Virus record (IMG/VR): IMGVR_UViG_3300016662_000110
Location: 1-45,488 of that record
From: a virus
Taxonomy: Duplodnaviria; Caudoviricetes
DNA: 45,488 nucleotides
Strand: one strand, 5' to 3'
This document shows positions 1 through 45,488 of this stretch, piece by piece. Position 1 is the stretch's first letter, and the number at the start of each line of letters is the position of its first letter. The notes under the pieces are model-generated. The model did not search any database and was not told the origin of the DNA. It was given only the letters and a program-made list of their open reading frames with translations. Position numbers and translations under genes: made by a program.

Positions 1-1350
1 ATGAGCGATTACGATAAGTATAAAGAAGATGTTACAGATGATATCAAAACTTGCATCGAGGCTATGGGCTGTCAGCCTATACTTTTCGTAGGGTCAGGTC
101 TTACTAAAAGATATATTGATGGTCCAAACTGGGAGGAGTTATTGCACTCACTTAGTGAGGTCTGCCCAGAGATCGACAAAAAATTTGCTTATTATTTGCA
201 GCGCTATCCGAACCTAGTAGATATTGGAACCGTTTTCTCGGAGAAATTCAATGACTGGGCATGGAGTGGTGGCGAAAATGAATTTCCAAGCGAACTATTT
301 GGCACGGGAAATGATCCAGATATTTACTTTAAGTATGCAGTTTGCGAAGTATTTAAAGGCTTGTTGAATGATGCAACCATCGCTGGTAACGATGAGGTTG
401 AGTTACTAAAAAAAATACATCCCCATTCAATTATTACAACTAACTATGATTGCTTGCTTGAAAAAATATTTCCTGACTATGCTCCTATAATTGGGCAGCA
501 AATTCTTTATGCCAATCATGCAAGTGTAGGGGAGATATTTAAGATACATGGATGTGCCTCGGAATCTGGAAGTGTGGTTATCACCAGAGAGGATTATGAT
601 AATTTTCTGAAAAAGAAAAAATATCTAAGTGCTAAAATGCTTGCTTTTTTTGCTGAGCATCCGCTTATTTTTATTGGGTATAGTGCAGAAGATCCAAATA
701 TCAGAGCGATCCTGTCAGATATTGATGAGATTCTATCCGAAAATGGTGCGCTAATTCCCAATATCTACCACTTGGAGTGGTCTAGTAAAGAGGTTGCTGG
801 GTACCCTAGGCGTGAACGCCTGATATCAGTATCAGAAAACAAGAGTGTTCGCATAAAAAGTATTGTAGCGAACGACTATAGTTGGGTGTATAAGGCTTTT
901 GGAGCTAATCAAGCTCTGGATAATGTTAATCCTAAATTGTTGCGTGCACTTCTCGCTCGAACCTATGAGTTAGTGCGCTCAGATATACCTAAGAATCCTA
1001 TCCAGGTTGATTATACTGTACTTTCAAATGTGTCTGAGTCTGAGGGGGCATTGGCTAAGCTCTACGGAATAGCTGATGCGTCAGATGGTCTCGCTTTTAA
1101 TGTAAACTTCCCTTTTACTCCATCAACCTTGGGGGTTAGTTTAGGTTATAAAGGCTGGCATGACGCAAATAAGCTGCTTGAAATTTTAAAGAATACTTCT
1201 GGTGTGGACATTAAGTCGTTCGATAATAAGTATCATTGTGCGGTGATGAATGGTAGCGAAGTTCAAGCGCACCGATATTCTAGTTTGTTGCGGCAGCTGC
1301 TTGAGAAGATTAAGGTTGGAGACGAATATACGTTGGATTTGCCAGCGTGA
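1..1350 (+). CDS. SIR2-family (SIR2_2-like) NADase-domain protein, candidate anti-phage effector
   Basis: Motifs FVGSGLT, IITTNYD, KIHG and LIFIGYS-EDPNI typical of defence-associated sirtuin domains; AT-rich; extra C-terminal domain. Confidence 0.85.
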   Translation: MSDYDKYKEDVTDDIKTCIEAMGCQPILFVGSGLTKRYIDGPNWEELLHSLSEVCPEIDKKFAYYLQRYPNLVDIGTVFSEKFNDWAWSGGENEFPSELFGTGNDPDIYFKYAVCEVFKGLLNDATIAGNDEVELLKKIHPHSIITTNYDCLLEKIFPDYAPIIGQQILYANHASVGEIFKIHGCASESGSVVITREDYDNFLKKKKYLSAKMLAFFAEHPLIFIGYSAEDPNIRAILSDIDEILSENGALIPNIYHLEWSSKEVAGYPRRERLISVSENKSVRIKSIVANDYSWVYKAFGANQALDNVNPKLLRALLARTYELVRSDIPKNPIQVDYTVLSNVSESEGALAKLYGIADASDGLAFNVNFPFTPSTLGVSLGYKGWHDANKLLEILKNTSGVDIKSFDNKYHCAVMNGSEVQAHRYSSLLRQLLEKIKVGDEYTLDLPA

Positions 1351-1448
1351 TTTGCTCTGTTGTAGTTTGCTAGGGGGGAGGTTTACACCTCCCTCCTGCC
1401 ATTTTGATGGCGCTAACTTAAAGTGTTTACAATTTTGGGACGTATAAA

Positions 1449-2684
1449 GTGAGCCAAGAAAAACCATATTCCTCCATAGAACCTTTGGTCCTGGCCTTCA
1501 TGGAAGGTGTGATAGGTAATTATCTAGCCCCATTGATGGCCTATGTACAAAAGAATTCAGAGCTCATCAAAACAGCTCCCGGCTTCCTGATAAATCCTGA
1601 AGAAATTGTTATATATGTCGGTAGGACGCATATAGCTATCGAGTACATTGGGTCGGAAATTTCTGCAGAGGTGAAAAAAGATTCGCTTTATAAGATGAGA
1701 ATTCATGATTGTTCGGTTAGTGAATGTAATATTTTTGAGAAAATTATAGGCTTTGAGTACGACTCAAATTCAAGCAGTATGTTTTCCTTGCCCTTGCCGC
1801 TCTTTAGTGAGGACCTAGTACTGCCAACAAATAAGGGGTGGGATAAACTTTCTGAGTTAAAATGGAATTTCGCAGCTCAGAGCAGTATTATGGGTTTTAA
1901 TGTGCCAAGCCCTGCTCCAATGAAAGGTCAGTTCACTAGGATTGTGAATGGTATTTTTTTTGATGCTGATGAATCAGGATTAAAAACTAGGCATATAAAA
2001 TGGCTGGACTTTTTTCCTATCCATTTTGATGGTAGTGATGAGGAGTTTGACCGTATTGGATTTGATTTGGGTCAGATTAAAGATATGGTCGAGCATGATG
2101 CGCATTACTCTTATCCTATGCCTGATGAATATAAATATATACAGTTGCCTAAGATAAATAGATTTATCGAGGTGTGGGGGAATTCAAAAAGTACGGAACC
2201 TGATATAACCTCTCATCTTTCAAAGGAGGAGAATAAATTCATTCTTACTATGAAGTTTGGCGCGAAGGATGTTTTCTCCGAGCTAACTTGTGAATGGCAA
2301 AGTGAAGATCGGAATAGTATAAGGCCTGATTTTTTTGTTGTGCAGCCTAACGGCTATGCAGATATTATTGAGTTCAAACTACCTGAGATTGACAAAAGCT
2401 TTGTTGTTGGCAGTCAGAATAGAGAGTCATTCTCATCTTGGCTGAATTCATATATTTCTCAAACTAGAGTTTATGCTACCTACTTTGATGATCCTAATAA
2501 TAGAAGTTGGTTTGAAAAGAAGTATGGGTTCAAGGTGCACAAGCCAAAAAGGTGGCTTGTAGTAGGGCGCAGAAGTGATTTTGCATCTGATGTATGGCGG
2601 GACATAATGTCCGACTACCGAGATTTGGAAATAATAACCTTTGATGATTTGATAGACGGAGTTGTGGTGCAGTTTTATAAGTAA
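1449..2684 (+). CDS. Shedu (SduA/DUF4263)-like PD-(D/E)xK nuclease with unknown N-terminal domain
   Basis: C-terminal RPDF...IIEFKLP...ISQTRVY...LVVGRR...EIITFDDL pattern; GTG start. Confidence 0.75.
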   Translation: MSQEKPYSSIEPLVLAFMEGVIGNYLAPLMAYVQKNSELIKTAPGFLINPEEIVIYVGRTHIAIEYIGSEISAEVKKDSLYKMRIHDCSVSECNIFEKIIGFEYDSNSSSMFSLPLPLFSEDLVLPTNKGWDKLSELKWNFAAQSSIMGFNVPSPAPMKGQFTRIVNGIFFDADESGLKTRHIKWLDFFPIHFDGSDEEFDRIGFDLGQIKDMVEHDAHYSYPMPDEYKYIQLPKINRFIEVWGNSKSTEPDITSHLSKEENKFILTMKFGAKDVFSELTCEWQSEDRNSIRPDFFVVQPNGYADIIEFKLPEIDKSFVVGSQNRESFSSWLNSYISQTRVYATYFDDPNNRSWFEKKYGFKVHKPKRWLVVGRRSDFASDVWRDIMSDYRDLEIITFDDLIDGVVVQFYK

Positions 2685-3032
2685 AAGTTGTAGTCTTGCA
2701 ATAGTGATATTGTTGAGTCTTTGAGTTGTTAGTGGGGCGACTTAGTGCGCCCCCGTCAACCAAGTGCTGGTGTCTAGTTTGGCACTAAGCTGATTAGCAA
2801 TGCTGGCTAATAACTGGTGAGTATTATGCTTTTGTCGTATCGGCCTAAAGAGTCAGATATGACCGCTAGAAGGAAACGATTTGCCTTCGTAAATACGTAA
2901 ATCCCAGTTTTTTGCCGGTGCCTTCTATTTGCCTAAATTTTAAGCTGGTTGCAGTAATCCAATAGTTATGGGTTGTTCCTGTCATAGAGTTAATATGCAT
3001 ATTTATTGGCCTTATTACCTTAAGGCACTGAA

Positions 3033-4097
3033 TCATTTCGTGGGTTTAACAATCTCTCCAACCCTCCGATATACCTTCTTAGTAATCTCCTCGGTCGAGT
3101 GCCCCAAGAGTCTACTCGCATGCGATAGCTCAATCTCACTTGCCGCTTTGGGCCGGATATCCTTGAATTGAAACTGCCGAATACTAACGGCCAGTGCTGG
3201 ATCACCATCTGTCGCAGCTTTGATAGCTGCTTTCTCCCGCGCATCATCCCACCGGTTACGCAGCATCTGTTGGCTCATACGCAGCCCGGACGAGTTCGTA
3301 ATCAGTGTCGATGTTTTAACGCCGTTGATAGCCCTGCGCTCCAGTAAATCATTGATAAAGGTGCTCAACCCCGATTGGATACCTGCATCCTCCAGTCGAA
3401 GGCGCAGACGCTTTTCGGTTTTGCCCTGGCCAATCAGCAAAAAGCCGTTATTCAAATCAGTTGCTGCTATTTTGAGCACATCGGCCGGACGCTGCCCCGT
3501 CAGGTACGCCAAGTCCATCGCATCCTTCAGTTCTTGTGCGGCCTCGGCGTACACCGCGTTCCAAACGATTTCACCGGCGTAGTAGTCCCGGGGTTTCTCT
3601 TTGTTTCGGCGAACGCCAAAGCAAGGGTTGGCCTTGTCTGTCAGGCCCCATTCGCGCGCGATTGTAAACGCGTGGGAGAGCAAAGCGATTTCCCGGTTGG
3701 CCCTGACCTTAGCTGTTCGGGCATCGCGGTATTGGGCCACAACCTGTGGTGTGATCGACTCAATGGGGGCGCTCTCAAACGCTTTTCTGAGCTGTTTGAG
3801 TTCTTTGTGGTTGTCGGACTGGGTACGGATTGCCTTACCTGGGATGATTTCCTTTTCGTACCGGTCAAACACATAGGCCATCAGGTGGTTGGGTTTAGGT
3901 GGTGCCGTACGCTCAAGTCGCGCCCACTCCGCTTTTGCCTGATCGAGATCTGGGCCTAGCGGTATTTCCTTTCGTTTACCGGCTTCATCTCTTCCGTTGT
4001 AGTAATACGATACCCACACCTTCCCGGTCTTCCTCTTGCGGATGCGACGTATCATCCGCGGCGGAAGATCTCGGTTTGCTATACTTTTTTGGCGCAT
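3033..4097 (-). CDS. int: Phage integrase (tyrosine recombinase)
   Basis: TGQR, KDIR, LLGH and C-terminal Tyr (KVYRR); N-terminal arm-binding-like segment. Confidence 0.95.
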   Translation of the reverse strand: MRQKSIANRDLPPRMIRRIRKRKTGKVWVSYYYNGRDEAGKRKEIPLGPDLDQAKAEWARLERTAPPKPNHLMAYVFDRYEKEIIPGKAIRTQSDNHKELKQLRKAFESAPIESITPQVVAQYRDARTAKVRANREIALLSHAFTIAREWGLTDKANPCFGVRRNKEKPRDYYAGEIVWNAVYAEAAQELKDAMDLAYLTGQRPADVLKIAATDLNNGFLLIGQGKTEKRLRLRLEDAGIQSGLSTFINDLLERRAINGVKTSTLITNSSGLRMSQQMLRNRWDDAREKAAIKAATDGDPALAVSIRQFQFKDIRPKAASEIELSHASRLLGHSTEEITKKVYRRVGEIVKPTK

Positions 4098-4100
4098 GGA

Positions 4101-4337
4101 TCAGCTTACCTTCGACAAGTCTAGCGTCCACGTTTCGGCCGCAGCACTGACAGCGTAAGGCTGTACACCTGCAAGCTTCATTCGGGCGTATACCCTGCCT
4201 ACGATCGGGCGACGCGCGCCAGTCAGGACAAACTCCCAGTGATTGTTAGTCAACCACTGGATATGTTTTGAAGGGATTTGATAGCCGGTGATGGTGGCCA
4301 GCTCTTCGTCAGTTAGTGTTTCGCTTTGAAGTTCCAT
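4101..4337 (-). CDS. Excisionase-like protein (DUF4224 type)
   Basis: Small protein directly upstream of int; LTDEELATITGY...WL...G.RPIVGR pattern. Confidence 0.8.
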   Translation of the reverse strand: MELQSETLTDEELATITGYQIPSKHIQWLTNNHWEFVLTGARRPIVGRVYARMKLAGVQPYAVSAAAETWTLDLSKVS

Positions 4338-4405
4338 CAAGCAGCTCTCCTAGAGTGCTGGCTTTGCTGCCACGGATTATTCGCGAGAGTGTGGTGTGCG
4401 TGCAT
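4337..4405 (-). CDS. 22-aa leader ORF (MHAHHTLANNPWQQSQHSRRAA) coupled to xis
   Basis: ATG lies in the CACAGCACATG box; its TGA overlaps the xis ATG (TGATG). Confidence 0.4.
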   Translation of the reverse strand: MHAHHTLANNPWQQSQHSRRAA

Positions 4406-4425
4406 GTGCTGTGTACCTTGTGAAG

Positions 4426-4461
4426 CTGCCGCCGGGATCATTGGTGAGAGGCTGGCGGCAG
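4426..4461 (-). promoter_or_regulatory. Hairpin with CCTCTCACCAA loop (motif copy 1)
   Basis: Minus strand CTGCCGCC-AG-CCTCTCACCAATGATC-CC-GGCGGCAG. Confidence 0.6.
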
Positions 4462-4479
4462 GGTATTGCAGGTGGCGAT

Positions 4480-5301
4480 TTACAAAGTGGCTTCGTACAG
4501 CGGCACTTCGTGGATGGCAGCTCGAATTTTGTCGCGCACCGCGTTGTAGGCTTCTTCAAGCACTTTGTCCGGGCGCACCAGTTCGAACCACATCATCAAC
4601 CGGCCGTCCTGGATGCGATAACGGAAGCGCGCCGGAACGCAGAACGCATCGCCGCCAAGAAAAGGTTTCACGCCAATGAAGAACTGCTCCGGAATACGCA
4701 GCTGTCCAGCCTCGCCTGCACGACCATCGATCTCTTCGTTATAGGTCAGTTGCACTTGGCCATTGTCGAGACGGGTGCCCTGGCGGAAGCTGATATTTTT
4801 CTTGGCTTCGAGGGTTCGGCTGATTTCCAGCATGTCAGCTGCACCTGGAGCGTTTTGTTCATTGGCAGGCTGGGTGATATCCCATACGTTTTCTTCGATG
4901 AACTCGGCAAAAGTCGCTTGGTCCATGCGCTTGCGGTCGTTTTCCTTCCAGCGCCCCCACTCAACAGTGGTCGGGCAACGATAGGTCGCAACGTGTTCGC
5001 GCCATGCAGGGCTTTCTGGTTGGTGGTAATCGATAACCGCTGAGAAGGTTCGACCTTCTGGGCCGTTGCAGAAAACGGCGGTGGCAGAAGTGGCGAAGCG
5101 ATTCACGTAATCAATGAACGACTCCGCATCCAGAACGGTGAGCTTTTGCTTGGTGCGGGTTGGTGCAGGTAGCAGGTGCTCCAGGTTCTCGAGCGATACG
5201 CCATGCGGTACCAGCGCAATCGGCGCTGCCAGGCCAGGGTGGTCGACAGGCTTGCCAAGGGCTTGGGCCAGAGTGAACAGCTGTTGTAGGGCTTGTTGCA
5301 T
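4480..5301 (-). CDS. YfdQ/DUF2303-family phage protein
   Basis: SFIDYVNR, AVIDYH, QATFAEFIEEN, F.IG.KPFLGG, ARFRYR; ATG at 5301 with GGAG RBS. Confidence 0.85.
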   Translation of the reverse strand: MQQALQQLFTLAQALGKPVDHPGLAAPIALVPHGVSLENLEHLLPAPTRTKQKLTVLDAESFIDYVNRFATSATAVFCNGPEGRTFSAVIDYHQPESPAWREHVATYRCPTTVEWGRWKENDRKRMDQATFAEFIEENVWDITQPANEQNAPGAADMLEISRTLEAKKNISFRQGTRLDNGQVQLTYNEEIDGRAGEAGQLRIPEQFFIGVKPFLGGDAFCVPARFRYRIQDGRLMMWFELVRPDKVLEEAYNAVRDKIRAAIHEVPLYEATL

Positions 5302-5341
5302 TGGATGTGCTCCAGTGGGTAGTGCAAGTGGTGAGAGGTTT

Positions 5342-5683
5342 TTACTGGCTGACTTGCCGCAGTACTTCAGGCTTGTCATCGTTCACCGTCCGAAGCGGAA
5401 GATCCTGTTGGCGTGGGTCACGACGGGTGAGGTTGCCTTCGGGGGTCAGGAAGAACAAAGACGTGCCACGTGAAAGGGCCGGTTCTTTGGCTTTTACGTC
5501 CGCTTTGATAGTCATCTGGCCGTTGCCATCAGGCTTGTAGGCGAGCTTGATCGTCAGCTCGCCCCCTTTGCCTGTTAAACGAATGGCGTCGATCAGGCTG
5601 TGCTGGGTCTCGCTAAGCTCATCCAGCAGGCCGCCGGCTTCGATGTCGCGCAGGGTGTCAATGAATGGACGTGACTTGCTCAT
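5342..5683 (-). CDS. YfdP-like phage protein (usual partner of DUF2303)
   Basis: TGKGGELTIKL...FFLTPEGNLTRRDPRQ; adjacent to the DUF2303 gene. Confidence 0.7.
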   Translation of the reverse strand: MSKSRPFIDTLRDIEAGGLLDELSETQHSLIDAIRLTGKGGELTIKLAYKPDGNGQMTIKADVKAKEPALSRGTSLFFLTPEGNLTRRDPRQQDLPLRTVNDDKPEVLRQVSQ

Positions 5684-5737
5684 GTGCTGTGCCTCATTGC
5701 GTTGGTTTTTGTAGCCCCCCTGGATATCAGGGGGGAC

Positions 5738-5980
5738 TTAGGCGGCCTGGCTAGGTGCTTGTGCATCTAGATAGGCCGCCAACATGTGCAAATACACCAC
5801 TGGCTTTGCTCGGCTTGAGCGGTGTAGTCGCGTTACTTTCAGTGCGATGCGTCCGGCTTTGATTTCGCTGAGCAGGTAGCGATCAGTCCTGATGTGTGCG
5901 AAGTAGCGTTCGCGTACCGCCGTCAGACTGGGGCAAGGTGTGGCGAACTCCTTGCGCAGTTGATCGAGTGTGTTGCTCAC
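5738..5980 (-). CDS. Pyocin activator PrtN-family protein
   Basis: TLDQLRKEF...LTAVRERYF...IKAGRIAL...VYLHMLAAYLD; GTG start overlapping the upstream stop. Confidence 0.75.
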   Translation of the reverse strand: MSNTLDQLRKEFATPCPSLTAVRERYFAHIRTDRYLLSEIKAGRIALKVTRLHRSSRAKPVVYLHMLAAYLDAQAPSQAA

Positions 5981-6351
5981 GCTGGATCCTCCCCGTACCC
6001 CTCCTGTGGGAGCAGCAACTTGAGGCGGATTAACTCGGCCAAGCCTTCTTTGGTCTTCCCCATCGCCGCGGCACAAATGTGCCCCTCGCTGTCGGCAATT
6101 ACAGCGCCGTATGGGTATTCAGGGCAGCGGGTAGGGGTGACGTAAGCAGTCTGCCCGTCACTGATTACTGCATTTACGCAACGAAACACCTCGATCAGCT
6201 CAGCAGATGCCGCGGGAAGTGCCTCAAGCAGAGCAACAGCCTCTGCTGATGCCCCAATCATCGTGGCGCGACTGACGATGGCCGGGTTGTTGACGAATAT
6301 CGGGACCAGTTTCAAGGCGCCGATCGCTTGCGTGATGGCGTTCTGTTTCAT
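5977..6351 (-). CDS. Hypothetical phage protein
   Basis: ORF overlaps both neighbours by 4 nt in the leftward operon. Confidence 0.75.
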   Translation of the reverse strand: MKQNAITQAIGALKLVPIFVNNPAIVSRATMIGASAEAVALLEALPAASAELIEVFRCVNAVISDGQTAYVTPTRCPEYPYGAVIADSEGHICAAAMGKTKEGLAELIRLKLLLPQEGYGEDPA

Positions 6352-6629
6352 GCGGCGGCGTCCTTTTTAGCAGGGGTCACGGTGTTGCCCAGTTGCTTGC
6401 TTAACCAACTCACGCCGGGCTCTTTCACCATCACAACCGCGTAATAGCTGAAGGTGTTGATGTTCGCGTTCCAGCGACTGCGCGTGTCTACATACAGATA
6501 ACCCTGGTCTCGGTGCTTGCTGGCCAGCTCACCGTTCTGAGTCAAAATCCCAAGCTCACGTAAGCGACTGCGGAAGGCGCGTGGTTTCAAGCCAAGTAGG
6601 GCGGCAGTAGCATCCAGGGTTCGGTTCAT
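6348..6629 (-). CDS. Antirepressor KilA-C (ANT) domain protein
   Basis: AALLGLKPRAF..RLRELGIL...HRDQGY...VKEPGVSWL; AGGAG RBS before ATG 6629. Confidence 0.75.
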   Translation of the reverse strand: MNRTLDATAALLGLKPRAFRSRLRELGILTQNGELASKHRDQGYLYVDTRSRWNANINTFSYYAVVMVKEPGVSWLSKQLGNTVTPAKKDAAA

Positions 6630-6640
6630 GTGACTGCTCC

Positions 6641-7204
6641 TTAAGCCGCTGCGCGAGCGCAAAGAGCATTGAAGATCTCGTCCAGTTGGCCGGTCATCTG
6701 CTCAATCGTTTCGTCGTTGTGCACCACGAAATCGTTGTCGTGTATGGCTATCCCGGTTTCGCTGATATGTGGGTTCACATCGGGTGCGCTTTCGCGTAGC
6801 AAATGAATGACCAGTCCGCCTTTCTCCCGAACGAAAGCCGCTTCGTTTTCGAAACGAAGATCGCTAATCACAAAGCCGGAGGCTGCTGTGTTGGTTTGTT
6901 CGAGGAATCCAAGATTTTGCTCGGCCAGAAGCAGCCACAGTTCTGGGTGCACCTGATTACGGCCCCACTCGGTGCCCATCGACTGCATCAGTTCGCGTGC
7001 GGAGCGGCCTAGCCAGGCGATTGGCTGTTCTTTGTGCTCGTCGTCAAAGTCACGTGGGCTAAGGTTGAGGATGGTTGTTAGGCCTTCACGCAGCGGGTCT
7101 GCGAATGCGTAAGTCTGGAGGTTGTGCGTGCAGACTAGGTGTTTGGCAGCGGTTGTTTTGCCCGTGCGGGCGAGGCCTGCTAATCCAATCAGTAACTTTT
7201 TCAT
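6641..7204 (-). CDS. Deoxynucleoside monophosphate kinase
   Basis: P-loop GLARTGKTT, FADPLR, RELMQSMGTEWGR, VISDLRFENE, HISETG. Confidence 0.9.
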   Translation of the reverse strand: MKKLLIGLAGLARTGKTTAAKHLVCTHNLQTYAFADPLREGLTTILNLSPRDFDDEHKEQPIAWLGRSARELMQSMGTEWGRNQVHPELWLLLAEQNLGFLEQTNTAASGFVISDLRFENEAAFVREKGGLVIHLLRESAPDVNPHISETGIAIHDNDFVVHNDETIEQMTGQLDEIFNALCARAAA

Positions 7205-7392
7205 GCCGCACTACCTCCGAATGAGGAGGTGGTTTGAGCGGGTTGAGCGACCAGCGCGATTCGCTCTTTAGTGGTGATGATGACCAGAAGCCCTGTGCGG
7301 CGTTGAATGGCTTCAATTGAGGCGCGACTGGTGCAGGCTGTCGGATGTAGATAGATCCGGCAGCGGGCAACACTGTGCTGTGTCATATGCAT
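7201..7392 (-). CDS. Small hypothetical protein, first gene of the leftward operon
   Basis: 63-aa ORF with ATGA overlap into the kinase gene. Confidence 0.65.
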   Translation of the reverse strand: MHMTQHSVARCRIYLHPTACTSRASIEAIQRRTGLLVIITTKERIALVAQPAQTTSSFGGSAA

Positions 7393-7393
7393 G

Positions 7394-7422
7394 GCTCGTA
7401 CTCTTGGTGAGAGGTTTCGAGC
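7394..7422 (-). promoter_or_regulatory. Hairpin with CCTCTCACCAA loop at the 5' end of the leftward operon (nutL-like position)
   Basis: Minus strand GCTCG-AAA-CCTCTCACCAAGAG-TA-CGAGC. Confidence 0.6.
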
Positions 7423-7425
7423 TAA

Positions 7426-7468
7426 AGACTACAATTTAATTTGTAATATGGTCAACAGGCTAATTTGT
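7426..7468 (-). promoter_or_regulatory. pL promoter with two operators (OL)
   Basis: Minus strand TTGACC-18 nt-TAGTCT; operators ACAATTTAATTTGT (7431-7444) and ACAGGCTAATTTGT (7455-7468). Confidence 0.7.
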
Positions 7469-7484
7469 ATTATTTTCTTTTAAC

Positions 7485-7515
7485 AAAAAAAAGCCCGAAT
7501 TAACGGGCTTTTTTT
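7485..7515. terminator. Bidirectional intrinsic terminator downstream of cI
   Basis: A8-GCCCG-AATTAA-CGGGC-T7. Confidence 0.85.
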
Positions 7516-7528
7516 GTAGTCTGAATTC

Positions 7529-8287
7529 TTATCTCAGAACTGAATACCAGAAGACGCGGCCTAATACGACGATCTCCTCATTACGAATCTTCTCCGGAGT
7601 GTACTCCTCGTCCGGATACTCGTCGCGATTGAAGCTGCGCATCCTGATGCCGCCTGCAGGTAGGCGATACAGCATCTTCACTCGCAAATGGTCGTTATGC
7701 CTTAAGGCATAAATATCCCCATCTTTGATGTCTTTCCTTCCTTGATCGACCCCTACAGTGCTGCCGTTAGGGAGTACGGGCTCCATGCTGTGTCCTGAGA
7801 CGGTCACGCAAATTGCGTTTTCAGGATCAATGCCCTGGCGCCTTAAGGTCATCTTTCCGAATCGCAGTTTCGAGCGGGAGTGGTGCTGAACTGCTGTGCA
7901 GCCCGAACCTGCAGACAGCTCTATTTCCTTGAGCAAAGGGATTTCTACCTCGTCATCATCCAGCGGGGTTTCGTCGTCCCACACTTCAATCGGACCAAGC
8001 ATTACTGCGTCTGCAGTAACGGTATTGGGCGCTGTCTGTGTGGCTGGGCTTGTGCCGGCAACCTCATCCATAGATAGCCCAAGTACCTGGGCTATCTGGA
8101 GTGCAAATCGTGTGTTTTGAGTATTGCCGGCTTCAAACGCAGCATAGGTTTGCTGGCTGAAGGTTTCATCAGGGCCAAGGAGTTCGCGGACCCGGTCAGC
8201 AAGGGCTACCTGGCTTAATTTCAGGGCCTTCCTGCGGGTCTTGAAAAGTGAGGCTACAGGCGAGGGTGAGCGCGTTGGTTTATTCAT
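7529..8287 (-). CDS. cI: CI-like repressor (HTH + S24 peptidase; PrtR-like)
   Basis: N-terminal HTH; SAGSG cleavage site; GHSMEP catalytic Ser; LRVKML Lys. Confidence 0.93.
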   Translation of the reverse strand: MNKPTRSPSPVASLFKTRRKALKLSQVALADRVRELLGPDETFSQQTYAAFEAGNTQNTRFALQIAQVLGLSMDEVAGTSPATQTAPNTVTADAVMLGPIEVWDDETPLDDDEVEIPLLKEIELSAGSGCTAVQHHSRSKLRFGKMTLRRQGIDPENAICVTVSGHSMEPVLPNGSTVGVDQGRKDIKDGDIYALRHNDHLRVKMLYRLPAGGIRMRSFNRDEYPDEEYTPEKIRNEEIVVLGRVFWYSVLR

Positions 8288-8298
8288 GCTCAGAGGAT

Positions 8299-8364
8299 AC
8301 AAACCCTTTTGTATTGGTTCCAACACGTTAATTTGTTGCGATAATACAAATTAACATGTATTTT
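8299..8364. promoter_or_regulatory. OR region: three 14-bp operators and pR
   Basis: ACAAACCCTTTTGT (8299-8312), ACACGTTAATTTGT (8323-8336), ACAAATTAACATGT (8346-8359); pR TTGCGA-17 nt-TATTTT. Confidence 0.75.
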
Positions 8365-8393
8365 TCGTTTGTACTTTCCGCTTTGAGGTCCTC

Positions 8394-8651
8394 ATGAACC
8401 CAGCAACAGAGATGCGCGAGGCACTAGTGGACGCTGTGGACTCAGCCAAAGGCCAGGTCGCGTTTGCATCAGCCATGTCGACTTCTGAGCGGCCTGTATC
8501 TCAACAAATTGTTTCTTATTGGTTGAAGCGAGGTTTTTTGCCTGCTGAGCTGGTTGTCCGAGCTGAGCTTATTACTGGCGTTTCGAGATTTAGGTTGCGC
8601 CCGGATGTGTTCTGCATCCCAAAAGATCTTGAGTCAATCCAAGCAGCATAG
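8394..8651 (+). CDS. cro: Cro/YdaS-like repressor
   Basis: Divergent from cI; GQVAFA...VSQQIVSYW...TGVSRFRLRPDVF. Confidence 0.88.
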   Translation: MNPATEMREALVDAVDSAKGQVAFASAMSTSERPVSQQIVSYWLKRGFLPAELVVRAELITGVSRFRLRPDVFCIPKDLESIQAA

Positions 8652-8655
8652 AAGG

Positions 8656-8812
8656 TATCGACCCAGAACCTCTCACCAAAGAAACGCAGGGTCGATAGAG
8701 CAATACAGTTCTAGAACTACATAGCTAAAAGGGTGCTGGACCGGAGCCTCTCACCAAAGATCCTCCGGTCCAGCGACGACGATACACAGCACATGTACAT
8801 CGGTCGTAGTCG
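8656..8812 (+). ncRNA. Structured element between cro and cII: two hairpins with CCTCTCACCAAAGA loops and a third presenting CACAGCACATG
   Basis: Stems TATCGACCC/GGGTCGATA (8656-8697) and GCTGGACCGGAG/CTCCGGTCCAGC (8735-8774) differ in sequence but share a 14-nt loop sequence. Confidence 0.6.
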
Positions 8813-8867
8813 TAGGATAGGGCGTGCCCTGTTTTATGGCTACACCGTAAAAGGGGTTTTTACGGTT

Positions 8868-9356
8868 ATGAGTCGCATCGATCTATTACCGGACGCTGGT
8901 CCGGTGCTTTCATTGCGTCACGCGCTCTATCGCGCAGGACGTTCCTACAAGGGTGGTGTCACCGCACTTGCATTCGCAATGGTGATCGACAACGACTCCC
9001 TGCAGAAGAAACTCAAACTCGACGAAGAACGCCGCTGGCTTACGCCGGATGAGCTGGAGGAGGTGATTCGCCTCACGGCTGATCCGCGTTTGCTCGATGC
9101 CTTAGTGCGTCCAGCCGGGGCCGTTTGGTACAAGCCAGCGCCAGTGCCTGCAACAAAAGAAGCGTTGAAAGCGGTAGGCAAGTTGCTTCATGAGTCTGGC
9201 GAGTTTGTGTCTTGCATGCACGACGGTGTGGCTGACGCAGTTTGGGAGTCACACGAAGTCGCCATTCTTGAGAAGCGAGGCATGGACGTTATCCGCGAGG
9301 TACTGGGCATCATGGCCGGCGCACGCCAGGCAATGGAGGATCGCTATAATGGCTGA
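8868..9356 (+). CDS. cII: Phage CII-family regulator (possible alternative in-frame start at 8793)
   Basis: YKGGVTALA...LQKKL...LT.DE...D.RLLDAL; located after cro. Confidence 0.75.
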   Translation: MSRIDLLPDAGPVLSLRHALYRAGRSYKGGVTALAFAMVIDNDSLQKKLKLDEERRWLTPDELEEVIRLTADPRLLDALVRPAGAVWYKPAPVPATKEALKAVGKLLHESGEFVSCMHDGVADAVWESHEVAILEKRGMDVIREVLGIMAGARQAMEDRYNG

Positions 9357-9555
9357 CATCGTTGATCTGGCTAATGACTATGCGGATGAGTTTTTACAGC
9401 GCGCTTTGGAGCAACGTCAGCGTGCTTCAGCATCCGCGGTCAGTGCATCAATCTGTGTTGATTGCGATGAACCGATACCAGTGCTCCGCCAGGAGAAGGT
9501 CAAAGGCTGCCAAACCTGCGTCAGTTGCCAAGAGTTGCGGGAGCGCCGCAGATGA
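9349..9555 (+). CDS. TraR/DksA C4 zinc-finger protein
   Basis: MADIVDLA...CVDCDEPIP..R...GCQTCVSCQ; GGAGG RBS. Confidence 0.9.
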   Translation: MADIVDLANDYADEFLQRALEQRQRASASAVSASICVDCDEPIPVLRQEKVKGCQTCVSCQELRERRR

Positions 9556-12266
9556 CCGATCGTTTTCACGCTGTGCCTATGGCGGCATGGGCACGACGCT
9601 ACATTGACACCTTCAAACTGGCACTTGTTGCCATCGAGCCGGGGGAGAAAGCTCCCAAAGGGTTGGGCTGGAATAAGCCCGGTGGTTACATCACTGATGC
9701 ACAGGCTGCCGAAGCCTTCTGGTCTGCGAATCCAACGCACAACCTTGGCGTGGTCTTAGGGCCGAGCCGTGTGTGCTCGTTAGACGTTGATGATGTCCAG
9801 TGGACACGCCACGTCTTGTACGAGTTGCTCGGCCTGGACTTGGACGCAATGGCGCTGGTGTACCCGACAGTAGTCGGTAACCCAGCGCGTTTTCGTATCC
9901 TGTTCCAGTTGCCGGATGGAATAGACCTCACGCGTCATTCGCTTGCATGGCCCAACGAAAACGACCCTGATGGGTCGATTTTTAAAGGTCTGATCGAGAA
10001 AGCCAAGGCGGCAAAAGAAGCAGGCGATTTGGACGGTGAAGCGGCTGCACGTGCCGAGGCAGAGCCCTACAAGCGGTTCACGGTTTTCGAGTTGCGCGCA
10101 GGCTTGGTGCAAGACGTATTGCCTCCTTCAATTCATCCCGGTACCGGTAAACCGTATACTTGGCGCACTCCACCCTCCGCTGATGGCCTGCCGGTGTTGA
10201 CCACCGACCTGCTGGCCATTTGGCAAAACTGGGACATTTTCAAACGTGATGCCGAGGCTGCTTGCCCTTGGGCGCCGAAGGCTGAAAAGGTCAAACCAAA
10301 GTCGAGCAAGTCGCCTACCCAAGTAACTGGTAATCGGCCTTCGGTGATTGATGAATTCAACCGCAGTCATGATGTTGAAGAATTACTGCGCACCCACGGG
10401 TACATCAAGCGCGGCAATAAATGGCTTTACCCGCAAAGCAGCACTGGGGTACCGGGTATCACCATCACCGATGACAAGCTGTATTCGCACCACGGCGCTG
10501 ATCCGTTGGCCAATGGTCACCAGAATGATGCGTTTGAGGTGTTCTGCCTGCTTGAGCACGGCGGCGATCAGCCCAAAGCGGTTAAAGATGCTGCACGCAT
10601 GTTGGGTATGCAGCAGTCGTCCCGGCCATCCCCGGCGGATCTTCCCCCGACCCCATCTGAGGATGCCAGCGGGCCGGGCGAATCCGTATCCGCCGCTGAG
10701 GCTCCTGCACCTGAGGGGGGCGGGGGGAGTGATTGGACGCCGGACCGAATTTTTCAGCGCTTCGCTTTGATCGAAGGCAAGACTGCCGTTTTCGACATGT
10801 TCAGGCGCGTCATTATCAAAAAGCCTGCGTTTGAATTGTTGGTCACCAAAGCGCTGGCCAAAGACTGGTTTGAGTCGACACAGAAAAAGGTCATCGCCGA
10901 TGACATGGCGGAGCGCCAAGCCAGCAAAGCCAAAGCAGAGGCCAAGTTCAAGCAGGTATCAGGGGAGGGCATGAGCCCGACCGAACGCTACGTCTATATA
11001 GACGGTACCAAAGACTCCTGGGACATTAAATGCCGCCGTCGAGTCCCCGAGGGTGCTATGCGTATGGCGTTGGGCGATGCCTATGGCATGTGGTTGAACA
11101 GCCCTGACCGGCGCACCGTGGACATGCAGCACATTGTGTTCGATCCACGTATGACCAAGGACCCGGAGGTGTACATCAATACCTTTGAGGGGCTGCCTTT
11201 GGTCCCGATCGATGCACCGAACAAGTGCCGCACCTTGCGCTCGCTGTTTAGTTTTTTGTGCAACCACGACGAAGCGGCAACTGATTGGTTGATCAAGTGG
11301 TTGGCATACCCGCTGCAAAACATCGGCGCCAAGATGGACACAGCCGTGTTGCTGCACTCGACCATGGAAGGCAGCGGAAAAAGTTTGTTGCTCAGCGACA
11401 TCATGGGCGCGATCTATGGCGAATACGCGGCCACAGTCGGGCAGTCACAACTGGAGTCGAGTTGGACGGTATGGCAGTCAAACAAGCTGTATGGCGTGTT
11501 CGAGGAAGTGGTTAGCCGTGACCAGCGTTACAACCAGGTGGGCAAGATCAAGCATATGGTCACCGGCAAGACGGTGCGTATGGAGTCCAAGTTTGTGAAT
11601 GGCTGGGAGGAAGCCAACCATATGAATGCGGTGTTCCTCTCCAACGAAATCATGCCCTGGCCCATTGGCGAAAATGACCGCCGGATGTTGGTGGTTTGGC
11701 CCAAGGAAACACTGGGGCCTGAAGAGCAGGAGAGGGTGAAGTACGAGTTGGCTAATGATGGCATCCCGGCGCTTTATGAATACCTGCTCAGTTATGACCT
11801 GGGTGACTTCGATCAGCGTACCCGTCCACCCAACACCGAAGCCCGCCAACGCTTGGTAGATTTGAGTATGGCCAGTTGGCAAACCTTTCTACGTGAATGG
11901 CGTAATGGCCTGCTGGGAGCACCATTTAGCGTGTGCGTTAGCAGTGATCTGTACGCGTTGTTTTTGGAGTGGTGCCACCGCAACAAGGAACACACCTTAA
12001 GTCATACCAAGTTCAGCGGATTCATCTCCACCGAAGTGGACAAGATTCAGGGCAAGCCCTGGATGGATGGTTCTCGACGATCCTTTGGTACGTTCTTCTT
12101 TCCCTGGGCGGGGATTGATCCTGCGCCTTCCCCACCCCCATCTGTGACAGCGGCCGGGCTCGGTGCGGCGGTCGTTACCTGGCGCGAAGCAGCCAAGGCC
12201 GGGGGCTGGAGTGTGGGCAGTTGGGAGCACGTCAAGTTCGGGCAGCGACAGGACAGCGCAGCATGA
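9552..12266 (+). CDS. Bifunctional primase-polymerase fused to an SF3/D5-like helicase
   Basis: Prim-Pol motifs (EKAP, NLG, SLDVD, VLPPSIHP); Walker A EGSGKS, FEE, FLSN, DRR. Confidence 0.9.
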   Translation: MTDRFHAVPMAAWARRYIDTFKLALVAIEPGEKAPKGLGWNKPGGYITDAQAAEAFWSANPTHNLGVVLGPSRVCSLDVDDVQWTRHVLYELLGLDLDAMALVYPTVVGNPARFRILFQLPDGIDLTRHSLAWPNENDPDGSIFKGLIEKAKAAKEAGDLDGEAAARAEAEPYKRFTVFELRAGLVQDVLPPSIHPGTGKPYTWRTPPSADGLPVLTTDLLAIWQNWDIFKRDAEAACPWAPKAEKVKPKSSKSPTQVTGNRPSVIDEFNRSHDVEELLRTHGYIKRGNKWLYPQSSTGVPGITITDDKLYSHHGADPLANGHQNDAFEVFCLLEHGGDQPKAVKDAARMLGMQQSSRPSPADLPPTPSEDASGPGESVSAAEAPAPEGGGGSDWTPDRIFQRFALIEGKTAVFDMFRRVIIKKPAFELLVTKALAKDWFESTQKKVIADDMAERQASKAKAEAKFKQVSGEGMSPTERYVYIDGTKDSWDIKCRRRVPEGAMRMALGDAYGMWLNSPDRRTVDMQHIVFDPRMTKDPEVYINTFEGLPLVPIDAPNKCRTLRSLFSFLCNHDEAATDWLIKWLAYPLQNIGAKMDTAVLLHSTMEGSGKSLLLSDIMGAIYGEYAATVGQSQLESSWTVWQSNKLYGVFEEVVSRDQRYNQVGKIKHMVTGKTVRMESKFVNGWEEANHMNAVFLSNEIMPWPIGENDRRMLVVWPKETLGPEEQERVKYELANDGIPALYEYLLSYDLGDFDQRTRPPNTEARQRLVDLSMASWQTFLREWRNGLLGAPFSVCVSSDLYALFLEWCHRNKEHTLSHTKFSGFISTEVDKIQGKPWMDGSRRSFGTFFFPWAGIDPAPSPPPSVTAAGLGAAVVTWREAAKAGGWSVGSWEHVKFGQRQDSAA

Positions 12267-12274
12267 CGACTATT

Positions 12275-12576
12275 TGTGTGCGGGGTGTGTTGACGGTGTG
12301 GCGGGTGATTACCTTCAACCTGACACAGCTACAGGCCACGTCTTTAAGGGCTTTCGGGATCAGTGTGTCAAGTGTGGTGGGTTTCTCGCACATGCGGGCG
12401 TATGTGCATGCTCAACAAACCAAAGACTGATGCTTATTAATTATTTCTCGTACGTGAGAAGAACCCCAACACACCTGACACACCCAGCACATAGAGCATT
12501 AAGAGTATGTTTTTAAAGGTTTTTAAGTGTGTTAGGTGTGTGTCGGGTTGGCTGTTTTCTGTGTCGGGTTGGGTTT
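12275..12576. repeat. Probable replication origin with GTGT-containing iterons in both orientations
   Basis: Non-coding stretch after the primase-helicase; repeats TGTGTCGGGTTGG x2, GTGTTAGG, CCTGACAC x2, CCAACAC around AT-rich patches. Confidence 0.6.
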
Positions 12577-12587
12577 TCAGGGGGTAG

Positions 12588-13076
12588 ATGGGGATGATTC
12601 ACGAAATCGAAGAGCTTATGCAGCACTGGGGCGAGCAGCATTGCCACGTTGGGGAGGCTGGTGGCTTGGGTAGCCCGATGGCCACGATCATGGAATACGG
12701 CGGCTGCGCTCCTCGGGGTACGGCCGGTTCACGTGATCTGTTGGTGGGAGCGGGCGCTGGCATGGATCACATTGCCAGCGAAGTGGCGGCGGCCGTTGCT
12801 GAGTTGGATCGCCAGTCAACCAAAGGCAAGCAATTGGCCCAGTTGGCCCGACTGCGTTACCTGCATCAACCATCGATGTCGCGACGTGAACAGATGCGGC
12901 TCCTCGACATCACCGAAGGGGCAGACCAAACGTATCGCAACTGGGTTAAACGTCTGCATCAACAAGTGATGCTGATCCTTACCGTTCGAAGCGGTACCAC
13001 TCGGGGTTACACCCGGCGCAGCGGCCACCAGGAAACCAATCTGACGCGTGCAACGGTGTTGAGCAAAGCCGGTTAA
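12588..13076 (+). CDS. Q-like late antiterminator/activator
   Basis: IEELMQHWG N-terminus and LARLRY...TYRNWV C-terminal HTH; lies just before the late leader and holin. Confidence 0.6.
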   Translation: MGMIHEIEELMQHWGEQHCHVGEAGGLGSPMATIMEYGGCAPRGTAGSRDLLVGAGAGMDHIASEVAAAVAELDRQSTKGKQLAQLARLRYLHQPSMSRREQMRLLDITEGADQTYRNWVKRLHQQVMLILTVRSGTTRGYTRRSGHQETNLTRATVLSKAG

Positions 13077-13274
13077 GCGCTGACCGTTTGTCGGGGTGAC
13101 TTACCTCAAACCTGCGTCAAAGTTGCGTCAAAGTGAGTAGAGCAGAATGACCGAAAATCCCCACTTTTCGGTTTTACCGAACAGGGGTAAAACGTACCCA
13201 CGATATGAATTCTGCGCCTAAGCGCTCCCCGAGCACGTGCTGTGCACCTCGCCCTGGTCTACACCAGCGCACTG

Positions 13275-13310
13275 AAAACCCTGCCCACCCCGGCGGGGTT
13301 TTCTTTTTTC
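13275..13310 (+). terminator. tR'-like terminator before the holin
   Basis: GAAAACCCTGCC-CACCCC-GGCGGGGTTTTC followed by T6. Confidence 0.8.
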
Positions 13311-13344
13311 AGCACCACGCGCCGCTCTTTGATTGAGGTCATAC

Positions 13345-13689
13345 ATGACAACAGAGCAACAAGCGTTAGCTGATATGCCGATCTGGCTCGTGATCGCACT
13401 GTCCTTGATTGGCGGTGTATCGGGTGAGATGTGGCGAGCGGATAAGGATGGTGCTCGGGGTTGGTCGTTGATCCGTCGCTTGGCCTTGCGGTCAGGTGCC
13501 TGCATCGGGTGCGGTCTATCCACGATGATGTTGCTGCACGCCAACGGCGTTTCGATTTGGGCGGCATCGGCGGTGGGCTGTCTCACGGCAATGGCCGGGG
13601 CGGACGTCGCCATTGGTCTTTACGAACGCTGGGCAGCCCGACGCCTCGGTGTTTGCGATGTGCCTTCTCAATCGGACCGCTCTGAATAA
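13345..13689 (+). CDS. Holin (pyocin-type)
   Basis: Multi-TM protein; LADMPIWL...GGVSGEMWRADK...AMAGADVAIGLYERW. Confidence 0.85.
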   Translation: MTTEQQALADMPIWLVIALSLIGGVSGEMWRADKDGARGWSLIRRLALRSGACIGCGLSTMMLLHANGVSIWAASAVGCLTAMAGADVAIGLYERWAARRLGVCDVPSQSDRSE

Positions 13690-13725
13690 CTTAGTCACAT
13701 CCACTTGTTGAACAGGACTCCAGAC

Positions 13726-14226
13726 ATGAATGAATCCAGGCAGCAGCAGATGCTGGCAGGGCAATCGTCGATTGCTCAAAAAGTCTTTGGCCATGTCCCC
13801 ATTCAAGCGCGCTGGAGCGCTCGCGATATCCACGGCGCAGTGCTGGCTGCCAACGCCAGTGGTGCATCGGCCTATGCCGTTCGCCGGGCACTCGGTGAGC
13901 TCAAAGATGCTGGGCTTATCAGAGAGCCAATAGGCGGAAAGTTTCAGCGCGATGTAGCCACCCCTAAATCCAAGAAGGAGACCGCCATGCCTCAGGCAGC
14001 CAAGCAGACCGTTGTATCGATCAAGAAACCTGAAGGTGCACTAGATGTTCTGGCGGCCCTGTCGGGTGAGGTGGTGAGTCTGTCTGATGAGTTCAGCAAG
14101 CGCATGAAGGCGTTGGCTAGCCGCATCGAAGAGGTTGCCCTGTCGGTTGAGTCTGAGCGGGAGAGCAATGCTGAAGCAATCACCAAGGCCAAGCGCTTGC
14201 AAGAGGCGCTGCGGGAGTTTGCGTAA
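13726..14226 (+). CDS. Hypothetical protein (winged-helix-like N-terminus, coiled-coil C-terminus)
   Basis: VRRALGELKDAGLIRE..GG.FQR wing-like pattern; heptad-rich C-terminus. Confidence 0.65.
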   Translation: MNESRQQQMLAGQSSIAQKVFGHVPIQARWSARDIHGAVLAANASGASAYAVRRALGELKDAGLIREPIGGKFQRDVATPKSKKETAMPQAAKQTVVSIKKPEGALDVLAALSGEVVSLSDEFSKRMKALASRIEEVALSVESERESNAEAITKAKRLQEALREFA

Positions 14227-14311
14227 ACATCAGCAGCCAAGCTCTCAGGCCCTGTGAAATTCTTCCCTGTTCTCGCCAATCAGAATAATTCCCATCTCTC
14301 AAATCTTGCCG

Positions 14312-14438
14312 GGGACCCTGGGGAATATCCGGGGGTACGGGGCAGGAAACCCGCGGGAAATCGTTAGCCGCAGGGCTGGCAGCTTATTGAAATTCAATCC
14401 ATTGAAATTGAAAGGCTTGCATTGAAAAGCCGTTGAAA
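14312..14438 (+). other. Lambda-like cos site (cosQ-cosN-cosB)
   Basis: GGGACCC...TACG^GGGCAGGAAACC-CGCGGG parallels lambda GGGTCCT...TTACG^GGGCGGCGACCT-CGCGGG; five TTGAAA repeats follow; directly upstream of terS. Confidence 0.75.
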
Positions 14439-14448
14439 AGGAGGGCTT

Positions 14449-15057
14449 GTGACAGACCCTATCTTTCTGTCGAAGAGCGCCTTTGCGGCTTACATCGGCA
14501 AGGCGCCGAGCTACATCACCTGGCTCAGAAAGAACAATCGACTGGTCCTGTCGACGGATGAAAGACAGGTCAATGTTGAAGAAACCATCGCGCTGATCCG
14601 CGAAACCGCCGACCCCACTAAAGCCGCCGTCGCGGCTCGGCATCAAGAGGGCCGAGTGCAGCGCGACGTGATCAGCCAGTTATCCCCGCTGGTCGAATCC
14701 ACGCCGAACATGGCTGCGCCGCAGCCCGCCATCGGCCCGACCGGCAAGCAACCCGACTTCCAAAAAGCCCGTGCCCACCGCGAGTACTACCTGGCGCAGT
14801 TGGCCGAGGCCGAATTCCACAAGGTTCAGGGTTCACAGGTCGAGCTGGAGGCAGTCAAAACTGGTGCCTTCAACGCGGGGCGCCTGCTGCGCGATCAGTT
14901 GCTGGGCATGCCCCCGCAACTGGCGCCGGAGTTGGCCGCCATGACTGACCCTTGGGAAATCGAGCGCCGTCTGACCGCTGCCATTCGCGCCTCGCTGGAG
15001 GACGCTGAGCGCATGTCCTCGGCTGACCTGGTTCACGCCCTCAACAACAAGAGCTAA
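14449..15057 (+). CDS. Terminase small subunit
   Basis: N-terminal HTH (SKSAFAAYIG...YIT.L) and Nu1-like C-terminal helices; precedes the large subunit. Confidence 0.85.
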   Translation: MTDPIFLSKSAFAAYIGKAPSYITWLRKNNRLVLSTDERQVNVEETIALIRETADPTKAAVAARHQEGRVQRDVISQLSPLVESTPNMAAPQPAIGPTGKQPDFQKARAHREYYLAQLAEAEFHKVQGSQVELEAVKTGAFNAGRLLRDQLLGMPPQLAPELAAMTDPWEIERRLTAAIRASLEDAERMSSADLVHALNNKS

Positions 15058-15060
15058 TCC

Positions 15061-17070
15061 ATGCACACGGAAATCCCGAACGGTGCAGAGGTGTACCGCG
15101 AGGCGTATTTCCGTGGGCTACGGCCTGACCCTTCGCTGTGGGTCGACCAGTGGGCCGACGAGTACATGCGTATCCCGCGTGACACCGGCGCTGCCGAGCC
15201 CGGCCAGTACCGCACCTCGCGTACACCCTATGCACGCGAGCCCATGCGCTGCCTGTCACCGGCTCACCCTTGTAAGCGCGTGGTCACGATGGTGGCCTCG
15301 CAGCTGATGAAAACCCAGATCGCATTGAACTGGATCGGTGGCCTGATCCATATGGTGCCGTCCAACATCCTCACCTTGCTGCCAAGCCTGAGCCTGGCCA
15401 AGCGGGTGTCGTCACGGATCGGCAAGACCATCAAGGCTACGCCGGTGCTGCGTGAGCGTGTCGCGACCAACCGCTCGCGGGACGCACGCAACACGATGGA
15501 CACCAAAGAGTTTGAAGGCGGCTCGCTGTACGTCACCACAGCCGGCTCTGCGGCCAACCTGGCCGAACTGTCGGCACGCTATATCTACGGCGATGAAATC
15601 GACCGCTGGGATGTAGACGTGGGCGAAGAGGGCGACCCGATCGAACTTGCCGAAACCCGGGGCAGTACCTTCGGGCGCAACGCCAAGTTTTACTTCTCCA
15701 GCTCACCGACGATCAAGGGCGCCTCGCGTATCGCCGATTTGTTCGAGACCAGCGATCAGCGTTACTACTACGTCCCATGCCCGCACTGCGGCCATATGCA
15801 GGTACTGGAATGGGAAAGCCTGCACTACTCGGCCGATTACAGCGTGGTGCATTACCAGTGCGCCGGGCCGGATTGCGACGTGCTGATCGAGGAGCATAAC
15901 AAGGGCCAGATGTTGGCCCGGGGTGAATGGCGATCCCATGCCCAGGGCGACGGCGAAACCATCGGCTTTCACCTCAACGCACTGTATTCACCGCTTGGCT
16001 GGATGGACTGGCGTTCGCTGGCCAAGCAATTTGAAAAGGCCAAGAAGGCGCAAAACCGGGGCGATCTGGAGCCCATGCAGGTGTTCTACAACACCCGGCT
16101 GGCCAAGGTCTGGGACAGCGCCCAAGAGCAGACCAAAGCGGATGTGCTGAAAGAGCGAGCCCACCGCGAAACCTACGGCCTCGGCTCAATGACCCTGCGT
16201 GTGCTGATGCTCACCGCATCGGTCGACGTACAAGCCAATCGCCTGGAACTGATGGTGATGGGCTGGGGCGTCGGCATGGAGCGCTGGATCATCGACTACC
16301 AGGTGATCTGGGGCGACCCGGCGGACGAACGTACCTGGGCCGTGCTCGATGAAAAACTCAAGGTGCGGTACCCGCATCCTTGTGGCGTCGGGCTTGGCAT
16401 CCTGGCCACGGCCGTCGACTCCGGCGGTCACCATACGGACGAGGTTTACCAGTTCTGCCGTATCCGCCGGTGGCGCAATATTTTCGCCATCAAGGGCGCG
16501 AGCAAGCCGGGAAAACCGGTTATTGCGCAACGTCCGTCAATGGTCGACGTCACTTGGAAGGGCCAGACCGAACGCAACGGCGCCGAGCTGTGGTTTGTCG
16601 GTACCGACACGGCCAAGGACTGGATCTACAACCGCTACCCGTTTGAAGACGGGCCGGGCGCGCTGCACTTTGCCAACGACCTGCCGGATGACTTCTTCGA
16701 CCAGTGCGTGGCCGAGCGCAAGGTGGCCCGCTATGTGCGCGGTCACAAACGTATCGAGTGGGTGAAGGGCAAGGCCGAACGCAACGAAGCGCTCGACCTG
16801 ATGGTGTACTGCCTGGCGATGGCGCATTACCTGGGCCTGAACCGTTACAAGGAACACGACTGGGAGCGCATTCGCCAAGCCCTGGCGCAGGCCGGGCTGT
16901 TCGATGAGAAGCCCGTTCAGGCTGAACGTCTTGCACTTCCGGCCGCAAGACCCGCGATACAACCTGTTGAAACGTCTTCACCCGGAGCAATGCCGGCCGC
17001 ACCACCGCAGCCGGTTGCACGACCCCCTCAACGTCGCAGCTCCAGCAGCGGCTATCTCAAGAGACGCTGA
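15061..17070 (+). CDS. Terminase large subunit (lambda gpA family)
   Basis: RTPY, SQLMKT, DEID, SSPT, CPHC, VDVQ, DSGG, NEALD. Confidence 0.96.
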   Translation: MHTEIPNGAEVYREAYFRGLRPDPSLWVDQWADEYMRIPRDTGAAEPGQYRTSRTPYAREPMRCLSPAHPCKRVVTMVASQLMKTQIALNWIGGLIHMVPSNILTLLPSLSLAKRVSSRIGKTIKATPVLRERVATNRSRDARNTMDTKEFEGGSLYVTTAGSAANLAELSARYIYGDEIDRWDVDVGEEGDPIELAETRGSTFGRNAKFYFSSSPTIKGASRIADLFETSDQRYYYVPCPHCGHMQVLEWESLHYSADYSVVHYQCAGPDCDVLIEEHNKGQMLARGEWRSHAQGDGETIGFHLNALYSPLGWMDWRSLAKQFEKAKKAQNRGDLEPMQVFYNTRLAKVWDSAQEQTKADVLKERAHRETYGLGSMTLRVLMLTASVDVQANRLELMVMGWGVGMERWIIDYQVIWGDPADERTWAVLDEKLKVRYPHPCGVGLGILATAVDSGGHHTDEVYQFCRIRRWRNIFAIKGASKPGKPVIAQRPSMVDVTWKGQTERNGAELWFVGTDTAKDWIYNRYPFEDGPGALHFANDLPDDFFDQCVAERKVARYVRGHKRIEWVKGKAERNEALDLMVYCLAMAHYLGLNRYKEHDWERIRQALAQAGLFDEKPVQAERLALPAARPAIQPVETSSPGAMPAAPPQPVARPPQRRSSSSGYLKRR

Positions 17071-17072
17071 TT

Positions 17073-17279
17073 ATGTCCTTTACCCAAAAGCACCTCGACG
17101 CGGTTGAGTCGGCCATCGCGCGCGGCGAGAAAACCGTGCGCTACGCCGACCGCACCGTGGAGTACCGCACGGTGGATGAGCTGCTCAAGGCCCGCGATCA
17201 GATCCGCACGTCGCTGGTCGCGTCTGCCGGGCCGCGCTCGCGGGTCATGCGGCTTTACCACGGAGGCAAGGGACTCTAA
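17073..17279 (+). CDS. Head-tail joining protein (lambda gpW-like)
   Basis: AIARGEKTVRY.DRTVEYR..DEL; between terminase and portal. Confidence 0.85.
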   Translation: MSFTQKHLDAVESAIARGEKTVRYADRTVEYRTVDELLKARDQIRTSLVASAGPRSRVMRLYHGGKGL

Positions 17280-18763
17280 TGGCGCGCCAATATCCAACCC
17301 TGACCCGCAACGACTTTTTGCTGCCGGAGCGGATCAAAGCCAGTTACGAAGGGGCCGGAGAGGGCAGGCGCTCGGCCAGTTGGGACGCCCCCGATGTCGG
17401 CATCAACAGTATCAACACCCCGGCCTTGCGCAACCTGCGGGCCCGTTCGCGGGCGGCAGTGCGTAATGACCCGTATGCCTTCAACGTCATCGACAAACGC
17501 GTTAGCAACCTGATCGGTACCGGCATCACTCCGCGACCCAAGATCGATGACGATGCCCTGCGTAAAGTGCAGCAGGAGTTGTGGGAGGACTGGGTGGACG
17601 AGTCGGACGCCGATGGCCTGACCGACTTCTACGGCCAGCAGGCCTTGATTGCGCGCACCGTGGAAACGGCTGGTGAATGTTTTGTGCGTCTACGGCCTCG
17701 CGGTCTAGAAGAAGATCTGGCGGTACCGCTGCAGCTCCAGGTACTGGCTCCCGAATTTGTGCCGCACGACAAGTTTGAACCGGCCAAAAACGGCAACAGC
17801 ATCCGTGCCGGTATCGAGTTCAACCCGGCTCACCAGCGCGTGGCGTATCACATGTACCGGGTTCACCCCCGCGATGCCTCGTCACTGAGCGCCGGTTACA
17901 ACCAATTGGTGCGTGTACCGGCCGAGCAAGTACTGCATATCTTTGAGCCGGTCGAACCTGGGCAGTTGCGTGGCGTGCCGCGTTTGGCGCCGGTGCTCAA
18001 GCGCTTGCGCAGCCTGGACAACTACGACGACGCGGTGTTGTTTCGTCAAGAGGTGGCCAACCTGTTTGCCGGGTTTATCTCCCGGCCACCGCCCGAAGCT
18101 TCACAGCAACCCCGCGACCCGGTCACCGGCCAGTTACTGACCGAAGACCGCGACGGCTTCACGCCGATGGTCGCGCTGGAGCCAGGGACCATGCAGGAAC
18201 TGGGGCCGGGTGAAGAGGTGGAGTTTTCCAAGCCACCGGACGCCGGCAATAACTACCCGGACTTTATGCGGCAGCAGCTGATGGCCGCTGCGGCCGGTAC
18301 CGGTACGCCTTACGAAATTCTCACCGGTGATATGCGCGAGGTCAACGACCGGGCGCTGCGGGTTGTGCTCAACGAATTCCGCCGTCGCCTGGAGCAACTG
18401 CAATTTGGTGTGTACGTCCACCAACTGTGCCGCCCGGTTCGGGCCGCCTGGATGGACATGGCGGTGTTGGCCGGTCGCCTCAAGCTGGACGATTACGCGC
18501 AGCGCCGTCGCGAATACCTGCGCACCCGCTGGGTGCCGCAGGGCTGGGCCTATATCCAACCGGTGCAGGACATTCAGGCGCGAATGATGGAGGTCAACGC
18601 GGGCTTCAACTCCCGCAGCGAAATGGTCCTGCGTTCGGGCTATGACGCCGAAACCGTGGATGCTGAAAACGCTGCCGATCAGGCCCGCGCCCAAAAGCTT
18701 GGCCTCAACTATAAAACGCTCGTCGACCAGCCTGAACCGGCCGCTGACAAGGAGACACCATGA
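17279..18763 (+). CDS. Portal protein (lambda gpB family)
   Basis: LRARSR..VRND, GECF, GQLRGVP, L.PGE, W.P.GW.YI.P. Confidence 0.95.
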   Translation: MARQYPTLTRNDFLLPERIKASYEGAGEGRRSASWDAPDVGINSINTPALRNLRARSRAAVRNDPYAFNVIDKRVSNLIGTGITPRPKIDDDALRKVQQELWEDWVDESDADGLTDFYGQQALIARTVETAGECFVRLRPRGLEEDLAVPLQLQVLAPEFVPHDKFEPAKNGNSIRAGIEFNPAHQRVAYHMYRVHPRDASSLSAGYNQLVRVPAEQVLHIFEPVEPGQLRGVPRLAPVLKRLRSLDNYDDAVLFRQEVANLFAGFISRPPPEASQQPRDPVTGQLLTEDRDGFTPMVALEPGTMQELGPGEEVEFSKPPDAGNNYPDFMRQQLMAAAAGTGTPYEILTGDMREVNDRALRVVLNEFRRRLEQLQFGVYVHQLCRPVRAAWMDMAVLAGRLKLDDYAQRRREYLRTRWVPQGWAYIQPVQDIQARMMEVNAGFNSRSEMVLRSGYDAETVDAENAADQARAQKLGLNYKTLVDQPEPAADKETP

Positions 18764-19920
18764 TCAAGCAGCACCCGCTACGGATTTTCAACAAAGCCGG
18801 TGACCCACCAGCGCCGCAAAACAAACACTGGTACAGCCTGAAGGCCAGAGGCGAGGCTGAGACCCGCAGCATCGAGGTCTACGTCTACGGCGAGATCGGC
18901 ACCTGGGGCATCACTGCCAACCAGTTTGTCCGCGACCTTGCAGCACTCGATGATGGTGCGTCGCCAATCGTGGTGGCATTCAACAGCGTCGGTGGTGACT
19001 TGTTTGACGGCCTAGCCATTCACAACGCGCTTTCGCGACTGGGCGAGCGTTGCACCGGCCGAGTCGATGCCTTGGCAGCCAGCGCGGCCAGTGTCGCGGT
19101 ATGCGGCGCACACAAGGTCGTGATCGCGTCCAACGCTATGCTGATGATCCACAACCCGTGGACCTATGCCTCTGGCGATGCTGAGGATTTACGCAAGGTC
19201 GCCACGGCGCTGGATCAAGCAATGGAGGCCATCATAGCGGCCTACAAAGCCAAGGCGCCGAACATTGACGAGGTCGAGTTGCGACGCCTGGTCAATGCCG
19301 AAACATGGCTCACGGCAAGTGAGGCGGTGGCTTTGGGCCTGGCTGACGAAGTGGGCGAGGGCGTTACGGTCAAAGCCTGCCTCGGCCAGGGCGGTGCGTT
19401 GCAGCGTTACCAGCATGCACCGCAAGCGTTGCTGGCCCAGCTGGAGGAGGAGCCTGAGCCTGAGCCGGAACCTACCCCGGAGCCCGTGAAACCAGAACCG
19501 GAAAATCCGCCCATCGTCGATTCGGCCAAGCTGGCCTTGTTGATCACTCAAAGCTGCAACACGGCCGGTATCAGCAACCTGATCGAGTCGTTGATCAGTC
19601 ATACCAAATTGGCCGACGAGGCCACAGTTAATGCCGCGCTGACCAACGCCAAGGCCGTGCGCGACCTGTGCGTGGCTGCGCGTTTGCCGGAGTTCACCCA
19701 GGAGTTTGTCGCGGCTGGGCTCAGCGCCGAAGCGGTGCGCGGGCGACTGTTCGACAAGCTGGTCAGTGGCGGGGGCTTTGAAATCGACAACAGCCTGCCG
19801 ATCAGCGATGACCCAGTACCGAAAATTCAGGCCAAACAACCTGATCCACCCTCGATCTGGGCGGCGCGTCAGTCGGCGCAAAGTGGTCAATCTAAATCTG
19901 CAAAAGGTACGAGAGCATGA
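18760..19920 (+). CDS. ClpP-like prohead protease with scaffold extension
   Basis: YGEIG, NSVGGD, LAASAAS, MIHNP, ETWL.A.EA..LGLAD; EPEP linker. Confidence 0.93.
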   Translation: MIKQHPLRIFNKAGDPPAPQNKHWYSLKARGEAETRSIEVYVYGEIGTWGITANQFVRDLAALDDGASPIVVAFNSVGGDLFDGLAIHNALSRLGERCTGRVDALAASAASVAVCGAHKVVIASNAMLMIHNPWTYASGDAEDLRKVATALDQAMEAIIAAYKAKAPNIDEVELRRLVNAETWLTASEAVALGLADEVGEGVTVKACLGQGGALQRYQHAPQALLAQLEEEPEPEPEPTPEPVKPEPENPPIVDSAKLALLITQSCNTAGISNLIESLISHTKLADEATVNAALTNAKAVRDLCVAARLPEFTQEFVAAGLSAEAVRGRLFDKLVSGGGFEIDNSLPISDDPVPKIQAKQPDPPSIWAARQSAQSGQSKSAKGTRA

Positions 19921-20261
19921 CGATCCAATACGAACAGCGCCACGCCGGTGAATTCCTCTTGTCTGAGGGTGCCGGCAACATCTCGCGTGAAGCGATCAAC
20001 GTTGCGGCCGGCGCTGCGCTTGAGCCAGGCCAGGTTCTGGGCCTGATCACCGCCACCGGCGAGTTTGCGCCGTATCAGCCGACTGCTGAGGACGGTACGG
20101 AAAACGCCGTCGCCATTCTCTACGGCCCGCTGGGTGAGTCGGATGTTGTGCGTCGCGGTCGCGCCGTGGTGCGCCTGGCGGAGATCAGCGAAGTGCACCT
20201 GACCGGCCTCGATCCTGCTGCTGAAAAAGCACTGGCTGCCCACTTCCTGATCGTTCGCTAA
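19917..20261 (+). CDS. Head decoration protein
   Basis: EFLLSE..G.ISRE, PGQVLG, AVAIL; between protease and major capsid genes. Confidence 0.85.
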   Translation: MTIQYEQRHAGEFLLSEGAGNISREAINVAAGAALEPGQVLGLITATGEFAPYQPTAEDGTENAVAILYGPLGESDVVRRGRAVVRLAEISEVHLTGLDPAAEKALAAHFLIVR

Positions 20262-20283
20262 GGCGAGCATCCCTATTTATCCG

Positions 20284-20305
20284 TCCCGCCCAGTGCGGGA
20301 TTTTT
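20284..20305 (+). terminator. Intrinsic terminator-like hairpin before the capsid gene
   Basis: TCCCGC-CCAGT-GCGGGA-T5. Confidence 0.6.
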
Positions 20306-20324
20306 CGTTTCTGGAGAGTACCTC

Positions 20325-21320
20325 ATGGCCGATATCGCCATTTTTGAAGACGATGCGTTTAGCGTTTCGTCGTTGACCGCTGCACTCAATGATCAGGAGT
20401 ACTTGCCGGGTCGCATCAGCAGCCTCGGCCTTTTTCGTGAAGAAGGCATCACCACCCTGACCGTGCAGATCGAAAAAGACGGTGACACTCTGGCATTGGT
20501 ACCAGCGGGTGAACGCGGTACTTCCGGCCTGGTGGTCGCTGGTACCAAGCGTCACATGATCCCTTTCAACACCGTGCACTTGCCGGAACGTTTCACCATC
20601 AAGGCGGACGAGATTCAGGGCATCCGTGCCTTCGGTACCCGCAGTGAGCTGCAAGCCGTGCAGGACGTGGTCAACCGACGATTGTCCAAGGCTCGTCGTC
20701 AGTTGGATGCCACCCACGAATTCCAGCGCATGGGTGCCTTGAACGGCCAGATTCTGGATGCCGATGGCACCACGGTCTTGCTTGATCTTTACAAGACCTT
20801 TGGTGTCACGCGCAAAAAACAGTCGATGGGCCTCAACGACCAGGCCACGGAGTTGCGTGTGCGCTGCTCCGATGCCCTGGACCTGCAGGAAGATGCGCTG
20901 GGTAACATCACCAGTACCGGCTCTCGCGCATTCTGCGGCAAGAACTTTTGGAACAAGCTGGTCACGCACAAATCGGTCAAGGAAACCTACCTCAACACCA
21001 TGCAGGCCGCGTCCCTGCGCGGCGATGCCCGTGAAAGCTTCGAGTTCGGTGGCATCGTATGGGAACGTTATCGCGGCAAGGTCGCGGGCGTGTCGTTCAT
21101 CCATGACGACAAGGCGCTGTTGATCCCTGAAGGCGTCCCTGATCTGTACATCTCTGTGTTCGCCCCGGCCGACTATATGGAAACGGTCAACACTCAGGGC
21201 ATTCCGTATTACAGCAAGATCGAGCCACTGCCCTTCAACAAAGGCATGGCCGGCGAAGCTCAGTCCAACCCGTTGCACATGTGCACGCGTCCCCTGGCGC
21301 AGATCCTGCTGGAGCTGTAA
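20325..21320 (+). CDS. Major capsid protein (lambda gpE family)
   Basis: F..DAFS..SLT.A, T.EFQRMGAL.G, QSNPL..CTRP. Confidence 0.93.
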   Translation: MADIAIFEDDAFSVSSLTAALNDQEYLPGRISSLGLFREEGITTLTVQIEKDGDTLALVPAGERGTSGLVVAGTKRHMIPFNTVHLPERFTIKADEIQGIRAFGTRSELQAVQDVVNRRLSKARRQLDATHEFQRMGALNGQILDADGTTVLLDLYKTFGVTRKKQSMGLNDQATELRVRCSDALDLQEDALGNITSTGSRAFCGKNFWNKLVTHKSVKETYLNTMQAASLRGDARESFEFGGIVWERYRGKVAGVSFIHDDKALLIPEGVPDLYISVFAPADYMETVNTQGIPYYSKIEPLPFNKGMAGEAQSNPLHMCTRPLAQILLEL

Positions 21321-21322
21321 CC

Positions 21323-21643
21323 GTGGGCATTCGTGATCTGGTGGCCGATATCGACAACGTGATCTTCGACGTGTTGGGCGATACCGCGCGCATCGAAGGT
21401 CGCGCCGAACCGGTGCTGGGGATGTTCTCGGCACCGTGGAAACAGCCGCAGATTGGCCGTCTCAACACCGGCTTGCGCGAGCCTCACTTCGTGGTGCGGG
21501 TCGCGGACTCGGATGGCCTTAGCAAAGGGTTACTGGTCACCATCGACTTGCCCGAGCTGGACGGCGGTGGCGACTACGACCTGCTGCAGCTGGAGCCCGG
21601 CGGCGATAGCCTGGTATCGCTGATCTTGAGGAAACGCGCATGA
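21323..21643 (+). CDS. Head-tail joining protein (FII-like)
   Basis: Size and position after the capsid gene; GTG start. Confidence 0.7.
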   Translation: MGIRDLVADIDNVIFDVLGDTARIEGRAEPVLGMFSAPWKQPQIGRLNTGLREPHFVVRVADSDGLSKGLLVTIDLPELDGGGDYDLLQLEPGGDSLVSLILRKRA

Positions 21644-22305
21644 GCATTGGCAGCTTTAGTGAGAACAGGGCCAGCAGCGGGATGTTCAATATTCAGGTCT
21701 CGTCCGAGGACCTGAAAGCGTTTGCAGCACTTGCCACGCTGGTACCCAAAGCCGCTGTCAATGCGCAACGCCGTGCGATCAACAAAACCCTGGGCTGGCT
21801 CAGCACCCATATCGCCCGGGCCGTGGGCAAGCAGGAGCGAATCGCGGTCAAGGCGGTGCGGCAGCGTTTGCGCAGCTATCCGATCGCAGGCGGCGCGATG
21901 CGCGGCAAACTCTGGTTTGGCATCAACCCGCTGGAAGCCAGTCGTAGTGGGCGGCCACGGCAGACCAAGGCCGGTGTGTCGGTGGGCAGTCGTCGCTATC
22001 GCGGCGCCTTCTATAAAAAAGTGTACGGCAATCAGGCCGATATCTGGATCCGTACCGCCAGTAAACACTTCGTCCGGGCTGACTACCCCGATAGCGAAGT
22101 CACTTCGCAGACCGGAGCCAGCTCCGGCTTTGTGGGGGAAAACAGCGATCGCTTTCCTTTGGCCAAGGCCAAGATTTCGCTCGACTCGGTGCGACCTCAC
22201 TTCGAAGCCTGGAGCCGCAAGGCCGATGAGCGCCTGCTGCAGATCCTCCGGCAAGAAATGAACTTTGAACTGCAGAAATACCTGAAGGGGACGCGCCGTG
22301 TCTGA
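21640..22305 (+). CDS. Minor tail protein (lambda gpZ-like)
   Basis: Basic protein with A..RAINKT motif; position. Confidence 0.75.
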   Translation: MSIGSFSENRASSGMFNIQVSSEDLKAFAALATLVPKAAVNAQRRAINKTLGWLSTHIARAVGKQERIAVKAVRQRLRSYPIAGGAMRGKLWFGINPLEASRSGRPRQTKAGVSVGSRRYRGAFYKKVYGNQADIWIRTASKHFVRADYPDSEVTSQTGASSGFVGENSDRFPLAKAKISLDSVRPHFEAWSRKADERLLQILRQEMNFELQKYLKGTRRV

Positions 22306-22789
22306 ACAGCCGTTTAGCCTCGACCTGTTGTATCAAACCATTGAACAGCATCTGCAGGAGAAACTGTCAGGTGTTCAGTTGGTCCGATTCTGGCCTGACA
22401 TTGAGCAGCACATCCCTCTGCCGGCAGTGTTTCTCGATATCGCCGAGATTGAGCCCGGTACCGATATCGGCACCGGCGAAAGCACCCTGAACGTCACCTT
22501 TGAAGCCCGGATAATTGTCGATGTGATCTGCGACCAGCATTACCAGCAGGCCATTCACTTGGCCACGCAACTGGCGGTGTTGTTGCGCGCTCAGACGTGG
22601 GGCCTGGCGGTTGAGCCTGCCGAGTTCAAGCGTTCAACGCAGGACTGGACCCGCCCGGAGCTGGATGGTTACACCGTGTGGTTGGTGGAGTGGGCCCAGA
22701 CGATTTACTTGGGTGAAGAGGAATGGCCGTGGCCGGATGAGAAACCCGGTTCACTGGTGTTCAGCGTGGACGATGAGGTTGACCCGTGA
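22298..22789 (+). CDS. Putative tail completion/terminator protein
   Basis: LPAVFL, W.VEW.Q...LG motifs; position before the baseplate spike. Confidence 0.65.
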   Translation: MSEQPFSLDLLYQTIEQHLQEKLSGVQLVRFWPDIEQHIPLPAVFLDIAEIEPGTDIGTGESTLNVTFEARIIVDVICDQHYQQAIHLATQLAVLLRAQTWGLAVEPAEFKRSTQDWTRPELDGYTVWLVEWAQTIYLGEEEWPWPDEKPGSLVFSVDDEVDP

Positions 22790-23367
22790 GCCACGCCCTG
22801 GCCGAGCACGACCGCATGATCGCCGGGGTGGTCAAGAGTTGCTATGTGGTTGCTCTGGATCTAACGGTCAGGCCGCCCGTGTGCCGGGTGTCTGACGGCG
22901 AGTGGATCAGCGCCTGGGTACGCTGGCACAGTCAGGCGGCAGGTAAGGCGCGACACTGGCGGGTACCCAGCATGGGCGAGCAGGGCGCTTTGCTCAGTCC
23001 GAGCGGTGACGTGTCACAAGGCACCTTTGTGCCAGGCTTGTTTGGCGATGCCGGACCAGCCCCGGATAACCGCGATCACGTCGAGCGCTGGCTATTCGAC
23101 GATGGCGGGTCGCTGACTTACGACTGGCTGGCCAACAGTTACAGCATTGTGCTGCCGACTGGCTTAGTAGATATCAAGGTCGGCGGGTCGTCGGCGACCG
23201 TTACGGACAGCGCAGTGGTGGTCACGTCGGGGACGATCGCGCTCGATGGCGACGTCACGATTTACGGCGAAGTGCTTATCAACGGAGGGTTGCGCGTGAC
23301 GGGCGATATCAACGGTGGCGGCGCGATCATCGACACCAGTGGCAACACGCCAAACCACAAGCACTAA
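22786..23367 (+). CDS. Baseplate spike (P2 gpV)
   Basis: W..PS.GEQ, F.DGG...YD, C-terminal HKH metal site. Confidence 0.92.
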   Translation: MSHALAEHDRMIAGVVKSCYVVALDLTVRPPVCRVSDGEWISAWVRWHSQAAGKARHWRVPSMGEQGALLSPSGDVSQGTFVPGLFGDAGPAPDNRDHVERWLFDDGGSLTYDWLANSYSIVLPTGLVDIKVGGSSATVTDSAVVVTSGTIALDGDVTIYGEVLINGGLRVTGDINGGGAIIDTSGNTPNHKH

Positions 23368-23382
23368 ACGCAACCATCAACC

Positions 23383-23406
23383 AGCCCGCCGAGTGCGGGC
23401 TTTTTT
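23383..23406 (+). terminator. Intrinsic terminator
   Basis: AGCCCGC-CGAGT-GCGGGCT plus T tract. Confidence 0.75.
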
Positions 23407-23422
23407 CTGCCTGGAGAAAATT

Positions 23423-23734
23423 ATGGCGAGCAAATCAAGCCCGGACGATGTCGCGGTCGACGCCGTGGCCGTACCGATTACCGTGCATGCCGTGGCGGTG
23501 CCGATTACCGCTGATGCCGTGGCGCTACCGATCAAGTCGGCAGCGGACTACAGCGCTGAGGAACTGGAGGCTCAGGTGAGCTACCGCGACAAGGCCTTTA
23601 CCTCGCGCAGCCTGGTGATGCCGGGCGGACGCTTACTGCAGGTCAGCAAAGGGCGCGTCTCGGTCAAGGTAATCGACGCTCAGGCGCGAGCGTATCTCGA
23701 TGATCATCCTGATTTAGAGCTGCTTGCGGAGTAG
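23423..23734 (+). CDS. Hypothetical tail-region protein with 9-aa tandem repeat
   Basis: GGAG RBS; C-terminal YRDKAFTSRSL...YLD.HPDLE; AVAVPIT repeats. Confidence 0.75.
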   Translation: MASKSSPDDVAVDAVAVPITVHAVAVPITADAVALPIKSAADYSAEELEAQVSYRDKAFTSRSLVMPGGRLLQVSKGRVSVKVIDAQARAYLDDHPDLELLAE

Positions 23735-23738
23735 ATGC

Positions 23739-24065
23739 ATGATCGGAATGGACCGCCGTACCGGGCTGCCTATCTCGGGCGTTCATCACCTGAGGCAGTC
23801 CATTGAAGACATCTTGACCACGCCACTGGGCTCGCGGCTGATGCGGCCGGAATACGGCAGCACAATCCGCCGTTTTGTCGACCTGCCTGTCAGTGAGGGT
23901 TGGAAAAGCGCTGTGCAGGCTGAAGCGGCCCGCGCCCTGAAGCGCTGGGAGCCGCGTATCGAGCTAACGCGGGTTCAAGTCCTGTCCGTCCTTGATGGGC
24001 GTATCACCTTTCGCCTGTCGGGCACCTACAAGGGCGACAGCGAGCTATTGGAAGTGACTGTATGA
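23739..24065 (+). CDS. Baseplate wedge (P2 gpW/gp25)
   Basis: GMDR.TG...HLRQSI.DILTTP.GSR.MRPEYG...WEPRI. Confidence 0.93.
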   Translation: MIGMDRRTGLPISGVHHLRQSIEDILTTPLGSRLMRPEYGSTIRRFVDLPVSEGWKSAVQAEAARALKRWEPRIELTRVQVLSVLDGRITFRLSGTYKGDSELLEVTV

Positions 24066-24952
24066 GCACGCTGGATCTATCCCGTTTGCCGGCGCCGCTG
24101 GTTCTGGAGGCACTGGATTTTGAGGTGTTTTATCAGGAGGCGTTGAGCGACTTTCGCGGCTTGATGGGTGACAACTGGTCGGCGCCGCTGGAATCCGATC
24201 CGGTGGTCAAGCTGCTGGAAAAAGTTGCCTACGACAAGATGCTGGGCCGGGCGCGGATCAATGACGCGGCCAAGGCGCTGCTGTTGGCCTTCGCCCGTGA
24301 CAGCGATCTGGATCAACTGGCCGCCAACTACAACGTCCAGCGCCTGCAGGTGGTCGCCGCTGACCCCGGCGCGGTGCCGCCGATCGAGGCGCAGTACGAA
24401 TCGGACGACTCCCTGGTGGAGCGCACGCTGTTGGCGTTTGAGGGCATGTCGATCGCCGGGCCTCGGGACGCCTACGTGTTTCACGCCATGTCGGCCGATG
24501 GTCGGGTGGCGGATGCCCGGGCCAGTAGCCCGAGCCCGGCCACGGTGGAGGTCAGCATTCTGAGCCGGATCGGCGAGGGCCTGGCCTCGGAGGATCTGCT
24601 GGAGGTAGTGCGCCTGGCGCTGAATGATGAAAAGGTGCGGCCGGTCGGTGATCGGCTGATCGTGCAGTCGGCCAGTTTGATCGACTACCAGGTTGAGGCG
24701 GTGTTGTACCTCTATCCCGGCCCGGAAATCGAGCTGAGCCTGATTGAGGCCAAGGCCGCCTTGGATCGCTATATCAACACCCAGCGGCGTTTGGGTCGGG
24801 ATATTCGGCGCTCAGCGATTCATGCCGCCTTGCATGTCTCGCGGGTGCAGCGGGTGGACCTGATTAGCCCGGCCGAAGATGTGGTGATCCTGGACCATGA
24901 GGCGGCCAACTGCACGGGCTCTAGTGTGGTGATTGGTGGCACCGATGAGTGA
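24062..24952 (+). CDS. Baseplate J-like protein
   Basis: DLS.LPAP...ESDP..KLLE...AGP..AY.FHA.SAD...VRP..DR. Confidence 0.94.
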   Translation: MSTLDLSRLPAPLVLEALDFEVFYQEALSDFRGLMGDNWSAPLESDPVVKLLEKVAYDKMLGRARINDAAKALLLAFARDSDLDQLAANYNVQRLQVVAADPGAVPPIEAQYESDDSLVERTLLAFEGMSIAGPRDAYVFHAMSADGRVADARASSPSPATVEVSILSRIGEGLASEDLLEVVRLALNDEKVRPVGDRLIVQSASLIDYQVEAVLYLYPGPEIELSLIEAKAALDRYINTQRRLGRDIRRSAIHAALHVSRVQRVDLISPAEDVVILDHEAANCTGSSVVIGGTDE

Positions 24953-25580
24953 TGCCAGCCTGTTGCCGTCGAATCGCACGCCGCTGGAGCAGGCGCTGGC
25001 TCAGGTGTCGATGGAAAGGCCGGATCTGCCCGACGTCCTGCGTCGCATGATTTCCCCGGCCACCTGTCCCGTCGAATTGCTGCCCTGGCTGGCCATCCAG
25101 CGCAGCGTCGATCGCTGGGACCCGAATTGGTCCGAAGCAATCAAGCGCAAGGTGGTCAAGGATTCCTTTGAGGTGCATCAGCGCAAGGGCACGGTGGCCG
25201 CGCTACGCCAGGTGGTCGAGCCGTTTGCCGATCTTATCGACATCACCGAGTGGCACCAGCTGGAGCCGATGGGCGTGCCGGGCACGTTCAGCATGAGTCT
25301 GGCGTTGTTTGAGAGCGGCCTGACTGAGCAAGGCCTGGCCGAGCTGGAGCGGATTATCGGCGATACCAAGCCGATCAGTCGGCACCTGGTGGGCTTGAGC
25401 ATTACCTACAGCCCGAAAGGCGAGCTGTTCCTGGGCGGGTCGATTTTTACCGGTGATGAAACGGTTATTTCTTCTGCTGAATTGCAGTTCAGTGAAGAGG
25501 ATTTAAACCAGTTGGAACGGGCCGCGAAAGATTACAACGCTATCGGCAATGTGTTCATGTCAAAACTTTTTAGGGTTTGA
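24945..25580 (+). CDS. Tail protein I (P2 gpI)
   Basis: SLLP.N.T.LE, CP..LLPWLA...SVD.W, H..KGT, KP.SRHL; short C-terminal extension. Confidence 0.92.
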   Translation: MSDASLLPSNRTPLEQALAQVSMERPDLPDVLRRMISPATCPVELLPWLAIQRSVDRWDPNWSEAIKRKVVKDSFEVHQRKGTVAALRQVVEPFADLIDITEWHQLEPMGVPGTFSMSLALFESGLTEQGLAELERIIGDTKPISRHLVGLSITYSPKGELFLGGSIFTGDETVISSAELQFSEEDLNQLERAAKDYNAIGNVFMSKLFRV

Positions 25581-25647
25581 ACTTTTAATTCCCAATCCGT
25601 TGTTCTGCAAGGTTGGATGACAGTATTTAAGTCACAGGAAAATACCT

Positions 25648-27567
25648 ATGGACTATCAGGCGGAACGGCTTGGTTTAATTGTGGATTTGGCGGAACAAAG
25701 CATGGACATTGTCCAGCGCTTTTCTAATGATCCAATTGAGGCGGCAAGTATTCAAACCGCCACGGGCCCGATAAAGAATCTAAAGCAAGTCTCCGCTGAT
25801 ATTAAGTCTGACGGCGAAGCGGCCATTGACGTGGCGGTGACTGAGTTGATTGAAACGCTGAAAACCGACACCTCGGTTGGCGCATTAATCGACGGTCTGA
25901 CGGATTCGGCGGCCTTGGCGGAGGCCAGTGCCGAGCGATCCGAATCCTCGGCGTCCCTAGCGGCGGCTTTTAACAATCCGTTCCCCAGCACGGCGGACGG
26001 CCTAAACAACACCTCGGGCAGTGGCGCCCTAAATCGATTTTTTTCCGTGCCGGGCGCAGGGAACATTCTCGCCACTGCATACCGAAACGATGCCGGATCA
26101 GCGGTGAAAATTGGCGAAGCCCCCAGCGCTAAGTCTGTAAATGACTTGGCGGAGGATTACCGGGCCACCCTGACCAAGGGCGATGCTAAACGTTCCCTTT
26201 ACTGGGGCGGCTTCATGTCGAAATCGGGCATGGTCGGTGTAGCGTTTCGCAAAAGCGACGGCCATCCAATTTTTGCCGACGGGCGCGACGTGCTCGCCGA
26301 TGTGGCGGGCTTGAGGAATAGCATGGGCACGAATACGACCGCCATCACGGAACTGGCGGATGATTACCAAGCCACCATTGCTAAAGGTGATGCTAACCGT
26401 TCCCTTTACTGGGGCGGCTTCGTGTCGAAGTCGGGCATGGTCGGGGTAGCGTTTCGCAAAAGCGACGGCCATCCGATTTTTGCCGACGGTCGTGACGTGC
26501 TGAGTGAAGTCGCTGGTCTGCGTGAGACGGTGCAAGTGGTGAGCGCGCCACGCGCGGGCGTGCTGATGGGCTTTAAGACGCCTGCCGGGCGTTTGCTCGG
26601 ACATTTTGATGCGCACACCGGCGAGTGGATGACCGGCGGCCGCAGCGCGCTCGCGGAAGTCGACAAGACCAATGCGCGGGTGAAAGTGGTTGAAGCGGCG
26701 CTGGGCAATCCGCTGGCTGACTTCCCGGTCAAGGATTGGGCCTGCTGGGGTGACTCGCTGACAGCGGCGGGGTCGTCCGGCAACTGGCCCTCGAAATTAG
26801 CTACGGCATTAGGCGTGGATATCTACAACGGCGGCTGGGGCGGGCAAGCCTTCCGCCAGATCGCCGCTCGCAACGGCGCAAGCCCGTGCTTGATGACCGT
26901 GGTGGGCGGGTCCATTCCGGCGAGCGGTGCGGTGGCGGTGACCACCAACCTGTATTACCCCGCGTCGAATGGCGGCAGCGTCAGCGGCACACTGTCGGGC
27001 GTGCCGGGTTCTTACACCCGCGCCGCCGACGGACTGTCGGCCACCTTCACCCGGACCACGGCCGGCAGTGCCGTCGCCAGCCCTGCCAACGCCGTGTTCG
27101 CCCCGCTGTACGGCTCGACCATGCGTGATCGCCATGTCGTGCTGTGGTGCGGGGCGAACTCGGTGTATTACGAGGCTGATCAGTACGACATTATCGCGTC
27201 GATCAGGCCGATGATCGATTACCTGACGCCGCGCGTGAAACGCGTGATCGTGATGGAAATCCCGCCCTCGGCGGCCCGGACCCTGCCGGCGGCGCCTGGG
27301 TCAGAGCGGGAAAAGCTGGATAAATTCAATGTGATGCTGAAGGCAGCATTCCCCGAGTATTTCCTCGACATCGCCTCTTGGCTGCGCACGCAGGCGGCGG
27401 CGACGGCGGCGGGGATTGTCTTCACTGCGCAAGACTTGACCGATATTTCCAACGGCGTTACGCCGACTTCATTCACCAGCGACGGCCTGCACTTCAATGA
27501 TGCGGGCGGCACTGCTATCGCATATCGCGTTCAGCAAGAAGCGATCACACGAGGATGGATTGCATGA
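25648..27567 (+). CDS. Tail-spike-like protein with C-terminal SGNH/GDSL esterase and an internal 69-aa duplication
   Basis: Blocks WGDSLT, GWGGQ, CGAN, DGLH. Confidence 0.8.
   Translation: MDYQAERLGLIVDLAEQSMDIVQRFSNDPIEAASIQTATGPIKNLKQVSADIKSDGEAAIDVAVTELIETLKTDTSVGALIDGLTDSAALAEASAERSESSASLAAAFNNPFPSTADGLNNTSGSGALNRFFSVPGAGNILATAYRNDAGSAVKIGEAPSAKSVNDLAEDYRATLTKGDAKRSLYWGGFMSKSGMVGVAFRKSDGHPIFADGRDVLADVAGLRNSMGTNTTAITELADDYQATIAKGDANRSLYWGGFVSKSGMVGVAFRKSDGHPIFADGRDVLSEVAGLRETVQVVSAPRAGVLMGFKTPAGRLLGHFDAHTGEWMTGGRSALAEVDKTNARVKVVEAALGNPLADFPVKDWACWGDSLTAAGSSGNWPSKLATALGVDIYNGGWGGQAFRQIAARNGASPCLMTVVGGSIPASGAVAVTTNLYYPASNGGSVSGTLSGVPGSYTRAADGLSATFTRTTAGSAVASPANAVFAPLYGSTMRDRHVVLWCGANSVYYEADQYDIIASIRPMIDYLTPRVKRVIVMEIPPSAARTLPAAPGSEREKLDKFNVMLKAAFPEYFLDIASWLRTQAAATAAGIVFTAQDLTDISNGVTPTSFTSDGLHFNDAGGTAIAYRVQQEAITRGWIA
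26143..26522 (+). repeat. In-frame tandem duplication, 207-bp period
   Basis: CGTTCCCTTTACTGGGGCGGCTTC at 26191 and 26398. Confidence 0.95.
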
Positions 27568-28448
27568 GTACCTTTCTGTTTGCAGACAGCGACCCAACTC
27601 AACCACCAGCGAGCATCCCTTTTCTAGAAAAAGATGGGGCCATTGTTCGCGGAGTGACCAAGGGCTTGTACGATTTTTCCAACCCGGATACCACTACGGC
27701 CACGGGCACATTGCCCGTTGGGTCTGTGCTGAGCAATCTTGTGTTGGGGGGCGGTGCAGCAGGCATCGCCGGTGCAGGCGGTACAACCTTTCCGCCGATC
27801 TATCACGGCACCATGCGGACGCTGGGCTTGGTTACCGGGGCTAGCGGCTCCTACCTAACGCTGCCGGACGGTTTTGAGTTGGCGGCTGACACCACGCGTT
27901 TCTTGAGCGCCTTTTGGCTGCGGATGGTCAAAACGGGTTGGCCTGCTGCTTCCGTAACCAAGGGTTTGATCGGTTGGGGAACCGGCTCACCAGCCGCAAC
28001 GCAGTACGCGGTGACCGTGGTTATCGACGCCACGGGTGTGGTAACCGCGTTGCGCTGGACGGTCTACGGCATGATCGGGGCCGCGGTGCAGACCATCCAG
28101 ATGGCAGTCACTGACGCTAGCGTCCTCAACACCATTTTTGACGGGACGCTGCACCAGATTGGTTGCGCGTTTGAGGTCATTAACGGTGTCGGTACTCCAT
28201 CGCTGTATGTGGACGGCGTGAAGGTTGCGACTGGTGCGGGTGGGGCCCTTACGACGCTGAACATGGCCGCGACGGCTGGTCAGGTGTTCACCTTGGCAGC
28301 AACCGGGGGTTTCTCTCAGCCCGGTTATCTCGAACTCGACACTCGCATTGGTCGGCCGCAGTTACATGACCTGACGTCCCGGCCTGATCTGGCGTTTGCC
28401 GACATTCTCAATCGAGACAAAAGTTCGACATACGGTTACTTAAGTTGA
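27564..28448 (+). CDS. Beta-rich ConA/LamG-like protein coupled to the SGNH gene
   Basis: ATGA overlap; AFW, DG..HQIG, LYVDGVKV pattern. Confidence 0.6.
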   Translation: MSTFLFADSDPTQPPASIPFLEKDGAIVRGVTKGLYDFSNPDTTTATGTLPVGSVLSNLVLGGGAAGIAGAGGTTFPPIYHGTMRTLGLVTGASGSYLTLPDGFELAADTTRFLSAFWLRMVKTGWPAASVTKGLIGWGTGSPAATQYAVTVVIDATGVVTALRWTVYGMIGAAVQTIQMAVTDASVLNTIFDGTLHQIGCAFEVINGVGTPSLYVDGVKVATGAGGALTTLNMAATAGQVFTLAATGGFSQPGYLELDTRIGRPQLHDLTSRPDLAFADILNRDKSSTYGYLS

Positions 28449-28466
28449 TAAGTCTATAGCCAATAG

Positions 28467-28497
28467 CAAGCCCGCCACTGGCGGGCTTGTTTGTTTT
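28467..28497 (+). terminator. Intrinsic terminator ending the SGNH module
   Basis: CAAGCCCGCC-ACT-GGCGGGCTTG-TTTGTTTT. Confidence 0.75.
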
Positions 28498-28614
28498 GAT
28501 AGTTGGTTTAGCAAGTTAAAAATTTTTTATTGATGCAAGTGGTCCCTGATTTTATTCATGCGTATGGCGCTCATGTCAGGGTTTATATCGGATTCATTTT
28601 GACTGGGCGAATAC

Positions 28615-29925
28615 ATGGCCGAACAAGATATTTTTTATGTCGCGATGTTGACTGATGTCGGCGCGGCACAACTCGCCAGCGCTGCCGCGACCGGTACGCC
28701 GTTGAGTTTCACCCATATGGCCGTGGGTGATGGCAATGGCGTGACGCCCATACCGTCGAAACTGCAAACCGCGCTGATCAATGAAAACCTGCGCTTGCCC
28801 TTAAATCGGCTGACGGCCCGCGCCGATCGGCCGGTGATTGTCGCGGAGCTGGTCTTGCCATCGAACGTGGGTGGCTGGTGGGTGCGTGAGGTGGGCTTGT
28901 ATGACTCGGCGGGCCGGCTGGTGGCGGTGGCCAATTATCCGGCGACCTTCAAGCCGACGCTGGGGCAGGGCACCGGCCGAACCCAAGGCATTCGATTGCA
29001 GATCCTGGTCAGCAGCACGGCCGACATCACCTTGATAGATGATCCGACGCTGGTCACGCCGACCCTGGACACCGTGCGCGAAGAAATCGCCATGGGTACG
29101 GCGGGCAAAGCCGCACGGCTAAAGACGCCGCGCAAGATCGCACTCATGGGTGATGCCACCGGTGAGGCGCAATTTGATGGGTCGAACAATGCCACCATAA
29201 AAATGACGCTGGCTGAATCAGGGGTGGCAGCGGGCTCCTATGGCAAGGTCACGGTCACGTCTAAGGGCTTGGTGATCAAGGGTGAGTCGCTGCTGCCGGC
29301 GGACATTCCGTCACTGGATGCCAGCAAGATCGCCACGGGCACCCTGAGCCGTCCAACCACCGGCAATGCCGGGTCGGCGAGCAAGTGGCAGACCGGGCGA
29401 GCATTGAGTTTCGGCGGTGCGGCGACTGGGCTTGGCTGGATCGATGGCAGTGGCGATGTGAACATTCAACTGGCCTTGGCCGGATTGGATGTCAGCAAGC
29501 TGATTAGCGGCATCTTGCCGGTGGTGCGTGGCGGGACCGGCGGCAACACGCCAGAAACGGCGCGGGCCGCCTTGGGCGCCGGGGTGCCATCGAGCCTGTA
29601 TCACAGCCCCAATGGTTTCTGGTGGGACAAGGACACCGGTCTGTTTGTGCAGTGGGGCAGCTCGTACCTGGGTGATGAGCCGGGCAGCATGTTGAATGTG
29701 CAGTTCAATTTTCCGTATTGGTTCGATACCGCGCCGTTCATTGTTTTACCGGTGATTACTCAGCACAACGGCGGCGCCGTGGCGGCCTCGACAGTTACGT
29801 GCGCATTGAATGAGGCTTCCTTGACCACGGCGGGCTTCGTGCTCAGTTTCACTGAATATATTAGTCAGGTTCAGGCCTTTGGCGTGCGCTGGATCGCCGT
29901 CGGCTATCGCGTCACGCCGATGTAA
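28615..29925 (+). CDS. Tail fibre (P2 gpH-like N-terminus, gp53-like C-terminus)
   Basis: LT..GAA.LA.A, MAVGDGNG, GGWW.RE.GL, AVAN; V.AGSY.KVTV..KG.V; GLFVQWG. Confidence 0.92.
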   Translation: MAEQDIFYVAMLTDVGAAQLASAAATGTPLSFTHMAVGDGNGVTPIPSKLQTALINENLRLPLNRLTARADRPVIVAELVLPSNVGGWWVREVGLYDSAGRLVAVANYPATFKPTLGQGTGRTQGIRLQILVSSTADITLIDDPTLVTPTLDTVREEIAMGTAGKAARLKTPRKIALMGDATGEAQFDGSNNATIKMTLAESGVAAGSYGKVTVTSKGLVIKGESLLPADIPSLDASKIATGTLSRPTTGNAGSASKWQTGRALSFGGAATGLGWIDGSGDVNIQLALAGLDVSKLISGILPVVRGGTGGNTPETARAALGAGVPSSLYHSPNGFWWDKDTGLFVQWGSSYLGDEPGSMLNVQFNFPYWFDTAPFIVLPVITQHNGGAVAASTVTCALNEASLTTAGFVLSFTEYISQVQAFGVRWIAVGYRVTPM

Positions 29926-29949
29926 GCACAGGTTTCACCGCTGCACCGC

Positions 29950-29972
29950 AACCGCCGATTGGCGGTTTTTTT
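29950..29972 (+). terminator. Intrinsic terminator
   Basis: AACCGCC-GATT-GGCGGTT plus T tract. Confidence 0.75.
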
Positions 29973-29990
29973 GTTTCTATGGAGAAAGCT

Positions 29991-31154
29991 ATGAGTTCTA
30001 CCGACTTCTTTCACGGTATTACCGTGTCGCTGGTCGAGACCGGCGCCCGTGTCATCGCGCTGCCTTCGTCCTCGATCATCGGCCTGGTCGATACCTTCAC
30101 GCCTGGACTGGGTCTTGTGGCCTCCAACGTGCCTACTCTGTTGACCCGTGAGAGTGAAGCGGTGGCTGCGTTCGGCGCTGACTCGGCCATCACCCGGGCG
30201 TGCAAAGCCATTTTCAATCAGTCGGCTGCCGCGATTGTGGCGGTGGGTGTGCCAGCGGATACCGAGGCCGCCGTGCTCACCAGCGCGCTCATTGGTGGCG
30301 TATCGGCGGACGGTACACGTACTGGCATGCAGGCACTGCTGGACGGCAAGAGTCTGTTCAACCTGCAGCCGCGGTTGGTCATTGCACCCAAGCACAGCGC
30401 CACGGAAGCAGTTGCCAGCGCGATGGATGTGCTGGCCGGCAAGTTGAAGGCGATCGGCATTATTGACGGCCCCAACACCACTGATGAAGCCGCGATCGCC
30501 TACGCCGAAAATTTCGGCTCTAAGCGCCTGTTTATGGTTGATCCGGCGATCAAGCAGTGGAGCACAACCATCAACGGTGATGTGTCGGTGCCGGGTTCTG
30601 CGATCGCTGCCGGCCTGTTCGCGCAGACGGATTCGCGCTTTGGTTTCTGGTCGTCGCCGTCGAACAAAGAGATTGCTGGCATCACCGGTACGGTGCGCCC
30701 AGTCGAGTACCTGGACGGTGACAAAACCTGCCGCGCGAACCTGCTCAACGGCGCCAATATCACCACCATCATCCGCGACGGCGGCTATCGCCTGTGGGGC
30801 AACCGCACCCTGTCGAGTGATGCCAAGTGGGCTTTTGTCACCCGTGTGCGCACCACCGATATGGTGATGGAAGCGATTCAGGCGGGCATGAAATGGGCCG
30901 TTGACCGGGGCATCACCAAGACCTATGTCAAGGACGTGACCGAGACGATCAACGCCTTTATGCGTGACCTGAAAGCACAGGGCGCGGTGATCAATTTTGA
31001 GGTTTACCCCGACCTTGAGAAGACCACGGCCACGCAGATCGAGCAGGGCAAGGTGTACTGGACCATTCGCTTTACCGATGTGCCGCCTGCGGAAAACCCG
31101 ATTTTCCAAATCGAGGTCACGAACCAGTGGCTGACTGAAGTTCTGGAAGCCTAA
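29991..31154 (+). CDS. Tail sheath (P2 gpFI)
   Basis: FHGI, RTG.QAL, PR..IAP, GFW.SPSN, G.RLWGNRT, PPAE. Confidence 0.96.
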   Translation: MSSTDFFHGITVSLVETGARVIALPSSSIIGLVDTFTPGLGLVASNVPTLLTRESEAVAAFGADSAITRACKAIFNQSAAAIVAVGVPADTEAAVLTSALIGGVSADGTRTGMQALLDGKSLFNLQPRLVIAPKHSATEAVASAMDVLAGKLKAIGIIDGPNTTDEAAIAYAENFGSKRLFMVDPAIKQWSTTINGDVSVPGSAIAAGLFAQTDSRFGFWSSPSNKEIAGITGTVRPVEYLDGDKTCRANLLNGANITTIIRDGGYRLWGNRTLSSDAKWAFVTRVRTTDMVMEAIQAGMKWAVDRGITKTYVKDVTETINAFMRDLKAQGAVINFEVYPDLEKTTATQIEQGKVYWTIRFTDVPPAENPIFQIEVTNQWLTEVLEA

Positions 31155-31165
31155 GGAGGCGTTCA

Positions 31166-31669
31166 ATGATTCCGCAAACCCTGTTTAACACCAACATGTT
31201 TATCGCTGGCCAAAGCCTGCAGGGCGACGTTCCAAGCCTGAGCCTGCCCAAGGTGACGGTGAAAACCGAGGAGTATCGCGGCGGCGGTATGGACGCGCCT
31301 GTGGCGATGGACATGGGCCTGGAAAAACTGGAATCCAGCTTTGCCACCAACGGCATCCGCCGCGAGGTGCTGAAGTACTTCGGCGCCTTTGACCAGACCG
31401 GTTTTGATGCCTCGTTTCGCGGTGCCTTCAAGGGCCAGAAAGGCGCGATCACCGCTGTGGTGGCCACCTTGCGTGGTGGTCTGCGTGAAGTTGACCCAGG
31501 CGAGTGGTCGGCTGGCTCCAAGGCTGAGTTCAAGTACGCCGTGGACGTCACCTACTACAAGCTCGAAATCGACGGGCGCGTGATGTTTGAAATCGATCCG
31601 ATCAACTGTGTTCGCGTAATCGATGGCGTGGATCAACTGGCTGACGTGCGTAACGCCCTGGGCCTTTAA
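31166..31669 (+). CDS. Tail tube (P2 gpFII)
   Basis: LPK...KTEEYRGGGMD, YYKLE.DG...EID...DGVD. Confidence 0.95.
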   Translation: MIPQTLFNTNMFIAGQSLQGDVPSLSLPKVTVKTEEYRGGGMDAPVAMDMGLEKLESSFATNGIRREVLKYFGAFDQTGFDASFRGAFKGQKGAITAVVATLRGGLREVDPGEWSAGSKAEFKYAVDVTYYKLEIDGRVMFEIDPINCVRVIDGVDQLADVRNALGL

Positions 31670-31675
31670 GGAGCA

Positions 31676-31999
31676 ATGAACATGAGTACTTCCAAGAAAC
31701 TACCAAGCTGGCTGGAACTGACGGCCGAAGGTGCCACCATCACCTTGCGCAAACCGACCGAGATCAACCAGATCCAAGTCGATCGGATCAGCCTGCGTGC
31801 CCCAACGGTCAAGGATGTACAGCAAGCCACCGTCCAGTCCGGCGGTGATGCGGAGAAGCGCGAACTGATCTTGTTTGCCTCCCTCACCGGGTCGGGCGAC
31901 AAGGACATTAGCGCCATGACCATCGTCGATTACAACCGCCTGCAGGCCGGTTATTTTCGCCTGGTCGAAGATGATGAACCTTACGCCTACCACGATTAA
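31676..31999 (+). CDS. Tail assembly chaperone (gpE-like)
   Basis: LR.PTV.D...E..LFASL...DYNRLQAGYFRL. Confidence 0.88.
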   Translation: MNMSTSKKLPSWLELTAEGATITLRKPTEINQIQVDRISLRAPTVKDVQQATVQSGGDAEKRELILFASLTGSGDKDISAMTIVDYNRLQAGYFRLVEDDEPYAYHD

Positions 32000-32096
32000 A
32001 GCGGCGGCCAAGTACCTAGCCCGGGAGTTTCACTTCTCGGCCAGCGAGATCGAGGCTATGCCGTTTAACCGCATGCTGTGGTGGCTCACGGATTGA
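31971..32096 (+). CDS. gpE'-like extension ORF in the +1 frame
   Basis: LAREFHFSASEIEAMPFNRMLWW matches the P2 GpE' pattern; below the ORF-track size cutoff. Confidence 0.7.
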   Translation: MMNLTPTTIKAAAKYLAREFHFSASEIEAMPFNRMLWWLTD

Positions 32097-32131
32097 GCCG
32101 TCCCCTCCGTTACACGTAACAGGGCACTCCT

Positions 32132-34756
32132 ATGGCAAACAACATGTCGCTCGGCCTAGTGATAGGCGGAGCGGTGAGCTCGACCGTGGGCGCTGCATTT
32201 AAGGATGTAGAGAGCCGCGTCAAAAAACTCAGCGAGCAGGGGAAGAAGGCACGGGTACTGCAGAGCACGATCGGCGAAACCATGCGTCTGCGGGATGAGT
32301 GGCGAAAGTCCCACGCTGCAGGTGAGAAGGGCGCGCAAGCGCTACTGAACCGGTTGGAGCGAAACCTCGGCGTCCTGCGCAAAGAAGGCGTAGAGGTTGG
32401 CCGCTTGGCCAAGGAATACGACCGGCTTGGTCGTGCCGGGCGTAGCGCTGAATTGAAGGCCAAAGGCTTTGGCCAGATCGATCAGGGCAAGCAGCAGGTG
32501 CGCGCCGGTGTGGCGCAGGGAGTTGTGGCCACCGGCATGGTGGCCGTAACGGCCAAGGTCAGCGCCGATTATCAGGCGATTATCCGGGACATTGCGATCA
32601 AGGCCGGGGTAGCCCGTTCGGCGCAAGAGGCCGAGATGTCGCGCAGCATCATCACGACATCGAACGATATCGGCATGGGTCGCAATGAAGTGGCCGATGT
32701 GGTCAACCAGTTGGTCGGCGCGGGGATGGATCTGAAGCAAGCGATGGAGTTTGCGCCGGTGGCGGCCAAGTTCGTCGTGGGGCAGGGCTCCAGCGGCGTC
32801 GATACGGCGAAGATGATCCAGGCGCTGCAGAGTAACGCCAATATCACCGACCCCAAGGTGCTAGAAAAGGCACTGGAAGCGGTGGCATTCCAAGGGCAGG
32901 CAGGCAGTTTTGAAGCCAGCGACATGGCGCGCTGGTTCCCACAACTGCTCGCAAGCATGCAGAAACAGGGCATTACCGGCATGGACGCGGTGACGCAGTT
33001 GGGTGCAATGCTCCAGGTGCAGATGAAAACTGCCGGCACCTCCGATGAAGCGGCCAACAACCTCAAAAACTGGATGGAGAAAATCGGCTCCGGTGAAGTG
33101 GTGGAGGCCTATTCCAAGGCGGGTATCGACTATCAGGGCTCGCTCAACACGGGTATTCAGGGTGGCATGTCCACGCTGGAGGCGAGTTTCGGGTTGGCCA
33201 AGCGTTACATCGAAGCCACCGACCCGAAGAAAGCCGCGAAGATGGCCGAGGCCACGGCCCAGATCAGCAAAGAGGCGAACCCGGAAAAAGCCAAGGCCAT
33301 GCTCAGCAGTCTGGAGCAGGCCCTGCGCACAGGCGATATCTTTGCCGACATGCAGGTCAAGTCAGCACTGACTGCCTATGTGCAGAACAAGGCGCTGTAC
33401 GAGCAGCTTAAAAACGAGGCGTCCGGAGCCTCTGGGATCTTGGACAAAAACCTGTCGGAACGGCGGGACACCTCGTCGCAAAAATGGGCCGAGACGATTC
33501 AGGCGGGCAACGACGCCATGCGCAGCGTGGGTGATGCCATTCGCCCGGTTACGGATGCTATGGCCAGCGGGCTGACCACGGTGGTCAAGGGCATCACCAA
33601 GCTGTCGGACGAGTCGCCCAAGCTGGTGATGGGCCTGACGGCATTAGCCACCGGAGCCAGCGTCGTAACCAGTCTGCTGGGTGCGTTCAAGATCGGCCGG
33701 GGGCTGGTCAATCTGGCTCGGGGCGGGTTGGGCGGTGGTGGTACAGGTCGCGCCGGCGTGCAGTCGGTCTTTGTCACCAACGCCAAAGAGGCACTGGGCA
33801 GCGGTGACGATGATGGTGACGGCAAGGGGGAAGCGGTCAAGTCGTTGGTCTCGGCAGGCCTCAATGCACTGATGGGCCGCAAGGATGAAGCGCCGGAGGG
33901 TGAGGGCGCTGCAGATACCAAACTGGACCCGGTAGAAACCGGGCTGAAGCTGCTCGATGTGATCCGGGAGGCCAAGGGTGGTGACTACGGTGAAAGCTCC
34001 GAGCCGCAAAAGGTGTTTGTGGTCAATGCCCGCGACATTGGCGGTGGTCCTGGTAGCAGCCGCGATGGGCGTCGATCGCGGCGCCGAGGTCCGCCACGCC
34101 CGCCGGCACCGCCACCCGTACCGCCGCGTTTGGGCGCTCGGCTGATGAACGCCGTTGGTACCATCGGCAAGATGGGCAAGGCCATCCCGGCCGGTACGGT
34201 TTTTGAGGCCAGTATCAAGGCCTTCGACACCTACACCACGGCCAAGACTGCCCAAGAGAAAGCCGAGGGCTACGGCGGTGCTGCGGGTGGCTTGGCCGGA
34301 TCGGTAGCGGGTGCAGCCGCCGGCGCCGCCATCGGCTCCGTGGTGCCGATCATTGGCACGGCGGTGGGCGGCCTGGTCGGCGCGTTTCTGGGTGGCATGG
34401 GCGGCGATGCCGTGGGTGGCATGTTCGGTAGGTCGTCGTTTGCCAAATCGCTGTTCGGCAGCGACGCAGAGCCAGGGGATGTTGTGCGCTCGATGTCGGC
34501 CCAGTCCGGACGGCCACAAGCCCCGTCGCCGTTGGTGCTCAAGACCGAGACCAAGCCCGCGCCTATCGATCAGAAATTCACTTTTGCCCCGCACATGCCC
34601 ATCACCATTGAGGGTGATGTGAAAGACCCCGACGAACTGATGCGCAAGCTGCAACCCATGATGCAGGGCCAGTTGAATGACTTCGCCCGGCAGATGGAAG
34701 ACAACGCCCGCCGGGCCAAGGACCGCAAATTATACGACGCCCCACATATCGGGTAA
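32132..34756 (+). CDS. Tape measure protein
   Basis: Long Ala/Gly-rich helical protein after the chaperones; GSFE..DMARWFP, EAANNL.N. Confidence 0.93.
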   Translation: MANNMSLGLVIGGAVSSTVGAAFKDVESRVKKLSEQGKKARVLQSTIGETMRLRDEWRKSHAAGEKGAQALLNRLERNLGVLRKEGVEVGRLAKEYDRLGRAGRSAELKAKGFGQIDQGKQQVRAGVAQGVVATGMVAVTAKVSADYQAIIRDIAIKAGVARSAQEAEMSRSIITTSNDIGMGRNEVADVVNQLVGAGMDLKQAMEFAPVAAKFVVGQGSSGVDTAKMIQALQSNANITDPKVLEKALEAVAFQGQAGSFEASDMARWFPQLLASMQKQGITGMDAVTQLGAMLQVQMKTAGTSDEAANNLKNWMEKIGSGEVVEAYSKAGIDYQGSLNTGIQGGMSTLEASFGLAKRYIEATDPKKAAKMAEATAQISKEANPEKAKAMLSSLEQALRTGDIFADMQVKSALTAYVQNKALYEQLKNEASGASGILDKNLSERRDTSSQKWAETIQAGNDAMRSVGDAIRPVTDAMASGLTTVVKGITKLSDESPKLVMGLTALATGASVVTSLLGAFKIGRGLVNLARGGLGGGGTGRAGVQSVFVTNAKEALGSGDDDGDGKGEAVKSLVSAGLNALMGRKDEAPEGEGAADTKLDPVETGLKLLDVIREAKGGDYGESSEPQKVFVVNARDIGGGPGSSRDGRRSRRRGPPRPPAPPPVPPRLGARLMNAVGTIGKMGKAIPAGTVFEASIKAFDTYTTAKTAQEKAEGYGGAAGGLAGSVAGAAAGAAIGSVVPIIGTAVGGLVGAFLGGMGGDAVGGMFGRSSFAKSLFGSDAEPGDVVRSMSAQSGRPQAPSPLVLKTETKPAPIDQKFTFAPHMPITIEGDVKDPDELMRKLQPMMQGQLNDFARQMEDNARRAKDRKLYDAPHIG

Positions 34757-34765
34757 GGAGGTGAT

Positions 34766-35611
34766 ATGGCCTATATGGAACAGATGCAAAGCACGGTCAG
34801 TTACCTGGCCACTGCCGGTGAAGCAGGGCGGCGAAGTCTTGACGGCATGATGGGGCCGGTCAACGGCGCAATCAGTGAAATGACCGGCGCCGCTTCGGAG
34901 CTGGAGACCCTGCCGGTCATTGGTCCAATGGTTGGGGAAAAGCTGCAGCGGGTTATGCGCGGTATCAGCGCGGCGCAGGCCAAAGTGGGGTCGGTGGTCG
35001 CGGTCTACAATCAGGCCACCCGCGCCGCCTCGCAGATCGAGCAGCGGCTGGAGGTACTGGGAGAGCAGGCAACCCGGGCAAAAAATGCGATCAACCAGAT
35101 TACCGGCAAGATCAATCCCGCACTGGGCAACATACTGCCGACCAGCATTTTTGCCACCGACACCACTCCGGCGGTGGAAGCGGTGAAGCCGTTTCCGCAC
35201 CTGCTTATTCTGCAGCCGCACAAGCACGAAGCGCCGCCGTACTACTTCAACCTGGACACGGCTGCCTTTGAGGAATTGAACCGGCAGAGCGGTTTCCGCT
35301 GGGCCTCACAAGAGCGTCTGATGCGGCGGCCCGCACAGCAGGCGGTGGGCATGGGTGACGACAAAATTACCCTCAAGGGTTCGATCTTTCCCGGGCACCG
35401 GGGCGGCCTCAAGCAACTGGACACCCTGCGCAGTATCGGCGGGTTGCTGGTTCCTTTGGGCCTGACCACGGGCTATGGCTACGTCCTAGGGGATTGGTGC
35501 CTGACCTCGATCACCGAGGACCAAAGCGCGTTCCTGCAGGGCGGAATCCCCCGCAAGCAGGGCTTTAGTTTGGAGTTTGTTCGTTATGGCGAAGACCTGC
35601 AGAACGCTTGA
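34766..35611 (+). CDS. P2 gpU-like tail protein with N-terminal extension
   Basis: C-terminal RW..Q.R...PA.Q..G.G.D.ITL.G...G.PRKQ.F.LE. Confidence 0.85.
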   Translation: MAYMEQMQSTVSYLATAGEAGRRSLDGMMGPVNGAISEMTGAASELETLPVIGPMVGEKLQRVMRGISAAQAKVGSVVAVYNQATRAASQIEQRLEVLGEQATRAKNAINQITGKINPALGNILPTSIFATDTTPAVEAVKPFPHLLILQPHKHEAPPYYFNLDTAAFEELNRQSGFRWASQERLMRRPAQQAVGMGDDKITLKGSIFPGHRGGLKQLDTLRSIGGLLVPLGLTTGYGYVLGDWCLTSITEDQSAFLQGGIPRKQGFSLEFVRYGEDLQNA

Positions 35612-35795
35612 CGGCGACAAACTCTACACCATCTGTCACAACGCCTATGGCCACCTCAACGGCAGCGTGGAGGCGGTGCTGGAAGCCAACCCCGGGCTGG
35701 CCGCCGAGCCGGAGCCGTATCGCGGCGGGGTACTGATCGTGTTGCCGAGCTTGGCGGTGGCCAGCGATGAGCAGGCCGTCCAGCTCTGGAGCTGA
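35586..35795 (+). CDS. Tail protein X (LysM-like)
   Basis: GD.L..IC...YG....VEAVL.ANPGLA...QLW. Confidence 0.92.
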   Translation: MAKTCRTLDGDKLYTICHNAYGHLNGSVEAVLEANPGLAAEPEPYRGGVLIVLPSLAVASDEQAVQLWS

Positions 35796-35824
35796 TAGTT
35801 ACGCGTAACGCGACTTAAAACCTG

Positions 35825-35850
35825 AGCCCCGCCTTTGTGCGGGGCTTTTT
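35825..35850 (+). terminator. Intrinsic terminator
   Basis: AGCCCCGC-CTTTGT-GCGGGGCT-TTTT. Confidence 0.75.
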
Positions 35851-35863
35851 GTTGGAGCTGGAT

Positions 35864-36901
35864 ATGACGCCCGTTTTTCGCATCGTCGCCGATGGCAGCG
35901 ATATCACCCGCATGATCAATGACCGGCTGCTGCTGTTGCGCACCTCGGACAAGCCCGGGATGGAGTCAGACGAGTTTGAGTTGCGCATTGATGACCGTGA
36001 CAGCGCTGTGACGTTGCCGTCTCGGGGTGCCAGTATCGAAATCTATCTGGGCTATGCCGGGTCGACCTTGTCCCGGGAGGGCCGCTATGTGGTCGATGAG
36101 GTCGAAGTCTCCGGCCCGCCGGACACGCTGGTGATACGCGGCAAGGCCAGTGACATGCGCGGCAGCGGCAAGACCACCCGTAGCGGTAGCTGGGAGGGCG
36201 ACACCCTGGCCACCATCGTCAGCGCCGTGGCCCGGCGTAACGGCTGGGAACCGGCCTGCACGGTGGCCACGATCGTGCCCCGGGCTGACCAGTTGGGGGA
36301 ATCAGACTTCAATTTCATTACCCGGCTGGCCCGGCAGCACGACTGCACGGCCAAGGTCGCGGACGGCAAGCTGATCGTCATGCCGCGTCAGGGCGGTGTC
36401 ACGGCCAGCGGCAAGACACTGGGCGTCGTCACCATCAACAAAACGGACGTAAGCCGCTACAGCTTTCGTCTGGGCGACCGCTCGACCCACAAGGCCGTCA
36501 GCACCAAGTACCAGGACAAAGCCACCGGCAAACTGGCGGTGGTCAATCTGAACAACGACGACGCTCCGGACGGCCTGCCGCCGGTGCATACCGATCGGCA
36601 TATCCACCCGAACAAGACCGCCGCCGAACAGGCCGCCAAGGCGCGCTTGGCGGCGTTCAACCGCTCGACTGCAGGTGTGCGGCTGGAAATGCCCGGGCGC
36701 TCCGATCTATTTGCTGAGCGGATGATCAACGCCCAAGGATTCAAGGACGGGCTCGATGGCGAGTATCTGGTGGACTCCCGGGAGCAGGTATTCACCCAGT
36801 CCGGTTGGTCGACGACGATCGAGTGCAACGCCGGCAAGAAGGGCAAGGCCAAGGTCAAAGGCAAAAAGCCTGGGAAGACCCTGAAAATCGTTCAGCTCTA
36901 A
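35864..36901 (+). CDS. Baseplate hub / late control protein D (P2 gpD)
   Basis: D..G.ESD...L.IDDRD, SGPPD, Q..ESD..F.TRLA. Confidence 0.92.
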   Translation: MTPVFRIVADGSDITRMINDRLLLLRTSDKPGMESDEFELRIDDRDSAVTLPSRGASIEIYLGYAGSTLSREGRYVVDEVEVSGPPDTLVIRGKASDMRGSGKTTRSGSWEGDTLATIVSAVARRNGWEPACTVATIVPRADQLGESDFNFITRLARQHDCTAKVADGKLIVMPRQGGVTASGKTLGVVTINKTDVSRYSFRLGDRSTHKAVSTKYQDKATGKLAVVNLNNDDAPDGLPPVHTDRHIHPNKTAAEQAAKARLAAFNRSTAGVRLEMPGRSDLFAERMINAQGFKDGLDGEYLVDSREQVFTQSGWSTTIECNAGKKGKAKVKGKKPGKTLKIVQL

Positions 36902-36952
36902 CCCGACGACCTTCACATCTGGACTCTTTCAGGGTGGCAATAAGCCCTATCG

Positions 36953-37120
36953 TCAGCGGCGAATATGGATTTTTCGCTGAGTTAACGTGCTGGGAAAAGT
37001 CCCCGTATTGCCTCGAACTGCATACAGAGTCGCTCTGTAGATAGCAGTCGATCGAGAGCAGTGAAGGTCACGTATCTTGCGATACGCCCACATCCATCCA
37101 CGTTTAGAGGCTGTACTCAT
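36953..37120 (-). CDS. Small basic hypothetical protein on the opposite strand (moron-like)
   Basis: 55-aa ORF (MSTASKRGWMWAYRKIRDLHCSR...) in an otherwise empty 320-bp gap with AT-rich upstream region. Confidence 0.4.
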   Translation of the reverse strand: MSTASKRGWMWAYRKIRDLHCSRSTAIYRATLYAVRGNTGTFPSTLTQRKIHIRR

Positions 37121-37224
37121 GACGTTGCTTCCGGGCAATTATTTTGGGTGTTTGAACAGTATCAAATAGCCACTAACGAATGATATAGCTAAATATTAAG
37201 TATTTGTAAAAAACTGGGGGCCTT

Positions 37225-37770
37225 ATGCCTATTTCAAAGCAGCAATTGCTGCGTATTCTTCCTAACGCCGGCCAGTCAGCCGGCGTTTTTGTTCCTGTGC
37301 TGAACACCGCAATGGTGCGTTACCAGATCGCAGGTACACTGCGCCAGGCAGCTTTTATTGCCCAGGTCGGACATGAGTCTGGTCAGTTCCGCTATGTACG
37401 CGAACTCGGAGGCGAGCAGTATCTGAGCCAGTACGACACCGGCTCACTTGCCAAACGCTTGGGCAACACGCCAGAAGCTGATGGTGACGGCCAAAAGTAT
37501 TGCGGTCGTGGCCTAATCCAGATCACCGGCCGGGCCAACTACTTTGCGTGCGGCGAAGCACTGGGCCTAGACCTGATTAAGCAGCCTGAACTTCTGGAGG
37601 TACCGCAGCACGCCTGCATGTCAGCGGCATGGTTCTGGGCGACCAAGGGCCTCAGCACCCTGGCTGACGCAGGCCAGTTCGACAAGATCACCCAGCGCAT
37701 CAACGGCGGCCAGAACGGTGCGGCCGATCGGCAGGCGCTGTACGCCCGGGCGCTCAAGGTGTTGGCGTGA
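37225..37770 (+). CDS. Endolysin, glycoside hydrolase family 19
   Basis: AAFIAQ.GHESG, LGN...DG..Y.GRGLIQITGR.NY, SAAWFW, IT.RINGG.NG. Confidence 0.95.
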   Translation: MPISKQQLLRILPNAGQSAGVFVPVLNTAMVRYQIAGTLRQAAFIAQVGHESGQFRYVRELGGEQYLSQYDTGSLAKRLGNTPEADGDGQKYCGRGLIQITGRANYFACGEALGLDLIKQPELLEVPQHACMSAAWFWATKGLSTLADAGQFDKITQRINGGQNGAADRQALYARALKVLA

Positions 37771-38294
37771 AGATCGACGCGGTCAAGTGGGGCGAGGTGC
37801 TGCTGATTATCCTCGCCCTGATGGCGGGAAGCGCGTGGGCCGCATGGACGTGGCAGGCCAACGCCTACGGACAGCAACTGGCCGCCAAGGAGGCGACACA
37901 TCAAACCGCGCTCACCCATCTGGCCAATGCCAACTCCGCGCAAATCCTGGCGGAGCAGGGCAAGCGCCTCGCCCTGGAACAGTGGTTGGCAGCCAGCGAC
38001 CAATCGTATTACCGAGCCCTCACCGATGAAAAAACCAAACAAGCACGCCTGCGTGATCGCCTTGCTACTGCTGACTTGCGGCTGTCAGTCCAACTCGACG
38101 CCACCACCACAACTGGTTGTGACGCAGTGCAAACCACCACCCGCACCGGCAGCGTGGTTCATGGCGCCCATAGAGCCCAACTTGACCGAGCGCATGCTCA
38201 ACGAATTATCGGAATCACCGGCGACGGCGATCAAGGACTGATCGCGCTGCAGGCCTGTCAGGCCTATGCCAAAGAAGTATCAGACACGAAATAA
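37767..38294 (+). CDS. i-spanin (Rz-like)
   Basis: N-terminal TM, coiled coil, RLRD.LA....RLSV, L.ACQAY. Confidence 0.9.
   Translation: MKIDAVKWGEVLLIILALMAGSAWAAWTWQANAYGQQLAAKEATHQTALTHLANANSAQILAEQGKRLALEQWLAASDQSYYRALTDEKTKQARLRDRLATADLRLSVQLDATTTTGCDAVQTTTRTGSVVHGAHRAQLDRAHAQRIIGITGDGDQGLIALQACQAYAKEVSDTK
38026..38241 (+). CDS. o-spanin lipoprotein (Rz1-like) embedded in Rz
   Basis: MKKPNK, hydrophobic stretch, lipobox LTCGC, Pro-rich mature part; alternate frame inside Rz. Confidence 0.85.
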   Translation: MKKPNKHACVIALLLLTCGCQSNSTPPPQLVVTQCKPPPAPAAWFMAPIEPNLTERMLNELSESPATAIKD

Positions 38295-38411
38295 AAGGAG
38301 CGGCCGAAGTTGGATGCGTCAACATCCAACCCGGCCACCAAACCCGCAGATCAGTCCTGCAAGCCCAGTCAAGGCTCCTGCTCCGTGCACAAAGCGGAGC
38401 GAGCCTAGCAC

Positions 38412-38427
38412 CTGTTTATCCATACAG
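38412..38427 (+). promoter_or_regulatory. LexA (SOS) box upstream of the methyltransferase
   Basis: CTGTTTATCCATACAG = CTGT-N8-ACAG. Confidence 0.8.
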
Positions 38428-38444
38428 TAAAGGTCTTGCATATT

Positions 38445-39239
38445 ATGTCTTACCCTATCATCCCTTGGATGGGCGGCAAACGCCGCCTGGCTGACCGCCT
38501 TATCCCTCTATTCCCACCCCACGAATGCTACGTCGAAGTCTTCGCCGGCGGCGGGGCGCTGTACTTCCTGCGCCCACTGCCTGCACCGGTCGAAGTGCTT
38601 AACGACATCAACGGTGACCTGGTGACCCTGTACCGTGTGGTGCAGAACCACCTGGAAGAATTCGTGCGCCAATTCAAGTGGGCCCTCAGCTCACGGCAGA
38701 TTTTCGAGTGGCAAAAAATGACCCGCCCCGAAACCCTGACCGACATCCAGCGCGCGGCCCGATTCTTCTACCTGCAGCACCATGCCTTTGCTGGCAAGGT
38801 TTCAGGGCAGAGTTTTGGGACCGCTACAACAGCCCCTGCAATCAACCTTCTGCGGATTGAAGAAAACTTGTCTGCAGCCTGGCAGCGCCTGTCCGGCACC
38901 TACGTCGAAAACCTGCCCTGGCTTGAGTGCGCAGAGCGCTACGACCGGGTCCACACCTTCCACTATATGGACCCACCTTACTGGCAGACCGCTGGTTATG
39001 GAGTCGACTTCCCGTTTGAAAACTACGAGCGCATGGCTGACTTTATGCGGCGCTGCAAAGGCAAGGTGATGGTCAGCATCAACGACCACCCGGACATCCG
39101 GCGGGTGTTTGAAGGGTTTCATTTTGAGACGACCGAGATCCGATATACAACCACGAATCAGAGGCAGGGGAAGGCTGAGGTTACGGGGGAGTTGATTATT
39201 ATGAATTGGGAGCCAGAGGCTTTGGGTGGCTTGTTTTAG
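38445..39239 (+). CDS. DNA adenine methyltransferase (D12/Dam family)
   Basis: WMGGK, YVEVFAGG, LNDIN, DPPY. Confidence 0.95.
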   Translation: MSYPIIPWMGGKRRLADRLIPLFPPHECYVEVFAGGGALYFLRPLPAPVEVLNDINGDLVTLYRVVQNHLEEFVRQFKWALSSRQIFEWQKMTRPETLTDIQRAARFFYLQHHAFAGKVSGQSFGTATTAPAINLLRIEENLSAAWQRLSGTYVENLPWLECAERYDRVHTFHYMDPPYWQTAGYGVDFPFENYERMADFMRRCKGKVMVSINDHPDIRRVFEGFHFETTEIRYTTTNQRQGKAEVTGELIIMNWEPEALGGLF

Positions 39240-39347
39240 GGGGAGATCTCTTGCAAATGGAACCCTCGCAAAGCCTAGCTTGAAGTGCTCGGGGTGTTCC
39301 TCTCGTCGAAAATGCCTACAGACGAATTGACCAGAACCACGCGCCGC

Positions 39348-39375
39348 AGTTAACTGTATGTACATACAGTTAACT
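39348..39375. promoter_or_regulatory. LexA box inside a perfect 28-bp palindrome
   Basis: AGTTAACTGTATGTACATACAGTTAACT; core CTGTATGTACATACAG at 39354-39369. Confidence 0.92.
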
Positions 39376-39388
39376 TAAGGCGTTCGTC

Positions 39389-39817
39389 ATGAGCTTCACT
39401 TCTCTGGGTCCAATTGCTGAAGGAGGCATTCTCCTACCTCTTTGCTCCTTCAAGGTTCCAGCCGGATTTCCGTCACCTGCAGCGGACCATATCGAGAAGC
39501 AAATCTCGTTAGACCAGGTGCTGAACATCCGTGCTCCGCACGTTTACCTGGTATCAATCGATGGCGATAGCATGCAGGGCGCCGGTATCTATTCCGGGGA
39601 TCTGGCTGTGGTCGACCGTTCAATCGAACCTGTCCATGGCAATGTGGTTGTCGCGCTGCTCAATAACGATCCGATTTGCAAACGTCTTTGCTTGCGAGAA
39701 AAGAGGGTCATTCTCCAGTCTGAAAACTCGAAATACCCCGACCGGCATGTGCTTGAAGGCGACGATCTTTCCATTTGGGGAGTGATCACTCACACAGTGC
39801 GCAGCCATGGCAATTAA
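39389..39817 (+). CDS. umuD: Pol V accessory subunit UmuD/RulA
   Basis: [23 protein letters not shown]. Confidence 0.95.
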
Positions 39818-41087
39818 GCCAGATCCAGTTTTCGCGCTCATAGACTGCAATAGCTTCTATGCCAGTTGTGAGCGTGTATTTCGTCCTGATTTGGCCAAAG
39901 TACCCATCGTGGTACTGAGCAACAATGACGGCTGCGTGATTGCTCGTAGCTATGACGCCAAGCCCCACGTGAAAATGGGAGAGCCGTATTTTCAGATAAA
40001 ACATCGCCTGGAGAAGCTGGGCATTGTCGCTTTCTCATCGAACTATGCGCTGTATGGCGACATGAGTGAGCGAGTCATGAGCTTGATCGAAGCGATGGTG
40101 CCAGCGGTGGAGGTTTACAGCATTGATGAGTCATTCGTCGACCTGACCGGCATAGCTGACGCTTCGGCCATGGGCCGGAAAATACGCAGCCGCATATTTC
40201 AATGTACCGGCATTCCAGTAGGTGTAGGGATCGCTCATACCAAAACCTTAGCGAAACTGGCCAACCACACCGCGAAGCGATTGCAGTCCCATACGGGCGG
40301 TGTTGTGAACCTTTGCGGGGACTTCGAGCGCGATTGGGTGCTGCGCAATACAGCCGTGTCTGAGGTCTGGGGAGTCGGCCGGCGAATGACCGTGCACCTT
40401 GAAACACTGGGTATCCGCACTGCCATGGACCTGGCCAAGGCTGATGCGTGGACGCTTCGTAAGAAATTCAGCATCGTTCTTGAGAAGACCGCTCGCGAGT
40501 TGGCAGGGACGCCTTGTCTTGAGCTGGACGAGCCCGATCCGCCAAAGCAGGAAATCTGTTGCAGCCGTATGTTCGGCAAACGACTAACTGAGTTAGGACC
40601 AATAAAAGAGGCTGTGGCCACCTACATGATGCGCGCCTCAGAGAAGCTGCGGGCGCAGAAGTCTTACTGCAAAAAGGTCCGTGTCAGTATCCGCACCGGT
40701 ATGTTCAATCCTGATGAGGCCAAATACGCCAAGGGAGTGGTGGTAACGCTTCCTTACCCCACTGACGATGTACGTCTACTGACAAGAGCTGCAGTGGATG
40801 CACTCGACCATGTGTTTCAGCCCGGATTTAAGTACAGCAAGGCAGAAGTCCTGCTGCTGGATCTTCGGCAGCCTGGTGAGTTTTCGGACGATCTGTTTGC
40901 GGTAAATCAGCCGGCAGAAGCATCCCGAGTGATGGCAGTCCTTGATGAAATCAATGGTCGCTGGGGAAGGGGGACGCTGCGTGCTGCGAGTGTGCCGAGC
41001 AACCCGGATTGGGGGATGAGGCGGGGGATGATGAGTCAGAACTATACGACGCAGATACAGCAGCTATGGCAGGTGTCTTGTAGGTAG
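39807..41087 (+). CDS. umuC: Y-family polymerase UmuC/RulB
   Basis: [24 protein letters not shown]-terminal W.MR....S..YTT. Confidence 0.96.
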
Positions 41088-41439
41088 GGTAAAGGTGGGG
41101 TGGTTTATCAGTCGGTCAATCGCTGGAGTCGGGGGGAGCAATAGAGGCTGAAAAGCGTCGTCCTGATCTTCAACAATCGGCCAATAGCAGACGCTCGCGA
41201 ACGACGACTATAAAAAACGGATGCCTATTGACAGCCAACCAGGCGGCTGACACGACTCACCGGACATTGCTGGCGTTCAAGACCAATGCCTTCAACTGGT
41301 CTAAAGCTACATCGATAGCTTTAGGGGTGAGTCGCAGGCACCGGTGGCCTAGTGTTGAAAGCACTAGCAACATGTCAGACGTAAGTGAAGGGAGTCTCGA
41401 TGAGCCAAATATCAATTTGGTCATGATTTTGAGAACTCT

Positions 41440-42840
41440 TCATTTTCCCGGTCGTAGAGGACCTTTTTTTTGCCAGGCTGCTTTGTTACCCGCACGCCCA
41501 GGGACTTGCTCCAATTGATCTCTATCTCGTAGTCTATAGAAAACTTCTTTCATGGTGTTTTCGGATTTTATTCCCGTAATCTCGCGACCAATCCCATTGC
41601 TGATTTCAAGGTTTTTTTCCAAGTACTCCATAACGAGTTGCTCTGGCGAGCCAAGATTTTCATGTCGTAGTATTACGAGTACCGAGTTTTCTTTTTCTTG
41701 GATAATTGGCTTCTTAAGTCTAAGTTTGTTCATTGCTTCGAAAGTTGTCCTCAGTCCTTCGCCCACGTCTTTGTTTGGTGGGTTTTTGAATTTGTTGATG
41801 AGGCGGACGATTTTAGGGTTTCTTGCAAATTGAGTTTTGGTAGCGGTGTCTACAGTAACGTGTCCCGGAAGCCTTCCAGGGCTTTCGATCTCAATACGGT
41901 TGTCAAATATTCTAACCTGCACGTCTGATGCAATGCTGTAGTCGCGATGTAGTACAGCATTTGTCAAAACCTCATGAAGTGCCTCGTCGGGGTACGAGAT
42001 TGGCTCCAAGCCATCTGGTCCTAATTTTTTTATGCCTTCTACAAGCTTTTTGCACGTGTCTACAGAGTCATAGATTATATCGTATAAAGATCCTTCTATT
42101 GTCATAGGATCAAAAGCTAGAAAGTCCCTCTCCCCATTATCTTTAGTTTGATAGCGAAGGATTTTTACTGCAGAACGCTTTGGAAGTATGGCTTGAGGCA
42201 AATCTGAGTAAAGTAACACAGCTGCGACTGAAGGTCTTTTACCCACAGCGACGCGTTGTTTGGTGAGCCATTCTTCAGGCTCGGACGAGGGCAATACATT
42301 AATTAGGAATTCTAAAATGACGAGCGAATTGCTTACTTCTTCGATATTTGCATTGGTTAATTCATCTTCAAAGGATTTTATTCCTTTGTCATATTTAAGG
42401 CGTTCAATCGATGCGTCCCCGTCTACAGGCAAGTTTTGTGAGCTTCTACGAACATAAACCTTGCCATTTGATGCACTAAGAATCTCTTGGGATTTGAACA
42501 GCGTAAGATGCAAAACTACTCCGTCGGCTTCATCAGACATAAGAAACTCAGCGGAATAATGGTTTCCCAGTGGGCTCATTGCTTCTAAAACTTGGAAGAA
42601 GGCATTGGCCTGCTCTTGATCTGCGAATCCGCGCCAAGCTCGTTGCTTTCCCTCTAACCCTTCAACTTCCTCGACGCCTAAGAAAATCTCTCCGCCGCTG
42701 GTATTACAGAACGCTGCTATGGTTTTTGTCAGGCTAGCAGGTGATATTCCGACGCTTTTGAGGTCGATGAAGTGGCTCTCCTCTATGGTGAGGAGTGAGG
42801 CATGCTGGTCTGCAGTTAGGGCTCGAGCGGGGATGGTCAT
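41440..42840 (-). CDS. AlbA_2 (Schlafen-like) + HATPase_c_4 + winged-helix protein
   Basis: EESHFIDLKS...IAAFCNTSGGEIFLGV; YP..ALHE...NA..HRDY, IFDNRIEIESPG.LP, RNP.I, G.G; C-terminal ISN...REITG. Confidence 0.85.
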   Translation of the reverse strand: MTIPARALTADQHASLLTIEESHFIDLKSVGISPASLTKTIAAFCNTSGGEIFLGVEEVEGLEGKQRAWRGFADQEQANAFFQVLEAMSPLGNHYSAEFLMSDEADGVVLHLTLFKSQEILSASNGKVYVRRSSQNLPVDGDASIERLKYDKGIKSFEDELTNANIEEVSNSLVILEFLINVLPSSEPEEWLTKQRVAVGKRPSVAAVLLYSDLPQAILPKRSAVKILRYQTKDNGERDFLAFDPMTIEGSLYDIIYDSVDTCKKLVEGIKKLGPDGLEPISYPDEALHEVLTNAVLHRDYSIASDVQVRIFDNRIEIESPGRLPGHVTVDTATKTQFARNPKIVRLINKFKNPPNKDVGEGLRTTFEAMNKLRLKKPIIQEKENSVLVILRHENLGSPEQLVMEYLEKNLEISNGIGREITGIKSENTMKEVFYRLRDRDQLEQVPGRAGNKAAWQKKGPLRPGK

Positions 42841-42991
42841 AGAGGAATGCACTCTCAAAAGTACCGATCATACAACTAATCGAGAGATAAGTACGGGGGC
42901 CGAGAGCTCGCCACAAGCGGCGTATTGGGTGCTCGTTGGAGGCCGATGCGTATGGAACGTTTTTAAGGCTAGCTAAGGGCCGGTATTGGCC

Positions 42992-43150
42992 CAGAGTGTG
43001 TAAAAACGCTTCGCCAAAATTGAAGTTTGCGCGTCTGCGTTAAAACTGAAATTTATCGGCACATCAGCAGATGTGGATTTCGCGTAGAAGCGCAATTTCC
43101 AGTCCAGATTTGAGTACCTATCGCGCTCAAAACCGTTTTTACACGCCCTC
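42992..43150. mobile_element. 159-bp MITE with IS1182-like ends
   Basis: TIRs CAGAGTGTGTAAAAACG / CGTTTTTACACGCCCTC (14/17 match, inner 11 perfect) flanked by GGCC direct repeats. Confidence 0.7.
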
Positions 43151-43219
43151 GGCCGATTTTTGCCTGTAGCCACCGTTTGCTTTAGGTCGAGTTTAGCCAG
43201 TCATGGAGCTCATGTGCAC

Positions 43220-43266
43220 TGGTCAAGTCGAATGCAAATGGGTGGTCAAGTCCATGCAATTACTCA
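43220..43266. mobile_element. Isolated IS21-family-like terminal repeat
   Basis: Two copies of TGGTCAAGTC(GA/C)ATGCAA, ending in ...TACTCA. Confidence 0.5.
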
Positions 43267-43370
<104 letters not shown>

Positions 43371-43377
43371 CCCCCGG

Positions 43378-43482
43378 TGTCAAGCTAGTTGTCGCCTCAG
43401 CTGATTTATCAAAACGATAGATCGGGGGCGTCAAAGAGAGCTGTCATGTCGAGTTACTCACCCGAGCGTAAAGCTGCCCTCC
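43378..43482 (+). pseudogene. Left end and truncated orfA of a second IS3-like element
   Basis: TGTCAAGCTAGTTGTCGCC end followed by ATG 43446, MSSYSPERKAA. Confidence 0.55.
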
Positions 43483-43551
43483 GAGTAAGTCAGTTCAATT
43501 TCTAGTCTGTATAATCCACCGCATTATTGAGCACAGGGATGGATAGCACCG

Positions 43552-45111
43552 TTGGCCAAGAAGAATCGGGACGATTTTCTGCAGTCCACTATCACAGTCA
43601 TGCGCCAGCGAGCAGGCGAGGTGTGCTCAAATCCCGAATGCCTTGCCCCCACTGCCGCTCCGTGCGGTACCGACAAGGTCACAAGCATTGGCGTAGCAGC
43701 TCACATTCATGCTGCAGCACCTGGTGGAAAGCGCTACTTGGCAGGCATGACCGAAGACGAGCGGAGGCACATCGATAATGGCCTTTGGCTATGCTCGAAC
43801 TGTTCGATCATAATCGACCGGGACGTGGATATATTCCCATCAAAAATTCTGTTTGCATGGAAGTCTGCTGCTGAAAAACGGGCCACTGAGGTTCTGGGTA
43901 AAAGACCACAAAGCGCTGATGAAACGCTGGGGAAATTGATTGAAGCATTGGAAAAAAGGCAGCCCAAGCTCAGCCTCGCAAATGCGATTTCTAAAGCCCA
44001 CCGAGATCAGGAAGAGTTCCTCGAGGGGCTAGACCATCGTTTCGCAGTCACATCGCAGTTGATGTACGGTAAGCCTTGTATTGAGCTCAAAGCCAAAGAA
44101 TCCGTAAAAGTACAGTTCAAGATGCGTGGTGATGGTTATGCCGATGGGTTGAGGGATCTTTTCGATCATGGCAAAAAGTTTGAGATTGATCTGCTAGATA
44201 CCACCGTCCATGGATCTAAGCTTCTCTCCCATCTATTGGCTGAGGACGCCGCGGGCGGGAAGTTGGTCTTTAGTCCGTCAACCCGCACTGCCACTGCGAG
44301 GATTGAGCTCATCGATCCGAAAACTAGCGTGGTCGACCATCTGACAGAGGTCACAGGCGAGATTACAGCCGGCAAAAAGTCGATGCAGTTTGAAGGCAAA
44401 GCCTTCGAGGGGCTCTTCACTGTCGGCTTCAATAAACATCTCGTTGAAGATGGGTTACCACAAACCATCTCCATACATACCGATCTTGAGCAATGGGAAA
44501 AACGGCCACTAGGCACTCTTCCATATCTATCGAAGGTGGCAAAGCTTTACCAACGTCTGGCCGACGGCTGGGAGCTTTCACTGATCATGGAGCACAAGGG
44601 CGACGTCGTTTTCAGTGGGACAGGCGATTTCAGATCCTGTACAGACGACATTAAAGTTCTCAATGCCCTGATGATGTATACGACTAGAGCGCGCAGTATT
44701 TCGATGCTGCTTCAGAAGGAGGTTACCTTCACAAAAGACATCACTTTCGACGGACAGGAACTGGCGAATATCGAGGAAATTCGCCTGATATTGGAAAATC
44801 AGGGCCAGGTTCCAGAGGCAAACCTACCAAAGCCGATGGTCATCGACGTGATCTATGACGACAGAATCGACCAGTTTGAAATCTTAGGGGGAGGCAGCCC
44901 GGGAACCTTACGATTCATCGAAAACGACCATGGGGCGGTTGTTATTTTCGGTCAGCCGGTCAGGTTGCCAAAGAGAATTCTGCTCGTCGAAGGATTCATC
45001 CCTCAGATCAAGAAAAAGACGGGAAAGCGGAAGAACGGAGATACCTTCAAGCTGATCCTCAAACCTATCGATGGCTATGCTATGACCAATCTGTACGACC
45101 GAGCTATTTGA
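43552..45111 (+). CDS. N-terminal HNH-like nuclease domain fused to an unknown ~400-aa region
   Basis: RAG..CSNPEC...AAHI.AA.PGG.RY...NGLWLC.NC...ID; TTG start. Confidence 0.75.
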   Translation: MAKKNRDDFLQSTITVMRQRAGEVCSNPECLAPTAAPCGTDKVTSIGVAAHIHAAAPGGKRYLAGMTEDERRHIDNGLWLCSNCSIIIDRDVDIFPSKILFAWKSAAEKRATEVLGKRPQSADETLGKLIEALEKRQPKLSLANAISKAHRDQEEFLEGLDHRFAVTSQLMYGKPCIELKAKESVKVQFKMRGDGYADGLRDLFDHGKKFEIDLLDTTVHGSKLLSHLLAEDAAGGKLVFSPSTRTATARIELIDPKTSVVDHLTEVTGEITAGKKSMQFEGKAFEGLFTVGFNKHLVEDGLPQTISIHTDLEQWEKRPLGTLPYLSKVAKLYQRLADGWELSLIMEHKGDVVFSGTGDFRSCTDDIKVLNALMMYTTRARSISMLLQKEVTFTKDITFDGQELANIEEIRLILENQGQVPEANLPKPMVIDVIYDDRIDQFEILGGGSPGTLRFIENDHGAVVIFGQPVRLPKRILLVEGFIPQIKKKTGKRKNGDTFKLILKPIDGYAMTNLYDRAI

Positions 45112-45134
45112 GCTACACTATTCGGCCGAAGAAC

Positions 45135-45488
45135 TTAAGAAATATTTATCGAGACGCTTAGCTCCCCCTCTGACCAATGCTTTTCCATAGACTGCCAATT
45201 CTTATAAAGCTTATCCAAATCTACTTCAGGAGTAGCTAACAGATGAGCTTGGCCTAGCAGCGATCGCGCATTACTCCATCTTCGCGCAACCCATTTGAGC
45301 GTTTTTAGTGAAACGTAGATGAACTCTTCATTCTGGGTAATTACGTCTAGCGCCCCACGAACATTTCCTCCTACCTCAGATGAGCCTTGCAGCTCAATCC
45401 ATAGTGTCAGCTCCATGATGGCAGCTTCAAGGGCAAGCTGATTTTCATTGAGTTTGTAAAGGAGGGCGGGAATTAGGGCTGAGTTCAT
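45135..45488 (-). CDS. Small Pseudomonas prophage-associated hypothetical protein, possibly chimeric at the C-terminus
   Basis: LL.K.NENQLALEAAIMELTLW.E..GS..V..NVRGAL core; the second half looks unrelated. Confidence 0.6.
   Translation of the reverse strand: MNSALIPALLYKLNENQLALEAAIMELTLWIELQGSSEVGGNVRGALDVITQNEEFIYVSLKTLKWVARRWSNARSLLGQAHLLATPEVDLDKLYKNWQSMEKHWSEGELSVSINIS

Follow-up and report, generated by a model that had tools for sequence, protein, structure and literature searches.

A ten-letter word, CCTCTCACCA, recurs in a 45,488-nt window (the whole stretch of viral DNA analysed). It probably belongs to a single system of Pseudomonas-type temperate phages in two roles, where early genes start and, on the opposite strand, in the loops of a predicted small RNA. 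We put at roughly 0.7 the probability that this RNA, likely driven by CII, acts in trans as an antisense RNA and blocks translation of left-arm genes, including a short ORF coupled to xis. Its likely role is early-gene silencing as the phage enters dormancy. We show complementarity of loops and targets, targets at start codons, conserved leftward promoter elements, covarying stems and joint change of loop and target; that the RNA would repress rather than activate is argued from geometry alone. An antisense RNA had been the last option in an earlier note on this DNA, and it is the reading that the data favour.

Repeated words at the starts of early genes

Exact copies of CCTCTCACCA lie on the minus strand at 4442-4451, 5329-5338 and 7405-7414 and on the plus strand at 8669-8678 and 8747-8756, just as the earlier note had reported, and a scan of the window found zero exact copies beyond these five. 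An order-2 Markov model predicts 0.083 copies (P ~3e-8), and P is ~0.016 once all 10-mers are corrected for. Because three other 10-mers also reach five occurrences in the window, the count alone is modest, and the case for CCTCTCACCA rests on placement and conservation instead. Strand bias in homologues, named beforehand as a test, is pronounced: across 105 cII-anchored relatives, 214/215 left-arm copies of the core CTCTCACC are on the minus strand and 142/142 cro-cII copies on the plus strand. The description of all five copies as intergenic holds with the conserved starts of yfdQ (ATG 5301) and cII (ATG 8868) and fails for the longer, mechanically called ORFs, which overlap two of them. Hairpins with at least six Watson-Crick pairs enclose the word at 74% of 286 distinct sites, compared with 20% with swapped and 7% with shuffled flanks. 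The unrelated stems named earlier fold as claimed, the 5329 copy has only a weak stem, and the CUC/UCU part of the word forms a short inner stem in the predicted fold. That the loop is conserved while its stems vary and covary agrees with the RNA-level signal that had been proposed. An exact repeated word so close to the switch formed by cI (7529-8287, minus strand; PHROGs/Pfam-type matches) and cro (8394-8651, plus strand), in which the element sits (7529..8651), might be read as an operator bound as double-stranded DNA by CI, Cro or the PrtN-like protein. We give this hardly any credence, as the word is not palindromic, is strictly strand-polarised and is embedded in variable stems, and, among 136 loci clustered at 60% identity, 13 of the 21 repressor N-terminal clusters share one word type and five contain more than one.

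Each of the three copies in the left arm precedes a start codon by 20-55 nt. A second word, CACAGCAC, which the earlier note did not contain, adjoins an AUG or sits in codons 3-6 and includes an extra site at 5691. Among 293 distinct sense copies, the seed-b word is placed exactly at -8 in 151 and at +10 in 97, and the seed-a word is near a start codon in 252/269 cases, compared with 463/1494 random positions; opposite-strand copies number 5 and 1 in this start-position count. This gives four target sites, all minus-strand and all within the other early operon, 1.3-4.4 kb from the RNA gene. The first (7375..7414) is the pL leader hairpin of a 63-aa first ORF, with the seed-a word at 7405-7414, the ATG at 7392 and the seed-b word at 7375-7382 in codons 3-6; the 3' arm of the hairpin holds the SD region. 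The predicted pL promoter (7426..7455, minus strand; -35 TTGACC 7450-7455, 18 bp, -10 TAGTCT 7426-7431) was not flagged by a consensus promoter scan, and its TTGAC/TATTG pattern recurs in relatives. At the second site (5683..5695), a yfdP-like gene (phrog_204), GAGG is followed by CACAGCAC (5684-5691) directly before ATG 5683, and the duplex spans 13 nt (-23.8 kcal/mol). The third is yfdQ (DUF2303; 5301..5338), where the seed-a word (5329-5338), 27 nt before ATG 5301, is without a strong stem; in many relatives it adjoins the SD. At the fourth (4337..4451) a seed-a hairpin (4442-4451), an SD and CACAGCAC (4406-4413) precede the ATG (4405) of a 22-codon ORF. Its stop overlaps the ATG (4337) of xis, assigned from PHROGs/Pfam, and from this TGATG overlap we infer translational coupling. 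These four sites rank top among 45 start regions scored in the window, a ranking that is partly circular since the seeds were chosen from the match.

In lambda and HK022 the nut and put sites sit just after pL and between cro and cII, and three copies of the word lie there, one in the pL leader and two between cro and cII. The earlier note had considered cis-acting antitermination of RNA polymerase elongating from pL and pR, in the sense of both transcripts. We regard this as very improbable. Instead of one cis site per early operon there are three seed-a sites in the left operon, two of them at internal start codons 2-3 kb downstream of pL, and both cro-cII copies sit directly behind a conserved leftward promoter. 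The stems vary freely, and the loops, read leftward, are complementary to distant start regions. A lambda-type N with an arginine-rich motif as first pL gene is absent, and nothing N-like was found among the early ORFs, as had been noted before. A search of Rfam, one of the checks proposed earlier, found nothing at gathering score, either in the window or in seven related loci. The five copies of CCTCTCACCA are real but are not five equivalent nut/put sites.

A predicted leftward RNA between cro and cII

Folds, a homologue alignment and a covariance model delimit a predicted small RNA unit on the minus strand at 8727..8807, comprising a 5' hairpin that exposes seed b, a GC-rich hairpin that exposes seed a and a short U run (8727-8730). 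Seed b is the complement of CACAGCAC plus AUG, and seed a is the complement of CCUCUCACCA (8747-8756). Stem covariation, the other test named beforehand, is present in 31 homologues: 98.3% of cells are paired and 11/25 pairs show two-sided change. The unit scores 100 bits on the minus strand with the covariance model, whose training set included it. A predicted extension (8650..8726, minus strand) adds two hairpins, a spacer and a further seed-a hairpin (8669-8678), and ends at the cro stop; the model matches it at 8645-8709 with 23.9 bits, and relatives carry one to three seed-a hairpins each.

Minus-strand transcription of the cro-cII gap would start from a predicted pE-like leftward promoter (8814..8842, minus strand; -35 TAGCCA 8837-8842, 17 bp, -10 TATCCT 8814-8819, +1 ~8807), another feature missing from the earlier note. 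It falls below the threshold of the consensus promoter scan. Among 82 distinct loci the -10 is TATCCT in 76, TACTCT in 3 and TATTCT in 3, and TAGCCA occurs at 17 bp spacing in 66. Its +1 coincides with the base of the first hairpin. Such a promoter would yield an 80-160-nt hairpin RNA with loops complementary to both words; the predicted RNA is fully antisense to the cII leader. Runs of at least four T in the eight positions after the last stem are found in 125/180 loci on the minus strand and in 9 on the plus strand, where the window is not fully comparable in multi-hairpin arrays. In the seed-b stem of the 31 homologues, three minus-strand columns are G-U for the most part, with changes to Watson-Crick pairs. 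A first count of G-U versus A-C in the pR sense gave 13 versus 71; more loci gave 25 versus 101 cells but only 11 versus 19 distinct contexts (p 0.2), and this strand test failed its control, since left-arm control hairpins are also richer in A-C. Fold energy does not tell the strands apart (z -5.4 and -5.2 below shuffles).

The predicted driver of the RNA, by analogy, is the CII-like activator of 186/CP76 type encoded at 8868..9356 on the plus strand (PF06892, E 7.7e-14; phrog_101), which also has a weak profile match to PDB 6vmh/6vli 'Regulatory protein CII' (E 0.06). As candidate CII site we consider an inverted repeat of 7-N13-7 shape (8842..8868), centred at ~-38 and ~-58 of the predicted promoter. 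Its geometry is common to three different sequence classes, with 7/7 matching in Stutzerimonas-type and Halomonas-type pairs and mostly 5/7 in Pseudomonas, in an alignment with several rows off by one base. On the pR mRNA the repeat takes in the cII ribosome-binding site as well, and it may be no more than an mRNA hairpin over the cII start.

CII would bind this repeat and turn on the leftward promoter, as at 186 pE. The transcript would stop partly at the U runs behind the seed-a hairpins (at about 80 or 160 nt), and the remainder would read through cro and supply cI. Seed a would pair with the CCUCUCACCA loop of a target and seed b would cover the SD-AUG spacer, the AUG or codons 3-6, so that ribosomes could not load. 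The 63-aa first ORF, yfdP, yfdQ and the xis-coupled short ORF would thereby be turned down, int not being targeted, which would favour integration and lysogeny. The same RNA might instead activate its targets by opening leader hairpins that hide the SD, for which the placement of the SD region at pL would be suited, or act chiefly through Rho-dependent termination or decay of the mRNA; target remodelling is how IsrK activates, and P4 CI RNA brings about termination (PMC4825925). This appears distinctly unlikely, since seed b spans the SD-AUG spacer and AUG in 151/293 copies and therefore would block initiation.

Coordinated variation of loops and targets

Across 191 related loci of Pseudomonas, Stutzerimonas and Halomonas phages, loop words and target words vary in step; the loci are not independent and represent about seven word types. 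The match between a locus's own loop and target reaches at least 8 nt in 176/191 loci, compared with 6 for the opposite strand. In these 191 distinct loci the gap holds the core of its own pL leader for CTCTCAC in 132/132, CTCTGAC in 7/7, CACTCAC in 13/14, CACTTAC in 7/7, CCCACCAC in 10/10 and CCTTCCAC in 1/1, and the leader/gap table has few off-diagonal matches. Covariation is imperfect, as only 4/11 CCCTCAC leaders and 0/1 CACCTAC leaders find their match. In Halomonas phage H4907 both seeds are altered together with their targets, phage pAN has two distinct loops that fit two classes of target, and the five loci in which GTGTTGT is the sole form of seed b in the RNA all carry CACAACAC before an ATG. 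The two-word pattern is confined to the prophage in 5/5 host genomes (12 matches, control 0). The cofold gain is small at the pL leader (-4.5 kcal/mol) and 0.0 at yfdQ, in a model without loop-loop kissing; in the predicted fold an inner stem sequesters part of seed a.

A phage or host RNA-binding protein could read the words in the sense of the pL and pR mRNAs, in which all copies lie, and control translation including that of cII, the leftward promoter only supplying cI. Such a protein and its sites can co-evolve, as do N and boxB of lambda and P22. We consider this unlikely, because two unrelated words change at once, the matches extend to 11-14 nt with locus-specific flanks, and the +1 at the hairpin foot, the minus-strand G-U columns and the U runs are left unexplained. 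The 63-aa first pL ORF, earlier suggested as reader, is itself a target and does not track word type: near-identical cores (97%, 93% and 83% identity) are carried by loci of different word types. Its family has invariant H16, P17 and G34, neither an Arg-rich stretch nor a Pfam family, and a predicted weak helix-strand-strand model (pLDDT 63). Searches with this model gave several weak KH-domain rows that would suit a reader, none significant (best E 0.88, TM under 0.5).

A tentative second source of seed b is GTGCTGTGCA (13237..13246, plus strand) in the late leader before a terminator at 13274-13303. It occurs at offsets 44-50 in 112/136 distinct late leaders with variable flanks and shows no positive covariation with changed targets. 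We offer with considerable doubt the idea of a two-RNA layer of the switch, in which the CII-driven establishment transcript would be a multi-seed repressor of the left operon that sets Int:Xis without a lambda-type pI, and a short late-leader RNA with the same seed b would go on repressing the left-operon genes in the lysogen. As phages with many different CI repressors have one seed type in common, a resident prophage could then also restrain heteroimmune relatives.

The covariance model matches in 15/151 sampled genomes of one genus. Isolated phages (PG1, pAN, H4907, KT1, Lodos and Meadow) carry the element, so that direct testing is possible. If true, the antisense reading would give the lambda-like switch of this common group of Pseudomonas, Stutzerimonas and Halomonas temperate phages a multi-target RNA that acts in trans, and it suggests how such phages could favour integration over excision while lacking a separate int promoter. 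The natural seed/target variants would be ready-made compensatory controls and orthogonal RNA regulators for Pseudomonas.

Comparison with known phage RNAs

By analogy, the predicted RNA probably works like C4 of P1 or CI RNA of P4, yet outside any Rfam family. Citron and Schuster reportedly described in 1990 a two-seed a/b scheme for C4, with two-part targets near a start codon and matched seed/target changes. Here, too, two exposed seeds are complementary to two-part translation-start targets and co-vary between phages. C4 of P1/P7 is a structured phage RNA that represses phage genes by pairing, is needed for lysogeny and sits in the c4-icd-ant operon that it controls (PMC8198154). In contrast, the RNA predicted here lies on the minus strand of the cro-cII gap with targets in the pL operon, and neither a match to the icd family nor an icd/ant pair was found behind it. 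C4 rows, in the portion of the source available, are closed by a basal stem, whereas the predicted RNA is a train of hairpins. No C4 row (RF01695) is among the 22 Rfam matches at E up to 10 in 4200-9000, and the few supplement rows of the c4-a1b1 and Pseudomon-2 motifs (Weinberg 2010, without Rfam accession), compared by eye, are without both words.

P4 CI RNA and IsrK/STnc1160 of Gifsy-1 pair with several early-transcript sites and hold down lytic genes (PMC4825925), a likeness to the several complementary sites here, although the predicted RNA has no Rfam match. P4 CI RNA is cut from the transcript under its control, between seqA and seqC, where it causes termination (PMC4825925), and is an RNase P substrate, as the C4 precursor is too (PMC5499578). 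The RNA predicted here differs by its separate leftward promoter and by its targets, the start codons of up to four genes, which do not lie on either side of the RNA gene within a single transcript.

The weak leftward promoter at the cII start, with a CP76-family CII and the -38/-58 inverted repeat, resembles 186 pE, with lambda pRE as analogue, whereas the operons here are arranged in lambda-like fashion, with cI and cro divergent. A pE of the 186 type is silent in the absence of CII and strong in its presence. In the accessible part of the 186 report (PMC6593788), CII binds at -38 and -58 of pE, and trans-acting seed loops in the pE leader are not mentioned there. Lambda OOP and aQ and P22 Sar are likewise phage antisense RNAs that bias the lysis-lysogeny choice, aQ acting alongside pRE and pI (PMC12197685). 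These are cis-encoded against one overlapping gene (PMC12197685), whereas the RNA predicted here would use short seeds against several unlinked genes.

The repeated word of the early region

The word CCUCUCACCA is part of a real and conserved element. An exact word search bore out the five copies listed by the earlier note, at 4442-4451, 5329-5338 and 7405-7414 on the minus strand and at 8669-8678 and 8747-8756 on the plus strand. This count is only moderately unusual on its own (about 0.016 after correction), and three further 10-mers are likewise present five times in the window; it is conservation across relatives that makes the observation real. Among 105 cII-anchored loci, 214 of the 215 core copies in the left arm (the pL operon) are minus-strand, and all 142 copies in the gap between cro and cII are plus-strand. 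The core is absent from the early region in five of these loci, four with variant words and one cut. The stems described around the word also recur: of 286 distinct sites, 74% have at least six Watson-Crick pairs there, versus 20% and 7% in two controls. Rfam gave no match at the gathering score for the window and seven relatives, and weak terminator-type rows only at E up to 10. Most of these rows come from a hairpin past the cI stop (7484-7515), flanked on both sides by A and T runs and likely a bidirectional terminator. In five of five host genomes the pattern of this word and a second one, CACAGCAC, is confined to the prophage. A covariance model matched 15 of 151 sampled genomes of one genus, a count that takes in one unpublished genome (G149) used for that count alone.

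The window is an entire virus record of 45.5 kb with a lambda-like early region, in which cI lies between minus-strand genes (int, xis, yfdQ (DUF2303), a yfdP-like and a PrtN-like gene, a KilA-C fragment, a nucleotide kinase and a 63-aa ORF) and plus-strand genes (cro, a CP76/186-type cII, a TraR-like zinc finger and a primase). For cII, the nearest relatives (96-98%) come from genomes of Pseudomonas kulmbachensis, lundensis and weihenstephanensis. Repeats of the ACAAATTA type, different from the 10-mer, occur at pL and pR alike (7430-7475 and 8320-8362) and are, judged from their sequence, likely CI operators. On the plus strand at 1-2684, AT-rich DNA beside the integrase holds two genes that are likely anti-phage cargo, one SIR2-like (PF13289) and the other encoding a Shedu SduA C-terminal nuclease domain (PF14082). 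The right end (38436-42858) carries a Dam-type methyltransferase, a umuDC-like pair and an AlbA_2/RecG-C gene.

Translation-start targets and a predicted leftward RNA

Left-arm copies of the word are translation-start sites. They precede ATGs and are mostly accompanied by CACAGCAC. Of 293 distinct sense copies of this second word in main-type loci, 151 directly abut the ATG and 97 lie at +10. A start is close by for 252 of 269 copies of the first word, compared to 463 of 1494 random positions. The window has four such sites. One belongs to the 63-aa ORF and lies in its pL leader, two more are at yfdP (5684-5691; second word only, overlooked by the earlier note) and at yfdQ, which has the first word alone, and the fourth is at a 22-codon ORF that overlaps the xis ATG with its stop codon. 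When 45 start regions of the window are scored with the predicted seeds, these four sites take the top ranks, a ranking that is partly circular, and the start regions of int, cI, prtN and the kinase do not rise above background. The most constant target is the 63-aa ORF. This first pL gene (7204-7392, minus strand) is present in 248 of 264 cII-anchored loci, and its protein has an invariant H-P and G and falls in no known family. The 22-codon ORF (4337-4405, minus strand) has kept its regulated start; since a matching start drives a longer gene in most relatives, it appears to be a leftover retained for coupling.

The gap copies had been read as signals in the sense of the local transcript. 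Conserved leftward promoter elements and minus-strand U runs reassign them to the opposite strand. In a minus-strand alignment of the cII leader from 82 distinct loci, the -10 reads TATCCT (76), TACTCT (3) or TATTCT (3), with TAGCCA 17 bp upstream in 66. On the minus strand, the last stem is followed by a stretch rich in U in 125 of 180 loci, versus 9 on the plus strand. The predicted +1 is 8807, at the foot of the first hairpin, and in the fold predicted from there this hairpin displays the complement of CACAGCAC plus AUG, followed by at least one GC-rich hairpin displaying the complement of CCUCUCACCA. In 31 single-unit homologues, chosen by us, 98.3% of cells are paired and 11 of 25 pairs show two-sided change (0 of 500 shuffles), a statistic that is inflated by kinship among the sequences; three mostly G-U columns of the first stem switch to Watson-Crick pairs. 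L066, a related locus rearranged in the cro-cII region, has lost the -10 and the RNA hairpins and retains the left-arm target words. Three different sequence classes all have an inverted repeat upstream of the -35, its half-sites near -38 and -58. According to the available part of the 186 work, the pE promoter of that phage has almost no activity unless CII is present, and CII binds there to an inverted repeat at -38 and -58 (PMC6593788). Alternatively, the repeat upstream of the -35 could form a hairpin in the mRNA across the start of cII.

With a probability of roughly 0.7, we propose an antisense RNA, driven by CII, that prevents translation from starting at left-arm genes. The reading builds on observed complementarity, target position, promoter elements, stems and covariation. 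A leftward RNA would be transcribed from the cro-cII gap under a CII-dependent promoter, would terminate in part and would pair with the left-arm targets and repress them, and via the xis-coupled ORF it may bias the phage towards integration.

Concerted change of loops and targets

Over 191 distinct loci, a match of at least 8 letters links the pL leader to its own gap in 176, compared to 6 for the other strand of the gap. By word type (8 of the 191 loci are untyped), the core of the leader recurs in its own gap in 132/132, 7/7, 13/14, 7/7, 10/10 and 1/1 loci; CCCTCAC was matched in only 4 of 11 and CACCTAC in 0 of 1. Halomonas phage H4907 has two seeds unlike those of Pseudomonas, each matching the first pL gene over 13 nt, and in phage pAN two different loops match two target classes. 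The Stutzerimonas phages pAN (L239) and PG1 (L240) have a longer predicted gap RNA with at least three different loops, two seed-b hairpins (seed b being the complement of CACAGCAC) and separate target classes. Word type does not go with the repressor, one type spanning 13 of 21 clusters. The RNA-level element of the earlier note stands in its antisense option, and its main proposal, a nut/put-like antitermination system, loses ground to loop-target covariation and start-site targets. Most likely, the element is a so far undescribed antisense RNA with several targets that takes part in the phage switch.

A protein reading both words in sense is an improbable alternative, which keeps some room because several results did not discriminate. 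The G-U/A-C asymmetry of seed-a stems failed its control, the wobble test on seed-target pairs is confounded, and folding against shuffles was about equally good for both strands. Predicted cofolding was uneven: it improved the xis-coupled ORF by -14.4 and yfdP by -18.5, whilst the pL leader gained little (-4.5) and yfdQ nothing. A model of the 63-aa protein gave weak, non-significant KH-like rows that may favour such a reader; word type does not track the sequence of this protein.

The late leader before the holin carries, at 13237-13246 on the plus strand, GTGCTGTGCA, identical to the seed-b word of the predicted antisense RNA. Its offset is constant in 112 of the 136 distinct late leaders. 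Among five loci with targets changed to CACAACAC the word is missing in three and unchanged in two, hence positive covariation was not seen there, and the best Rfam row reached 30.8 bits (cut-off 55). As a lead from sequence, the late leader is possibly a second RNA with seed b.

Comparison with known phage RNAs

The two-seed pairing scheme of C4, the nut/put site layout of lambda-like phages and the analogy to lambda 6S form the background of this comparison. The literature covered comprises the accessible portions of PMC6593788, PMC7708051, PMC4825925, PMC2864571 with part of the supplements, PMC5499578, PMC8198154 and PMC12197685. Literature searches listed no description of the element, and one may exist in subscription papers, in bioRxiv supplements or in large catalogues of phage RNAs beyond reach; the accessible part of bioRxiv 10.64898/2026.09.22.753630 gave no match for cII or the repressor. 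OOP, aQ and Sar are, as far as the portion of the source at hand describes them, cis-encoded against single genes (PMC12197685). The RNA of the window would act like P1 C4 and P4 CI RNA. However, it is no member of that group, as there is no model match, the genomic arrangement differs from those described in the accessible portions of PMC8198154 and PMC4825925, and the fold is another one.
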